A stretch of 63,060 bases of DNA, filler included, from Bigelowiella natans CCMP2755 (GCA_000320545.1; 8 parts of 8 records of this genome joined end to end with filler, not necessarily neighbours in it), one strand, 5' to 3'; shown: positions 1 to 63,060, counted from the first letter of the whole stretch. Notes: generated from the letters alone by a model not told the origin. A program made the numbers and translations.

Positions 1-181
1 TTGGGGGGGGGGGGGTGGCGAAGAGCTGCGGGCACAGGAAACAGTCTCCTTCAGTTTTCATAGCAAGCATGATCCTTCTTCGCTCTGCATCTCCTGTCTT
101 TATTATCTTCATCCCAAACCCCCCATTCTTGCCATTCCTCACCACCCCCTCCCCCCCTTGCTTCTTTCTCCCTTGTACCAG

Positions 182-610
182 CTTCTGTGCGGCAGTGCCA
201 ACTTCTACTCTATCACGTACCGATGCTTCAAGCTATCAAAGTGAGTGAGCACTAAAAAACCTAAAAAGAGGGCATCAGCCGTAACGCATCTCGTGCGCAG
301 TGAAAAACCATAAGTTGATTCTCTCACCTTCCATCATCATCATCATCATCATCATATATGCAGCATGGAAACGCTTTGTGAGGACTACGGACAGGTATAT
401 ATATAATAATTTAAATATAAGAGGGAGAGTGGCAGCAGCAGCAGCAGTCTGAACGTTTATTATTATACAAAATATTGCCGGCCTTTTCCCAAGCGAGCCC
501 TGGAAATGATTCAAACGAATGTGTGCGGTGTCCTCTTATAACAGGTCGCTTACTACAAAGGAACGCTCCCAAACAACCCGAATTCCTACATGGTAAATGG
601 ATGTGGCGCT

Positions 611-641
<31 letters not shown>

Positions 642-1824
642 ATGATGACAAATTCTCTAGTTCCAAGGAATATTTTGGGGGGGAGGGGGGGGGCAGTTGC
701 ATTTGCGTCGTCGCTCTTTTGATAATTGTCAAACCCCTTTCGTCGATGGTTGGGCTGTGTACTAAATGCAGCTGGACGATCATCACGTTTTCGAGACGGG
801 AAAGCCAATGCTTGTTTGTGGTATAGCACAGAGAGAGAGGGGGGGGGGGGGGTGGGAGGGAGAGAAAACACACACGCGCGCGCGCACGCGCCGACACAAA
901 CAAATACGCGCAAATATACAAGAAACAAACGAGAGACAATCGCAGCGCTGTGCCCCGATGTTTTCCCTTCTACTTACACCGTTTTGAGGTTATTACGTTC
1001 AACTGCCATCATCATTAATTACCCTCCACACCCTTTCCCTACTCAGGAAACACCGCCTCTATGGTGTCTGAGACATGGATGAAGGAGCACTTTGAGGTAG
1101 TGAAGAACAACGCCACTAGGACGTAATGGGTGATAGCAACCATCGTCAATCGATTCGAAAGCAAAGTGTGTTTTCTTTTTTTAAGGAAATCGCAATGAAT
1201 AGTACCCGTATGTTCCACATAATAATAATAATAATAATAACCGAGAGAGAAGGCTATTGCATTGTGGTGATTTTGACGACTCGAATAGAGCCCCCAGGGC
1301 TGCCAAAAGCCGCCTATTAGGCAGGAAGCAATTTATCGCTAGAACCGCACTCGTTTGCGATCGTCTTCTCATTCTTGTTACAATTCTTTGGCATCGGGCA
1401 GGTGGCTGGCAATAGAAGCGTGCACTTCGGTAATGCGTAGTTCCTTTTCTTGGTCTCTTCCGCTTTTGCCGCTGCGAAACTCACGGCGTGCGTGCTTTGG
1501 GGATGGGGTCCCAATCCTGATGACCGACATGCCAAAGTTCAGCTGTTTGACACGTTATCGCAACTTTGTCTCAGGCCTGTTTGACTGTGCCCCTCCAATC
1601 GCATCATCCTCCGGTGACGAAGCTGCTGCAAGGTGTTGGAGGGGTGGGGGGGGGATCGGGTGGATGTGAGATGCATGGAAACCAGTACGTGTCTTCTAAA
1701 CTTCTCCTTGGTTTTCTCCCGTGGTTTGTTCTTATTGTTACAGCGGCGGTGGAGGCGGGTGCTGCTAGAAGAATCATTCATCGATCATTCCCTATACATT
1801 CTTCAATACATGGAACGCCTATAA
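182..1824 (+). CDS. 3' part of an unidentified spliced gene
   Basis: Several AG/GT-bounded open segments (e.g. LLCGSANFYSITYRCFKLS; last exon RRWRRVLLEESFIDHSLYILQYMERL*). No recognisable family and exon chain not resolved. Confidence 0.3.
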
Positions 1825-2871
1825 GTAATGGAGCTTGGCAAATATATTTCATAAATATAAAAATTTGGTGATGCTCAATTTGATGTATCATTGCTAAGCC
1901 AGCGCTGGCGGACGCGTATGAGTACGTGTCGTTTCCTACGTGTACATGTACATACAGTATCATGTATTCATCGCATTGGTTGCAACTTTGCTGGTTCGCT
2001 TATTGTGATGCCGTCGCGATCTGCAACATGTGTGCGGCGCAGTAATTGATTTTCCCTTCACGGCTTTTGTCACAAATTGCTTTTTGTAAATGGTCGTTCT
2101 CTACCAATGTAACAGCATGTAGCGCTTAGATTGTGAATTTTGCTTATTAGTTTCAGCTAGTCTGTGCTAGTGTGTTCTATCGTCTAGTCCAAGTTCGGCA
2201 AAGCAATCTTGCATCTTCATTGTTGTTGGATGCTTTCAGCAGCGCATATACGCTGTGCGCGAAAGAGAGAGTGCACGCAATGTTTCGTTATTTAGCTGAT
2301 TTATTATGGTACTTATATGTCAGTTGTATAAGCTTCGCGATGCATACAAACTGCTAGACTGGTACAAGTTTATCATCTTGCAGCACATGTCCACTTAGCC
2401 ATGCACACATGACTTTTTAATGCTGCTACCGGCATCTGTCTAGCTGTGTATAGCTGTATCATCTGTGCATCACATGCAGCATGCATGTAGCTGAAATATG
2501 CTAGCATGGGGTATATATCTAGCTAGCTAGACCTATAGATATGTCCCGTAGTAGTGTAAGCTGGGATACTCTATTGTGGTTATTCGATACTCGTTTACAA
2601 GCTACGTTGCTGGAATAGATGCGCACAACATGCGACGCCCGTGCGAGCGCTGTGGCTCAGCATAGACTATATTACACAACAATTAAAATGAAGCTAAGGG
2701 TTTTTGCAAGCAATCTAGACAACCTAGCAATGTTCACCGAATGAATGGCATGCTGCTATCACACATGATAGAATATGGGTTGAAGGAGGGCACTATGCAT
2801 CACTGTTGAAATGCATTCACAAATAGTAAAGATGTCGATAATCCCAGCTATGACGAGCAGCTCTTTTTGAT

Positions 2872-4095
2872 CTAGTCGTCCCACAATTCATACTTCCATT
2901 TTGTCGCTTCGTCGGTGTGTCCGGGGCAATGCTCGTGGCGCCCGTTGAGCACTTCGTGATATTTCGCCGAGCTCTCGGCCTTTGGGTCCATGGGGTGAAT
3001 AATGTAAAGTTTGCATTCGGGATACATCGTAAGTTTCCCTATCCTGCGGCCATCCCTACGATTTATAAAGTGGTGGAGTCTAAGAGATTATACATTTTTC
3101 GCTTCTAGAGAGAGTAGGTCTTTGTACATTTCCATAATGTACAACCCAACACAACCTCACCCCCCCCCCCCTCCCCGCTACCTCATATAGGCAATACAAC
3201 GGAATAATTGCATGTGATAGAGTAAGTACTCGTCAAAGAACGCGAACGTGTGAGTTCGGTAAGTCTCGGTCTCATAAACAGAGTTGATCGCAATTTCACC
3301 AACGTCGATCCCTTCGTCAGACCCATCCTGCCAGAAAACTTGGAGCTTACTTGGGCTAAAGTTCCATATTTCTACGTGAATCGACGAATCTTTCCGCTTG
3401 GAGACAGACCTGCCAGTATCGATAACGGACGGAGAATTCTTTAAGGGAAGCTCAGAGACACATATGTGTAGAAAGCTTTAGGTTGAACTTAAATTAGAGT
3501 GTGGATTGTATGTGTGCGGGCTGCTATTGAAGGCGCGATATTTTGGAACACCGACCCTTTTATTCTCGCACTGAGCATCGCATCAAACTGCTCTTCGTAG
3601 ACGGCTCGACATTCCGGAAGTCCTGAATTCATTGGATCTTCACAGCGCGGCTCTTCATCCTTCTAAGCAGCGAAAGCACAATGTTTGGATTGGGTTGTTG
3701 GTTACTGGCCACAAAATGAGTGATAACATTAGAAGCGAGGATGTTTTTAAGCAGGAATTTCATGCAATCAGCTGTCTCGTTGACCCGGAGACTTTCCCGC
3801 CACAAATTGAAAGGTTTTGTGGATGCTACCTTCTCCGCCTCCACCCTCTCGGCAGTCAATGTCCTCTACAACCGAGAAACATGGGAGGGAAACAAAAGGG
3901 AAGGGGGGGGAGAGGATAGTAGGATTATAAGGAAAATCACATCATGTTTCAGATGGAATCGATAAAGATAAGTAGAGAGTTGGGACACGTTCACCAGAAT
4001 GAGCTACCTACCATAGGAGTGAGATTAAAGCAAATGATCGTAAGGAAGAAAAGAGCGGGATGCTGCTTCCATTGTCGACGACAGCAGCTACGCAT
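2872..4095 (-). CDS. Putative secreted protein with VHL-beta-like domain (spliced)
   Basis: Leader MRSCCRRQWKQHPALFFLTIICFNLTPMV. Exons join in frame to VEIWNFSPSKLQVFWQDGSDEGIDVGEIAINSVYETETYRTHTFAFFDE|DGRRIGKLTM, matching the N.S...l.vfW....G.i.....TY.tH.f pattern of VHL-beta domains. Stop TAG at 2872. Confidence 0.55.
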
Positions 4096-4380
4096 CCTCG
4101 TCGCTACCACCGCTGTATATGTTTGTTACACAAGCTAAGTGAACGTATTCACACGGCAGATTTGAACAAGGGGGACTGTATCACAGAAGACCAGGCACGT
4201 CGTCGGAGACCGCCATTACCCGACGGCAGTGCGTCTCTTTTGGGAACAAAATATTACGATATTTATAGGTTATAAAAATTCACATTGATATTAGTCAAGC
4301 TCGTCCGACACTATAGTTTCAGGATTAGATTAAAAAAAAAAGAAATAGATGTCAATGTTTTGATATCATATATTTTTCTA

Positions 4381-5300
4381 CTTGAACCATGAAATGCCCT
4401 TTGTTGTTGGGCTGGTGCAATCAGGTTGTTCAAAATGGATGAGTCAGCATGTCCCGCGATCCTTCGAGCATTGGAAACAAATGCTTCATTCATGCCAATC
4501 TTGCAACGAGCTGCATTTTGCACCAGAGAGGTCTCGTTGTTTTCGGCAGCATGGAGGCACTGCGTTTCGCACTTTGCAAGTGTCGTGCAACACTCCAGAA
4601 ACGCAGTCGATTGGCAAACATGCTTTCTTTCTTTCTTCTTTTCTTTCATTTGGCACACTGCAAACATCTTGCAACGTTTTGGAAACGCAGTTCATCATCA
4701 TTGTTCATTGTTCATTGGCATGCTGTTGGACGTCAAAGTGTCATCAACGTTTCAATGTTTCAATGCTGCATTCATTCATTCAGCGACCCGCATTCTGGCA
4801 CTGCACAGCATGTGACGTGTGTCGCATGCGACTTCGTCGAGGTCTTCCTCGAGGCAGGCGATCGATGCTGACACCACATGCCACAGCCGTCATTGCAACG
4901 AGCTAGCGAGGGGGGACCAGGCTAGCAGGCACTGAGCTGAACTTCTTTGCAGAGTGGAAAATTGCAAACGCCTCTTTCTGAGCTTTCTCACTGACACGTG
5001 CTAGCGTGCAATGTCTGATGTTCTTCACCGCACCTCGCTCCGTCGTGATGCATGCTGCCAAACTCATTTCCAACACGAGGTGGGATCTTGTGCATGCATG
5101 TTGCACACGCAAGCAACGTGGCCAATGCAATGTGGCAATCTGGTGCGCACAACTCGCTAGCTCGGCTGGTGCACATCTTCCACATTGTAGTCACACATAG
5201 CTGGACTGGAAAAGTGGTGTGTCTCGATGGCAGTGTTGATTGATGGGGTCGAATCGCGCGTTGCCGATGTGTTTTGCGGCCAGCTAGCTAGACGAATGGG
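4381..5300. repeat. TpA-depleted degenerate repeat/TE tract
   Basis: No TA from 4381 to 4902; only four TA up to 5186, all in CTAG. Rich in TGCA/CATG, with Tyr-free, His/Cys-rich spurious ORFs. Confidence 0.7.
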
Positions 5301-5570
5301 CAAGCATACCTTTTTGATATGCATTGCGCGCGCGCGCGCAAGCCACACACATACACACACACACACACACGTGCACACATCTAGACATGAACACATGCTA
5401 GCATGCACATCCAGTCACATTCAGACACATCCAGACACACTGTTATCTCTAAGGCCATGAACACAGAGCGCACGTAGCTGTATGAGGGTAGTTTCCCCAA
5501 AAGCTCGAACGATCGAAAGCATTCGTTGCAAGCCCGACCTATTAATTCTACACATTCTTACGGCATGCCC

Positions 5571-8500
5571 TCAATACTGGTGCGGTTTTTCTAACTCTAT
5601 TCTCTTTCGATTAAACTGCTCGAGAGCTTCATCTTCCTCCGCATGCACGAAATGGTCTCTCTGGTGTGCCGTGTTTGTGTGGTATAAGAGAGCTGCAACA
5701 GTATCAGCACAACCACACAGAGATTAGTAGATTCGTACGGGGATAATGGCATCTCCATTTACCTTGCAATTGCGGATATTGAGCACCGCAGATGATGCAT
5801 CTGAAAGGATTTTCACCGGTGTGTAAGCACATGTGGACCTTGTAGTGGTGGAACCTTCCAAACCTGAGAGTTGTCGTACATATTCTCATCGGGGGGGAAT
5901 CTCCAAATAAAGAATGCTCGTCAGAAATTCGCGACTTTCGGCTCTAATCCCAAGGTTTTTTTTCATTTTAATGGCATGCAAAAAGTATCCACGAGCGAGC
6001 CTACTGCTCTGTTATCAAGCAGAACTCTATTAGTTTGAGATTTGTATCTAACTTACCCGCGCTCGCATATCCTACACTCAAACGGGCGATAGCCATGTGA
6101 CGACATGTGCTGATTGAGAAGGTGTTTCACGCTGAAGCCCCTCCCGCAGACCTCGCATCTGTTGGTAGGAGGGTGGTTGGGATGAGGGCAGTTGGGATGA
6201 GGGCAGAGGGTGATAATGAATTATGAGGACAATCGTAGTGAGCAACAACAGCGATGGTGCGACGATGATGGCGGCAACACTGATGACGATGGGAACTGAG
6301 CGATGATATTGTTGATAATGATGATGATAATGATGATGATGATGATGACGATGATGATGAAATGTCCACGCAGTTTAATGAAAACGAATAAAGGAACGCC
6401 GAAGCAATCAACCGATATGGATTATCGTCGACAAATACAACTATGAGCAACAATTCAGCAGCAAAGTATATAAATAACCGGTTCTTCATCGCCTTCTGAT
6501 GTGCTATGGAGGCCTTGTGTTCTTGGAGTTTCTCCTTCACTTTGAAGCTGACTCTGCAGGTCTGGATGATGAGAATTAACGACGACATCAAACATTTTGG
6601 AGGGAGGCATCACATCCTTTGGTCGGTTTTAAATGTTCTATTGTACGACGCCATGGCAAGGGAAGATGATGCGAATCGTATTATTCTCTGGTACATGTTT
6701 CGATGCCCCGGAACCACGCCCACACCCCCCCCCCCTTAAACGTTCTTTAAATAAATTTCGCGCTCTCAAAGAAAGACAAGTGGTAAGAATGCATGATCTC
6801 GAAACGCGACGCGAGTGCAGCAGTGTACACACCACGCAGGAGAACGGCGAGGTAGCGTGGGAGGCAACGTGGTTGTGGTATCTGGCCTCGCCGAGAAAGG
6901 ATTTGTCGCAGATCTGGCACTGACGATTACCAAAAACACACCGACATATGTGTCCCAACGATCATTCGCTTTTCAAGTCTACAACTTGCGTGGATTTACT
7001 GCATATTGCGGTGTTCTTATTGCGCGCTTCGGGCAGCAACAACCTGGTACAACATTCTTGGGTGGGAGGTGCTGTGCATTCGTAGGCTATACAACACAGA
7101 AAAAGGGTAAGAAGAAGAAGAAGAAGGAGGAGGAGTAGGAGGAGGAAGGGAATGGAGTTTCCGACACTGGCAGCTGAGAACCATGTCGAGTATGACCATC
7201 ATCATCTTGATCATTGGTGGTCATTATTGGCATCAGATTGAGGAGGAAGAAGAGGAGATGGGACAGAACAAGAGGATAACAAGAAATAAGGAAAAACCGA
7301 TTTGGTTTATAACCCCGTAATGTTGGAGAAAGCAGCCTTGCAGATGCTACATCTGTATGGTTGGGCACTCCTGTGCTGCCTCTGTAAGACGTTATAATTG
7401 TGCCAGTATAGAAAAGGAGTCGGAGAGGGGAGGGGAAGATATCAAATTGACGATCATATGCGTGTACATAACACACCCCAGCGAGAGAGAATTTGCATGG
7501 AAAAACAGAAAGAATATAGCAGTGCTAGGCTATGCAGAATGTTTGCAGTGGTAGTGGTAGTCGTGGTGGTGGCGGCTACGATTGTCGTTCACTTCTGTTT
7601 TGTGTGATAACCACTCTCCTATGACTCGTTGGGATAAGAGCAGCAAGAGGAGAAGCTACAAGTGACGCTCTGCGTTTTATTGATCGATGAAGGATAGACC
7701 ATATGCTGTCGGTAGAATATCGTGTCATTGAGCCTCTCCCCACAAATTGCGCACTTCCTAACGCCCTAAACCACAACGAGAGCATTAAGAATTGACGTCG
7801 TCATTGCCCAATGGAAAGAGAGAGCGGGAACAGGAGCAGCGAGATGGCTACAGAATAAAGGCGACGACAACAACAAGAAGATAAAGACCCACCTTGGTGC
7901 GACTATGAACCCGCGCATGCACGACTGCATTGTACTTTTGCCTGAACCAAAAACAAAAGGCTAAGCTTGAGTTATTTCCTTCCGGAAAAGCCTTGCATGC
8001 TTAGGAAGCGGCACGTCTTGACTCCGAAAATGAACCGCCGAACAAATGATCTTCGTGGTGGGTGCAAAAGGGAATAGGGGTTGAAAAGGGCCAACTACCG
8101 GAACATCTTCCCACATATAGGGCAGTCGAAGGATGCCTGTTCGGGTGTCTTCTGGGGCGGGATTTAGAAGAGAAAATGATGATCGATCACAATCAGAAGT
8201 TGTCATAATTGTGCAAAAGATATACACGAACATGAATACACATGATATGTGTTCCGGGATCATACCTCGTGTTTCGCTTTGTGCCTTTCGAAAGAATGTT
8301 TCTGTTAATACGCAAAAGGAAGGGGGGGTGGGCATATCAGAATACTAAACTCAGACTGAAGGCTGGTGCGGCGAGGTCGTTTGAATATCACCGTTGTCCA
8401 TTAATAATATTTATTATTACAGACTGGTCTTTATTCACTCTACCAACCGTTGTGCATCTGAAATCGCAACTTGGGCACTTATACGGTTTCTCTTTCGTGT

Positions 8501-8740
8501 GGCGTCGTTCGTGGAGGGTTAGTGTGTACTTCCTCCTAAGATGAAAATTAAGGTGCTGAGACTTTGCATATACTTATAGGTTCTACAATAGTTTCCCTCA
8601 TAGCCAATATGCACGTCAATCAATATAGATTAGAGAGAGGCCGGGGCCACTGCTTACGCGAACGAGTTATTGCAGGTTCTGCAACTGAAAGGTCTCTCCA
8701 CCCCCTCCTGACTTCGTTGGAGGCCAGTCTGAAGCGTCAT
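5571..8740 (-). CDS. Multi-C2H2 zinc-finger protein (~10 fingers, many introns)
   Basis: Spliced fingers: CRTCNNSFA|RKYTLTLHERRHTKEKPY, CPSCDFRCTT|KHSFERHKAKH, CPICGKMFR|QKYNAVVHARVH, CAICGERLNDTIFYRQHM|RQH, CSICKAAFSNITG|LRMHSTSH, CQICDKSFLGEARYHNHVASH, CV|TCRVSFKVKEKLQEHKASIAH, CEVCGRGFSVKHLLNQHMSSH, CRICER|FGRFHHYKVHMCLHTGENPF, CIICGAQY..LLYHTNTAH. GT-AG junctions are in phase within the fingers. Confidence 0.9.
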
Positions 8741-9094
8741 GCTTCCAACCGCGACAATGGTAAACAGGAAAAACGACATAGCCTCATCGTATGATTTCCT
8801 GATCCCGCCCCTTTCTCCTCAAGTGGGCCATTATAGTCAGCTCTCGGAAGAGCAGAAGGGGACGGGGGATGAGCAGCCTAGTCCGATAGTCGTTATCGCG
8901 TGAATATAGGGGAATTTTGGTGAATCTAGGGGAATTACTGGAAAATTTAACCTTTTTTTGCCTTCTAGATATTCGGTAAAATAATCATACCGAGAACTAC
9001 CAATGATGGTGCTAAAGGAGTAGCCAACAACAACAACAACAACAACAATAACAACAATAACAACAACAACTCCTTTTCTGTCCCGAGCCGCCTA

Positions 9095-10513
9095 ATGGCA
9101 TGGCGGCTGCTCCTGCTCCCCTTCCTCACACCGCCGTTGACCAGGGGCAGGGGAGCTAGGCAAGAGGAGGAGGTTTCTTTGTTCATATCACAACACACTC
9201 AAGAAGATTCTGCGAAGAACAGCACCCACCGGAAAGCCTACCCGGCCTTCGCTTTGCTTTCCAACATTTCGGTACCAGGCTCAATACCCCATCGCAGACT
9301 CCGGTTTCAGTGCTCTGTGTGCTCACGATCGTTTCGCGCACGTCTCTTCCTCGAGAACCATAGACGGTAGTTTGTACGAACGAACGCCACCACACGCGCC
9401 TATAATCGCCGTCGACACCGCACATCGGAGCCATTGCCACAAAGCTCGTACAGCAACCTTCTCTCTCCCGCACCCTAATATCAGGACTCACACCAAAGAA
9501 CGCCCATTCCAATGTCAAAGCTGCAACCAGGGTGCTATCTTCGCCTAAGAAATCGCACGCACGAACTGTTTCTTTCTTTATGTTTTCTGTGAATGTCAAT
9601 CCCCCTCCCCCCCCCCATTCGTGTTCGGGTGCCAAACTCGATTTTCTCCTTCCTCAGTGTTCACCCAGCAGTCTGCTCTAACACGCCACGGGAAAAGTGA
9701 AAAATGCCGGGTAGGGATAAAGTTGACCAAAACCATTAACGGAGAGCGATAGAGCTGCTAATCCATTCTAGTGAAGGCGCGTGACAACATGGCGCTTTTC
9801 ATATCACTTGCGTAGTCTTTCACCAGCAACCAACATGTGTTGAAATAAAATCAGCCACGCAAAAGGGAAATCGGATTTGGTCCATACAAGTAAGAAGAAA
9901 TCTGGAAGAGAAGACGACGGCAATTTTTCACGAGAGCGCATTTCCAAAGCAACCGATATCCGCACATACATTGTTCTGTGTGTGTTTGCACAATGATGCC
10001 ACCGCTTCTTTCATATCCATAACAAAACTTGTAGGTGTGAGTATTGCCATAAAGTCTGGATTGACCATAGGTAGTGGGGATTGTGTGAAACAAAGCTAGT
10101 AATAATGGCTGTGCTCGCTCCAACCGAATTATAAGAATATACTCTACGCACACGTGATATGAACTCTCTCTCTCTCTCTCTCTCTCTTTCTAGCATTTGT
10201 GTGTGTGTGTGTGCGTGCGCGCGCGCGCGCGTTCGAGAGGTGTTTAAACTTTCAAGATCAATGCAATAAATTCCGTATCTATGGGCGAGCATACGAGCCT
10301 TAAATTGCCACTTATATACAGAAAATTTCGGCGACATACGCACAAAAAGGAGATCTTTTGCTCCGACTGCCAAATTTCATTTAGGTAAAAATCAGACAAC
10401 GTTTGTATTATAATAACCTCCGTAGTGCAGGTTGCGTTTGTATGCTTCTTCCACTAAGATGCAGCATCTCCCCCCTCCCCCTCAGCATTACACATTTACA
10501 ATGTGTGGAGTGT

Positions 10514-10555
<42 letters not shown>

Positions 10556-10757
10556 GTGTGTGTGTGTGTGTGTGTAGGGATATTTCGGGTTTAAAGCGAC
10601 ATCATAATTCACGTCTTCACAAATCTATGGGATTGCATCGCACGTTAGTCTCAAACAGTTTCAGCAACCACAGTCTTGTATTAAGGGGGCGCAGCGAAAT
10701 TCCGGTCGGCCATGCTGTAGCAAAGTAGCGAGCAATCAGTTTAACTTCAGGAATTAG
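9095..10757 (+). CDS. C2H2 zinc-finger protein (~4 fingers, spliced; start uncertain)
   Basis: FQCSVCSRSFRARLFLENHRR|THTKERPFQCQSCNQ|VFTQQSALTRHGKSEKCR|PRKREIGFGPYK|CEYCHKVWIDHR|KFRRHTHKKEIFCSDCQISFR|DISGLKRHHNSRLH. Phases are consistent; stop TAG at 10755-10757. Confidence 0.8.
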
Positions 10758-11428
10758 ACTCACTCTTCGCCGGCATTGCAGCTTGTTATTCTCCAACGCA
10801 CAGCTTACGACAACGATGATAATAATTTCGCGTATCGTCCGTCCGAGCGCACGTCTGCTAGGTGTACAGCTGGCTGCACTAGCGTCATGCTACCATAATG
10901 TGCCGTGCGATGCGTACGGAGGCTATCTAGCTATCAGCTACGACCTTTGCTCGTTGGTCTCCTAGCAGGATTTTTTCCGTTCAATCCATATACTAGCGTG
11001 CACAGCATGGTGATATACGCTGTATGTAGTGCAAATAGGCCATGCTAGCATGTATACACACATACGTGCATGCATGCATGCTGTATTTCATTGTAAAGCA
11101 AGCACGTATTATATGCATGTAGCTATATGGTGGGTTGTGCCATGCTATATGAATTCATTGTTGAGAGTGGATGTGTTTACCCGTGCGTGCTGCTAGCGTG
11201 TCATCTACCGGCGCTATTTTATTGCAATAATAAACAACACTGAACGGCGCATGCAGAATATGAGATCGAGCGCGTGGCCCGCACTAGCTAGCGCATGCTA
11301 GCATGCTAGCATGTACATATCACTTGTCAAACGCATGTTAAAAAAATCAATTCGATAGGCCCAAGACTGCTGCTGCTGCTGCTGCTGCTGCAAAGCACCG
11401 TTGTGCTTGTGTGCGTGGTGAAAAAGCT

Positions 11429-11708
11429 TCATAGATGAGATCCACCAGCATGGCTCTTACGTTCCCCTGCCGGTGTGGAATGGGAAGCTGTAGTTCTCGT
11501 TACAACGGCACGATTTTTTGAAGGCGGGGACAATGACGTTGCACTATTCTCAGCATGGCTGGTGGCGCCGCTCGGCGTTCCTTCTGTTTGATATGAGTAA
11601 CAAGGAGACAAGGAGACACTATCACCATTTATCCCATTTCGACTAGCTTTCCGCCACCAATACTGTATCATCCCGAGTGCGGAAATACGCACACACACAC
11701 ACACACAT

Positions 11709-11766
<58 letters not shown>

Positions 11767-12450
11767 CTTAATATATATGTGTATGTACGCTATCGGGGCA
11801 GTTCGGGAGTCCACTCCTCCAACTGTTTCTACTCCATCACTCAGTCATGCTTTAGGTCCCTACTTCCCGTAGTTGTCCTGGTGGGTTTTAGGGTCGCGGG
11901 CTCCTGCGGATGCTGCCTGTGGCCGGGAGTGCCATCATTTCTGATGGCTGATAAGCTCTTCTTCTCCTCATCTCCCACTACAAAAACACATTTCAAGGGA
12001 GAGGAAAAGTGAAGAAAGAGGAGGGAGGTGGGGGGGGGGGGGAGAGAGAGAGGGAGAGAGAGAGGGGCACCATTACACCAACAGAACACAAAAGTCAAAG
12101 AGATTTCTAATACACATTCAACTGGGATTACTACTACTACTTATGCAAGAGCTACCGGAGCAAACGCTTTTCGTACTGTGTTTCCGTGAGCGCCGTCGCT
12201 GTCTGCGGGAAATCGTCACCTGTATGAGCGCGAAGAATGGGTTTATTAATAACCACCACCCCCAACAGCAGCAGCAGCAGCAGGCACCACACAGATGCAT
12301 ATTGAACAGGCCACTACTGTTGGACCATGCTTTTGATGGAGGGGTGGGGGAGGAGGACAGTGAGAGAGAGTGTGGTGTAACAACGGCGAAGAGGAGAACG
12401 AAAAGGCAGAAAGAAATTTGACCGTGTTTCGTATGATTTTATCATGATAT

Positions 12451-12516
<66 letters not shown>

Positions 12517-13770
12517 ACTGCCCCGCCCCCCCGGCCCTGTGTACACCAAACAACGCTGTAGCAACCGTCAAGCAAGAGAACACACCTTTGGGGACGGAAT
12601 GGGGTCACCACGCTGGTTGAAGTGGGGAGATCCGACGCATCCGCTCAATGGCATGATCACCATGTTCGTGTCGCGCACCTGCTCAATTTTAGACGGAAAA
12701 ACTAAGTAAAGGAGTTCGGGTAGCTCGCTCTCCCCTCCCCCCCTCCCTCTCTCGGCCCACCGCTCCTCACCCATCGGCCGTTCGGTGCGTTGATGGACGA
12801 CATTCCTCCTTGCGCGGGGGGGGGCGGCGAAGACGAAGGCATAATTCCCTCTATTGATCCCTGAAGTAGCAAGACCCACACAAAGCCAGTTGTACATTAG
12901 GACGTGTTACAAAGGCAGTGAGTCAAGCAGAGAGGTAAGGAGAACCCCTGCCTGCGCGATGTCATAATGGCGACGACATCTACCCCCCCCCTTCCCCCCC
13001 CGTTAAAATACCGGTTTCCAGCGCTCCCACGCCTGCGACGTCCCCCACGGAAACGGGGCATCAATGCCGCTAGTTGCCGCACCGATCTTTGTTTGGGATG
13101 GTGTAGTAGTGACAGTAGTGGCAGTGATAGCAGTAGTAGCAGTGGTAATAGAGTAGTAGTAGTAGTAGTAGTAGTAGGAGGAGGAGGAGGAAGAGGAGGA
13201 GGAGGGGAGTCGGTTAGGAGCAGGGGGAGGAGGGGGAAAGGAGGAAACAATATCAAAATCACCATCACTCACTACACGATCGTGCATTGCATTCGCGAAA
13301 AACAAAGGGGGGGGGGGGGGGGGGGGGCAGCGACAAGCGCATGATTATATGATCATCGAATGTCACATACTCTCGAGCCGAGGTTACGATGCGGTCCAAG
13401 CACCCATCCTTCGTCACAGCACCACAAGAAAACGTTGGTCCTATTGCCCTTCTCGTCCACCCTCTGATACACCTTTTCGAGGAGGGGGGGAGGGGGAGGG
13501 GCGGCGAGACATGAGTTGTTTCTGTTAGGGAGAGGAGATGTAGCAAACAGCAGCAGCTGCAGTAGCAGTAGTAGTAGAAGCAATAGCTTCGCTATTAAAC
13601 AAGGGAACAAGGCTGGGGGAGGAAGGGGGTTTCAAGCCTGCTGCACGGTGTTGTAAGTGTTGTGCCGCAGCCGTATGCGCATCACCCCTCTACTACCGGC
13701 CGATTCCGGAACTTTCTCCGGGCAAAGTGGGGCAAGTACAACATGTCCTCGCACAAGGCGTACCGACCTG
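11429..13770 (-). CDS. Hypothetical spliced protein with Trp-rich small domain
   Basis: Exons join to GRYALCEDMLYLPHFARRKFRNRP|VYQRVDEKGNRTNVFLWCCDEGWVLGPHRNLGSR|IGAATSGIDAPFPWGTSQAWERWKP, followed by a low-complexity C-terminus. Ends uncertain. Confidence 0.5.
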
Positions 13771-14124
13771 ATTCACCAAACACCACCGCCGCCCATCATC
13801 CCATCATCCCTCATCTTCCTCGTCGTTTTCGGCTCGCTCATAACTCAAGTAACGATGTTGTTGATGACTGGGTTATATTCACAAAACTGCGAAAATGGTT
13901 GCCCCCCCTCGGAACGTGGAAGAGGATGAAAAAATAGCGGAAATTCGAAGGCAGGCATTTGCCAGTAAAAATTTCGAATTCGGTGGCGTCCCCATATTTT
14001 CCCATTTTCGATAGTTCTGCGTCATCACAAGTGAATTATGATTCAGATCACATCATGCAGCTTGCATGTGATGGGTGTCCAGTCACGACAGTGCATTGTT
14101 GTTGTGGTTGCTGTTGCACCCTTT

Positions 14125-14224
14125 NNNNNNNNNNNNNNNNNNNNNNNNNNNNNNNNNNNNNNNNNNNNTTAATTAATTAANNNNNNNNNNNNNNNNNNNN
14201 NNNNNNNNNNNNNNNNNNNNNNNN
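14125..14224. other. Artificial contig linker
   Basis: 44 N + TTAATTAATTAA (stops in all six frames) + 44 N. Confidence 0.99.
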
Positions 14225-14299
14225 AAGTATACAGCTCGCCTTTTACCCCCCCCCCTCCCCTCCCCTTATATTTTCTATTGATTTATTTATTGATTTACA

Positions 14300-15650
14300 T
14301 ACGGGGTATCGGCCCAATTCTCGGTCGAAGGGGCCGATTATGCGGCCGTTCAGCGCGTTGTATGACCTAGTATGTAGCGTGTGTGTGTTTGTGCGCGCGT
14401 GTGTGTGTTTGTGCGTGTGTCGTTTGCCGGCGTTTGGAGAAGAGGAGTAGAGGAGGAGGAGGAGGAGGAGGAGGAGGAGGAGGAGGAGATAGAGGGAAAA
14501 TCGGTTGCAAAGTGATATTTCTCGTGCCATCCCTCAAGACAGCAGTAACATAGCATGATCGTTGATTGATTCTCCCACAACAACTGCGGGGTGGGTTAAA
14601 TCTAACCTTTGCACCGTGAGCCCCTTGACGACGACGAGAGTGCCTTCCTCGAGGTCTCCCTTTTCCGCAATATCATGCGCCCATTCATCCATTTCCTTCC
14701 AATAGTTCGGGTCGGATTCCTCGCCAAATACCATCCCGTCGTCGTAGAAGATGGAGCCTTGGTCTTGCTGCGCAGATTGCTCCCCCCCCCCCCCAACCTC
14801 CTCTCCATTCTGATCGAGAATCCCATTGCCTTCTCCCTCAACTCTACCTCGCTGAGAAAGCATATCATCCGTCTGCCCGACTTCATCGTTGATGCCCCCC
14901 CCCTTATCATTGCCCTCGCTGACGTTTATACTGTTGCTATTGTTGTCGCTGTCGTTGTTTTTGTCATCGTTTTGCTCCCCCCCCCTCGCCCCCGCCTCCC
15001 TCCTCCTCCTTTCTTCTCCGAGAGCGAAGAACTGATCCAATTCACTGGGAAAGTTCTCTCGCGGCCTGGTGGGGTGGGGAGGATGGGCAATGCGCAGATG
15101 GTAGCATTATTGAGGCTCACACAATGAAATATTTTCTATGCTTGCAACGTTGTGCGACGGTAGTAGCGGAAACACCGAAGATGCCTCTTCACCCAACGAC
15201 ATCATAGCGGTCGTTGAAGAACATAACGGCATCATCGGGTTTGTTTGCTGTTGTTGCCAACAATTCATCCTGAGGGATGTTACGCTTGCGGCTTGTGCTA
15301 CGACAAAAGGAGAATGTCAGGAAGGTAGGTCAGGCTGTACCGTAGGCGTTGTCGCCCTCGTGCTGCAGATGCTTTCTTCCGACGTTTCGAAGGCTTCGAA
15401 GCGGTCTTTTGACTGGCCCTCTTTTGCCCTTCTGTTCCTTTGGATATAAACAACGTTTGCCTTCAACTTATCGCGGGAGAGCATCTGCCAGTCGTCTTCT
15501 CAATACGCACATTACAACAACTGAGGAGAAGGACGCGAAAGCTTGGTTACCGAAAGCACCTGGTGAGTGAGGGTTCATAAAATTCTCGAGATCAGCAGAG
15601 GCTGATGAGGAAGAAGATGAGCAAGAACAAGTGCATTCTCCACAGCAACC
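14300..15650 (-). CDS. Acidic low-complexity protein with SH3/KOW-like motif (3'-truncated by contig end)
   Basis: ORF 14534-15040 is acidic and spliced to LEEGTLVVVKGLTVQR|SYNALNGRIIGPFDRELGRYP, a G..V.v.GL....lNG..G motif common in algal proteins. 5' end uncertain. Confidence 0.5.
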
Positions 15651-15791
15651 ATCGCCATAACCGTCGCCAAGATTGTCGTTGGACGAGTGCTTTTGGTTTC
15701 CTACTTCTGAGTGTTGATGAAAATTGTAAGATGAGACTTGAACCGCCCCCAGGATGGCAAAGATTACGTCAAAATACATCTTATATGTAAT

Positions 15792-17230
15792 TTAACAGTG
15801 TTTAGGGAGTTTGGCCAGACCGCGCTGAAGCACTGACTGTGCATTGCGCCGCCCCTCATCAATAATCGTCCCATCATTCTGGGGGAGATCCGCCGCTCCA
15901 CAGTCCCTCTTTCGCTGCAAATATCGACGAAAAACTAAGTTTGCGGGTGTGATTTGATCCATAGTTTTGTCCTCCATTGTTTGGGGATGCATTTTGACTT
16001 AAGTATATTGTATTTAGACAGCCTCTTTCCACATCAAATGGTAGTAGTAGTAGTAGCAGTGAGGGGAAGGAGAGGAGGTTTCAAACGATACTGACGTCTG
16101 AAGCAGTATGTTTTTTTGTTTACCCGTGTTGCGGAGGAACTCGCAACCGTATCGGCTTTCCATCAAATCGACTCTGAGGCTTCCAGAGTGGAGAGTAATG
16201 CGTATCATCATTCTTAAACTGTTCCTCATAAGACCTGTGTGGCGAGACGTGTGAATATTGCTCTCTTTTGATTCCTACTGGTTCGATAATGCAGTTTCGC
16301 TGTCTTATTAAAATTGGAAGAGGTCTCGGTGAAACTCTGCTCGAAAAATGCAACATCCAGAATCTCCCTCACCTCGAGGTCGGGCTTGCTGCCTCCGAGA
16401 ACGCCAGAGCAGTGAATACAAGCAACATAGAGTCCCCGACACTGCAGACAACGGTGTTTAGGGTTGATCAAACTGCGTGCACAGCCTGCAAAAATCCTTC
16501 CATACCTATTGCCTGCTGACCCTAGCCCTGGGCGACTACGAAGCATGTGGAAATGGGGCTGAACCCTTCCTTTGGCCGCATTGGCATCCGCAACAAGTCA
16601 TGCGGCGGAGGGAATTCCGCAGCGTGCTGTCGACTCCTTCGCCGGCTGTCGGCGAAATCTTGATCGTGATGTTAGATCAATATTCAAGCGCAAAATATCT
16701 AATGACATACATTAGAACACAGCGAATCGCTCCCCTTCGGAATCTGCAGACGCAATGAGAATGGAGCATGGATCCTTCGGTCAAGTCTCCCTCGGGAAAC
16801 TGCCTTGATTCTCGATCGCGAAGCGACTGTTGTTCGATGCAGGAGAGTCACAAATGCCCGTTGTTTCCCGTTATTACCGGTTATTTCCCCATCGATTTTC
16901 TACCAGTTTCTAAGAGTTTCTAGGAGAGCGAATCTGCAACGCCCCCCCACCTTGGAGCGTCCCCGTCGGGAAAGGCGCCCACCGAATCTTCATCCACATC
17001 TTCATCCTGCAACCTCCACGCGAAAAATCTGATGTGGTACACACATGAAAACTCCAGAGCACAGTGCTTTGTGTGGACGAGTTGATCTTGAACAAGCGTG
17101 CAGCAAACAAAAGGCTGTCGAAGAGTGGATCTGAAGGAATCTTAGGAGCAAGCAGATTGAAAATGATGGAAGGAGTGGGGTATCGTCAACACTGATCACC
17201 ACAGGAGATTTGTTTGAAACAATGTCCATG
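15792..17230 (-). CDS. Hypothetical spliced protein
   Basis: Protein-like open segments (GVLGGSKPDLEVREILDVAFFEQSF; SYEEQFKNDDTHYSPLWKPQ; MDQITPANLVFRRYLQ). Family not recognised. Confidence 0.3.
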
Positions 17231-19741
17231 AAATGTGAACTGCGAAATGCATCATTCTGCCTTAGCATTCGATTTCGATCAAAGATTGAGTGGTGCTCAA
17301 ACGCTCAAACCCAATTCGACTGTCTTCACAGAACGCTTCCATAAGGATGAAACAACGATGTACATTCTAAAGTGTTGCTTCAATTTAAATTTTGGACAAG
17401 ATATCATTAATTGCGATGAATCTGTGTACGTGACAAAATGAATCTCAGAAGCTGTGCATCGTCGCAATGCGAATGCGAACCAGACGAAGTGATGAGCGCT
17501 CGCGCATCTCATCATCTGGCTGTCGCAACAGGCATGGTGCATAACCAGATCATCCCATTTGTCATCAGTAGCACAGCATAAAGCATTCATTGAGTCTTTG
17601 CTACTAGCTCAACGCGTTGGCACACACGCACAGCACCGACTAACTAACGTGACAATGAATTGACCCGTGGTCATGCACATTTGCAATTACACAGTGAACA
17701 GTAATGTAACGTCTTCTTTTTGTTCAGTGCATCTAATATTTCATCGGTCACATCATTGTTGATGATTATTGTAGCATGTTTTTGTGACATGGTGCAAAGC
17801 AGAAACATTGAGATTCATGGACCATGACAATATTTGATCTCTAGCGTAGATGGCAGTGGGTAGATGATGGCCTCAGACATATACAACGATGATTGCTTCA
17901 CGCATCATACATAAGCATAAATTTACTAAATATTTGTGCGTATGACCATGCATATTCCAGGTTTGGACAAAGATTGCCTCTTATTTCAACGTTAAAAACC
18001 GTCTTGGTCAAGCGCTAATTCCTCGCTTGTTCTCAGTATCACGGATAATACATAGAACAGCAGGAAGATCCATACAGATTTATGTGCATTTGTACGCACA
18101 GCTAAGATATCAATTTACTGACTTAAAAGTCGATGCTTATTCTCATCTATACAATGCTCATTTGCAGAATAAGTCGAGTCAAAATGACGTCAAGAATCCA
18201 CGCCGAGATTTGGCACGAGTAAAATTACCAAATAATCAATTTTTCTTGGTAGGAAATGCTGCAGCAGCACCTCCTGCGAGACGTGAAGAGAAACCTTTTC
18301 AATCATTATCGTGCATATGAGAAACATATCTACAACTTGCGTTCGATATATTAATTTATTACAGATTAAGATTTACCTTGCTGCGCCGCAGCGAGATAGT
18401 TCGCATATCTGATGTAGAATAATATACGGTAAACGGGTAGAATGAAAGAAAAGGGTTGCAAATACTTACTTTGGGTCGGAAGCCATCTTGGACTTTATCA
18501 TATCCTCCTTGCGTCTCTGAGACATGATTTCGGATCTACGCCTGACCAGCACGTGTTCAAGAGTTGCTCTCATTTCACCTCCCTGATCGCTTCTCAAGAA
18601 CAGTTTTACCTTAAGGCCATGACTCCAACGATGGATGAGCACATGAAAAACGCCAAGGAAGCCTGAAAAAGACCATGCGTGAGTGTCGGCGATCAATTCG
18701 TCTGCAGAAGCTGACCGTACGCGAACACGTTACCTGCATACCATGCTCATAAGTGGAGCGCGAGAGTCTGGTTGACAGGATGGAGTGAGCACTGCGGAAG
18801 CCTGGGTACTTCCAAAACCCCATCGCCAGGACTCTTTGGCTAAAATTATGCAGGGACATGCTTGGCCGTGGGCAATCAAGCTATTTTGTGTAAATATATC
18901 CGTTCTCCGGGTCCCTATAAGAAAATTGAAGAAACAAAGAATATAAAAACGTTGTGATCCGTTCGAACTATACTGGCGTGACTCATCCTGAATGCAGGAA
19001 AGAATTGCATTTATGTTGTTCTGCACATTCCCTCTAATCAACTTGATGCCCCCAAAAATCATGATGATACACGCTAAACCTAACCCAAAATGTTACAGAT
19101 CCTGACTTCTCAAACCTTAACGCAAGTGCTGTCGACGACTGGAGCACCACCACCGACAGAAAAGAACAAAGCAGCCGGGAGGAGGGCTGCGATGGGTTCG
19201 TAGGATGTGCGACCAAACGACAGCGACAGATATTTTCCGGCAAAATATCATAAAATCCCCTTGAAAAAGTATAGGACGACAATTGTAATGTCATCTCTTT
19301 CGAAAAGCTACGAGAATCGTAGGTTATTTCTCGTAGCAAGCACCTCTAAGACAGCCTTCCAAACCGAAAACGGAGCCGAAGAATGGCTGGATGTGGTGGC
19401 TCGTGCTGGAACGTACTGCAAATATCATATGCGACAAGAAAGAGGCAGGCCTCAGGGCGAAAGAGCGGGAGAATTTCGACTTTGAAGGGAAAATCGTGAT
19501 AATTACATGCGATTTCTTTCCTACGACAAAGGACAAACACTGCCTCGGAACCCGTTTCAGCGCCACGTTCCATTGTCGATACCCCCAACCCCCCCCTCTC
19601 TGGGACCAGTGAGCTGCACCACGACGGCGAGGAGGCGCGTGTTATATCTGCCGAGATATGCTTCACCTTAAGCGTCCAAGCGTTTGTAGACGTTCTAGTG
19701 TCCTTTTTCTCGATTATTTGGCAGGGATCCAATAAAAAAGG

Positions 19742-22361
19742 ATGCCAACTATTTCTGGAAGAGAGAAGGAAGACGGAATTCGGATCTTCTCGGTCACAGC
19801 GCTTGCATGCTGCCTTGGCCTGATTAATCTGGTGTGCATCTCCAATATGACAATGGCGCAGCAGGAGGAGAAGTCTATGGTAATGCTGCCGGCGATGAAA
19901 AGTCATCCTAAATGGAACGCCTATGGCAACAGCGGGATGATACCGAGAAATAATAAACGAGTTTTCGGAAGGACATTACGACGCCTCCGCTCTCGGGGAC
20001 CACAAGATATATTTAGGACTAAGGGGTCGATGCGAATGCGGCAAAAGCGCAGTGTGACTTTTGCTGAGAGTGAGGGGGGTGTGCGTTTTCCGAGGCATTT
20101 GGACCCTGCTTTTGACGAAGACCAAACGACACAAGGAAATCGACTTGTATTCCAGGTTACTCCTATTAAAACGACACACGATCCAATGCACACGATTAAA
20201 TCCTATCTGTATGCCAAAATACCCTCATCTCAACTATCGTTTCCGTCAGGACGATCATTTGTCCATTTTCTACAAACCAAACGGTAAGTTTAGGTTGCTC
20301 ACGACGGCTTTCTTTCGACGGCCTCTTAGCAAATAGTGATATAAAATTTAAGGGTTAGATGAAGTTTTAGGACTAATTATCGACGATTAGCATTCGGTGA
20401 AGAATTAGAAAAATCATGAGATTCGGCAACGGAATCGTCATCGTCATCGTCCTCGTCATCGTCATCGTCCTCGTCATCGTTATCATCCGCACGATTGTCC
20501 ACAAATTGAACCTATTCGTCAATGCAGACTGGAGCTTAGAACTCCTCCGTACTGAACATGGTTATGTGCTTACGTTAACACACACACAGGGGTAAGTGTG
20601 CAAGGAGAGTTTGAGAAGGAAGGCATTCCTCCAGCCTATGCACTCGCCAAATCATACGGAGGCCTGGTAGGCTCATTGTGATCTACACCTCAAGATGGCC
20701 ATAAGCATTGCCATCTCCCCCCCCCCCTTCTCTTAGGTCATTTTTCCTGACACAGTAGCTTCCTCGAAATGCTTGAAACGCGCTCGACCGAACATGACCT
20801 TTGAATGGCATGCGGTGGTAGTAGTGCATTATTTTAAACCTCCACCCCCCCCCCCCCCCTCCCTGATTATTAGCTTCTGCCCCCTATTCTAACCCGGTTA
20901 GGTAGATGGATCCCCGCCGAAGAACTGGGATCTGAAGGCTGTATCATTAGATGATAATGCCTGCGAGCAACCATCCTTCACAGTTCTGGAAGCAAAAGTC
21001 GTCTCGCAGGTGGGGTTGCGGGGAGGCCCATCTCCGTTTCTGTTGTTATATAAAATGCACTCTCATGCCCCCTCCTCCCTCTACCTTGGCATGCGAAATG
21101 TTTGCTAAGCAAGAAGAAACTCACGAGCTTGATGCGCCGCTTGAAACATCGATCATTCCCACACCTTTATGACTGAAGATTAAGCCTTCTATGCAAAATA
21201 ATAAGAATTGATCACCATCATCGTCAGACCTGGTGTTCGCCACATTTATTCTCCTCGTACAAAAGAAGCTCACACCTCGCTCCCCCCCTCCCCAAACTAT
21301 GGTTTCGGTTACTACCCCCCTCTCCCTCTCCCTCTCCCTTTTTCTCTGTCGTTCGGTCCGGAAAGGCTTCGAGCTGGGGCCGAGGCGCGCTGTCTACCGT
21401 TCTGATCTCCACACATGTGCCTGGCCACCCCCTCTCTCAGGCTAGGTGCTTCTAACGACTGTCATATCGCTGCCGTCAGTGCCATACTTTTCGCCGCAAT
21501 GTCATCACTCGCCACAGCAGCACGATTGCAGGCCCGCCCCCCCGCCCTTTCCCCTCAGCTCCAAAAGATGTTAGGGGGGAGGGGGGGGGGAGTCGCTGCG
21601 TTATTCGTCTAACCGATGATGCGGTTATGTCATCCTAACAAATTCAGGGTAACAGACACGTACGCTATGGTAAACGTCGTCGCGAAGGAGGTCTCTCGAA
21701 TATCAGACATAGAGAGGAGTATCATTGCCCAAAGCATGGAGAGTGTTACTTGTGACGTGCTCAGTGATGGTTCTCATCATTTTCATCCTCCTCCTCCTCC
21801 TCCTCCTTCTCCTCGCTTCTAGCTGATCAGGTCTCTCAGTGTGGGGGGGCATCCTGTGGTTAGCGGAGGTGAATATAGAAGCTCTATAGTGAGCTAGAGC
21901 AACAGCGACGAGAAATGACGACAAGAAGAAGAGGATAATGAAGTGTCCCTCTATATTGATAGGCGGGAGTCGTAAAGATGGCCTCAGAGCTCTCCGTGGA
22001 GGCGCCGCTAGAGGGGTGAAGCACCACCAAATCTACCCTTTTCTGAAGAAAAGAAGCTGACGTTCTCCCAACGATTCAACCCTCCTTCTCCCTCCTCCCT
22101 CCTCCCTCCTCCCCTTCTTCTCTTCCGAAGATGTACCTAGCCTTGACCGGCATTGAGCTGCATGGTTACTTGTCCGCGATGATGAAATGCGAATCGGCGC
22201 TTGCGGGGAGAGGGGCTGCGCCTGTGCAAGAGTGGGTGGAGGGGGCAGCCACGAGAACGGGGCATGGCGAGGATGATGATATCTTACGTGTCCAAGTGCA
22301 GACCCCAGCAAAGTTTGGGCGAATGCTGTTAAGGGAAGTGAGTATTTCTCTCTCCCCCCCG

Positions 22362-22398
<37 letters not shown>

Positions 22399-23826
22399 TC
22401 TCTCTCTCTTTCTTGCCGAGACAATGCGATTGTTATGGAGTATAGCCAACTCTTTGTATCACTTATGAAAACGAGGTGACTGAGAACAGCGTCATCACCT
22501 TCAATCACATCATCATAACCTTCATCTTCTTCATCATTTTCATCATCATCATCACAATCATCATCATTGTAATCATTGTCATCGTAGACGTTGTCAATGA
22601 CAGCAATATGAATTTTGGCTTAATTATTAAGGCGCGCTTTGCCCTGAAGCAGCGGAGAAGGAACGCGAAAGAGGTCGTCCCTTTGGCGATTCGTCTGACA
22701 CAAACAAGGCTTGCTGTTTGCCATTTTTGCCTCGGAGTGCATGCATTGAAATACAACAAACGAACAACGAAGAGAAACCTGTGAATACACGTGTACACGC
22801 ACGCACGCGCACATAGCTTGTCCCTGTAATATATAGGGGAGGATGCTGCAGGACCTCTTCTCCTCCCTCAAGCTTCAAGACTTATCGAAGACTTATGCAG
22901 AGGAGCCTGGGGATCATGTGGGAAACCACTCCGAATACGTGCGTATACACGGCTAGTTTTAGGAAGCATGCGAACGTGAGGGATCGTTGTTTTCTACTGC
23001 GAAATTTAAACATTGACATAGAAAACACACACACAATCTGAAGACCTTTCATCGTCGAGATAAGGCTATGAATTAGTGCTTCTTGTGCTTTAATCAGACT
23101 CGAAAAATGCATGCCTTGGGGCTGCAGAGGTATCTTCTCTCTCTCCCCATCTCTCTTTTCCTTCTCTCCCCCTTTCTAATGTGTGCCTGTATATATATAT
23201 ATATATATATATTTATTTATTTATGTATATATTCTATCTGTATTCTCCTGCTCATAGACTATTCACTCATCACTTCCCCCTCTTTAGATTAGGATCTGTG
23301 GAGGCCAGAGGAATACTAGACGCTCTCGGAATTCGGCAGCCTGAAACGTGTTTTGCAATCGACTCAATCGGCAGTTTGCTGGTATATATACGCCTACACT
23401 CTCTGCTGTCAAATTTTGCCGCATTTCGTCTCACGAAGTTGCAGAAGAAGAAACGTCGGAGAGACATGTAGAGAAGTGCGTTGATAAGATTCGCCTCCGC
23501 TCCATCCGCTGCGGCGTATCAATTAACGAAACATCTTCGGGAGCCATGTTTCAAGAGTCGTTTTTGAGCCATTTTGTTGCTATTGTTGTTGTTGTTTTTG
23601 ATGTTGTCGTTGAAAATCTCTCTTCGGCTGTTTTCTGTGCCCAAGCCGGTGTGTTGTGACTGACAGATGCATGCGACAGCAATTATACACAGGTTATGTA
23701 GCAAGAAACCCTCGTCAGAGCCGACGGTATGAAATGCGATGATTTATTCAGCCGTAGGAGGGAGGGGGGGGGGGGGGAGAGCTCATGCCGAAGAGGAAGA
23801 AATCAAATACACACACACACACACAC

Positions 23827-23866
<40 letters not shown>

Positions 23867-24279
23867 AAAAAAATCGTGACTGTCCTCTTTCTTCTTCAGC
23901 TTCTCTTCTCTCCCTTTCTTCACCGCCTCACTCTCACAACGACCAACGGTTGCCCATATGCGTCTCCCCCCCCTCCCCCTCCCTTACAAAAGGATCCTCC
24001 AAGCCCCTCATACAGCCAACATTGTTGCTGCTCACGTTTCGGCTTTCCTAGAGACTCCGGTCGTCGCCAGGCCTCTGCAGCTCCGAACTTCTTTCTTCGG
24101 GGGCCACGTTCAAGAAAAACAGAGTCTTTTTACCAAGGGGGTAGGAGGGAAGATAGCGATAGAGCCGGTGGCCCTTGGCCAAGACAGGTCGGCTCTCCCC
24201 CTCCCCTCCCATTTTTACTCGCTCCGTCGTCGCCAACATGTATAAATAAAATATAGATTTACACAAACACACACACACG

Positions 24280-24326
<47 letters not shown>

Positions 24327-24575
24327 TATGCGAACGATATTGATTAGACAAGCGAGAACTATCACGCGCACAGCCTTTTTCATCGCAAGTCAATACTAAC
24401 GGGTGTGTGGCGTGCATAACAGGTCTCAACACAGCGAAGTTGTGTCGATGAATTGGGTGCTGGAACGGATACGGAAGGAGCTCTGCAACCGTAGCAGCGA
24501 CAGCAGCTGCGAACAAGAACTACGGAATGTCACAGGATGCGTAGACGTCTTCATTACCCATATTGTACGTTAGAG

Positions 24576-24619
<44 letters not shown>

Positions 24620-24697
24620 TAAATATGGCAATTGAGCACTTAAATGTGGGAATTGAGCACTTTCGTAGCTCTTTCGGTGATGTAGGGTTCGGGTTTC

Positions 24698-24733
<36 letters not shown>

Positions 24734-24980
24734 GCTTTGCTTTCCTGACGGATTGATTGGTGTGAAACACGGCTAGCCCTGCGTCTCCTGCATGGGGGCT
24801 TTTGTCCAGATGATGGTGCTGCTGCCTAATGTGGAGATTCGTGTCGGATGGGAAGACTGGAGGGACTTCCAGAAACGCATTCCTCCTCCTCCTCCTACTC
24901 CTCCTACTCCTCCTACTCCTTCTGCTGCCAGGCTACGACAGGACGCAATGATTCCAGCGCAGCTAGCGAATGAGCTGTAG
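19742..24980 (+). CDS. Leader + degenerate RluA-like pseudouridine-synthase domain + C-terminal Zn-dependent deaminase (about 20 exons)
   Basis: A continuous in-phase GT-AG exon chain can be built. RluA-like motifs: LVFQ|DDHLSIFYKPN, AYALAKSYGGL|VIFP, FEWHAV|VDGSPP, LIRSLSVGGHPVVSG, MYLALTGIEL..VQTPAKFGRMLLRE. Deaminase: exons 23993-24187, 24423-24564 and 24777-24980 give QDR|SQHSEVVSM...VTGCVDVFITHI|PCVSCMGAFVQMMVLLPNVEIRVGWE. Confidence 0.7.
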
Positions 24981-26171
24981 CGAAACCATGTCCTGGAAAG
25001 GAGATGCATGCAGCATCAATTTGCACTTCAATTGGGTGCGCATATATCTAGCAGATCTAAGTAGATAGATGTGGCATCTGCATGTGAGACGGGTGTGATG
25101 AGACATGACTTACATATTCTCAATATTCGCATCCTAATGTAGACGTATGCAAAGCGGCGACTACAGCGCTAAGATTGGGTTTGTTTCTTTGGACAATTGT
25201 GCATGGCACGTGACACGCGAGAGCGCAAGCAAGCTGTGAACGTACTGCACGTAGCAGCACTAGATGGTAAAAAATAAATACATAAATGCCGCACCGCACC
25301 AGGGACGACACCCTCGCTTGCGCTACGGCGATGCGCTAAACCTTAGGAACAAGCTAGCTTCGCTATGATGCTCATTGCCACAACTCCTTTTCACCTTTGA
25401 GAGGTTCTCAGGCGTGTACTCTCGACATCTCATGAGGCTAGACGGGAAGAAAAACATGACTCGATGGAGGACGTCATAAAATGTTCAAAGGAACCAATGA
25501 GTAATGCAATGTCATTTCTATGAAATATTCTAACATACTGGAAACGCCACACCCGACAGCACATGCTAGCATGAGGAAGACCATTGAACAAAATTTTGAT
25601 TGCATCCGTCTTGCACTCGACGTACAGCGCCATACATTCAACCACAATGTAGATACGATGTTCACAAGTCAGCTAGAAGAAGTGTCCCCGCGGCAGTGGC
25701 TCAAAGCTGCACAAGTGCATGCGCACAATCGCAGAAAGCGAGACATGCTGCACAATCGCTTGCTAATTAATGAACGACTATGTGACGTAGCAGCAACAGG
25801 CATGCAAGACCAGAAAAATATCATAAAAGCTCACTCGAGCATGTAGTACACACACATCTAGACATGGGTACTCGTCTCTAAATAAATCGATCATTGTTGT
25901 GACTACCCATGTAGCGCTCCGCAGAGAAAGTATGTACGAGCACATATTTCACTTTCCTAGCTTTATGGTGCATCATGTTTGCGCTTTCTCAACGTTATCA
26001 TTCGTTTTACCAAGTGTTAAAAGTAATAGCATTCATCAAGGGGCTGCTGTCAATATCATCCAAGCAGCTGAATCATATGCACGCCTGCTAACCATTCTTA
26101 TGTGAAGGAGAGGCAGTTCTTGGTTCATTTCTTCTCCATGAAATCATGTCTCTTCACTGCTTTCGAAGCTC

Positions 26172-26795
26172 TCATTTCCTTGTACGCTTTTCCTTTGTAG
26201 TGTCGACCTCCTCAGTCTTGCCGCGTCTTCTTTTTCTGCGGAATATATGCGAAATGGGCCGTTAGATTCGATGTGTGAATTGTTAGATGGGCCTGCTCCC
26301 GACAGACACCATATCACCAGTGTAGTAGTTCCGTACATGTATTGCCGCCGACGCATGGTTCATTCATAAAGCCAACTTTTTTTTGCACAATGAATTTCCA
26401 CGAAGGTGACCACGCCAAAAGAGAGCAGAGGCAGCAGCATCAGCAGCATCACACCACATCATCACGTCACACGTCACACATATCAGCAGCAGAGCATCAT
26501 CTATCACACCGAACCTTATTTTCGTAGTTTGTTGTTTGCAATCGTCTGCTTCATCGTCAGCGCCAGTGGCGAGGTCTTTGCCGTTGCTATTGTTCTCCTC
26601 CTTCTTTCCATCCGTTATGTGCTCCTCCTCTTCCTTCGTCTCTTCCTCCTTCTTGTCTTTGGGGACTTGCTTCCATTCTCCTACCATCCACTCGTGCGCT
26701 TTGACTTGCTGCAGTGTGCATCTAGATCTGGGGTCAACGGTCATTAGCCGTTTGATGAGGTCCTTCGGAGCCTTCGAAGGAGCCCGCGATATCAT
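26172..26795 (-). CDS. Ser/Thr protein kinase, C-terminal end (5' lost at contig end)
   Basis: Subdomain XI: KDLIKRLMTVDPRSRCTLQQVKAHEWM, then an acidic tail and a basic last exon (KRRRGKTEEVDTTKEKRTRK*). Confidence 0.75.
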
Positions 26796-26935
26796 GTAAT
26801 AACAACAACAGCAGCAACAACAACAACAATAACAACCCAGATAACATGTGTGAGAAGCATCGTTTCGGTGTTCTTTATCTTCTTTCAAGGAAATTCTCCC
26901 ATTGGGATCACTAGCTTGCTTACTCTCCCCCTCCC

Positions 26936-26993
<58 letters not shown>

Positions 26994-27046
26994 TAAGACA
27001 TACACACACACACACGGCTGCAGCTAGATTAATGACCATACCCCGC

Positions 27047-27146
27047 NNNNNNNNNNNNNNNNNNNNNNNNNNNNNNNNNNNNNNNNNNNNTTAATTAATT
27101 AANNNNNNNNNNNNNNNNNNNNNNNNNNNNNNNNNNNNNNNNNNNN
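27047..27146. other. Artificial contig linker
   Basis: N44-TTAATTAATTAA-N44. Confidence 0.99.
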
Positions 27147-27154
27147 CACCAGCC

Positions 27155-27990
27155 GTAGTAGTAGTAGTTGTAGTAGTAGTTGTTGGATAAGTAATCGAAG
27201 TTCTTAGAGTAATGTTTAGCGGTAGTCAAACCGGGGTCCGACTACAAGAAGTAGTTGTAGTAGTAGTAGTAGTAGTAGTAGTAGTTGTAGTGTGGAAAGC
27301 CAATAAAGAAGAAGGGGGGGGGGACGGGGCCCTTTTTTTCCCGTTTGGGACAGGGAGGACGCCACTGATTATGGGGCACAATCTTGCTGGGTTGGGTTGT
27401 TTTTCCAATCGCTATCATCCCCCCCCCTCATCAATATCATCATCATTTGAGGGATTTTTTTTTTTTCCCCCCCCCCCCCCCCCCCCCCCCCTCCCTACCT
27501 CTTCTTTTGTCGGCTTGCATCTCATAATGTCCCGGTAGGCGAGATGGTCTTTGTACAATCGCCGGAACACCTCATACTTACGCTCATGGTACAGTGCTAG
27601 CGCAGGGTCTTGCTCAGGGTACACCTTATTGGTAGCAGTAGCAGTAGCAGCAGCAGTAGTAGTAGTAGTAGTAGTAGTTGTTGTTGTGTAAGTAATCGTA
27701 GTTCTTAGAGTAATGTTTAGCAGTAGTCAAAGCAGGGTCCGACTACAAGAAGTAGTTGTAGTAGTAGTAGTAGTAGTAGTAGTAGTTGTAGTGTGGAAAG
27801 ACAATAAAGAAGAAGAGAGGGAGGACAGGTGCCTTTTCTTGCCGTTTGCGACAGTGACGACGACACTGATTATGGCGCACAATCTTGCTGTGTTGCGTTG
27901 CTCTTCCAATCGCTATCATCCCCCCATCATCATCAATATCATCATCATCTGAGCGATTCTTCTCTCCCTTCCCCCCCCCCCCCCCCCCAC
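27155..27990. repeat. ~330-bp direct duplication (27155-27490 vs 27655-27990)
   Basis: Near-identical text. The contig-edge copy has homopolymer-inflated errors, so this is probably an assembly artefact. Confidence 0.8.
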
Positions 27991-29198
27991 TCTCTCTCTC
28001 CCCCCGCCAATATCATTACCTGCCCAGGTTCAAGCACCCAGTAGCCGCCAACGACGGCATCTGCGAACGGTCCCCACACGCCTGGAACGAAGTGAGGCTC
28101 TTTCGAAAGCGTCAGGTGGCACGTGGAGGTGCCGCATATCAACGCCATCCGCCTCCCCAGTGGGATATCGACTCCGTTCTTCTTCTCTACCTTCGCTCCG
28201 AGCGTTCCAAGGGCCCCGGCATGAGCGTCGATGAGGCCGACACCCACAACCGTACCTGTGCACGAAAAAGCGGCGAACAAAAGCAAAAAGCATCATCGAC
28301 CGAGTCCCCGCCTCTCCCTCCTCCCCCCCCCCCCTTCCTCATCTTCTCCCTTCAAGTGGTGGTCTCGGTGTTAGATTACCTGGGATCAGTCCCATCTCCT
28401 TCGCAGCCTGCTCACTAAGACCGCCAATCTTCTCGCCGATGTCTTTCACTGTCTGTCCAATGCGCTCGTAGTTCTCTGCCACCAGCTCCTCCAGTCCTAT
28501 CTTCTTGAAGAAATCAGCCGACCAGCCCGCCGACGCGTTTCCAGCTATAATGTTACGGGGGGGAAGGGGGGGGGGAGAGACGGGAAGGTTTTAACTTCTT
28601 TCACTACGATGATGATGATAATGATGATGATGATGATCCTGATGAAGGAAGAAGACAACGCCGTACGACCAAGATCCGGCCACCGCCTGCCACTACTACT
28701 ACTACTGCTGCTACCAGCACGAAAAAGATACCTGCTGCAGCTTTGTGTGGGAGATACGTCCATTTGCAAGCAAGGGTGCATTTGCTTCGCACGTCGACCT
28801 GAAGGGGAAGGAAACAAGAAGAAATGGAGGAGGAGGACATTATGTGATTTAGACGGAGAGGAAGCTAATAGCATCACCTAGTTGCGGAGTAGATTTTCGG
28901 TAGGAATGTCCAACATGCAGGCAAGTACGCACATGTATAATACCTCCGTCGCTCGATACGCAAGGAAGTCTGTGAGGTCCATGAACTTTCCCGCATCTGA
29001 TGTGAAATACGACCGAGTGGTGTTATCACGTACATAGTGGGTGGCGACTCAGTACTTCGTCATCGTTCGAATCGTCGATGAGGGAGAACTACGTGCTGGT
29101 GAAACTACTACTTTCAAACGTCATTTTCTTCCGCCTCTTAAGCCACATCAGCTTTGGAGTCTGGGGAAAGGAAGGGATGAGAGAAGAAGAGGGATACA

Positions 29199-29256
<58 letters not shown>

Positions 29257-30621
29257 AGAATTGAAGGGGATCAAAACGAACGACTGAGAGCAATAGAAGG
29301 AAAGAAACTTCCTTTTCCAAAATGGGTTCCCTCTCCCTGCTTCTCCTCCTCCTCCTCCTCCTCCTCCTCCCATTCTTCGCTTTACCTCCATCTCAATCGA
29401 TACTTGCCCGCCAACATACTTGAGGACCTCGTGATTTGTCGCGTTTATTTCGTCCGTTTCCTTATAGCTGAACGACGAGCGAGTAGTAGCAGAAAAGGGG
29501 TTATGAGTGTCCCTCTATACGGGTGGCATGCTAGCGTGTTGATGATGGTAGTTGTCAAGATGAAAAATTGAGATGCTTGCGATCTTTGTGCTGCACGTAC
29601 GCGCGGTGGTCACGCCACATGATGATGTTCCATCTATCGTCATTCCGAGATTCTCCAATGCTAACACTCAGCGGACGGTCCTGGAAGTGAGAAGAGAAAA
29701 GTAGCAAGGAAGATAAGCATGGGAAGGCACGCGGCTGTGTCCTGCTTTTCGGTCTTCCTTCAACTAGCTGAATGCCATATATGCACTGCCGCTGCGTTGG
29801 GTGAGATGCGTGAGATTGCGCACCTTTTTGTCAAGGACGACAAGCGAGCACGTGGCGTCGAATCCTATACCCCTTATTTTCTCTGGGGTGACGTCCTTAG
29901 CCTTCGCGAGTGTATCCTTTGACGCCTTGCACACTTTTCCCCAAATCTGAGTGGCAGAATTTTCACAGCAGGAAGAAGTGAGCGAAGCAGTAGAGTAGAA
30001 GGACAAAGTGCATGCCCCAGGAAAGGATGAGGAGACGAGCCCACCCCCCTTCCTCGTTTGATCAAAGTTTTAACGGGAAGCATCCTAATTTACTCTCGAA
30101 AATCGTGATGATCTACATCATCGTGTCAATTGGAGCTCACCTCATCGCTGGATTGCTCGTAGTAGTCGACACGAGGGTTATTGGTGGAGATCTTCTCCTA
30201 GAATTTTGGGGGGGGGGGGAGATGTTTAGGGTTAGTTAGATGTTTATATTATAGACGCACAATCTCTATCGCAAGCCTAACAGCAATGTGATAAAGAAAA
30301 GGATGCGAAAGATTATCCATCTGAAAGACTCACCACGCTCCAGGCCAACAGCCGGCCGGTGCTGTCGCAGATTCCGACCTGGTATGGCAGACGTACGATC
30401 ATCAGAACTGCGGTGTACATAGTAACTCGATGGGCTTATACGATTTTAGTTAATGTACCCGCACAGACCCACTGCCGCAGTCCACCCCCATGAAGTACTC
30501 GACCTTCTTCCCATTTCCGCCCGCATCTGAAAGAATGAATCACGACGAAAAGGGTCAGGGATGGGGCGGGGCGGAGGGCACAGATGTCAGATTTCGAATA
30601 CACACCGTTTTCAGACGGCAT
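27496..30621 (-). CDS. FGGY: FGGY-family pentulose (D-ribulo)kinase; internal exons missing from assembly
   Basis: YFMGVDCGSGSVR, YEQSSDE|IWGKVC, IRGIGFDATCSLVVLD, NIIMWRDHRA, LKYVGGQVSIEME|TPKLMWLK, GLIDAHAGALG, ALICGTSTCH, VPGVWGPF, and C-terminal YHERKYEVFRRLYKDHLAYRDIM. Confidence 0.92.
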
Positions 30622-30906
30622 CTCGACGATATTATTTCTGGGTAGGCTGAATCAGTCTCGTCTCTCAGGAATATGGAGGCGAGGGGGGGGCGAAACCCAG
30701 GCGACGTCTAAGGCAACTAGCTAAGACGGAAGTATTTTCTGACCCTTACATAGAGCAGGCAACTTTTACTTAGCGTAATATCATAGGGTAATTTCTTAAT
30801 GCGTCAACCAATATTCGACGAATTTTAAATAAAATCGCAAGACATGTCAGCTGCCTAAAAAAGTTAAACGCGGGGAGCTGAGCCTTACAGTTGGTGCTGG
30901 TCATCC

Positions 30907-30942
30907 AGCCTACCGACCGGCCGAGCGGCCGGTCGGTAGGCT
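30907..30942. repeat. Perfect 16-bp-stem hairpin in divergent intergenic region
   Basis: AGCCTACCGACCGGCC-GAGC-GGCCGGTCGGTAGGCT. Confidence 0.9.
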
Positions 30943-31159
30943 CGGAACGCCTGAAAATACAGCTCAATGAGCCGCCAGATAGATGTCGCAGGCGCAATTT
31001 CACCTTCATTTGTACCCCCCTACCCAAAAGATGTACGAGAAAGGTACCACACGGACAGGGTTGTCCAGCCCACAGTCCGGAAATGAGTTAAGTAATGGCA
31101 TGGGCTTAGGCCTCTGCGACAAGCTTCAGCTTGTTTGTGGGCGAAGTTGGATTGGTTTT

Positions 31160-31474
31160 ATCATGACGCAGGGCGGAATTCCAGGCGTTTGGGCGTTGGT
31201 AGATAGTATTGGCTGGGGGAATTTCGAATCCCGGATCAACCCCTACCCGATCTCTTGGCACAATGGCGTCCAAGCCCGAGGCTATCAGCCCCTCTGGTGA
31301 CGCGAAGAAGACAGATGGGAAAGACTCGCAACGTATTGATATTTGAGTGTTTGTTTTAATTTTGAGGAGAAAGTGGGACGAGGGAGATTTCGGGTTGTTG
31401 CACAGGACTGCAATGGTGTCTGTGAAGAGGAACTTGTGTGGATGGAATACTTGTTAGCAAGATATTCCACACAC

Positions 31475-31517
<43 letters not shown>

Positions 31518-32253
31518 CACACACACATGCACGTAGAGAACGAAGAGTGAGAAAAAAGGGGAAGTGAGAGAGGAGGGGGGGGAGCGGGAATACGCAATTA
31601 CAACGTGGCTGCGTTTCGTATCAGCGGTAGAGAAATACGACTTGGGATATCTGATGGCCCCGCTATCCCGCCATCGTCTCGAGATGGTGCTTGCAAGGGT
31701 AATCATAGACAAATATGCTGCAAGATCACCATGAAATCAATTTTGTGTGCGTCGAAAAGGTTATCGTGAATTATCCCGAAGAGGTTGAAAGGTTGCTAGA
31801 GGTAGGTCGCAACTTCTTGAGGATGCCGAACCCTCTTGCTGTGCTCCCCTCTGCGGAATCTAAAATCAATGACGACAGTGTTTTATGAATCCTTCATCTT
31901 CCTCTCACCTCCTCTTTCTCCTCCTCTTTCTCTCCCTTTCGCTACAGCTCTTCTACTAATGCCTCTCATAACACCAACGGTGTAGATGTGCGCGTCTGAT
32001 ATCCCATGCCATTGATATAAACAATAGGAGAGCCGCAAGGCTGCCGATTTCGTGGCCATTGGTAACGAGATCAAAACGATGCTTGATGATCAGGTTGGAT
32101 GGATATGTACCGTGCATGCACTATAACGCAGAGGAGAAGGGGGGAGGGAGAGAGAGAGATAATAGCGCGCTATCTTTCAGACTGGGCCTAATCGCACATA
32201 AAAACATCGAGCACATATGCACAAGAAGCAGTCGTGTTGCGTTTATGAACACT

Positions 32254-32301
<48 letters not shown>

Positions 32302-32709
32302 ACAAAAACAACACAAAGGGAATCGACGTGTTGGAGGCCATGGAGCACTTCGAGCATCACATCAAGTAAGTAGTGGGACAAACAACACAAGCGGCGATTT
32401 GGGCGTGCAAAGAGTGACGGAGAGGGTATCCGAATGGAAGAGTCCCATATTAGATATCTAGAAGACATTTGTACACACACACACACACGCACGCACACAT
32501 ACACATGCAAGCATGCATGAGAAATATTTTTATTCCCGTCATTATATCTACAGGCTGGCCCGCAACTACGCCAAGGCAAAGGACGCGAACAACGCTCTCC
32601 TCATTCTAAAGACAGTAACGACGGTCAGTCACCGCAGCACGCCTGGAACGGACAGCTGTGCTGTGAAGAAGACTGAGAAGCGATAGATAGTGAATACACA
32701 TATATGTAA

Positions 32710-32774
<65 letters not shown>

Positions 32775-34350
32775 GAAGAAGGGACACGGATACAACATCC
32801 ACACGCTGATTAAATCAAATGGAAGAGTAGTAGCGCATCTAACTCTGTTGCGTGTACCTGTCAGCCCCTAGTGAGCGCGTTGGTGAAGCGCGGGAAAGTG
32901 CCGGAAGGGGAGGTAGCCGCGCATGGTGAGAGGGGTTCGGAAGGAAAGCATGACCGTGATCTGTTGGTGTATGTGTGCGTGTGTGTGTGTGTGTGTGAAA
33001 GTAAATCTTACTGTTTCCTTCTATCAACCTATCAACCTCATTGAATCAATCAATACTCGATCTTGCTTTGATTCCCTCGTCTCTTTTCAAAACTGTCTAC
33101 TTGCTCGCCTCCCCACCCCATCTCCCCCCCCTCCCCAAAAAAAGGCTAGATCTGAGCTAGACGAGTTCATTATCTTGTTGGAGACGACATGGCAGGAAGC
33201 GATAACTGTCATCGATGAAAGTGTGTGCATATTTACTCGTCATTCTCATAGCATTGTGCAGCAAGGCTCGGTGTAGTAGGAAGTGGTAGGAGAGGCTGCT
33301 GGTAGTGGGTGGGAATGTTCGCCAAGGCAGCACAGAAAGAGCAGAGAGAGGAGGAGAAGGAGGGGAAGGCAGTAAAGAAGGGAGAGAAAGGGAGATGTGA
33401 AATGCAATCGTTCGTGGGCTCGTGCCAAAAACAACGTGACGGAGCCCTGAATGGCTCAAATGGCGTTTCCCATCAACACGAGTAGATGGAAATTCAATGA
33501 TGAATCCCCACAGAAGAGAGAAACCTCCATCGTTGCTTATATTCTCGGGAGAAAGTAGCATAATGAGAGGATATTAACACACACAGAGAGAGAGAGAGAG
33601 GAGGACGGGGGGTGGGGGGGGGAGTACCTCTTTTGAGTTGGGTGTACTACAATCGCCTCAACCATTTGTTTTCTTTCCTTTTGCTACTCCTTCTCAACTC
33701 CCCCCCCCCCCCCCCCACTTTCCCGCCATTTTTTATCATCCTCTGCGTAAGAAATGACGTCCTCGGAGCTGATGGAGATATTCAAGGAGTTGTCGAAGCA
33801 CAGAATCGCCTTGACGACGCTCCTTGGCCCTATTTTCAGGTGTAATTTTATAAATCCTGCTGTCATTTCCTTTTAGGAGGAAAAGAGAACTTTCTTCGAT
33901 TCCCCATCGTTGTCATGCTAGCATGATCAGTCCCTCTCTTCCTATTTCCTCTTACGTATCTTCCCCCTCTTCTTCATTTCCGCCCCCTCCCCCCTCCTCA
34001 CTAGCGACCCACTACGGGTATTGAAGAAGCGTATCCGGAAGATGATGGATGCAAGGTGGTGTTAGGGGGGGGGGGGCGGGAGGGCAATTGTGATCAGTCC
34101 AGTATTGTTTTGCAGAAATCTTCTCATTATCCCCTCCCCCTGTTGGTCATTCCCATTTCATACACGTGTAATTTTGCATGCAGAAAGAGAAGAGAGAAAG
34201 AGAGGGCTTAAAAGGAACCACTTTTTCTTTCCCTGACTCATCGCAAACACCTTCTATCCTGACCTTCTTTCTCCCGTTGCATTCCCAGCGAAAGCAGCTC
34301 ACGACCCTCCAAAATGCCGAAACAAGGATGAACATAAAGACTTGAAGTAA
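31160..34350 (+). CDS. Hypothetical alpha-helical protein (spliced)
   Basis: Exons such as GIDVLEAMEHFEHHIK|LARNYAKAKDANNALLILKTVTT, ARSELDEFIILLETTWQEAI and MTSSELMEIFKELSKHRIALTTLLGPIF. Ends uncertain. Confidence 0.5.
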
Positions 34351-34805
34351 TGATAAATGGATGACTTAGTAATAACCTTCAATTCCAGCTTATCTAGTTA
34401 ATCTTTTCCACTCTTCGTATCGACCTTGCTCAACGAAAAATTGCCGCTAATGAACAGCAAAATGACCCAGCGATGCGCGTTATTATATTACATGTCGTCT
34501 CGCTTGCAGGCATTTACGGTATGCAATTAAATTGATCTTCCGTAGTTGGAAAAATCCTGACCAGTTGTCAAGGGGAGGCAAGCTAGCAGGCCAATACGCT
34601 GTAGAATTCTTCCTCCATTTTTGATTTGTGCGTTATTTACTAAAGTAGTGCACCGCGGCGACTGCGTGTAATTGCTAGTTCGCGACTAGACATCGCAGCG
34701 CATACACAATGTGCAAGGCATCGCACCGATCGCCGATGGCTGAACATGGCGCGCCCGAAAACCTCATAGCGTTGGAGTCCTTCATCCACACATGCATTAT
34801 ACCCG

Positions 34806-34879
34806 CTTTGCACAGCTACATTATTAGGATGACCATTGAAAAATGCAATTAATCTATTCATTAAATCCGTCTCATATAT
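34806..34879 (+). repeat. Copy of a short dispersed repeat (also 48285-48346, 48415-48482, 53352-53425)
   Basis: Shared core GCTACATT..AGGATGACCATTGAA...ATCCGTCTCATATAT. Confidence 0.7.
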
Positions 34880-34966
34880 GCGATGTCCGTATGTCTGCGA
34901 CGACAGACGCACACGTCGATCTACGTTGTAAGTTTTTACACATTGTTATTAGCAATCCTTCACGCA

Positions 34967-36547
34967 TCAGAAAGACTCTCGGATCTTGTGTTCAGATGCA
35001 GGTTCGCCTTGCGCAAGACCACCGTTGGCAGTTTTGGGCAGTTTTTCCTCAGTCATACTAGCGGCGTCCTCTGCCGCCTCTGCTATGACATCGTCGTTGC
35101 CGATATCCTCTTTTTCCTCCCCATCATAAAACAAGTCATCCCCGTCGCCCTCGTCCGTAGGAAGCCGCCTTATCGGCACGCGCTGAGCTCCGCCATAGCT
35201 CGGAGAATCGTCTTCGAATTCTGGAAAGTAGTCAGGTCGCCCGCACTGTAGCCACAGAGCGTATATGGCGCCAACAAGAGCCGCCGTCTATAAAGGTGGA
35301 AATTGTGTCGGTGAGGATCGGTGGGGATCGGTCAAGTTGTTGTTCATTTTCCATCTGCGTGGAACGTGTGGGGGGAAAGGATGGGAGCATGGCATCCGCA
35401 GGGTCGACGACAGACGACGGTGATGACGATATACGATCGAAATGATGAAGAAGGTGGCGATGTTGTGCCAAGGCGGCATGAAGCCAACGTGTCGGCTAGA
35501 GAGAGAAAGAGAGCCGCAAGTCATCTATCTACTGATCCCTCTTCCCACGTAGACGGGACAAACTCAAATAAAGGAAAATGTGTGTGTGTGTGTGTGTGTT
35601 TTGGAATCCTTGACTCCTTTCATCATCATCATCATCATCATCATGTTAATTATCATCAGCAACAAATTCCGACCTGGATGAGGAAGAGGATGCTGATTCC
35701 GGCTAGAGCTGTGATCATTGACCAGTGGTACATCATGTAGCGCAGCCCTGCAGCACAATAAAGTAGTACACCGATACGAAATAAATATTTATACGCACGC
35801 ATACACACTCACTCACTCACACACACACACACACACACAGATATGCACATATATGTACACACATATATACATATATGTGCATATATGTACGTGTAATATA
35901 CAAATTTGCCCATTCCCCGGCAAACACACATTGACACCACGCACACACAAAATGCACGCTCACACTCTCACAACTACACACACGCACACACGCATAGATC
36001 TCAGATCCTGCACATGCCGTCTGCTCGCCTCTCCATCGCCGTGCGGTCCGCGCCTCCACTCGTACCTTTGAGTTGCGTTTTGATGTGAATCGACGCCTTG
36101 GTGACCTGCACCGTGTCGCTCAGCACGACACGCACAATGGCAGACCGGATGTAAGGATGCTCTCTGAATTTCTCGATAAGAGGCACGGAAAGCGTCACCG
36201 AATCGTCGACCACGCCAAAAGACGAGGAGGAGGAGGGGGAGAGCAGCTGGAAGAGGGAAAAGAACCAGGAGGACGGTGCCCCCCACCACCCATTTAGCGA
36301 GCTTGAAATGAGGCGGAATGGAATGGTCACAGGGCGCGAGGATGAGGCGATCGTATCGAATTTGCGGCGTGATATATCCTATAGTGTCGGGGGGAGGGGG
36401 GGGGGGGGTGGGATATTGTGCCAAGATGACTATCAGAGGTGTTTACCTCCTTCACATTGACAGGAGGCACGTACGATAGCGTACCAACAGTGAGCTACAA
36501 GGAGAGCATATGACGTCATATATGCATAATCTTCTCAATACAAATAC

Positions 36548-36589
<42 letters not shown>

Positions 36590-36839
36590 CGTGTGTGTGC
36601 GTACGAGGTTTCTATCCTTTGTTTCTGTACAACAACCGTATAGCGCAGATCGCTAGATATGGCGATTTCGTTGGAGCGCGTTTCCTCAGTGAGGCAGGTT
36701 TGGAACTCCCCCTCCCCCTCTCGGCACTTGTCGACCTGAGTCTCCGTCAGGGAACGTGGGTCTATCAGCTCTGATACCTATGATGAAACCGAAGGTGATG
36801 GCGCTGCTGGTGATGATGTAGTCATGAATAGTGACAACG

Positions 36840-36871
<32 letters not shown>

Positions 36872-37225
36872 GATGATGACGACAGCTCGTCACTGGTAGC
36901 AAACAGTACTGACCGCAAGTCACTTCCATCTCCACTCACCCCTCCCCCCTCCCCAAATTTGGGACGCCCTCACCTGCTGGTGGTCCGCTAGAATCTCCAT
37001 TTTCGCCATAAACGATCCGATTTCAAGGTTTCGCTGAGAAGAATAGGAGGAAGCGATGGAATGATGAGGGATTGTTGTCATTGCTGAAGATTATGAAACA
37101 AAGCTGGCAAGCATTCTCTCCCCCCATACGCTATCGTACGTTCTCGTCTCTCAACAACTTTTTTGAGCGGGAAAAGAAAGAGATGGCGAGGTAGCATCAT
37201 CACAGCCGCAAATCAACAGCAGTAT

Positions 37226-37261
<36 letters not shown>

Positions 37262-38174
37262 CAATAATAAGCAGTAGTCGTCGTATGTGCCTTGGTGATG
37301 GCCACGTGCAGTAGGAGGCGGAAGTCATATTCCACATCAGTGATCAGGAGGAACGGTGACTCGCTGTACATCGACCTCGTGAGGTTGAGCCTAGAGACAT
37401 AATGATAAGGAGGAGGAGGAGGAGGAGGAGGAAGAAGAAGAAGAAATGATAAAGAACAATGGCGACGCAAGCTCCATCTAATAGCTACGAGATAGATGCT
37501 GAAGGCTGCGACGAGGGAAATAGAACAAGGGGTGTGGGGAGACGACCTGCTTCCGTGATGAGCCCATTGCCTGTCTTTTTCCAGCAACTTGACCAATGCT
37601 GTGGGTGGTTGTGGCCTCTTGGGAAAACTTGCCGAATTCAGACCCTGGTGAGGCGTATGTTAGATATATGTTTCTGCATGCAGAGAGTGATTGCGCCTCT
37701 TGCAGGGGGGGGTAAGAAGCAACACGCGCCCATCGCATTCTCAAAGTTGTTATAAACAACCTGGGCATAGTCAAAGTAGGCTGGTAGCTCATGGACTGCC
37801 ACGGGGATGTATAGATTGTAGACCGCAGCATAGATCAGCGTGGACGAAAAGAACGTGAGCACTGAAACGAGGAACAGTCCTATCAACCCGGCTCTGATTT
37901 GTATCATTACGTGGAGGGTGGGAGAGGATCGTATTACATCATTAATAAAGTTCAATCCGATTCTTTACCTTCCCCTTTTCTCCCTCTCCATATCTCTTCC
38001 TCCCCTCTCTCTCCATCGCCCCATACATCATTCCCCTTACATCGCAATGAAGGTGGTTCTTCCGATCCTGATAGCAACCGCCTTTATAATTCCGAGCACA
38101 CTCGTGATAGGTGTTGTGAGGAATCCCCAGATTGCTTCAAGCATCGCCCTCAGCGACGAAGAGAGCGACGACAT
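34967..38174 (-). CDS. BSCL2: Seipin (BSCL2-like lipid-droplet assembly protein)
   Basis: TM1 then LIYAAVYNLYIPVAVHELPAYFDY; YDFRLLLHV..|RNLEIGSFM; IASSSRPVTIPF; KASIHIKTQLKG|LRYMMYHWSM followed by TM2; acidic tail; stop TGA at 34967. Confidence 0.88.
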
Positions 38175-39936
38175 TGCCCTAGATTCGCGCGAATGTCGAC
38201 GTCGACGTCTCTTCACGTCCTGGGGAAAGGAGTAATCAGTGACTCAGAGGAAAGCTTTTGGCTGCGAAGTAGCTGCCGTACCAAGCTTGATTAACGGCAA
38301 TACTTCGAGGTGTCGTCACTCTGAGACCCTAACGGCCCCGCTTGCTGCGGCGGGTGGACGGGGTCGGGATCGTGTTGTCTTTTATTTATGAAATCTTTGT
38401 GCATCACCCACAGGGCATTTTCTACTGGTCTAATCGTCGGGAGGATTGTCGCAGGTTGGAAAATCGACGACGGCATGTCGATATATATTTTCGGAGCTGC
38501 ATGCCGATGTATGCAGGGTAATTCACGGTCATATTGTTTGGGTGGTGGTTCTCCCGAGTTTCTGGTTTGTTTTTGTTGAGAAAGAAGGCGCGATATCTGG
38601 ACAGGAATTCGATAGATGTTGTCGGTGTATATATTTTCAATATAATTGCACACGTTATTTTCCCTTGCGACTACGAGTACACACGCCGCAAAGGAAGGAA
38701 GGAAAAGGAGCAAAATCCAGCCAAGCGCGAACATTCCAAAGCAGAGGAGTTCCTAGGAGTTCCCGATATTTTCAACGATGCTCGCAAAATGATCGTATTT
38801 TAAATATACGACAAGAAGTAGGGATTATAATGGATGAAAAGGCCAAGTGTTTAAGCTTGACGACAACGTTCGGTACTGTCTTACCTCCCCGCCGTACGTG
38901 TGCTCTCGCGCTACCATTTTTCTACGTAGCGTCCTTCATCCGCTGCAACATCAGCAATGAGTGACACTCGCTCCCGCGCCTCGTCGTTCCAGCAGAGGTT
39001 TAACAATTTTACGCAATGGACGATGCAGAAACTCGGCCGGGCTGAGGTCAGAAGAGCGGCGGAGTGTGAAAAGAGAGAGAGGCGTATCTTTTTTGAATTG
39101 AAAATTTAGTTAAGACGGTGCTTGAATAGGAGACGAAATTGGACCCGGAATTCGAAAACAGAGTGGCTAAGGTGACTTTGCATACACGCGGTTCGTATCG
39201 TTGGCTAAAAGAAATCCAAGCTACAAAGAGAATTATCTCATGCGCTTTGTACTTACACCAATTACATCGATGAATAGTTTCGTGCTACAAAGAAGGAGCT
39301 GGTTGCCTTATTGAAAGCCGCGGTAATCATTTCCCCTCCCCCGTTTCATCACAAGACATATATCTGACAAAACGTCCCCCCTTCTTTCCTTCCAGTCGTC
39401 TTTTCACACGGCGAAGATGAAGTTACAAAAGGCTAACGAGGTAGTCTGTTCCTGAGCACAACGAAAACCCGCAAGTGCTGCCCCCACCTAGGTGCTGTTG
39501 GCTGTAAAGTAAGTCATTCTCACAATCTACAGGGTTTCCACGATGCCCTAGCTATGACTGGATCTCATGCGAAAGCAAGCCCTGAGGTTATCCCTGTTAG
39601 TAAAATGAGGGGATAGAGGCGGGAGGGAGTCGAGTTGCTTGCTGCCGCGACGACGATGACGACGATCAGAGTTCTTATTAGGATAGCGATGATTATTGTA
39701 CTGTAATGTTGAAGAAGTACGAAGCATAGTGCATGTTGCCAGACCTTAGTCCTGCTTTCATCTCTTCCAATTTGAAGGCCGTCTCAGCGACACAGTCATA
39801 TGTGACGGCGGGCAGGGCTTTAGACAGCGAGGAGGCCAAATTCAACGACGCGTACAAGAGTAATTTTCCACTTCCTTGTAGCAGCAGCAGGGGGGGGAGG
39901 GGGGGGGGAGGAGGAGACGGTCATTCATCCACATTA

Positions 39937-40036
39937 NNNNNNNNNNNNNNNNNNNNNNNNNNNNNNNNNNNNNNNNNNNNTTAATTAATTAANNNNNNNN
40001 NNNNNNNNNNNNNNNNNNNNNNNNNNNNNNNNNNNN
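39937..40036. other. Artificial contig linker
   Basis: N44-TTAATTAATTAA-N44. Confidence 0.99.
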
Positions 40037-40796
40037 CTCCTGTACCTCTCGCGATCTATAGGAATGGAAAGGGGGAGGGGGGTTGCAGAGGAGGTAGAAG
40101 AAACAACACATATTTAGACATGTAGACGCGGGGAATATTCCGCTGGCTTTTACATGAGTTCTTTTATTGATATACAAACGATTAAGATATATCGAAATTC
40201 TTCATTGTGTTGCTACCTTCCGGAGACGGCGGAAATATATCTCATGATTAGTTTCGATGTCTCTGTCTTTCCTGCTCCACTCTCCCCACTGATGATCACG
40301 CACTGGTTCTCTTGCTTGTTTATCATCTAATGGGGGAAGAGGAAGAAGAGAAAGAGAATGGTCACCGTCATCATTCGACTTCATTATTGTTATCATTATC
40401 ATCATCATCATCATCATCATCATCATTTTCCTCCTCCTCCTCATCATCATCATCGTTATCGTCATCTTCCGACTTGATTGTACGTGTCGTCCGCGAGAGC
40501 GAACACGTGCGGCGGTAACTCGTAAAACTTCTTTCCTCGGTATTCCCTGTGACATCCGAATCAACCGAAGGGGGGGGGGATGGGGAGGGAGGGATTGGGT
40601 GGAATTCAATGAGATCTCATGAGCTCCAGTAGACCAAACATGTTTCTATTGAAAGCCACCACAGATATGATAGCGAGTGCCTTCAATGGAAGCTAAATAT
40701 ACCGTATTTTTCCTTCGGTGTACGCGCCGCGGATCATCTTGAACGGGTTAACAGCTATTAACACAGGGCCGATGTACGTCTGCATAGATGATGCAA

Positions 40797-40866
<70 letters not shown>

Positions 40867-41272
40867 AGAATGAAGAATGTAATTGCTTGAGAAGAGGTTT
40901 TCGGATTTGAAGCCATTTAGGTAAGCCTATCGCACTGTCGCAAGTCGTGAAGCATTCATCCTTCTCGTGTGCAATACTCTTAAAAATCCGCCATCTATCT
41001 TTCTCGAATAACTTACGTAAATTTCGTCTTGCTGGTAGCGGTTATTGAGGCATTTGATGATATTTTCCTGAAGGATGTGCGAGGTGGGGTGAAAGGGGCG
41101 TTGGTGGTGATCACAGGCGACGGAATGTCGCAAGAGTTACCTCAGAGATTCGATCAAGCATCACTAAGTCATCCAGGGCATTACGATTGCCCAACTTGCG
41201 AGCCTGCGGTGTACACCGAATTAATGAAAACCGTGCGACGCATCACATGAGGATACTGAGCAGTCGCACCAT
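40037..41272 (-). CDS. Myosin motor domain, 5' part (class I-like)
   Basis: [12 protein letters not shown]|[17 protein letters not shown]|[14 protein letters not shown]..|[32 protein letters not shown](S)[20 protein letters not shown]. There is a 2-nt gap in the P-loop. No N-terminal extension. Confidence 0.93.
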
Positions 41273-42171
41273 CGTTGGGTCGTTATAGGTCCTGCTTCAC
41301 GCGCTTGCTATAAGGCTACAAAATAACGGGATCAATAAAAAATGGTACACGATGAACACACGTGTCGAAGGTTGGCTACTTCCACAGCATGAAAATAACA
41401 ATTAGCCTCGTTGGGACACCTCGTGTATATATACGAAGAAGCTTTTCTGTCCGTCGGTGACGGAGGAAAGCAGACACAAAATTCGCAGCAGCCGCACGCG
41501 TGTGTGGTAGCTGAGCTGGCTCTAGCAGTTCTAGTCTTCAAATGCAGGCGGTTTTAGCCTCTAGCCAGCTGCTGCACAGCTCGTTTGTTGCAGTAAGGGG
41601 AGGGGCACTACCTTCCTACAATTGGTCTACCCGAAATTCAAAGAGTGGGACGGACGTAAAGATGGGAATTTATCCACAGCGACAACATTTTATTGCATGT
41701 CGGATATGTAAAATCACCGATGTTTTTCTGCAAAATCGCGACGTTGTTTTTTCTCTCCCGAAATGCAAACACTCGTTAGCGCTTTCCGGCCTGAGATGCA
41801 TATCTAGTGATGTCGCAGTAGCAACATAAATGCCGTTCAAGGAAGTAAGGAAAATGTTGGGGCACGATCCATCAGAGCCAGAAACAGTTTCCTACGTCAA
41901 CGCTTTCACGCTGTCGCATCCGTAGAATTCCCAAGGCCTTGATTTTCGTGAGTGCACGTGGCAAAAATATCAGCGGGCACTGACGGGCATTTGATACTCG
42001 TACATGTACGACTTTTCGCAAAGAATCCCGGATAGTAACGGATGCACTTTCGTGACGATGAATTTTGAGGAGCATCGTCCAGGGAGCGGAGCCTGGTGTT
42101 CGAGTGATGGACGCTTCTTTTGCGGAGACTACACCTGGTGTGGATCCTGATGGATCTACTTGTTCCCCGGC

Positions 42172-44019
42172 ATGAGGCGAGGAATAGGGCTCGCAGCAAG
42201 TGGAAGCTACAGGACTCGTCGTCACGTGGGACTGCTCGTCGCCGTCCACATTCTGACGCTTCTTCTATGTCTCTCACATCCCAAACTGAGGCTGCGACTG
42301 GGCTTAGAGCAGCAAGTAACTTCGACAAAAAAACGTCCGCGCCGTGGTGCGAACGACGATTCCTCACGCGTTTCTCCGAGCAGAATCGACGAGCTATGGC
42401 TGGCATCGAGCATTCCGCGCGTGAACAAGACGTTACATCCACCCGGTTCTGCCGCTGAACTTGAAAAGATTGTAGGTAAGCGTCTTCCATGTCTTTTCCC
42501 CGCAGAAGAAATCGTAAAAGCAGGAGGGGGGTGTGGAGGAGATGCATCGCCCCCCCCCCCCCCCTCATCATTGCCATCACGCTGGTCTCGCCTGCTGTCT
42601 TCCTGCGCAAACTATTCGTGGCTTGCATCACGGGCGGTGCCTACCGATGTAAGGATTCCTGTTCTAGTCACCAATAGGTCCCGGCAATTAATGGGAGCGA
42701 GGGCAGGGACAAACATAGGGGACATTGCAGGCCAGGCAGCGTCCTCGCCGTCCTCCTCGTCGTCATCGTCGTCGTCGTCGATGTCTTGGGCGGGGTTCTT
42801 CAACGGATCCGAGGAGGAAAGGCAGGAGGCAACGATACCCTTCCAGGGCATCTGCGAGTTCGCCCTTGCGCGCGAGGCTGGAGAGCGGCACTTCATGGAG
42901 GACACCGGCCTGCAGCTCTACCTCTCGCAATGCCCGGTGCTCACCGGGGCCACGTGCGAGCGGCGGGGGTGGGAGAAAACACGCGGCATTCGCGGGATCT
43001 TGAATAATACCGGCAAGGACCTCCCAGACTACATTGAAGCCGAGAGGCTTTGCTCCGTGAATTTGTGGCTCGGTAGTTATTCCTTCGAGGGATCGCTGTG
43101 AGCTGCAGAGATGTGCCGTTACGATTCTGACTATTGCCCTGTTTTGTGTTGCTACGACAGGGATTCGACCCACAGTAGCGAGCATGCACTATGACTCCCA
43201 CGATAACATGTGCGTAGATTCTAATATCGTTTCATCACTGCTGCATATGCACAGCCTCTCCACTCATCCCTTACACTAAATCCATCGATAGTTTGTTTGT
43301 CGCTCGCGGACTGAAGATTGCTATCCTCCTCCCCCCCTCGCCATCGACTTCGAGAGCTCTCAGGTGACGACGCAGATAACACCATCCCTAGAGGAGAGGA
43401 TCGATCGTAACCAGCCTCTTTCGCTCATGTATGGACTCCCTTGAATGGTCTTCGCTGCTATGTCATTTAGCCCCCGGTCGATCGTGTCGCGCACGCCGAA
43501 TGACAGCCCGAAATCACCCAGAGAGATCTTAAAAATCGCCGAGAGGCTCGCCGCTGGCGCTAAGGGAGGAAGCAGGGTCACACCAATGCTGGCCGTTGTG
43601 GTAAAACTGTCGCGACAAATAGCAAAACTTATTAGAGCTCACACAATAGAGCATTCGTTCGTTAACGTGCACGCGCCTCCATGCGGTAAGGAATGGAGAA
43701 GCGCTCTCTGAGTTGCCGTCGTCTGCCTTAGTCTTCACCCCCATTCTTTTCCTCCTCTTCAAGCTCTGTGGTTTGTGGATTCTCGCGTGCTCATCGACGT
43801 AAAAATAAATACACTCAGAGTCCCGGCGAAGGATTGTTCATTCCTGAGGGCTGGTGGCACCAAGTATGGCGTTGTCACCCGAAGAAGAAGATGATGAGGA
43901 AGATCAGGATGATGATGATGAAAAGCTGTGACATGATGCACTTACTCACTTTTGTTTCTTGGATTTAGTGCAATACTCCGAAGTCTGTGTACTTTTTTTC
44001 ATAACATCGATCGGAGCAA

Positions 44020-44056
<37 letters not shown>

Positions 44057-44477
44057 CATATCGATAAGGTCATTTCCGCCCCGCTAACCACCGGCCTCAA
44101 CGTGTTCTTCTACGGACGTCTCCTGCCCTCCCACGACGCCCTCCTCCGCGAGCAGGAGCTGTTTGACCTGTCCTACCCCTTGCGCTCCATCCTCACCCGC
44201 CTTGCACCCCGCCTCGCACGCCGCGCTTTCCGACAACAGTTCGGTCCTGTGAAGGGGGGGGTATCGAAGGATGCGGGGAGCGATGATATGAGTACGTCTG
44301 GGAGATGCTCCGAGGTCAGGACTCGCTTGAACCTCAGTGTAGAGGAGGTGCACCGGCGCATCGTTTCTCTGTCGGCGCCCAGCTTGTCGCGGCTAGCTCG
44401 AGCGTGCGATGTAGGGGTGTGGAGAGCAGCCCTGGCTGACATCCCGCCTGAAGCTGCATTTGCGGTCGTTACACGAT
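42172..44477 (+). CDS. JmjC/cupin-8 2OG-Fe(II) oxygenase (3'-truncated)
   Basis: LQLYLSQCPV, SVNLWLG|IRPTVASMHYDSHDN, PGEGLFIPEGWWHQV, with the HxD...H triad intact. Hydrophobic-plus-basic N-terminal leader. Confidence 0.85.
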
Positions 44478-44577
44478 NNNNNNNNNNNNNNNNNNNNNNN
44501 NNNNNNNNNNNNNNNNNNNNNTTAATTAATTAANNNNNNNNNNNNNNNNNNNNNNNNNNNNNNNNNNNNNNNNNNNN
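44478..44577. other. Artificial contig linker
   Basis: N44-TTAATTAATTAA-N44. Confidence 0.99.
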
Positions 44578-44859
44578 CTTGCTCTTCTTCGTTTGCCTGG
44601 ACCTGCCACTCTGCAGGTGTGTTGCGTTTTATTCTCTCCGCCGGGGAGGCGTTCCTCACACTGATAACCGATGCTGGTGCTTCGATTTAGGCTTCAGTTC
44701 GCCTCCGACGTGGGCAAGATGAAAGGGCTTAAAAACGAAAGTGAATAGCACATCACACAGATATAGAAGAATACCGACAAGTATCATCGTTTCGATCGAG
44801 CCAATACTGACCCGGAATTTCCCATCGCCCATCCCCCCCCCCACTCCCCCAAACAAAGT

Positions 44860-45595
44860 CAATCTGGGTCTCAATGGCACAGATGTGAGCGGTTGCGTCC
44901 AGCTCATGGACATGCCTTTTCCGAAAAAGGGGTAATAAGCAACGCAGACGCACATGCGTCCAGCCAAACGAAGCCGTGATGTCTGTGTGTTTTACGCTCG
45001 TGACGTGTGCGGCGACAAGATACACATAATATAATGGTTTCAGTGTCAGCTTGTTCCCCACTTCTCTCCCTCCACCTCACCAAAGCTGCACTGCGCGCAT
45101 CTTCCTTTTCTTCTTCGCCATCCCTGAGGCTCACACGCTGCTACATGCACACAGAGACTCCGGGTACTCTGAGCTTTGCGAGACCTTCTGCGCTAATGTA
45201 AGTCATTTCTTCACGACGTTGTTGTTGTGAACGGGGAGGAGAAAAAGGAGGAGGAGGAGGGCGACGAATCCATCACTCAGTTATTCACATACTGTGCGTG
45301 CGTGTGTAAAAGGTATCGACTTTAAGCACGGAAAGAAAAGCGGCCCTCGATTCGTCTCACTTATATCATCCTGCAGCCTTTGCGTAAGATTATACATGTT
45401 GTTGCATGAATTGTTGTCACATGTGTTTCTTGTTGTGCGTGATTTTCCCTCCCCCCCCCCCGCCTCTCTCTTTGTTCTAATCCATTGCTCTGTTCTGTTT
45501 GCCATCATTCGTTTCCAGCTTCCTCAAGTTGTACGAGATGATTGGCGGCATCGAGAAAGAGGTTCTACGAAACTGCTCTTGCTGTTACTCGCAAT

Positions 45596-45632
<37 letters not shown>

Positions 45633-45890
45633 AGTATTAAACTATTATTAAACATGTCGTTGTGTTGCTATTATCCATCGCTACTACTCTTACTGCTGCT
45701 GCTACTACTACTATCATCAGCCCACCCCAACGTGCTATGGCCACTTCCAAACAGTGGACGAGAGCGACTACACGGCCGACCTAAGTTCCGCAGTGGGCAC
45801 CTTGGTAGTTATTAGTGAATACCACCATGAGAACAACTTACACTGCTACAGCGAGAGCGACGGCGCTGAGGATCGACTATCGATATATTC

Positions 45891-45968
<78 letters not shown>

Positions 45969-46308
45969 TGTATAGCTAGTGCTGCCTGCGTTTCTTCCAC
46001 ACCAGGCACTTACCGCGGCACCACTCTAATCATCATACAATAACAAGGCAATGATTCTCGGCTTCCTCAACTTTGCCGCCTCTGATGATAACAAGGGCCT
46101 GAAGATGCTGTCGATAATTGGTACGAGATAATGATGCTAGTGATGAACGGGAGAGGAGGAGGAGGAAAGAACAAACGAAAGACAGAAAGCAACAACAACA
46201 AGATATATCCCAGAAATAAAAGATTCACAGCAAGCACGACACCACAATTCATTAGTACCATCGTCATCAATGTACGATCGCCACAACAACTGCAAATGTC
46301 TCTTTCTT

Positions 46309-46340
<32 letters not shown>

Positions 46341-46722
46341 CCTCTCTCTCTCTCTTCTCTTTCCCCCCTCTAAAGTGCTATATGTTTGATATCTGCACAG
46401 GCAGCGGAGCAGTAGCAGCATGCCTGGGAGCTTTCTTCTACGTTAGCAACGGTGAACGAATTATTTAATTTATTCCTAGTTGGCGCGTTGTCGCCATATA
46501 TCTGTTGTTTCGATCGTCCACACTCCCTCCCCCCTCCCCCCTCCTAGTAAAGGAGTCTCCGTCTGTCAAAAAAATCGTTTTTTTTTTAATTTTATAAATG
46601 CTAATTCGTCACGCGTATTACCATTCAGATTTGATCGAAGCTACGTCCCGTATGAGCTGGTATATGGTGCCTCCACTCATGCTAGGCTACCTCGGATTTG
46701 CCAGCAAGATACTTGATGTCTA
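44860..46722 (+). CDS. 3' part of hypothetical membrane protein
   Basis: Short exons: FLKLYEMIGGIEKE|PTPTCYGHFQTVDESDY..|LVLPAFLPHQ|GLKMLSIIG|SGAVAACLGAFFY.. then WYMVPPLMLGYLGFASKILDV*. Confidence 0.5.
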
Positions 46723-47521
46723 AGCTCAGAATTTGCATGTTACTTCAAAGTTTTCGCTCTTCAAAATATTTATGTTTTTGGTGCCCTTCTTCATCATCTT
46801 CATCTTCTTCTTCTTCTTCGGCATACCTTCGCAAATAACCATGACGTAGTCAAACCTATTTTTTGTACATGCGCAAGTAAGTAGTAGCTGTGTGTAGCCA
46901 CATTCAGGATCCCGTCCGTACGTTGTACGTTGTCAGCGAAGACAATTGGTGTGAATAGAATACAAGGTGTCGGTGTATTCAAATTATGCACACATGTGTA
47001 ACTACGAACTGATTGATGCAAGAGCTTATACAAGCTCCATGTAAAATAATAACAAAAAATGCGAATCAAATACTAGAAAAAGGCAGCATAAATGATGTCG
47101 TCTACAGAGATTGCGCGCGTGCATGTCGTATTGACTGTGTTGCTAGATTGTACTGTGTGTGCGATGTCATTGTCTGTGTATATTGCTATGGCATATCCAA
47201 CAACCTGCTTTGGTGCCTCTAGTCGTCACAGCCACTGCACGCCTGCTAGCTATACAGCTGTATGTATGTGCGTATGCAGAGACTTGTCGCGTACGTGGCC
47301 ATGTGCTTGCATGCTTGCTAGCAGACACATGTGATGATACGCACGTTATGCTCACACCGTACCTAGCGTGTAGCGCATGCATGTGTACATGCACATGTGA
47401 TCTACAGATCTACTAGTCTAGCGCTGCTAGCTGTGAGCTGTGCATGGTTTGCTGCAGCAGCACTACCAACCATGTGCCACATTTCATTTCCCATCTGCCG
47501 TCAGTGGGGGAACGACACAAA

Positions 47522-48146
47522 ATGGGACACAACATTGCCGAAAACCTTCAAAACCCTTCTTTCATGGGCTGGGTAGTGGAGATGGACTTCTTAGCTCAAC
47601 TAAAAGCAGCAATGAAAACAGAACACAAAGCGCTAAGACAAAAAGGTCATCGTCTGCGACTCAAAAAATGCTCCAGTTGATTGGAAAGCCCATGCCGTCC
47701 ACGAATACAGGAACTACTGGAGATCTGAAAAAAACACATGAGGATGTGAAAGATGGCGAACAGGTTTGGGCAGTGCCGCTGGCATTATGGCACAATGGAA
47801 CAATGCAGCATTCGATGCAGTTCGCATCTACTATCGATTCAAGGGGGAGAAAATGCTTCATCTCGTTAACGTTGTTGATGCCAAGAGTCACACCTTGAAG
47901 ATGCGCTATGTTTCCGACTTGGCAAAGCAGATCGGAGCGAAACGAACATCTTTTTCCGCGGTTCGTTCGACAAAAAGAATCAACGAAAAATTCGCGTGGA
48001 TAAGAATTGTTCCAGGAAAGATGCACAAGTTCCGCATTGGAGAGACCTCCCACTTCTGGCCGGAAAACGACGACGTGAAAATCCATGCATTGCGACGTGT
48101 TCTATTTCGAGAGAACTTCCCCTCAATAGCCTTGCAAAGACGATAG
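47522..48146 (+). pseudogene. Crinkler (CRN)-like PD-(D/E)xK nuclease C-terminal remnant
   Basis: Three frames carry NPSFMGWVVEMDFLAQL, QVWAVPL, and QWNNAAFDAVRI...LVNVVDAKSHTLKMRYVSDLA, which resemble CRN effector REase motifs. Frameshifted, with no N-terminus. Confidence 0.6.
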
Positions 48147-48507
48147 TGACGGGCAACAGTGTATGTGATGATGATTTTTTGCTATGTCAGTTTTAACAAA
48201 GATTGTTTTCACAAAACACATGGGATGTGCCTGCTGTGATTTTCATCATGCATGTCATTCTAGCAATTCAGTTCTTTCGCTAGACTACATTAGGATGACT
48301 ATTGAAAAGATTTAATCACTTCATTATACATCCATTTCGCATACTTGATATAATCGTGGTAGAAACACACATGCAGCAAAACAAGTGCCAATTTAAGCGC
48401 TGTGGAGCCTCGGCTTTTGCACAGCTACATTAGAATGTCAATTGAACAAATTAACTTGTTCAACACATCCATCTCATATATTGACACATAATAGACACAG
48501 CAATATG

Positions 48508-48552
<45 letters not shown>

Positions 48553-48851
48553 ACATATTGCATGTCTCTATCGTACACACGTAGTAGCTGCACGCAAGCT
48601 AGTATTATATACTGCTTTGTGCCTGAAGTTAGATCAAGTCAACGACTACGCGCATCCATTATAGCACATTGCAGCTAGCACACACTACACTGTACACTCA
48701 ACAAGCCGGTTAGGGGCATGTATGCATCATAAACTAACTGCGATGATAAAGTTGGCTAATTTAGCTGGGCGCAACGACATGACCAAGATCCATGATTCAT
48801 GTAGGATGAACCCGATTGAAAGTTAATTTCTATTCTTTTCCCGGCTTAACA

Positions 48852-48894
<43 letters not shown>

Positions 48895-49440
48895 CGTAGC
48901 TTGGGGAACTACCTGTTGACAGCATCTAACCCAATCGGGCGCTTATACGAATAGTCTAGGTAGTCGCTTCCGACACTGGTAAAGTCCTTCGTGATTGGAG
49001 GAGCTTCCACTTGGAGATCCTGCTGCAAGATTCTAGGAGAAGAGAATATCAAGAAAGTATATGTCAGCACCAACGGCACGTAGTTGCCTGTATTTCTTTG
49101 TTAAGCGCAACTTTAGTCGCCCAACTACTTCCATTTTATACTACCTCGTGAGCACACGACCGAGAGACCAGATGAAGGCAATCCATACGTATACCCTCAG
49201 CGATTCGCAGAGGGTGGATAGAGGTGTTAGTGATAGAGGCCTCCTCTTCGGAGCAGTATGCTTGGAGGACAACGGTGCTGTTGAAATTGGGGGTAAATTT
49301 ATATGTAAGACTAACATTTGTCGCATGTTATTAAGCTGGGGGATACATGGATGCTTAACTCGAAAGAAAGAGAACACGATTATAAAAAAAAAAAAACCTC
49401 CACATCAGCTCCACTATCGTTGCCGTTGTGCAGACGCTTC

Positions 49441-49590
49441 CCCACATAGCCTCAATCTGAAATGGGGAACGGAAAAGATGCTATTTTATGTGCCATGTAT
49501 TATATGTGGTGTGTGTCTCCCCACATAGCTTCAATCTGAAATGGGGAACGGAAAAGATGCTATTTTTTGATGTACCATGTATAATACGTG

Positions 49591-49597
<7 letters not shown>
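49441..49597. repeat. 79-bp tandem duplication followed by (TG)n
   Basis: CCCACATAGCYTCAATCTGAAATGGGGAACGGAAAAGATGCTATTTT... at 49441 and 49520. Confidence 0.9.
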
Positions 49598-49661
<64 letters not shown>

Positions 49662-49699
49662 TTATTCTGAATATCTCCTTCCTTTTATATATAAATATT

Positions 49700-50453
49700 T
49701 TAACTAATTACTCTGGACGGATGCATTCTTAGCGTGGAAGACGCGATGGAGAGTACGTCACTGGTAAGCTTTTGGTTTATTGTGAGGAGAAAGATCATCG
49801 TATGCCCGAGGGAAGAGAACAGAATGAACAGGAAGGGTTTCTGAATCATCTGACATATAGAAAAACACAACTTCTGTAAGATTGCACAGTAGGTATGAAG
49901 GATTGGGACAACCATATTATTTTGCCTGTTTCGAGTTTAAATGCGAATTATTACCATGGAGTTGCACACTCCTTTCCTTCCATTAAGAGCAAGAGGTACA
50001 AGATCGCATTGCGAGTAGAACTCGTGGGCCATTCCCAGCGTTAGAAATCCAAAGCACGCCATAGTGAATATCATCATAAGATTTATCTCCCTATATCGCC
50101 TGATTGTTGATTTCGCGTTAGTTGTTGGAGAGAATTTGATTTCTACACACTGACTAATAATAAATCACCGAGAAAGTGCTGTCCAAAATCCAATGATCTT
50201 ATTTTGCTCTTTCTCCAGCACAAGCATCGACTTATCGACGACCTGTTGAAGGAATGTGAATTAATTGTAATTTGCAGCCAATGAAAGGAATTCATCCTTT
50301 CAAAAATCAATCTTATCCAAAAACAAACTCTTCATGCCATTTACTAATTAAAAGTCTGCCAATGTTGTTTTATCCGCCTCGTATCCTTGGTGGAGGGGAG
50401 GAGCTGCATGTGCCTACCATGTCGTCCGCAGGGGACAACTCCATTTTCATTTT
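49700..50453 (-). CDS. Small hypothetical membrane protein (spliced)
   Basis: MKMELSPADDM|VVDKSMLVLEKEQNKIIGFWTALSR|RYREINLMMIFTMACFGFLTLGMAHEF..|MIQKPFLFILFSSLGHTMIFLL. Confidence 0.45.
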
Positions 50454-50916
50454 GAAAATGGTGTTTCAGATGAACGACTACTAATTCATTATGTCGCAAT
50501 CAATAATACGACTTACAGTTCGCCTTTGGTAGGTTGATTATCCAGATCATATCTGCCCGTTTTTCACGAATCCTGAATGGAAATCAAACACCATTGTACA
50601 GATACGACATGACATTCCGAATACTCATGAAAATTTTATCCTACACCAGATGGATCGTTCTGGGACGGAAAACTGAATGATTGGCGTTACGACTCGTACA
50701 ACCTGTATGGACAGATGCATGATTTGAGACAATTTTGTGTCGCAGGGTATAAACGCACTGTGATCGAAGTTGCTGAGGTGCGTCGCTAATTCATGTGCTG
50801 CGACTTGACCTATTTCAAGCATTATGCTTTAAGATGATCATCAGTTGCAGTTTCGGTCGGCTCAGAAGGATTTGCGGCTGACTCGAGCACGCTTCGGAGT
50901 GTGCAAGCAGAAACCA

Positions 50917-52101
50917 ATGTCAGAATTTACACCTGTCACTATGAAGAGAAAGGAGAAGGGAAAGAGTAAGCGCACCAGGTGGAGAAAAAAGAGCGTTTCC
51001 AGAGGAGAATCGTCGCCAGAGGCTGAAAAGAAATCAACCGTAACTGGGAAGCGGGAAACTGGTTCCAAAGGAAAATCATTGCAAAAGGCTGAAAAGAAAT
51101 CAACCGCAATTGGGAAGAGAAAGGAGAAGGGAAAGAGTAAGCGCACCAGGTGGAGAAAAAAGAGCGTTTCCAGAGGAGAATCGTCGCCAGAGGCTGAAAA
51201 GAAATCAACCGTAACTGGGAAGCGGGAAACTGGTTCCAAAGGAAAATCATTGCAAAAGGCTGAAAAGAAGTCAACCGCAATTGGGAAGAGAAAGCGGCAG
51301 GGAAAGAAAAAGCGCACCAGCTGGAGGAAAAAGAGCGTCCCTTGGATGCGAGAGGCTTTTTGCAAAGAGATATTATCTCAACACTTCGCTGGAAAGGAAC
51401 CACAATCTATGTGTATATTTTCACTAGATTATGATAATTGCTCTTCAATCATTACATCTGGTTGGATTAAAAGAATTTTTAGAGTTTATTATCCTGGTGA
51501 CAAGGAATTCCATGAAAAAGTATCTCAGCCTATCAAACAGCTTGTTAAAAAACTAGATGAGACTTATGGTTGTGTAAATGTAGTATGTGGGTCAGCCCGC
51601 CAAAATGTTAAATCTGATGATTTCAACAGATCATCGAGTTCTAGATCCCATTCTAGGTATCATGATACGTACCCTGAATTGAAAATGAAAAAGGGTGAAG
51701 GTTCCGTTTTCTCCGATTTGGAAAATTTTGTTTCGATGCTTCAGGATGACGAAGACTACATTTCTAAATGGAAATTGTGGAAATTACTTTTTCCTGATGG
51801 TGAAAAGAAAGAAGGAAATTCCTGGAAAAATCCATCAGTTGGATTAATCGGATTGGATACATTGAAACAAAACTTGATTGAATTCCAAATAAAAAGAGCG
51901 GTTGTCAAGTATGGAACCAAATTTGATTTTGTTTTTGTTGATGACAGTAAGGACATATTGGAAGCTCTTAAAAAAATGTTGGATGATGAGCCAGAGTGGC
52001 TACCCTCTAGTGTTTCAGTGTATCTTTATAGATATGATTATTTCGGATTAGCTGAAGAAAAAGATGAAAAAGCTTTTGGTTTGCATGCTAAAATTAATTG
52101 A
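50917..52101 (+). CDS. Intronless Lys-rich-repeat + HAD-like phosphatase-fold protein
   Basis: Basic repeat N-terminus; IFSLDYDNC (motif I DxD), VCGSARQ (motif II), LKQNLI (motif III K), FVFVDD (motif IV). The 3' half is AT-rich. Confidence 0.65.
   Translation: MSEFTPVTMKRKEKGKSKRTRWRKKSVSRGESSPEAEKKSTVTGKRETGSKGKSLQKAEKKSTAIGKRKEKGKSKRTRWRKKSVSRGESSPEAEKKSTVTGKRETGSKGKSLQKAEKKSTAIGKRKRQGKKKRTSWRKKSVPWMREAFCKEILSQHFAGKEPQSMCIFSLDYDNCSSIITSGWIKRIFRVYYPGDKEFHEKVSQPIKQLVKKLDETYGCVNVVCGSARQNVKSDDFNRSSSSRSHSRYHDTYPELKMKKGEGSVFSDLENFVSMLQDDEDYISKWKLWKLLFPDGEKKEGNSWKNPSVGLIGLDTLKQNLIEFQIKRAVVKYGTKFDFVFVDDSKDILEALKKMLDDEPEWLPSSVSVYLYRYDYFGLAEEKDEKAFGLHAKIN
50944..51341 (+). repeat. 171-bp (57-aa) coding tandem repeat, 2.3 copies
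   Basis: Units start at 50944, 51115 and 51286; the first two are almost identical. Confidence 0.95.
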
Positions 52102-52371
52102 GAGCATCAAAGAGTCCTATACCTAGCCTACAGAGACTGTTGTCGTTCTTGTTGCAACAATCCCCGCGCGCGAGAGCCGATACTCGCTGCACTTGTGAAT
52201 TTAAAATGCCGTTACATGGTGTTGCCTAGCTGCAGACGACTGTGTGTGCCAGCTGATGGACGCGCTGGCAACAAGCGCACGCGACACATTGTGTAGCACA
52301 CGATGGAAATCGCAGAGTTCGAAATGAATTTGAGGTGGTCATGGAATGTGCAAGTGATTCATTCACTTCCC

Positions 52372-52629
52372 ACTTGTGTATATACACAAGTAATTATTGC
52401 ATCGCTTTTCGAGCTGACAAAAGCTTATATCGAGAAGGCGCTTGTTTAACTGACTTAAAATGTAAACAGTGTACCAAATGTGCATTATTTCGCAGGGCCA
52501 CTTATTTGCATGGCCTTTGCCAATCGATACACAATAGCCACGTTTTATATTTATTTAGCAATATGTATTATATACTAGAATTTTAGCTGCGTTCAGCGAC
52601 GTAATAATTACTTGTGTATATACACAAGT
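52372..52629. mobile_element. MITE, 258 bp, 34-bp TIRs, 5-bp TSD TTCCC
   Basis: Left TIR ACTTGTGTATATACACAAGTAATTATTGCATCGC and right TIR GCGACGTAATAATTACTTGTGTATATACACAAGT (2 mismatches). TTCCC at 52367-52371 and 52630-52634. Confidence 0.85.
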
Positions 52630-52894
52630 TTCCCACTAGCATTGCGACTCTCAATTGCCATGACGCGTCCCAATTTTGCACTGCTACTACTCTTGCAGCA
52701 CTCCCCGAAGTATGTGTTCGTCGAACACAATGCAATTGAGAGCTAGAAAATGCAATGAGGAGACGATGAGCAAAAACATTAGCGCAGAGCGCTCAGCGCT
52801 TTGAAAATCCTAAATTGACCAAATTTTGTCATGCACTGAAAGTGTTTGTACATCTAGACATGTGGATGCACACGTCGAGCGTGATCGAGTTGTA

Positions 52895-53712
52895 ATTCAA
52901 CATGAATCAATTTGTCACCATTCTGAGACGATCCACACTGAAGCAGCAGCATAGCCATGCATGCATGGCTCTGGAGAGCTAGATGAAATCAGGGCACACG
53001 TGTGGTGGCACAGCACCAACTCATGAGTGCACACATGTGCATCCATGCACGTGTGCAGAAATGAAAGACCATGTGCACACGAAGAAGGCACACGTGAAAA
53101 CCTTGCCAGCTTGGCACATGCCAGCATGTGGCTCACTGCCACAGTGATGCGCGATGACGACGAACCGAAAAGATGGCATGTGATGAGAAGGAAACATGAA
53201 CCACTAGACACAACTACCCGAAATGCTCGACATTCCAAACCGAAACAACACGCATTTGATTGCATGAAACACGTGTTGGCGGAAACTGGTGACAGATTCA
53301 ACATCAGTGCATGCGGACTGTGGCCACTGCATTGCATGCCAGCTGACAATGGCTGCGCAAGGACCACCATTGAACAAGTTCAATTGTTTGATCATTGCAT
53401 GCTTGTGCATCCGTCTTGCGTGTGTTGCAGTGTTCCAGTGTTGCACGCATGTGGACGCATGTCTCCATGACCCAGTGATGCACAGGGCTGGCTAGCTGGG
53501 AGGAAGACGCACAAGGCAAACCACAGACACGCAACTCCATCGAACACCTGGACCATCAAGTGTGCGTGTAGTCACGAGTGTTCAGCCGCCAGGCTGTCCA
53601 GGTGTGTTGTGATGGTGGCCAGCGCCGGACACGGACACCCCAAGTGTGACGTGTGTGTGTGAAGAAAGAAAGAAGAAAGAAAAAATTGCAGAATGGATGA
53701 AGCGAAAAGAAA
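52895..53712. repeat. TpA-depleted degenerate repeat tract
   Basis: Only six TA in ~820 bp: 3 CTAG, ATAG, GTAG, CTAC. Confidence 0.7.
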
Positions 53713-54111
53713 TAAATGTTTCCATTGCTAGATTGGAGCAGTGGAAAGGATTATGAAACACGCTGACTCATCCGTGTCCTTGTAGCGCGTACCACTACGC
53801 GGGCACAAGTCACGTGCGACAACAAAGGGGTTGTCGCGGATATAGAATATAGATAACGTAGATATTAATACAGCATAGGCACGTGGGTTCCGGCGGGACT
53901 CATGGCAGCACACCGGAAGTGTGCTGCCCCACGTGCGGCGGCATTCGCGAAAGCTTCGCGAATGATTACGCAGTGCACGATTTAATAAAAATATAATCTT
54001 TAATAAAAATAAACACAACTCTTCAAAAGGAAGCAAACGTGCCTTTCCCCCCCCCTGCCTACTTGTGCACGTAGCGCCTCGGCCTGTGAACACCTTACGC
54101 GCAACAACCTT

Positions 54112-54129
54112 TGGCTTCCACACACGGGA
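54112..54129 (+). promoter_or_regulatory. Putative primer-binding site
   Basis: TGGCTTCCACACACGGGA lies a few nt after CAACA and just upstream of the gag ATG. It has the TGG-start geometry of a tRNA 3'-end complement; the tRNA is not identified. Confidence 0.55.
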
Positions 54130-54145
54130 AACGATTTGACTAACA

Positions 54146-56221
54146 ATGTCACAGCAGCTAGAAGAACAGCAGGACTTTGGCTCGCAGGCCGTGCAAGGGC
54201 ACGAGCAGAAACAGGAAAGGAAGGGCGATACGGACGCTAAGGAAGGAGGAGGAACACCTCCACAGGCACCGCCGGGACCAGCACCCGGGATTAAGAAAGC
54301 AGATGCAGCAGCAGAGGCACTGGAGAACTTCTACGAGGCGGACGACGAGGACGTGGCCGCCGAAAGCAAGAAGGTCGTAATGGCATTACGAGCCTTGCGA
54401 CCCAGGGCGAGCAACTACGCCAAACTGAAAGTATCGATAGAATACAAGTATCAGACACATGATGTTTGGGCAGCTATCATGCAGGACATCATGGATTACG
54501 AAGCAGACTTACCTCCAGAGTGGGCAGCTTTGTTTAGGAACGACGGGGGTCTGGGCGCCTCGCGGGGGACGACCCAGAGCACCGTCAAGCAGCAGCAGCC
54601 GGTACAGCGGAACACCCAGTTCATGTCTGTTAAAACAGCACCGGTTATGATAACGAAATACAACGGGAAAAGAGGTGAGGCAAGGAGGTGGTGGAAGAAC
54701 GCTAGGAGTATACTCTGCGACTTTACCCCTAACCCCACCGAAAACGACAAGCTCAAATGGCTAGCTATAATAAAGCAAGCCATGGACCTTTACGAGACAG
54801 GCAGGACCCGGATCAGGCAGCTAGAGAAAATACACACTACAGTTAGTGGGCTACGAGACGTTGAGGCGATAATGAAGGCTTTTGTAAATGAACAGGATGC
54901 TAACTCCCTACCCCAGGCTATTAGAAAATACAGAGCAATGATGCAGCATGAGAGAGAACCTGTTAGAGACTTTGCCACGCGCTTCCAGGATATGATCGAC
55001 GAACTACATGATTTTAATTACAACACAGGTGATGATCAGGCAAGGTTTGAAGAGTTCAAGTTAAAGATAAAGGAATCCACTTACGTTACGGAGAAAGGCT
55101 ACACCACGATGGAGGCAGCAGTGCAGGCTATATCCCTACGCGAGCAGGAGCAGGACCGCAAGTTTACCAGCCCTAAGGTACCTGGCATAGGAAACATTAA
55201 CGCTATTAAGCCGCAGCGAGACTGGTACAAGGACAGGGAAGGTAACCGACGTTGCGGATACTGCTCACGTAAAGGGAAACACACCGCTAAAGACTGCAGA
55301 GACAGGAAAGAAGGACGACCCAGGATGACGATCAGGCAGCTCAACGAACACTACGAGAAGTTAAAGAGAAAGAAAGGCAGAGGACAAGGATATAACAACA
55401 GCAAATGGCAAGGCAGCAACAACGGGAAGAACAATAAATATAAGAACAAAAAGCAGAACAGTATCAATGCTATACAGCAGCAGATAAACGGAATATTAGA
55501 TCACCTTAAGCAGGCGCCGACGAAGACAGCAGTACCAGCAACGCAGGACCAAGACAAGCCCATGACCCTAGACGACATAAAGAACTTAGGAGTATGCAAC
55601 ATTAATGACGAAGACGCTAACAGGACTATCAAAGTTGCTATGACCAAGGTTAAAGTTAAAGACAGCTACGGAGACTACAAGAAACTACCTGCCCTTTGGG
55701 ATAGTGGCAGCATGCCGAAGTCCTTCATAAGCCTAAGCACAGTAAGAAGGTTAGGACTATTGGATCAAGTGACTAAGAAAGAACGTAAATATGCTCAAGC
55801 AGACGGAAGCTCTTCCATGAAGACCGTCGGTGAGCTAATGCTAAAGCTACAGATACCTGGCAGCGACGCGGAGACCCAAATCAAGACCCGAGTAGCCATG
55901 ACTTTATCCATGGAACTACTCCTCGGACAGGATGCCCTAGAAAAATTAGGGGGGATCATATCATTCTACAATCACAAGATATACTTTGCTAAGTTGCCAA
56001 AGAAGTCAGGCAGGACCATCAGCCAGAACATGATACGGCTTGACGAGTGGACCTCTGAGTCAAGCGTTAATGCGTTAGAGTTTATGGACCTAGCGGACAA
56101 CAAGCTACCTACACCTACCGAGCTACGGAAGAAGAACCCCGGCAAGACCATCCGACAGATAACGGAGCTACTGGACAAGACCCCCCCAATATACAGAAAA
56201 CCCAGCACGTATTTTCGATAG
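54146..56221 (+). CDS. gag: Gag-aspartic protease polyprotein
   Basis: Retrotrans_gag-like MQHEREPVRDFATRFQDM, Zn knuckle CGYCSRKGKHTAKDC, retropepsin ALWDSGS..FIS...ELLLGQDAL. Intronless, 691 aa. Confidence 0.9.
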   Translation: MSQQLEEQQDFGSQAVQGHEQKQERKGDTDAKEGGGTPPQAPPGPAPGIKKADAAAEALENFYEADDEDVAAESKKVVMALRALRPRASNYAKLKVSIEYKYQTHDVWAAIMQDIMDYEADLPPEWAALFRNDGGLGASRGTTQSTVKQQQPVQRNTQFMSVKTAPVMITKYNGKRGEARRWWKNARSILCDFTPNPTENDKLKWLAIIKQAMDLYETGRTRIRQLEKIHTTVSGLRDVEAIMKAFVNEQDANSLPQAIRKYRAMMQHEREPVRDFATRFQDMIDELHDFNYNTGDDQARFEEFKLKIKESTYVTEKGYTTMEAAVQAISLREQEQDRKFTSPKVPGIGNINAIKPQRDWYKDREGNRRCGYCSRKGKHTAKDCRDRKEGRPRMTIRQLNEHYEKLKRKKGRGQGYNNSKWQGSNNGKNNKYKNKKQNSINAIQQQINGILDHLKQAPTKTAVPATQDQDKPMTLDDIKNLGVCNINDEDANRTIKVAMTKVKVKDSYGDYKKLPALWDSGSMPKSFISLSTVRRLGLLDQVTKKERKYAQADGSSSMKTVGELMLKLQIPGSDAETQIKTRVAMTLSMELLLGQDALEKLGGIISFYNHKIYFAKLPKKSGRTISQNMIRLDEWTSESSVNALEFMDLADNKLPTPTELRKKNPGKTIRQITELLDKTPPIYRKPSTYFR

Positions 56222-56228
56222 GGGCGCA

Positions 56229-56328
56229 NNNNNNNNNNNNNNNNNNNNNNNNNNNNNNNNNNNNNNNNNNNNTTAATTAATTAANNNNNNNNNNNNNNNN
56301 NNNNNNNNNNNNNNNNNNNNNNNNNNNN
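56229..56328. other. Artificial contig linker
   Basis: N44-TTAATTAATTAA-N44. Confidence 0.99.
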
Positions 56329-56408
56329 GAAAGCGACCAGGTTTAGTATGTCCTCTATTTCCTTGCTGTAAAACCCTTTCCGCAGTAGTAGGTTGCCTAA
56401 CAAAGCCA
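56329..56408 (-). CDS. 5' end of a divergent ORF (MALLGNLLLRKGFYSKEIEDILNLVAF...)
   Basis: Open from the ATG to the contig edge; separated from the next ORF by a 60-bp almost pure A/T spacer. Confidence 0.35.
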
Positions 56409-56468
56409 TTTTATCTTTTATCATATTATATTCGTTTAGAATAAAATATTATATAAATTATTTTTAAT

Positions 56469-56876
56469 ATGTATAAAAACATCTGTAGTAACGAGGAGTA
56501 CATAGCAGGTCATAAGACCGAATTAGAGATGAAACCGCTGATAGAAAACCTCTTAAAAGTAAAATTGATAGCAAAGAGCAGGTATTCTAAGTTTGACTTT
56601 GAAGATACACTCAAAAAGATACTGGTAGAAGTAAAAGGAAGAAAAATAAGGAGCGATAAATACGATACCACCTACATCAATATTGAGAAGATACAGAATG
56701 TAGATACGAGCAAAACCATTTATTTCTTCTTCAAGTTCACTGATGGAGTCAAATATATCCAATACGATAAAGAAGTATTTGATACATTCAAAATAAAAAC
56801 CACTTATCTCAAACACAGAGGGTGTTATGTGAAGAATGTCTGTATCCCCACAGCAACCTTAGTAGGGGTGGGTTGA
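56469..56876 (+). CDS. PD-(D/E)xK restriction-like nuclease, virophage/PLV/DNA-virus type
   Basis: G..tE helix, SKFDF, LVEVKGR, YDTTYINIEK, YFFFKFTDG. Intronless and AT-rich. Confidence 0.7.
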   Translation: MYKNICSNEEYIAGHKTELEMKPLIENLLKVKLIAKSRYSKFDFEDTLKKILVEVKGRKIRSDKYDTTYINIEKIQNVDTSKTIYFFFKFTDGVKYIQYDKEVFDTFKIKTTYLKHRGCYVKNVCIPTATLVGVG

Positions 56877-56944
56877 AGGTGTTGAAATCGCAAAATGTTA
56901 GGAAACGAAAACCGAAGTTCGCACTTCACTGAATAAATATTTTA

Positions 56945-57064
56945 ATGAAGGCGGTTTTTTGGGATATTTAGTGAAACTCTTAGAAATGGAGGAATTTCGC
57001 GAAATATCGCACTTAACTATAAAATGGAGGCGGTTTTTAGGGATATTTAGTAAAATCTCCAGAA
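56945..57064. repeat. Imperfect ~42-bp direct repeat
   Basis: AATGAAGGCGGTTTTTTGGGATATTTAGTGAAACTCTTAGAAA vs AATGGAGGCGGTTTTTAGGGATATTTAGTAAAATCTCCAGAAA. Confidence 0.8.
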
Positions 57065-57268
57065 AAATCTCCCCAAATAGCGAGATTTCAAGCAGGATGT
57101 CCGCAATGGAAGATGCGAAGTCCCAAAGCCCTGAATTCGCTCTTCACAACAGGAAAAATCTAAACAGGTAGTTTTTGCCAATTAAACACAAATTGTGTTA
57201 AAAACTTGAAGAAATGGATATAATTTTAATAACTGAACACCCATCCTCGCAAAGATCATTTGATCCAG

Positions 57269-58033
57269 ATGACCAGCTCCTCACCATCCAGCCCTGCAGA
57301 GATCAAGGCAAAGATCGCAAAATGCAGAGGAGAACAGGAAAGAATTTTGGAAGATCTCCACACACAGGAGGGAAGGAAAGCGAAGGCAGCGGAGCAATAC
57401 AAGAAGCTGATGATGGGGGCTTTCAGTGCCACCGAGGAAGAAGTTGAAAAAAATCTGAAGCAGTTTCTCTCCTGTGCTCCATCGGAAATCAAAGCTAAGC
57501 CTGGTATTGCCTATGCTAAGGCACACCAACTGATCGATTCTCTGGAGGAAAAGAAGAAGGAACTGCAACTGGAAAGGGTCAGGCTAGAGGAAGCCTTGGG
57601 AATGGCTATAGCGGCCGCTGGTGGAATGACAGGAAACGAGGGGGAAGGTGACGAGGAGATAAGAACCAACAGTGGTGGGATGAGCTCGTTACAGGCGATG
57701 ATGGCGACCATTCTCATCAAGGTCAGCAAGGTAGAGGTGCGAGTTGAAGCGAATGAAGCGAGACTCAAAGCGAATGAAGCGAGATTTGTAAGAGAGTTTG
57801 AAGAAATAAAGAGAATGCTGAAAGAAGAGGCAGGAAAAAGAAAGAGGGAAGCAGAGCTGAAACAAAAATTATCTGAGATGAAGGGGTGGACGAAACTCCC
57901 TGATATGAATACTGAGAGGTATGCTTTGGGTGTGGCCGTTGGGAATGGCAAACTGTTTGCTGTTGGTGGGTATGGTGGTGGTTATCTCGCATCTGGGGAG
58001 TATCTGGACTTGAAGGATGTGGATGCGGGGTGG
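57269..58033 (+). CDS. Coiled-coil + Kelch-repeat protein (3'-truncated)
   Basis: Heptad-rich N-terminus then WTKLPDMNTERYALGVAVGNGKLFAVGGYGGGYLASGEYLD...W (Kelch). Intronless over 765 bp. Confidence 0.85.
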
Positions 58034-58133
58034 NNNNNNNNNNNNNNNNNNNNNNNNNNNNNNNNNNNNNNNNNNNNTTAATTAATTAANNNNNNNNNNN
58101 NNNNNNNNNNNNNNNNNNNNNNNNNNNNNNNNN
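58034..58133. other. Artificial contig linker
   Basis: N44-TTAATTAATTAA-N44. Confidence 0.99.
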
Positions 58134-58160
58134 TACACATATGTGTGTGTATATATATAT

Positions 58161-58194
<34 letters not shown>

Positions 58195-58250
58195 TGTACA
58201 CATATTTATAATTTTCTTTTACGTGGATACCATCATCATCATCATACCAG

Positions 58251-58860
58251 GCCATATTAGCCGTTCAGCGAGACCACGGAAACAGAGAGGTGTTCCCACC
58301 CAAACAACCCATTGAATTTCGGCACACACGCACGCGTATTTTTGTAACAACTAAAAACACCAAAAGCCATTGAATATACCTGCGAGACCCATTGATGATT
58401 ACGCGACGATGACGGATTCGTTGTTCTCCGGCCTCACCGCAGCTTATTTTCGCATGCAAACACAGGTCCGCGCAAACGCTCGGATGAAGTACCTAGTGCA
58501 CACTCTTGGAATTCACGGATTCCGAAGCCTGGTAGACACACGCGATGAGCGCGTGCTGCGCTGCATGCTGCGATGTACGAGTGACGCGAAGTTGCGTTTA
58601 CCGCGAGAGGATGAATCGAGGCCCTTGCGGGGAGAGGTCGTGTGATTTCTCTGGTGGTTTTGATGATTTGTTTTTTCGTGTTTTAGGTGGAAGAGTACTT
58701 TGGAGAGACGATCTCGCCCATCAAGCCGATGAAGGAATGGTAGTTTGTGTTCAGACCGTTGCCGTAGTAGCATTTCGTGCAGGGTTTTTTTATACTTCGC
58801 AGCGATTGCGACGAGGGTGATGATGACACATGATCAGCATTGAGCAGCAATGGATGCATC

Positions 58861-58902
<42 letters not shown>

Positions 58903-59134
58903 TGCAAACACGCATTGCAATAATATTAACATGGTATATATAATTGCGTGCGTGCGTGCGTGCGCGTGCGCGCGCGCGTGTGTGTGTGTGTGTGTGCATT
59001 AGTACAGATTGGCACTCAATTACATCTGAAACACACACGTTCTACAACAAAAATAGGAAATTCTCCGACTGGCTCGGATGGCACGACCAGGTAGCATTCT
59101 ATTCTGCCGCTAAAGATGACCGATAACAGACAGC

Positions 59135-59169
<35 letters not shown>

Positions 59170-59594
59170 GAGCGCGCGCGAGCACACCCGCAGCAGCATC
59201 ACCCGCCGCACCGCGCCAACCCAATCGATCCGCGCGTCTGTGCATCTCGCGCGAGCGTCCAACCCCATCCTTCCCAACCCAGGGCGACGGCAAGATGTTC
59301 AAGGGGTTCTGGGTATCCTCCGGACGTATTCGTGACCAAGTAAGAAAATCACGACGCCAGGAGCGTTTTGTAGAGAGCGTTCTCCACGCAGTTATCGCTT
59401 CGGCTCACGCAGTTTGTCCTTCGCTAGAGGGACATATGCATATCCGAAATGCGTTGCGCGGCGTCGCAGTTCCTTAGTAACCCGCTCTCTCCGTGCGCTG
59501 TTTCGTTAGGATGGAGTTAATGTCAAAACGGCCCTGCGAACACTCGTCGATGAGATTGAATGCGACGTAAGTATAAATAATATACTAGTGTGTA

Positions 59595-59631
<37 letters not shown>

Positions 59632-59731
59632 TATTTATTCATATGACTATCACGAATAATAAATGGCTATCTATATTCCATAATATGCATATAAATATAT
59701 TAATTGATATGATATTATATAATGTATTTAC

Positions 59732-59770
<39 letters not shown>

Positions 59771-60102
59771 GAGGAATTTATATCGAGATGTAGTGAACGA
59801 ATTCCTTTATCTCATTTCAAAAATCATGAAAATCCATGCTGTGTGTTCGCCGTCGCTAGCTTACTACCTCTCTCGAATGCTTTAGTTCAGTCTTTTCATC
59901 ATGCTATCTGGTGGTAGATGACACGTGATCGGTATACGTGTAATTGTAGGTGATATTGACTCCCAATCAAAACATCGTCGTGAGCAATATAGCCCCGGAG
60001 AACAAAGGCAGAGTCGACGAAATCTTAGGTAAATACGCGCAGAGGCGTGTGTCGTATTCACCGCAAAGATGTGCATTCAGGGGACAACATCACACACTCA
60101 CT

Positions 60103-60146
<44 letters not shown>

Positions 60147-60220
60147 ATTTCTATAAAATTATATAATATATTGATTGAGCGTTTTCGTGGATATTATTGA
60201 TATGATAATAATATGCACAA

Positions 60221-60258
<38 letters not shown>

Positions 60259-60825
60259 GTTCAATTCGTCAATTGCCAACGTCGCACTGAGCCGTAAATT
60301 CTCAAACCGCGAAGAAGTTAGTATCGAGAGCTAACGAGCGATTTTGTCGGTTCCATCTATTTTCCTCCCTCCCCTCAGCTGAGAACGGCATTGAAGCCAA
60401 CGAGAAGGCACTTACCCCCCTCCATGAGGTCATTCCGCGGCACCGACACTCGAGCGAATATGCTTATTGCAAAATCGAATACGCTGTCTCTGCGCGTGTG
60501 TGTGTGTGTGTGTGTGCGTGTGTAATTTCCTTTTTCCCTGATCGTGTTTATCTGAATCAGTAATTTTGTGCGTGCTTGCATTCTGTCGTGTTTTCGAGTA
60601 GGGTGCCATTGCGTGTGCAGCTCTTCCGCTGTGTGGACTTGCAATCACAGAGGTGACTGTGTGTTTTTGGGTTGCGCACGCATATGTGGGATGTGTGTGT
60701 GTTTGTGTGTGTGTGTGTGGGTGTGTGTGTGTGTAGCATCAACAAATACGTTGATTTTGGAATAATATCGACGCTTGTCACACACACACACGCAAACACA
60801 CATAAACATACATTAATTTATATAT

Positions 60826-60860
<35 letters not shown>

Positions 60861-60995
60861 AGTATATTGTATATATGTGATATATGAATTTATAACAAAT
60901 GAAAAACTGTCATGCGACATTGCAACCTTAGGCGGAGCGTGTTCTTCCTGAATACATCGATAGAGTGCACAAGCTCATGGATACGATGGGGCTGG
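58251..60995 (+). CDS. sir: Ferredoxin-sulfite reductase, internal fragment
   Basis: AILAVQRDHGNRE|VRANARMKYLVHTLGIHGFRSL|VEEYFG..EW|KFSDWLGWHDQ|GDGKMF..SGRIRD|..ILTPNQNIVV..|GAIACAALPLCGLAITE|AERVLP, including two of the 4Fe-4S cysteines. Confidence 0.92.
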
Positions 60996-61253
60996 GTAAG
61001 ATCACGCGCCGTGCGTGCCGCATGTATGCATGTATGCATGTAGCCGCCGCAGCGGCCGACTTTTGAGTCGCAATATAAACAGCGCACACGTGCTTGTGAG
61101 CGCGCCTTGTAGAGCCGCATCCCGTTTGAAAATTTAATCCATATCCGGCCGATTTGCCCTGTTATTGACTCTATGCTGTCTGTAATAATAACTATTGCGT
61201 TTTTCGTTTTTGGATACCGTTGTTTCTCTCTGAAACGCTGCGTGTTTTGTTTC

Positions 61254-61284
<31 letters not shown>

Positions 61285-61515
61285 TTTTATAGGGCCCCGG
61301 GGGAAAAATAAGTCAAACCATTGGCCAAAACTTTGGCCCCCCCCCCGAAGAAGGGGAAAAAAAATTTAAAATGAAAAAAAAAAAAAAAGAGTGGTAATTT
61401 TTTTTAACCAAAGGGTACCCGAAAAATAGTTTTCAAAAGACTGGGGGCCCCCACGGGGTGGAGTACCAAACACCACCCCCAAAAGGGGTCTCCCCCCGAA
61501 TACAAGAGAAAAGTT

Positions 61516-61615
61516 NNNNNNNNNNNNNNNNNNNNNNNNNNNNNNNNNNNNNNNNNNNNTTAATTAATTAANNNNNNNNNNNNNNNNNNNNNNNNNNNNN
61601 NNNNNNNNNNNNNNN
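61516..61615. other. Artificial contig linker
   Basis: N44-TTAATTAATTAA-N44. Confidence 0.99.
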
Positions 61616-61924
61616 GAGGGGGGGTTGGGTTTTAGGGGGGGGGCACATAATTTTTATTTTGGTTTTGGGAAAAGTTTTTGGGTTTAGATTTTAACTGGGG
61701 GGGGGGGAATCCACCCCCCCCCCCCCCCCCCCTTCCCCACGGCCTACGCAGGCATTCATTTAATGCTCGGGTGCTAGCATGTAGTTTATTTGATTGCAAC
61801 CACCAGGAAGTTGAAAAGATGTCATACCATGAATCAAACGCTCAATCTCACCGCCGCTCTTAATCTAATGATTTCGACCTGTCCCCCCCCCCCCCCCCCC
61901 CGCGCTTCTCCCCTTCTGCTAAAG

Positions 61925-62960
61925 ATCTGTGTCCGCAAGATATGGATTGGGGGCGAGATCGACGAGGCTGGAGATCAACACGGCACTGAGGGGAGAATGG
62001 GCAAAGACAGGGAGGCGAAGAGGGGAGGGGGGGAGGAGAAAGAGCCGCAAGAAGGCGTGCAGAGGACCTACTACCAGTTGGGACAATGCTCCTATAGCTT
62101 TACAAATCTCAAACGATGCGAGAACAATCGTGTAAGTCAAGCACGCAGCAGCACTAACCGCCGCGCGCGCAAAGATACATGTGTATGGCCACGTGCGAGC
62201 GAGCATCAATATATTCTGGCCTTCTGCGCGAAGTAATCGTCCTTGCTATGGTGCTCCTATGGGAACCTTTAGCGTGGGCGTCGGTAATGGTCTCATGGTA
62301 GTCGATGTGGAACGGTCTTTTTCTCTGTGCGTGCAGCAAGGGCACACGGACAGGGTGCAAGCAGTCAGGTCAGTATCCTGACGTTTATTTATTAGCATGT
62401 ATATGTATAGTGTATATATGTGTATATTATTATATACAAATAAATGATTTGCATCATGCTTTTTTATCGGGTGTCTTTGAATCTAGACCATCTGTGTTCC
62501 CGTCGGTTTCTGGCAGCTGGCATGCATGTGCGCGCAATGGCAACTCGCGCAGCATCCACCACTCGTTTGAGAGGAGAGAGTAGATTTTCTGCTGGTGATG
62601 GCGATTTAAATGCTTCCTATGACCTCAGTTTAAGCGAGGACGGGTCGTTTGCCGTGTCGGCCTCGCTCGATTCCACAGTCCGGTTATGGGGTCTGCGCTT
62701 TGCTCTCCCGGTGTTGTTAGGCTAGAATGAGAGGGGGCTCGGATTTTAGAGAGGGGCACATAATTTCTATTTTTGATTCTGGAGAAGTGTTTGTCGTTAG
62801 ATCTTTACTTGCTGCTGGTGAGATCAACCCCCCCCCCCCACACCCCTTCCCCACGGCCTACGCAGGCATTCATTTAATGCTCGGGTGCTAGCATGTAGTT
62901 TATTTGATTGCAACCACCAGGAAGTTGAAGGGAGGCTTTTCTCGGTCCTTGGGCGGCTGT
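61925..62960 (+). CDS. WD40-repeat protein fragment
   Basis: QGHTDRVQAV and YDLSLSEDGSFAVSASLDSTVRLWGL. Confidence 0.7.
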
Positions 62961-63060
62961 ATGTTGTCATTCCGATAATATTGGACTTTGTCTTCGCTCC
63001 ACGAAGAAAACAAGGCAAAATACGGCAAAGCAGCAAGGAGGGCGCTACTGACACCTCGTC

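Follow-up and report, generated by a model that had tools for sequence, protein, structure and literature searches.

An expressed 18-exon gene of Bigelowiella natans encodes a candidate base-editing protein that may join a decayed RluA-type module to a zinc-dependent deaminase

We describe an expressed gene of a marine protist, Bigelowiella natans CCMP2755, whose product, P0004, may consist of a leader, a decayed RluA module, a linker and a zinc deaminase that would most likely act on polynucleotides; taken as a whole, we give this reading about an even chance of being correct. Judged from its sequence, P0004 is a credible candidate enzyme for base editing of RNA or DNA, and would be a new one. 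The window analysed is a whole stretch of 63 060 nucleotides, filler included, joined from parts of eight records of this genome (GCA_000320545.1).

The 18-exon gene is real and expressed. As determined by blastn and exact junction mapping of cDNA, it is one gene occupying positions 19562-25166 on the + strand. Two public JGI cDNA contigs from two samples, L001 (2367 nt) and L002 (2283 nt), have 100% identity to the window, and P0004 is encoded on both; L001 is identical to the joined exons, and its translation is identical to P0004. All the introns are of the GT-AG type (17/17). The coding sequence begins with the ATG at 19742 and is closed by the TAG at 24978-24980, giving a product of 666 residues, with an in-frame stop at 19733-19735, two codons upstream of the ATG. 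The features are as follows.

19562..19741, + strand: 5′ UTR, with the exon 1 start as far as L001 reaches (cDNA; in-frame stop 19733-19735)
19742..20155, + strand: exon 1 coding, residues 1-138; n-region, hydrophobic and basic segments, LVFQ start of the RluA-like motif (from 20144)
19784-19846, + strand: hydrophobic segment, residues 15-35, within exon 1
20250..20283, + strand: exon 2, 34 nt; DDHLSIFYKPN and the first base of the G150 codon, core of the RluA-type motif
20590..20666, + strand: exon 3; remainder of the G150 codon, then VSVQGEFEKEGIPPAYALAKSYGGL, with YALA opposite the HRLD of RluA (cDNA, hhalign)
20737..20817, + strand: exon 4; ...FEWHAVV, aligned to the RluA motif KQYVARVWG (cDNA, hhalign)
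20902..21009, + strand: exon 5 (cDNA)
21366..21445, + strand: exon 6 (cDNA)
21648..21690, + strand: exon 7 (cDNA)
21823..21868, + strand: exon 8, with alternative 5′ splice site 21830/21831 (cDNA; P0003 isoform)
21963..22015, + strand: exon 9 (cDNA)
22131..22337, + strand: exon 10, 69 codons, MYLALTGIELHG...MLLRE; last part of the region earlier called RluA-like
22632..22673, + strand: exon 11, linker, basic (cDNA)
22837..22938, + strand: exon 12, linker (cDNA)
23098..23129, + strand: exon 13, linker (cDNA)
23288..23381, + strand: exon 14, linker (cDNA)
23680..23726, + strand: exon 15, end of linker (cDNA)
23993..24187, + strand: exon 16, N-terminal part of the deaminase-like module, residues 488-552; predicted helix 1, strands 1-2
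24423..24564, + strand: exon 17; H555-S-E557 (24430-24438), helix 2, Cys-containing insert, strand 3 (CVDVFITHI)
24777..24980, + strand: exon 18 coding; P600-C-V-S-C604 (24777-24791), helix 3, strand 4, helix 4, (PPT)n tail, ANEL, stop 24978-24980
24981..25166, + strand: 3′ UTR as far as L001 reaches (cDNA)

The in-phase chain of GT-AG exons from 19742 to the stop at 24980, proposed in an earlier sequence-only reading, is borne out by L001 and L002, and the single transcript that this reading presumed is represented by two cDNA contigs with one ORF running through both modules. The linker exons that it had left uncertain (22870-23730) are fixed by the cDNA at 22632-22673, 22837-22938, 23098-23129, 23288-23381 and 23680-23726. 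All its sequence landmarks were recovered: the leader, HSE and PCVSC, DDHLSIFYKPNG, which spans the junctions of exons 1, 2 and 3, and the exon 22131-22337 with a GTGAGT donor at its end. Two separate genes are ruled out, because a single uninterrupted ORF covers both modules in two independent assemblies.

The route to P0004 led through the exon-1 ORF (19742-20284), which matched the MMETSP protein P0003; P0004 shares the 90% cluster of that protein. P0003 is a 285-aa isoform, frameshifted via the alternative 5′ splice site in exon 8 (the junction was read from sequence). The public 90% cluster is represented by the truncated isoform. Twenty sequencing runs from six studies contain 0.17-0.41 of the sampled words of the stretch; the spliced mRNA makes up 2367/5901 = 0.40 of it. 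The value for the best-holding run, 0.41, is close to this share, which we took as an indication of the gene's expression.

The hydrophobic segment and the Arg/Lys-rich leader described in the sequence-only reading are both present. Residues 15-35 form the sole hydrophobic segment of this kind (Kyte-Doolittle 2.4), and residues 36-134 are basic by composition count (20 K/R versus 9 D/E); together, they may direct entry into the secretory route. Complex plastids are reached via the secretory route. At the other end of P0004 the last four residues, ANEL, match the ER-retrieval pattern [KRHQSA][DENQ]EL; by our residue-frequency estimate, such a match would occur by chance in ~4e-4 per protein. 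ANEL appears to fit ER retrieval as well as the leader fits the plastid pattern, and the two readings compete.

The RluA likeness appears to be real but narrow, confined statistically to the first ~75 residues of the module. In hhalign comparisons LVFQDDHLSIFYKPNG aligns to ILYQDDHIMVVNKPSG of E. coli RluA; with E. coli RluA, RluC, RluD and TruC, P-values of 1.1e-3 to 1.8e-3 were observed over 73-74 columns with 29% identity. The RluA score was reached by none of 300 shuffles (0/300), while the reversed sequence and other parts of the protein stayed at background. The N-terminal strand motif of the RluA family, (I/V)xYxDDxhhhhxKPxG, is present in LVFQDDHLSIFYKPNG; with QDDHLSIFYKPNG held fixed, 7 of 200 shuffles reached the real RluA score. 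The signal comes mostly from this KPxG strand motif of 13-16 residues.

Motif II, HRLDxxTSG with the catalytic Asp, was not found: HRLD-MATSG stands opposite YALA-KSYGG and D64 of RluA faces Ala169 (hhalign; alignment confidence at the site is low to moderate), and no HRLD-like string was seen by eye elsewhere in residues 135-400. As there is no recognisable HRLD catalytic Asp motif, the module, though it keeps the N-terminal strand motif, should not be able to make pseudouridine in the usual way. Residues 208-400 alone gave P 0.16 against RluA, and 30 of 150 shuffles did as well; look-alikes of TGRxHQxR, GHPxxGD and LHA...hP, the motifs of the C-terminal half of the catalytic domain, occur in the right order (PGHPLSQAR, GGHPVVSGG and YLALTGIELHG). 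Exon 10 alone has no significant RluA likeness. PF00849 and the NCBIfam RluA models gave no match at E up to 10, either to the whole protein or to residues 135-382, and a phmmer search of PDB gave no RluA-family match. In a language-model search with the whole protein the top three matches were RluA-family (PF00849) clusters with scores of 0.77-0.81, values below 0.9 being leads only, and the ten best named matches were all in the RluA family or clan. A single-sequence AlphaFold2 model, made without an alignment, had an unusably low pLDDT of 33. Thus, the proposal of RluA-like motifs in correct order holds statistically for the first ~75 residues of the module but not for residues 208-400; the idea of a dead synthase agrees with an RluA-type N-terminal motif lacking HRLD.

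The deaminase motifs, H555-S-E557 and P600-C-V-S-C604, are intact and 42 residues apart; the set H/C-x-E (helix 2) and P-C-x-x-C (helix 3) of zinc deaminases is therefore complete, and it aligns to HAE and PCVMC of TadA. The hhalign comparison with TadA gave P 3.5e-4, and none of 200 shuffles (0/200) that kept H, E, P, C and C in place attained the TadA score, i.e. the similarity exceeds the bare motif. When the C-terminal piece was compared with Pfam, only APOBEC2 (13.7 bits), APOBEC_N (13.4), PF00383 (13.1; cut-off 25) and SNAD4 (13.0) matched, with E 0.07-0.11, all sub-threshold; no curated Pfam deaminase model passed its threshold, and the toxin-deaminase family HMMs, including PF14424, did not match P0004. 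A phmmer search of PDB returned a deaminase of the trypanosome ADAT complex at E 0.14 and, at E 0.28, dCMP deaminase.

The named language-model neighbours of the module, scoring 0.79-0.89 overall and hence leads only, are all deaminase families. For residues 487-633 they are Toxin-deaminase/MafB19 (0.87-0.89), as well as SCP1.201, MsddA-like, Deam_C and OTT_1508; an unnamed, mostly eukaryotic cluster is a neighbour at 0.94. The nearest named ones are toxin-type, i.e. PF14424 (Toxin-deaminase/BURPS668_1122), PF14437 (MafB19), PF14428 (SCP1.201) and PF14441 (OTT_1508), and so the earlier description of an intact toxin-type deaminase motif stood up. An AlphaFold2 model made without an alignment predicted, at a low-confidence pLDDT of 40, the order helix 1, strands 1-2, helix 2, strand 3, helix 3, strand 4, helix 4, which fits the deaminase fold; in this low-confidence model strand 5 seems to be missing and the module ends after predicted helix 4. 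Foldseek gave nothing significant. On balance, both domain assignments appear to be supported by convergent but sub-threshold evidence. P0004 is an orphan protein, no homologues having been found in database searches. Neither domain is recognised by any curated model.

The sequence-only reading did not recognise the architecture, but a precedent exists. The yeast protein Pus8/Rib2 combines an S4 domain, an active RluA-family synthase (tRNA U32) and a C-terminal DRAP deaminase (PMC5699540). With the RluA-type part first, the cytidine-deaminase-superfamily domain last and a similar overall size, it shares its module order with P0004, which therefore would be a variant of a known arrangement. Still, both domains of Pus8 are readily recognised and its synthase is active, whereas P0004 lacks HRLD; P0004 has a hydrophobic and basic leader in place of S4; and the yeast deaminase, acting on a riboflavin precursor, is RibD-like, a type with an insert carrying a conserved His inside CxxC, the yeast fusion included (PMC3239186). 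No such insert was found in P0004, which has a plain, uninterrupted PCVSC and toxin-type neighbours. The other relevant fusion is TrcP of Vibrio cholerae, a tRNA C-to-pseudouridine editor in which the deaminase, with a long helical domain inserted, stands at the N-terminus, the C-terminal RluA domain is active, and non-catalytic parts tether the tRNA (PMC9553926). It resembles P0004 in having a cytidine-deaminase-fold and an RluA-family domain in one polypeptide; its RluA domain scores E 5e-74. Given the reversed order in P0004 and the absence of the RluA catalytic motif, a C-to-pseudouridine relay is unlikely.

Several clades of toxin-type deaminases typically stop short at the C-terminus, after helix 3 or strand 4, and protist members with targeting or transit peptides are known (PMC3239186). 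In BURPS668_1122, helix 2 carries RxxDxExK, helix 3 carries CxxCxS, and truncation after helix 3 is frequent (PMC3239186); compared with its DxE and CxxCxS, P0004 has HSE and PCVSCMG, while the apparent truncation of P0004 resembles that of the clade. Unlike bacterial toxin deaminases, P0004 is the product of a eukaryotic gene that is spliced and stands in no context of toxin delivery or immunity. The best local similarity of P0004 is to TadA/ADAT2 (DVFITHIPCVSCMGAFVQ versus TLYVTLEPCVMCAGAMIH), as well as to the trypanosome ADAT-complex deaminase; yet the EPC glutamate and the two tRNA-binding helices at the C-terminus are absent, strand 5 seems to be absent too, an insert of ~15 residues separates helix 2 from strand 3, and TadA models do not recognise P0004.

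We can only infer the substrate, compartment and activity of P0004. A linker of ~100 residues would join the RluA-like module to a C-terminal zinc-dependent deaminase of the cytidine-deaminase superfamily, with its full H-x-E and P-C-x-x-C and with bacterial toxin-type enzymes as its nearest relatives. The most likely mode would be that of a polynucleotide deaminase, with RNA a more likely substrate than DNA. Holding the substrate may fall to the synthase relic together with the basic segments, and the deaminase may convert C to U (or A to I). By its nature, an RluA fold binds a stem-loop and flips a single base out of it. The stricter version, a site-specific, protein-only organellar RNA editor of a new design in which a domesticated toxin-type deaminase acts on a chosen C (or A) that a dead RluA module, as the recognition module, presents to it from a tRNA, rRNA or mRNA of the plastid or mitochondrion, is possible but unlikely.

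Other explanations have to be weighed against a polynucleotide deaminase that holds RNA by a synthase relic. It is rather unlikely, though conceivable, that P0004 is a deaminase of the secretory pathway, kept in the ER by a signal or anchor and ANEL, or secreted, and that, like the secreted AID/APOBEC-like deaminases (SNADs) or as a domesticated toxin, it mutates foreign DNA or RNA in defence or attack rather than the cell's own organellar RNA. The single hydrophobic segment at residues 15-35, the C-terminal match to the ER-retrieval pattern, SNAD4 and APOBEC among the weak Pfam matches and the toxin deaminases as nearest named neighbours would all fit; however, the 100-residue basic stretch and the RNA-enzyme relic are left unexplained, and the ER-retrieval pattern is short, with known false positives. 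Secreted deaminases of algae and other eukaryotes are on record (PMC5889660), which also speaks for such a pathway. A similarly doubtful prospect is that both modules are relics and P0004 serves as a non-catalytic RNA-binding or ribosome/RNP-assembly factor: the synthase HRLD is lost, the deaminase seems truncated after helix 4, the protein is highly diverged with no relatives detected, and toxin-clade deaminases of Perkinsus with transit peptides were judged to be inactive RNA binders (PMC3239186). Still, none of the five zinc and catalytic residues (H, E, P-C, C) has been lost and their spacing can still be aligned to TadA, which would be unexpected for a freely drifting relic, and toxin clades with the same point of truncation are active families (PMC3239186).

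We consider it very improbable that P0004 is a diverged Rib2/Pus8-type enzyme, with a deaminase acting on the riboflavin precursor DRAP and a decayed fused synthase. Pfam has no difficulty in recognising genuine Rib2 and RibD homologues, yet it does not recognise P0004; addition of RibD to the profile gave no better hhalign score than TadA alone, and its language-model neighbours belong to the toxin-type families rather than to the RibD type. The weak matches include PF00383, and the order and size of the domains would agree with the yeast enzyme (PMC5699540), but the RibD-like CxxC insert with its conserved His (PMC3239186) is absent from the uninterrupted PCVSC. Finally, P0004 could be a lineage-specific orphan with an accidental KPxG strand motif and an accidental HSE...PCVSC, neither domain being real. 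No curated model scores above threshold, the RluA signal is mainly one short motif, both hypotheses were derived from inspecting the protein's own sequence, and very many windows were scanned. Against this, two independent weak signals point to two enzyme families known as fusion partners, shuffles preserving the motifs still fall short (0/200 for the deaminase; 7/200 for RluA), and an alignment-free method recovers exactly the two predicted families among thousands; we regard chance as quite improbable.

To our knowledge, only two kinds of protein in which a pseudouridine synthase is fused to a deaminase have been described: Pus8/Rib2 of yeast, where the activities are unrelated, and bacterial TrcP, with its C-to-pseudouridine relay. 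The present case illustrates how such proteins escape notice, with domains unseen by curated models and a truncated isoform standing for the public cluster. A polynucleotide deaminase of the kind proposed would, if true, be a third form, in which a synthase serves merely as an RNA-binding scaffold for a toxin-derived deaminase. It would offer a compact, protein-only means of aiming a deaminase at structured RNA, of interest for base-editing tools, and would mean that bacterial toxin stock had independently given rise to one more eukaryotic nucleic-acid editor.

The piece of the window that carries the proposed gene (14225-27046) is eukaryotic and intron-rich, with GC content of about 0.38-0.56, many microsatellites and a longest open reading frame (ORF) of at most 215 codons. 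Taken one at a time, stop-free stretches of this gene had no match in Pfam or PDB. The first ORF (19742-20284) matched P0003, a 285-aa MMETSP transcriptome protein, with 93% identity over 82% of the query, and the 90% cluster of P0003 held a further member, the 666-residue protein P0004. Two JGI cDNA contigs, each from its own sample, encode P0004: L001, of 2367 nt, and L002, of 2283 nt. Blastn and exact junction mapping resolved L001 into 18 exons that match the window with 100% identity and span 19562-25166; every one of the 17 introns has GT-AG borders. Translation starts at the ATG at 19742, with an in-frame stop two codons upstream, and ends at the stop codon 24978-24980. The full-length protein and the cDNA are public records, and joined exons were used only for comparison with L001. 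As the joined exons were identical to L001 and their translation to P0004 (scripted identity check), the exon chain proposed in the sequence-only reading is a real single transcript, its 34-nt exon 2 and 69-codon exon (22131-22337) included, and two separate genes are excluded. We also rejected a gene on the minus strand, where only low-complexity ORFs were seen. Thus, a single expressed gene encodes the motifs discussed below.

Sequencing data agreed with this gene model: 20 runs from six studies contained 0.17-0.41 of the words sampled from 19500-25400, and the spliced mRNA makes up 0.40 of this interval, close to the best-holding run (0.41). We infer that these runs carry processed mRNA.

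Features of the gene and of its neighbourhood (window positions; strand where assigned):
14537-15040, minus strand, ORF of 168 codons, acidic and Gly/Asn-rich, no Pfam match
20434-20488, intron microsatellite (ATCGTC)n
about 20716-20727, poly-C run
about 20843-20860, poly-C run
21830/21831, plus strand, alternative donor (GT, 38 nt upstream) inside exon 8 (21823-21868)
22364-22413, intron microsatellite (CT)n
22492-22586, intron microsatellite (TCA)n
23190-23232, intron microsatellite (TA)n
23829-23863, intron microsatellite (AG)n
24261-24323, intron microsatellite (AC)n(AT)n
24576-24626, intron microsatellite (TA)n
24701-24730, intron microsatellite (CT)n
24881-24920, coding repeat (TCCTCCTAC)n, encoding the PPTPPTPPT tail
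26367-27011, minus strand, ORF whose Pfam match (Pkinase, E 6e-4) covers profile positions 232-263 of 263, the C-terminal end of the protein kinase domain

Nearly every longer intron of the gene carries a microsatellite; the intronic CT-rich tract at 22079-22126 is the polypyrimidine tract ahead of the exon 10 acceptor. The kinase ORF has a poly-Cys run and adjoins a (CT)n/(CA)n array (26939-27015); its gene is convergent with the deaminase gene and runs past the right edge of the piece. The ORF at 14537-15040, adjoining a (GT)n array (14377-14420) and a (GAG)n array (14442-14488), could belong to a neighbouring gene as one of its exons.

P0003, which ends in LIRRES, is explained by splicing from the alternative donor to exon 9 (21963), with a frame shift onto a TAA; the remainder of the synthase-like module and the entire deaminase are missing from this isoform. 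Two substitutions relative to the window, G12R and K186E, assign it to another strain or allele. The truncated isoform, not P0004, is the representative of their 90% cluster. This may be why full-length P0004 was absent from a representative-level search with exon 10, which returned RCC1-like repeat noise only; exon-by-exon searches in general can be misled in this way by a truncated representative. Exact look-ups gave no match for either the genomic ORF or P0003, and word-index homologue searches (with whole P0004 and with its deaminase part), a metagenome scan and the NCBIfam, PADLOC and PHROGs libraries were all blank. At the search sensitivity used P0004 counts as an orphan.

RluA-like motifs had been proposed for the region between leader and linker. 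We compared P0004 residues 135-382 with a profile made from E. coli RluA, RluD, RluC and TruC. The hhalign alignment covered 73-74 columns with 29% identity (P 1.1e-3 to 1.8e-3), pairing LVFQDDHLSIFYKPNG with ILYQDDHIMVVNKPSG, ...SSKCLKRA with ...AERELKRQ and FEWHAVVDG with KQYVARVWG. The real score of 29.8 exceeded that of every one of 300 shuffles (mean 13.4, SD 2.3, maximum 22.3), and only background scores came from reversing the sequence or from the remaining two thirds of P0004. The RluA signal is narrow: seven of 200 shuffles scored as high as the real sequence once QDDHLSIFYKPNG was held fixed; P was ∼0.1 for residues 151-215 by themselves and 0.16 for residues 208-400 by themselves, the latter equalled by 30 of 150 shuffles. 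Pfam and NCBIfam RluA models had no match in P0004 at E up to 10. Of the earlier claim, the N-terminal motif region has statistical support; in residues 208-400 the look-alike strings PGHPLSQAR, GGHPVVSGG and YLALTGIELHG come in the right order, with no such support.

A language-model search with whole P0004, in which scores below 0.9 are taken as leads only, gave three best clusters all from the RluA family (PF00849 in 100% of members; 0.81, 0.77 and 0.77), and the ten best named matches were all in the RluA family or clan. This alignment-free search chose exactly the family predicted beforehand and, at lead level, is independent support for the RluA module, which probably descends from an RluA-type synthase. 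The catalytic HRLD of RluA lies opposite YALA, in a part of the alignment of only moderate confidence, so that the catalytic Asp appears replaced by Ala169; most likely the module has lost its catalytic motif.

In the C-terminal module H555-S-E557 (24430-24438) and P600-C-V-S-C604 (24777-24791) are 42 residues apart. Pfam matches to the C-terminal piece came from deaminase-clan families only, all four far under the cut-offs (PF00383, E 0.09; APOBEC2, 0.07; APOBEC_N, 0.08; SNAD4, 0.11). The six weak phmmer matches in PDB included a deaminase of the trypanosome ADAT complex (8aw3, E 0.14; DMFVSHEPCVMC aligned with DVFITHIPCVSC) and dCMP deaminase (E 0.28). Against E. coli TadA, hhalign gave P 3.5e-4 in the strand-3/helix-3 region, and a permissive alignment paired HSE with the HAE of TadA. 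Because the region had been chosen for its motif, the shuffle control kept H, E, P, C and C fixed; none of 200 shuffles reached the TadA score (real 27.1; mean 16.7, maximum 25.7), hence the similarity extends beyond the motif. The language-model search with residues 487-633 ranked an unnamed, mostly eukaryotic cluster of 183-aa proteins at the top (0.94; 197 of 256 features), followed by PF14424 Toxin-deaminase (0.89, 0.88) and MafB19-like (0.87), with SCP1.201-like, MsddA-like, Deam_C and OTT_1508 further down; at lead level, this supports the label 'toxin-type'.

Single-sequence AlphaFold2 modelling of whole P0004 reached a pLDDT of 33. For the module a low-confidence model (pLDDT 40) has helix 1, strands 1-2, helix 2, strand 3, helix 3, strand 4 and helix 4; strand 5 seems absent, the (PPT)n tail coming after helix 4. 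A Foldseek search with this model gave nothing significant (APOBEC3G at rank 2, E 0.2). Truncation after helix 3 or strand 4 is seen in several toxin clades, and toxin-clade deaminases with transit peptides occur in protists (Perkinsus; PMC3239186). Between helix 2 and strand 3 there is an insert of ∼15 residues (573-593; 24484-24546) with three cysteines, CNRSSDSSCEQELRNVTGC, which may serve as an additional metal site, form a disulphide or cap the substrate, as described for inserts in other deaminase clades. The module very probably belongs to the deaminase superfamily.

Yeast Pus8/Rib2 has the order S4, RluA-family synthase and cytidine-deaminase-type DRAP deaminase (PMC5699540), a module order shared with P0004. 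However, in RibD-like deaminases, the yeast fusion included, CxxC is interrupted by an insert that contains a conserved His (PMC3239186), whereas P0004 has a plain PCVSC; a diverged Rib2 is thus given only a very slight chance. In TrcP the deaminase is N-terminal and bears a long helical insert, and the C-terminal RluA domain is active (PMC9553926); P0004 has the opposite order and has apparently lost the synthase motif. The signature of BURPS668_1122 (DxE, CxxCxS) is absent from P0004. We rejected a TadA orthologue, as P0004 lacks the EPC glutamate, the C-terminal helices and, apparently, strand 5, and a DYW-type deaminase, as PF14432 had no match. On these comparisons, the P0004 architecture is a novel version of a known fusion type, in none of the compared families.

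The leader composition noted earlier is present in P0004: one strongly hydrophobic segment (residues 15-35; Kyte-Doolittle 2.4 over 19 residues), preceded by an n-region of 15 residues of mixed charge and followed by a basic stretch (residues 36-134; 20 K/R versus 9 D/E). It fits a signal peptide or anchor followed by a transit-peptide-like region. The protein ends in ...QLANEL (24966-24980), the last four residues matching the ER-retrieval pattern [KRHQSA][DENQ]EL, for which we estimate a chance of ∼4e-4 per protein. ANEL favours an ER/secretory location no less than a plastid one, and together with the hydrophobic segment it competes with plastid targeting. A deaminase acting in defence in the ER or after secretion appears unlikely, and a non-catalytic RNA-binding pseudo-enzyme is a similarly improbable alternative. 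The deaminase has an even to somewhat better than even chance of being catalytically competent. Chance motifs, in spite of the Pfam matches under cut-offs, have a small probability given the shuffle controls.

Convergent sub-threshold evidence supports an RluA relic followed by a putative toxin-type zinc deaminase. The relic and the basic segments would bind structured RNA, the deaminase would edit the RNA so bound, and P0004 would reach its compartment via the secretory route.
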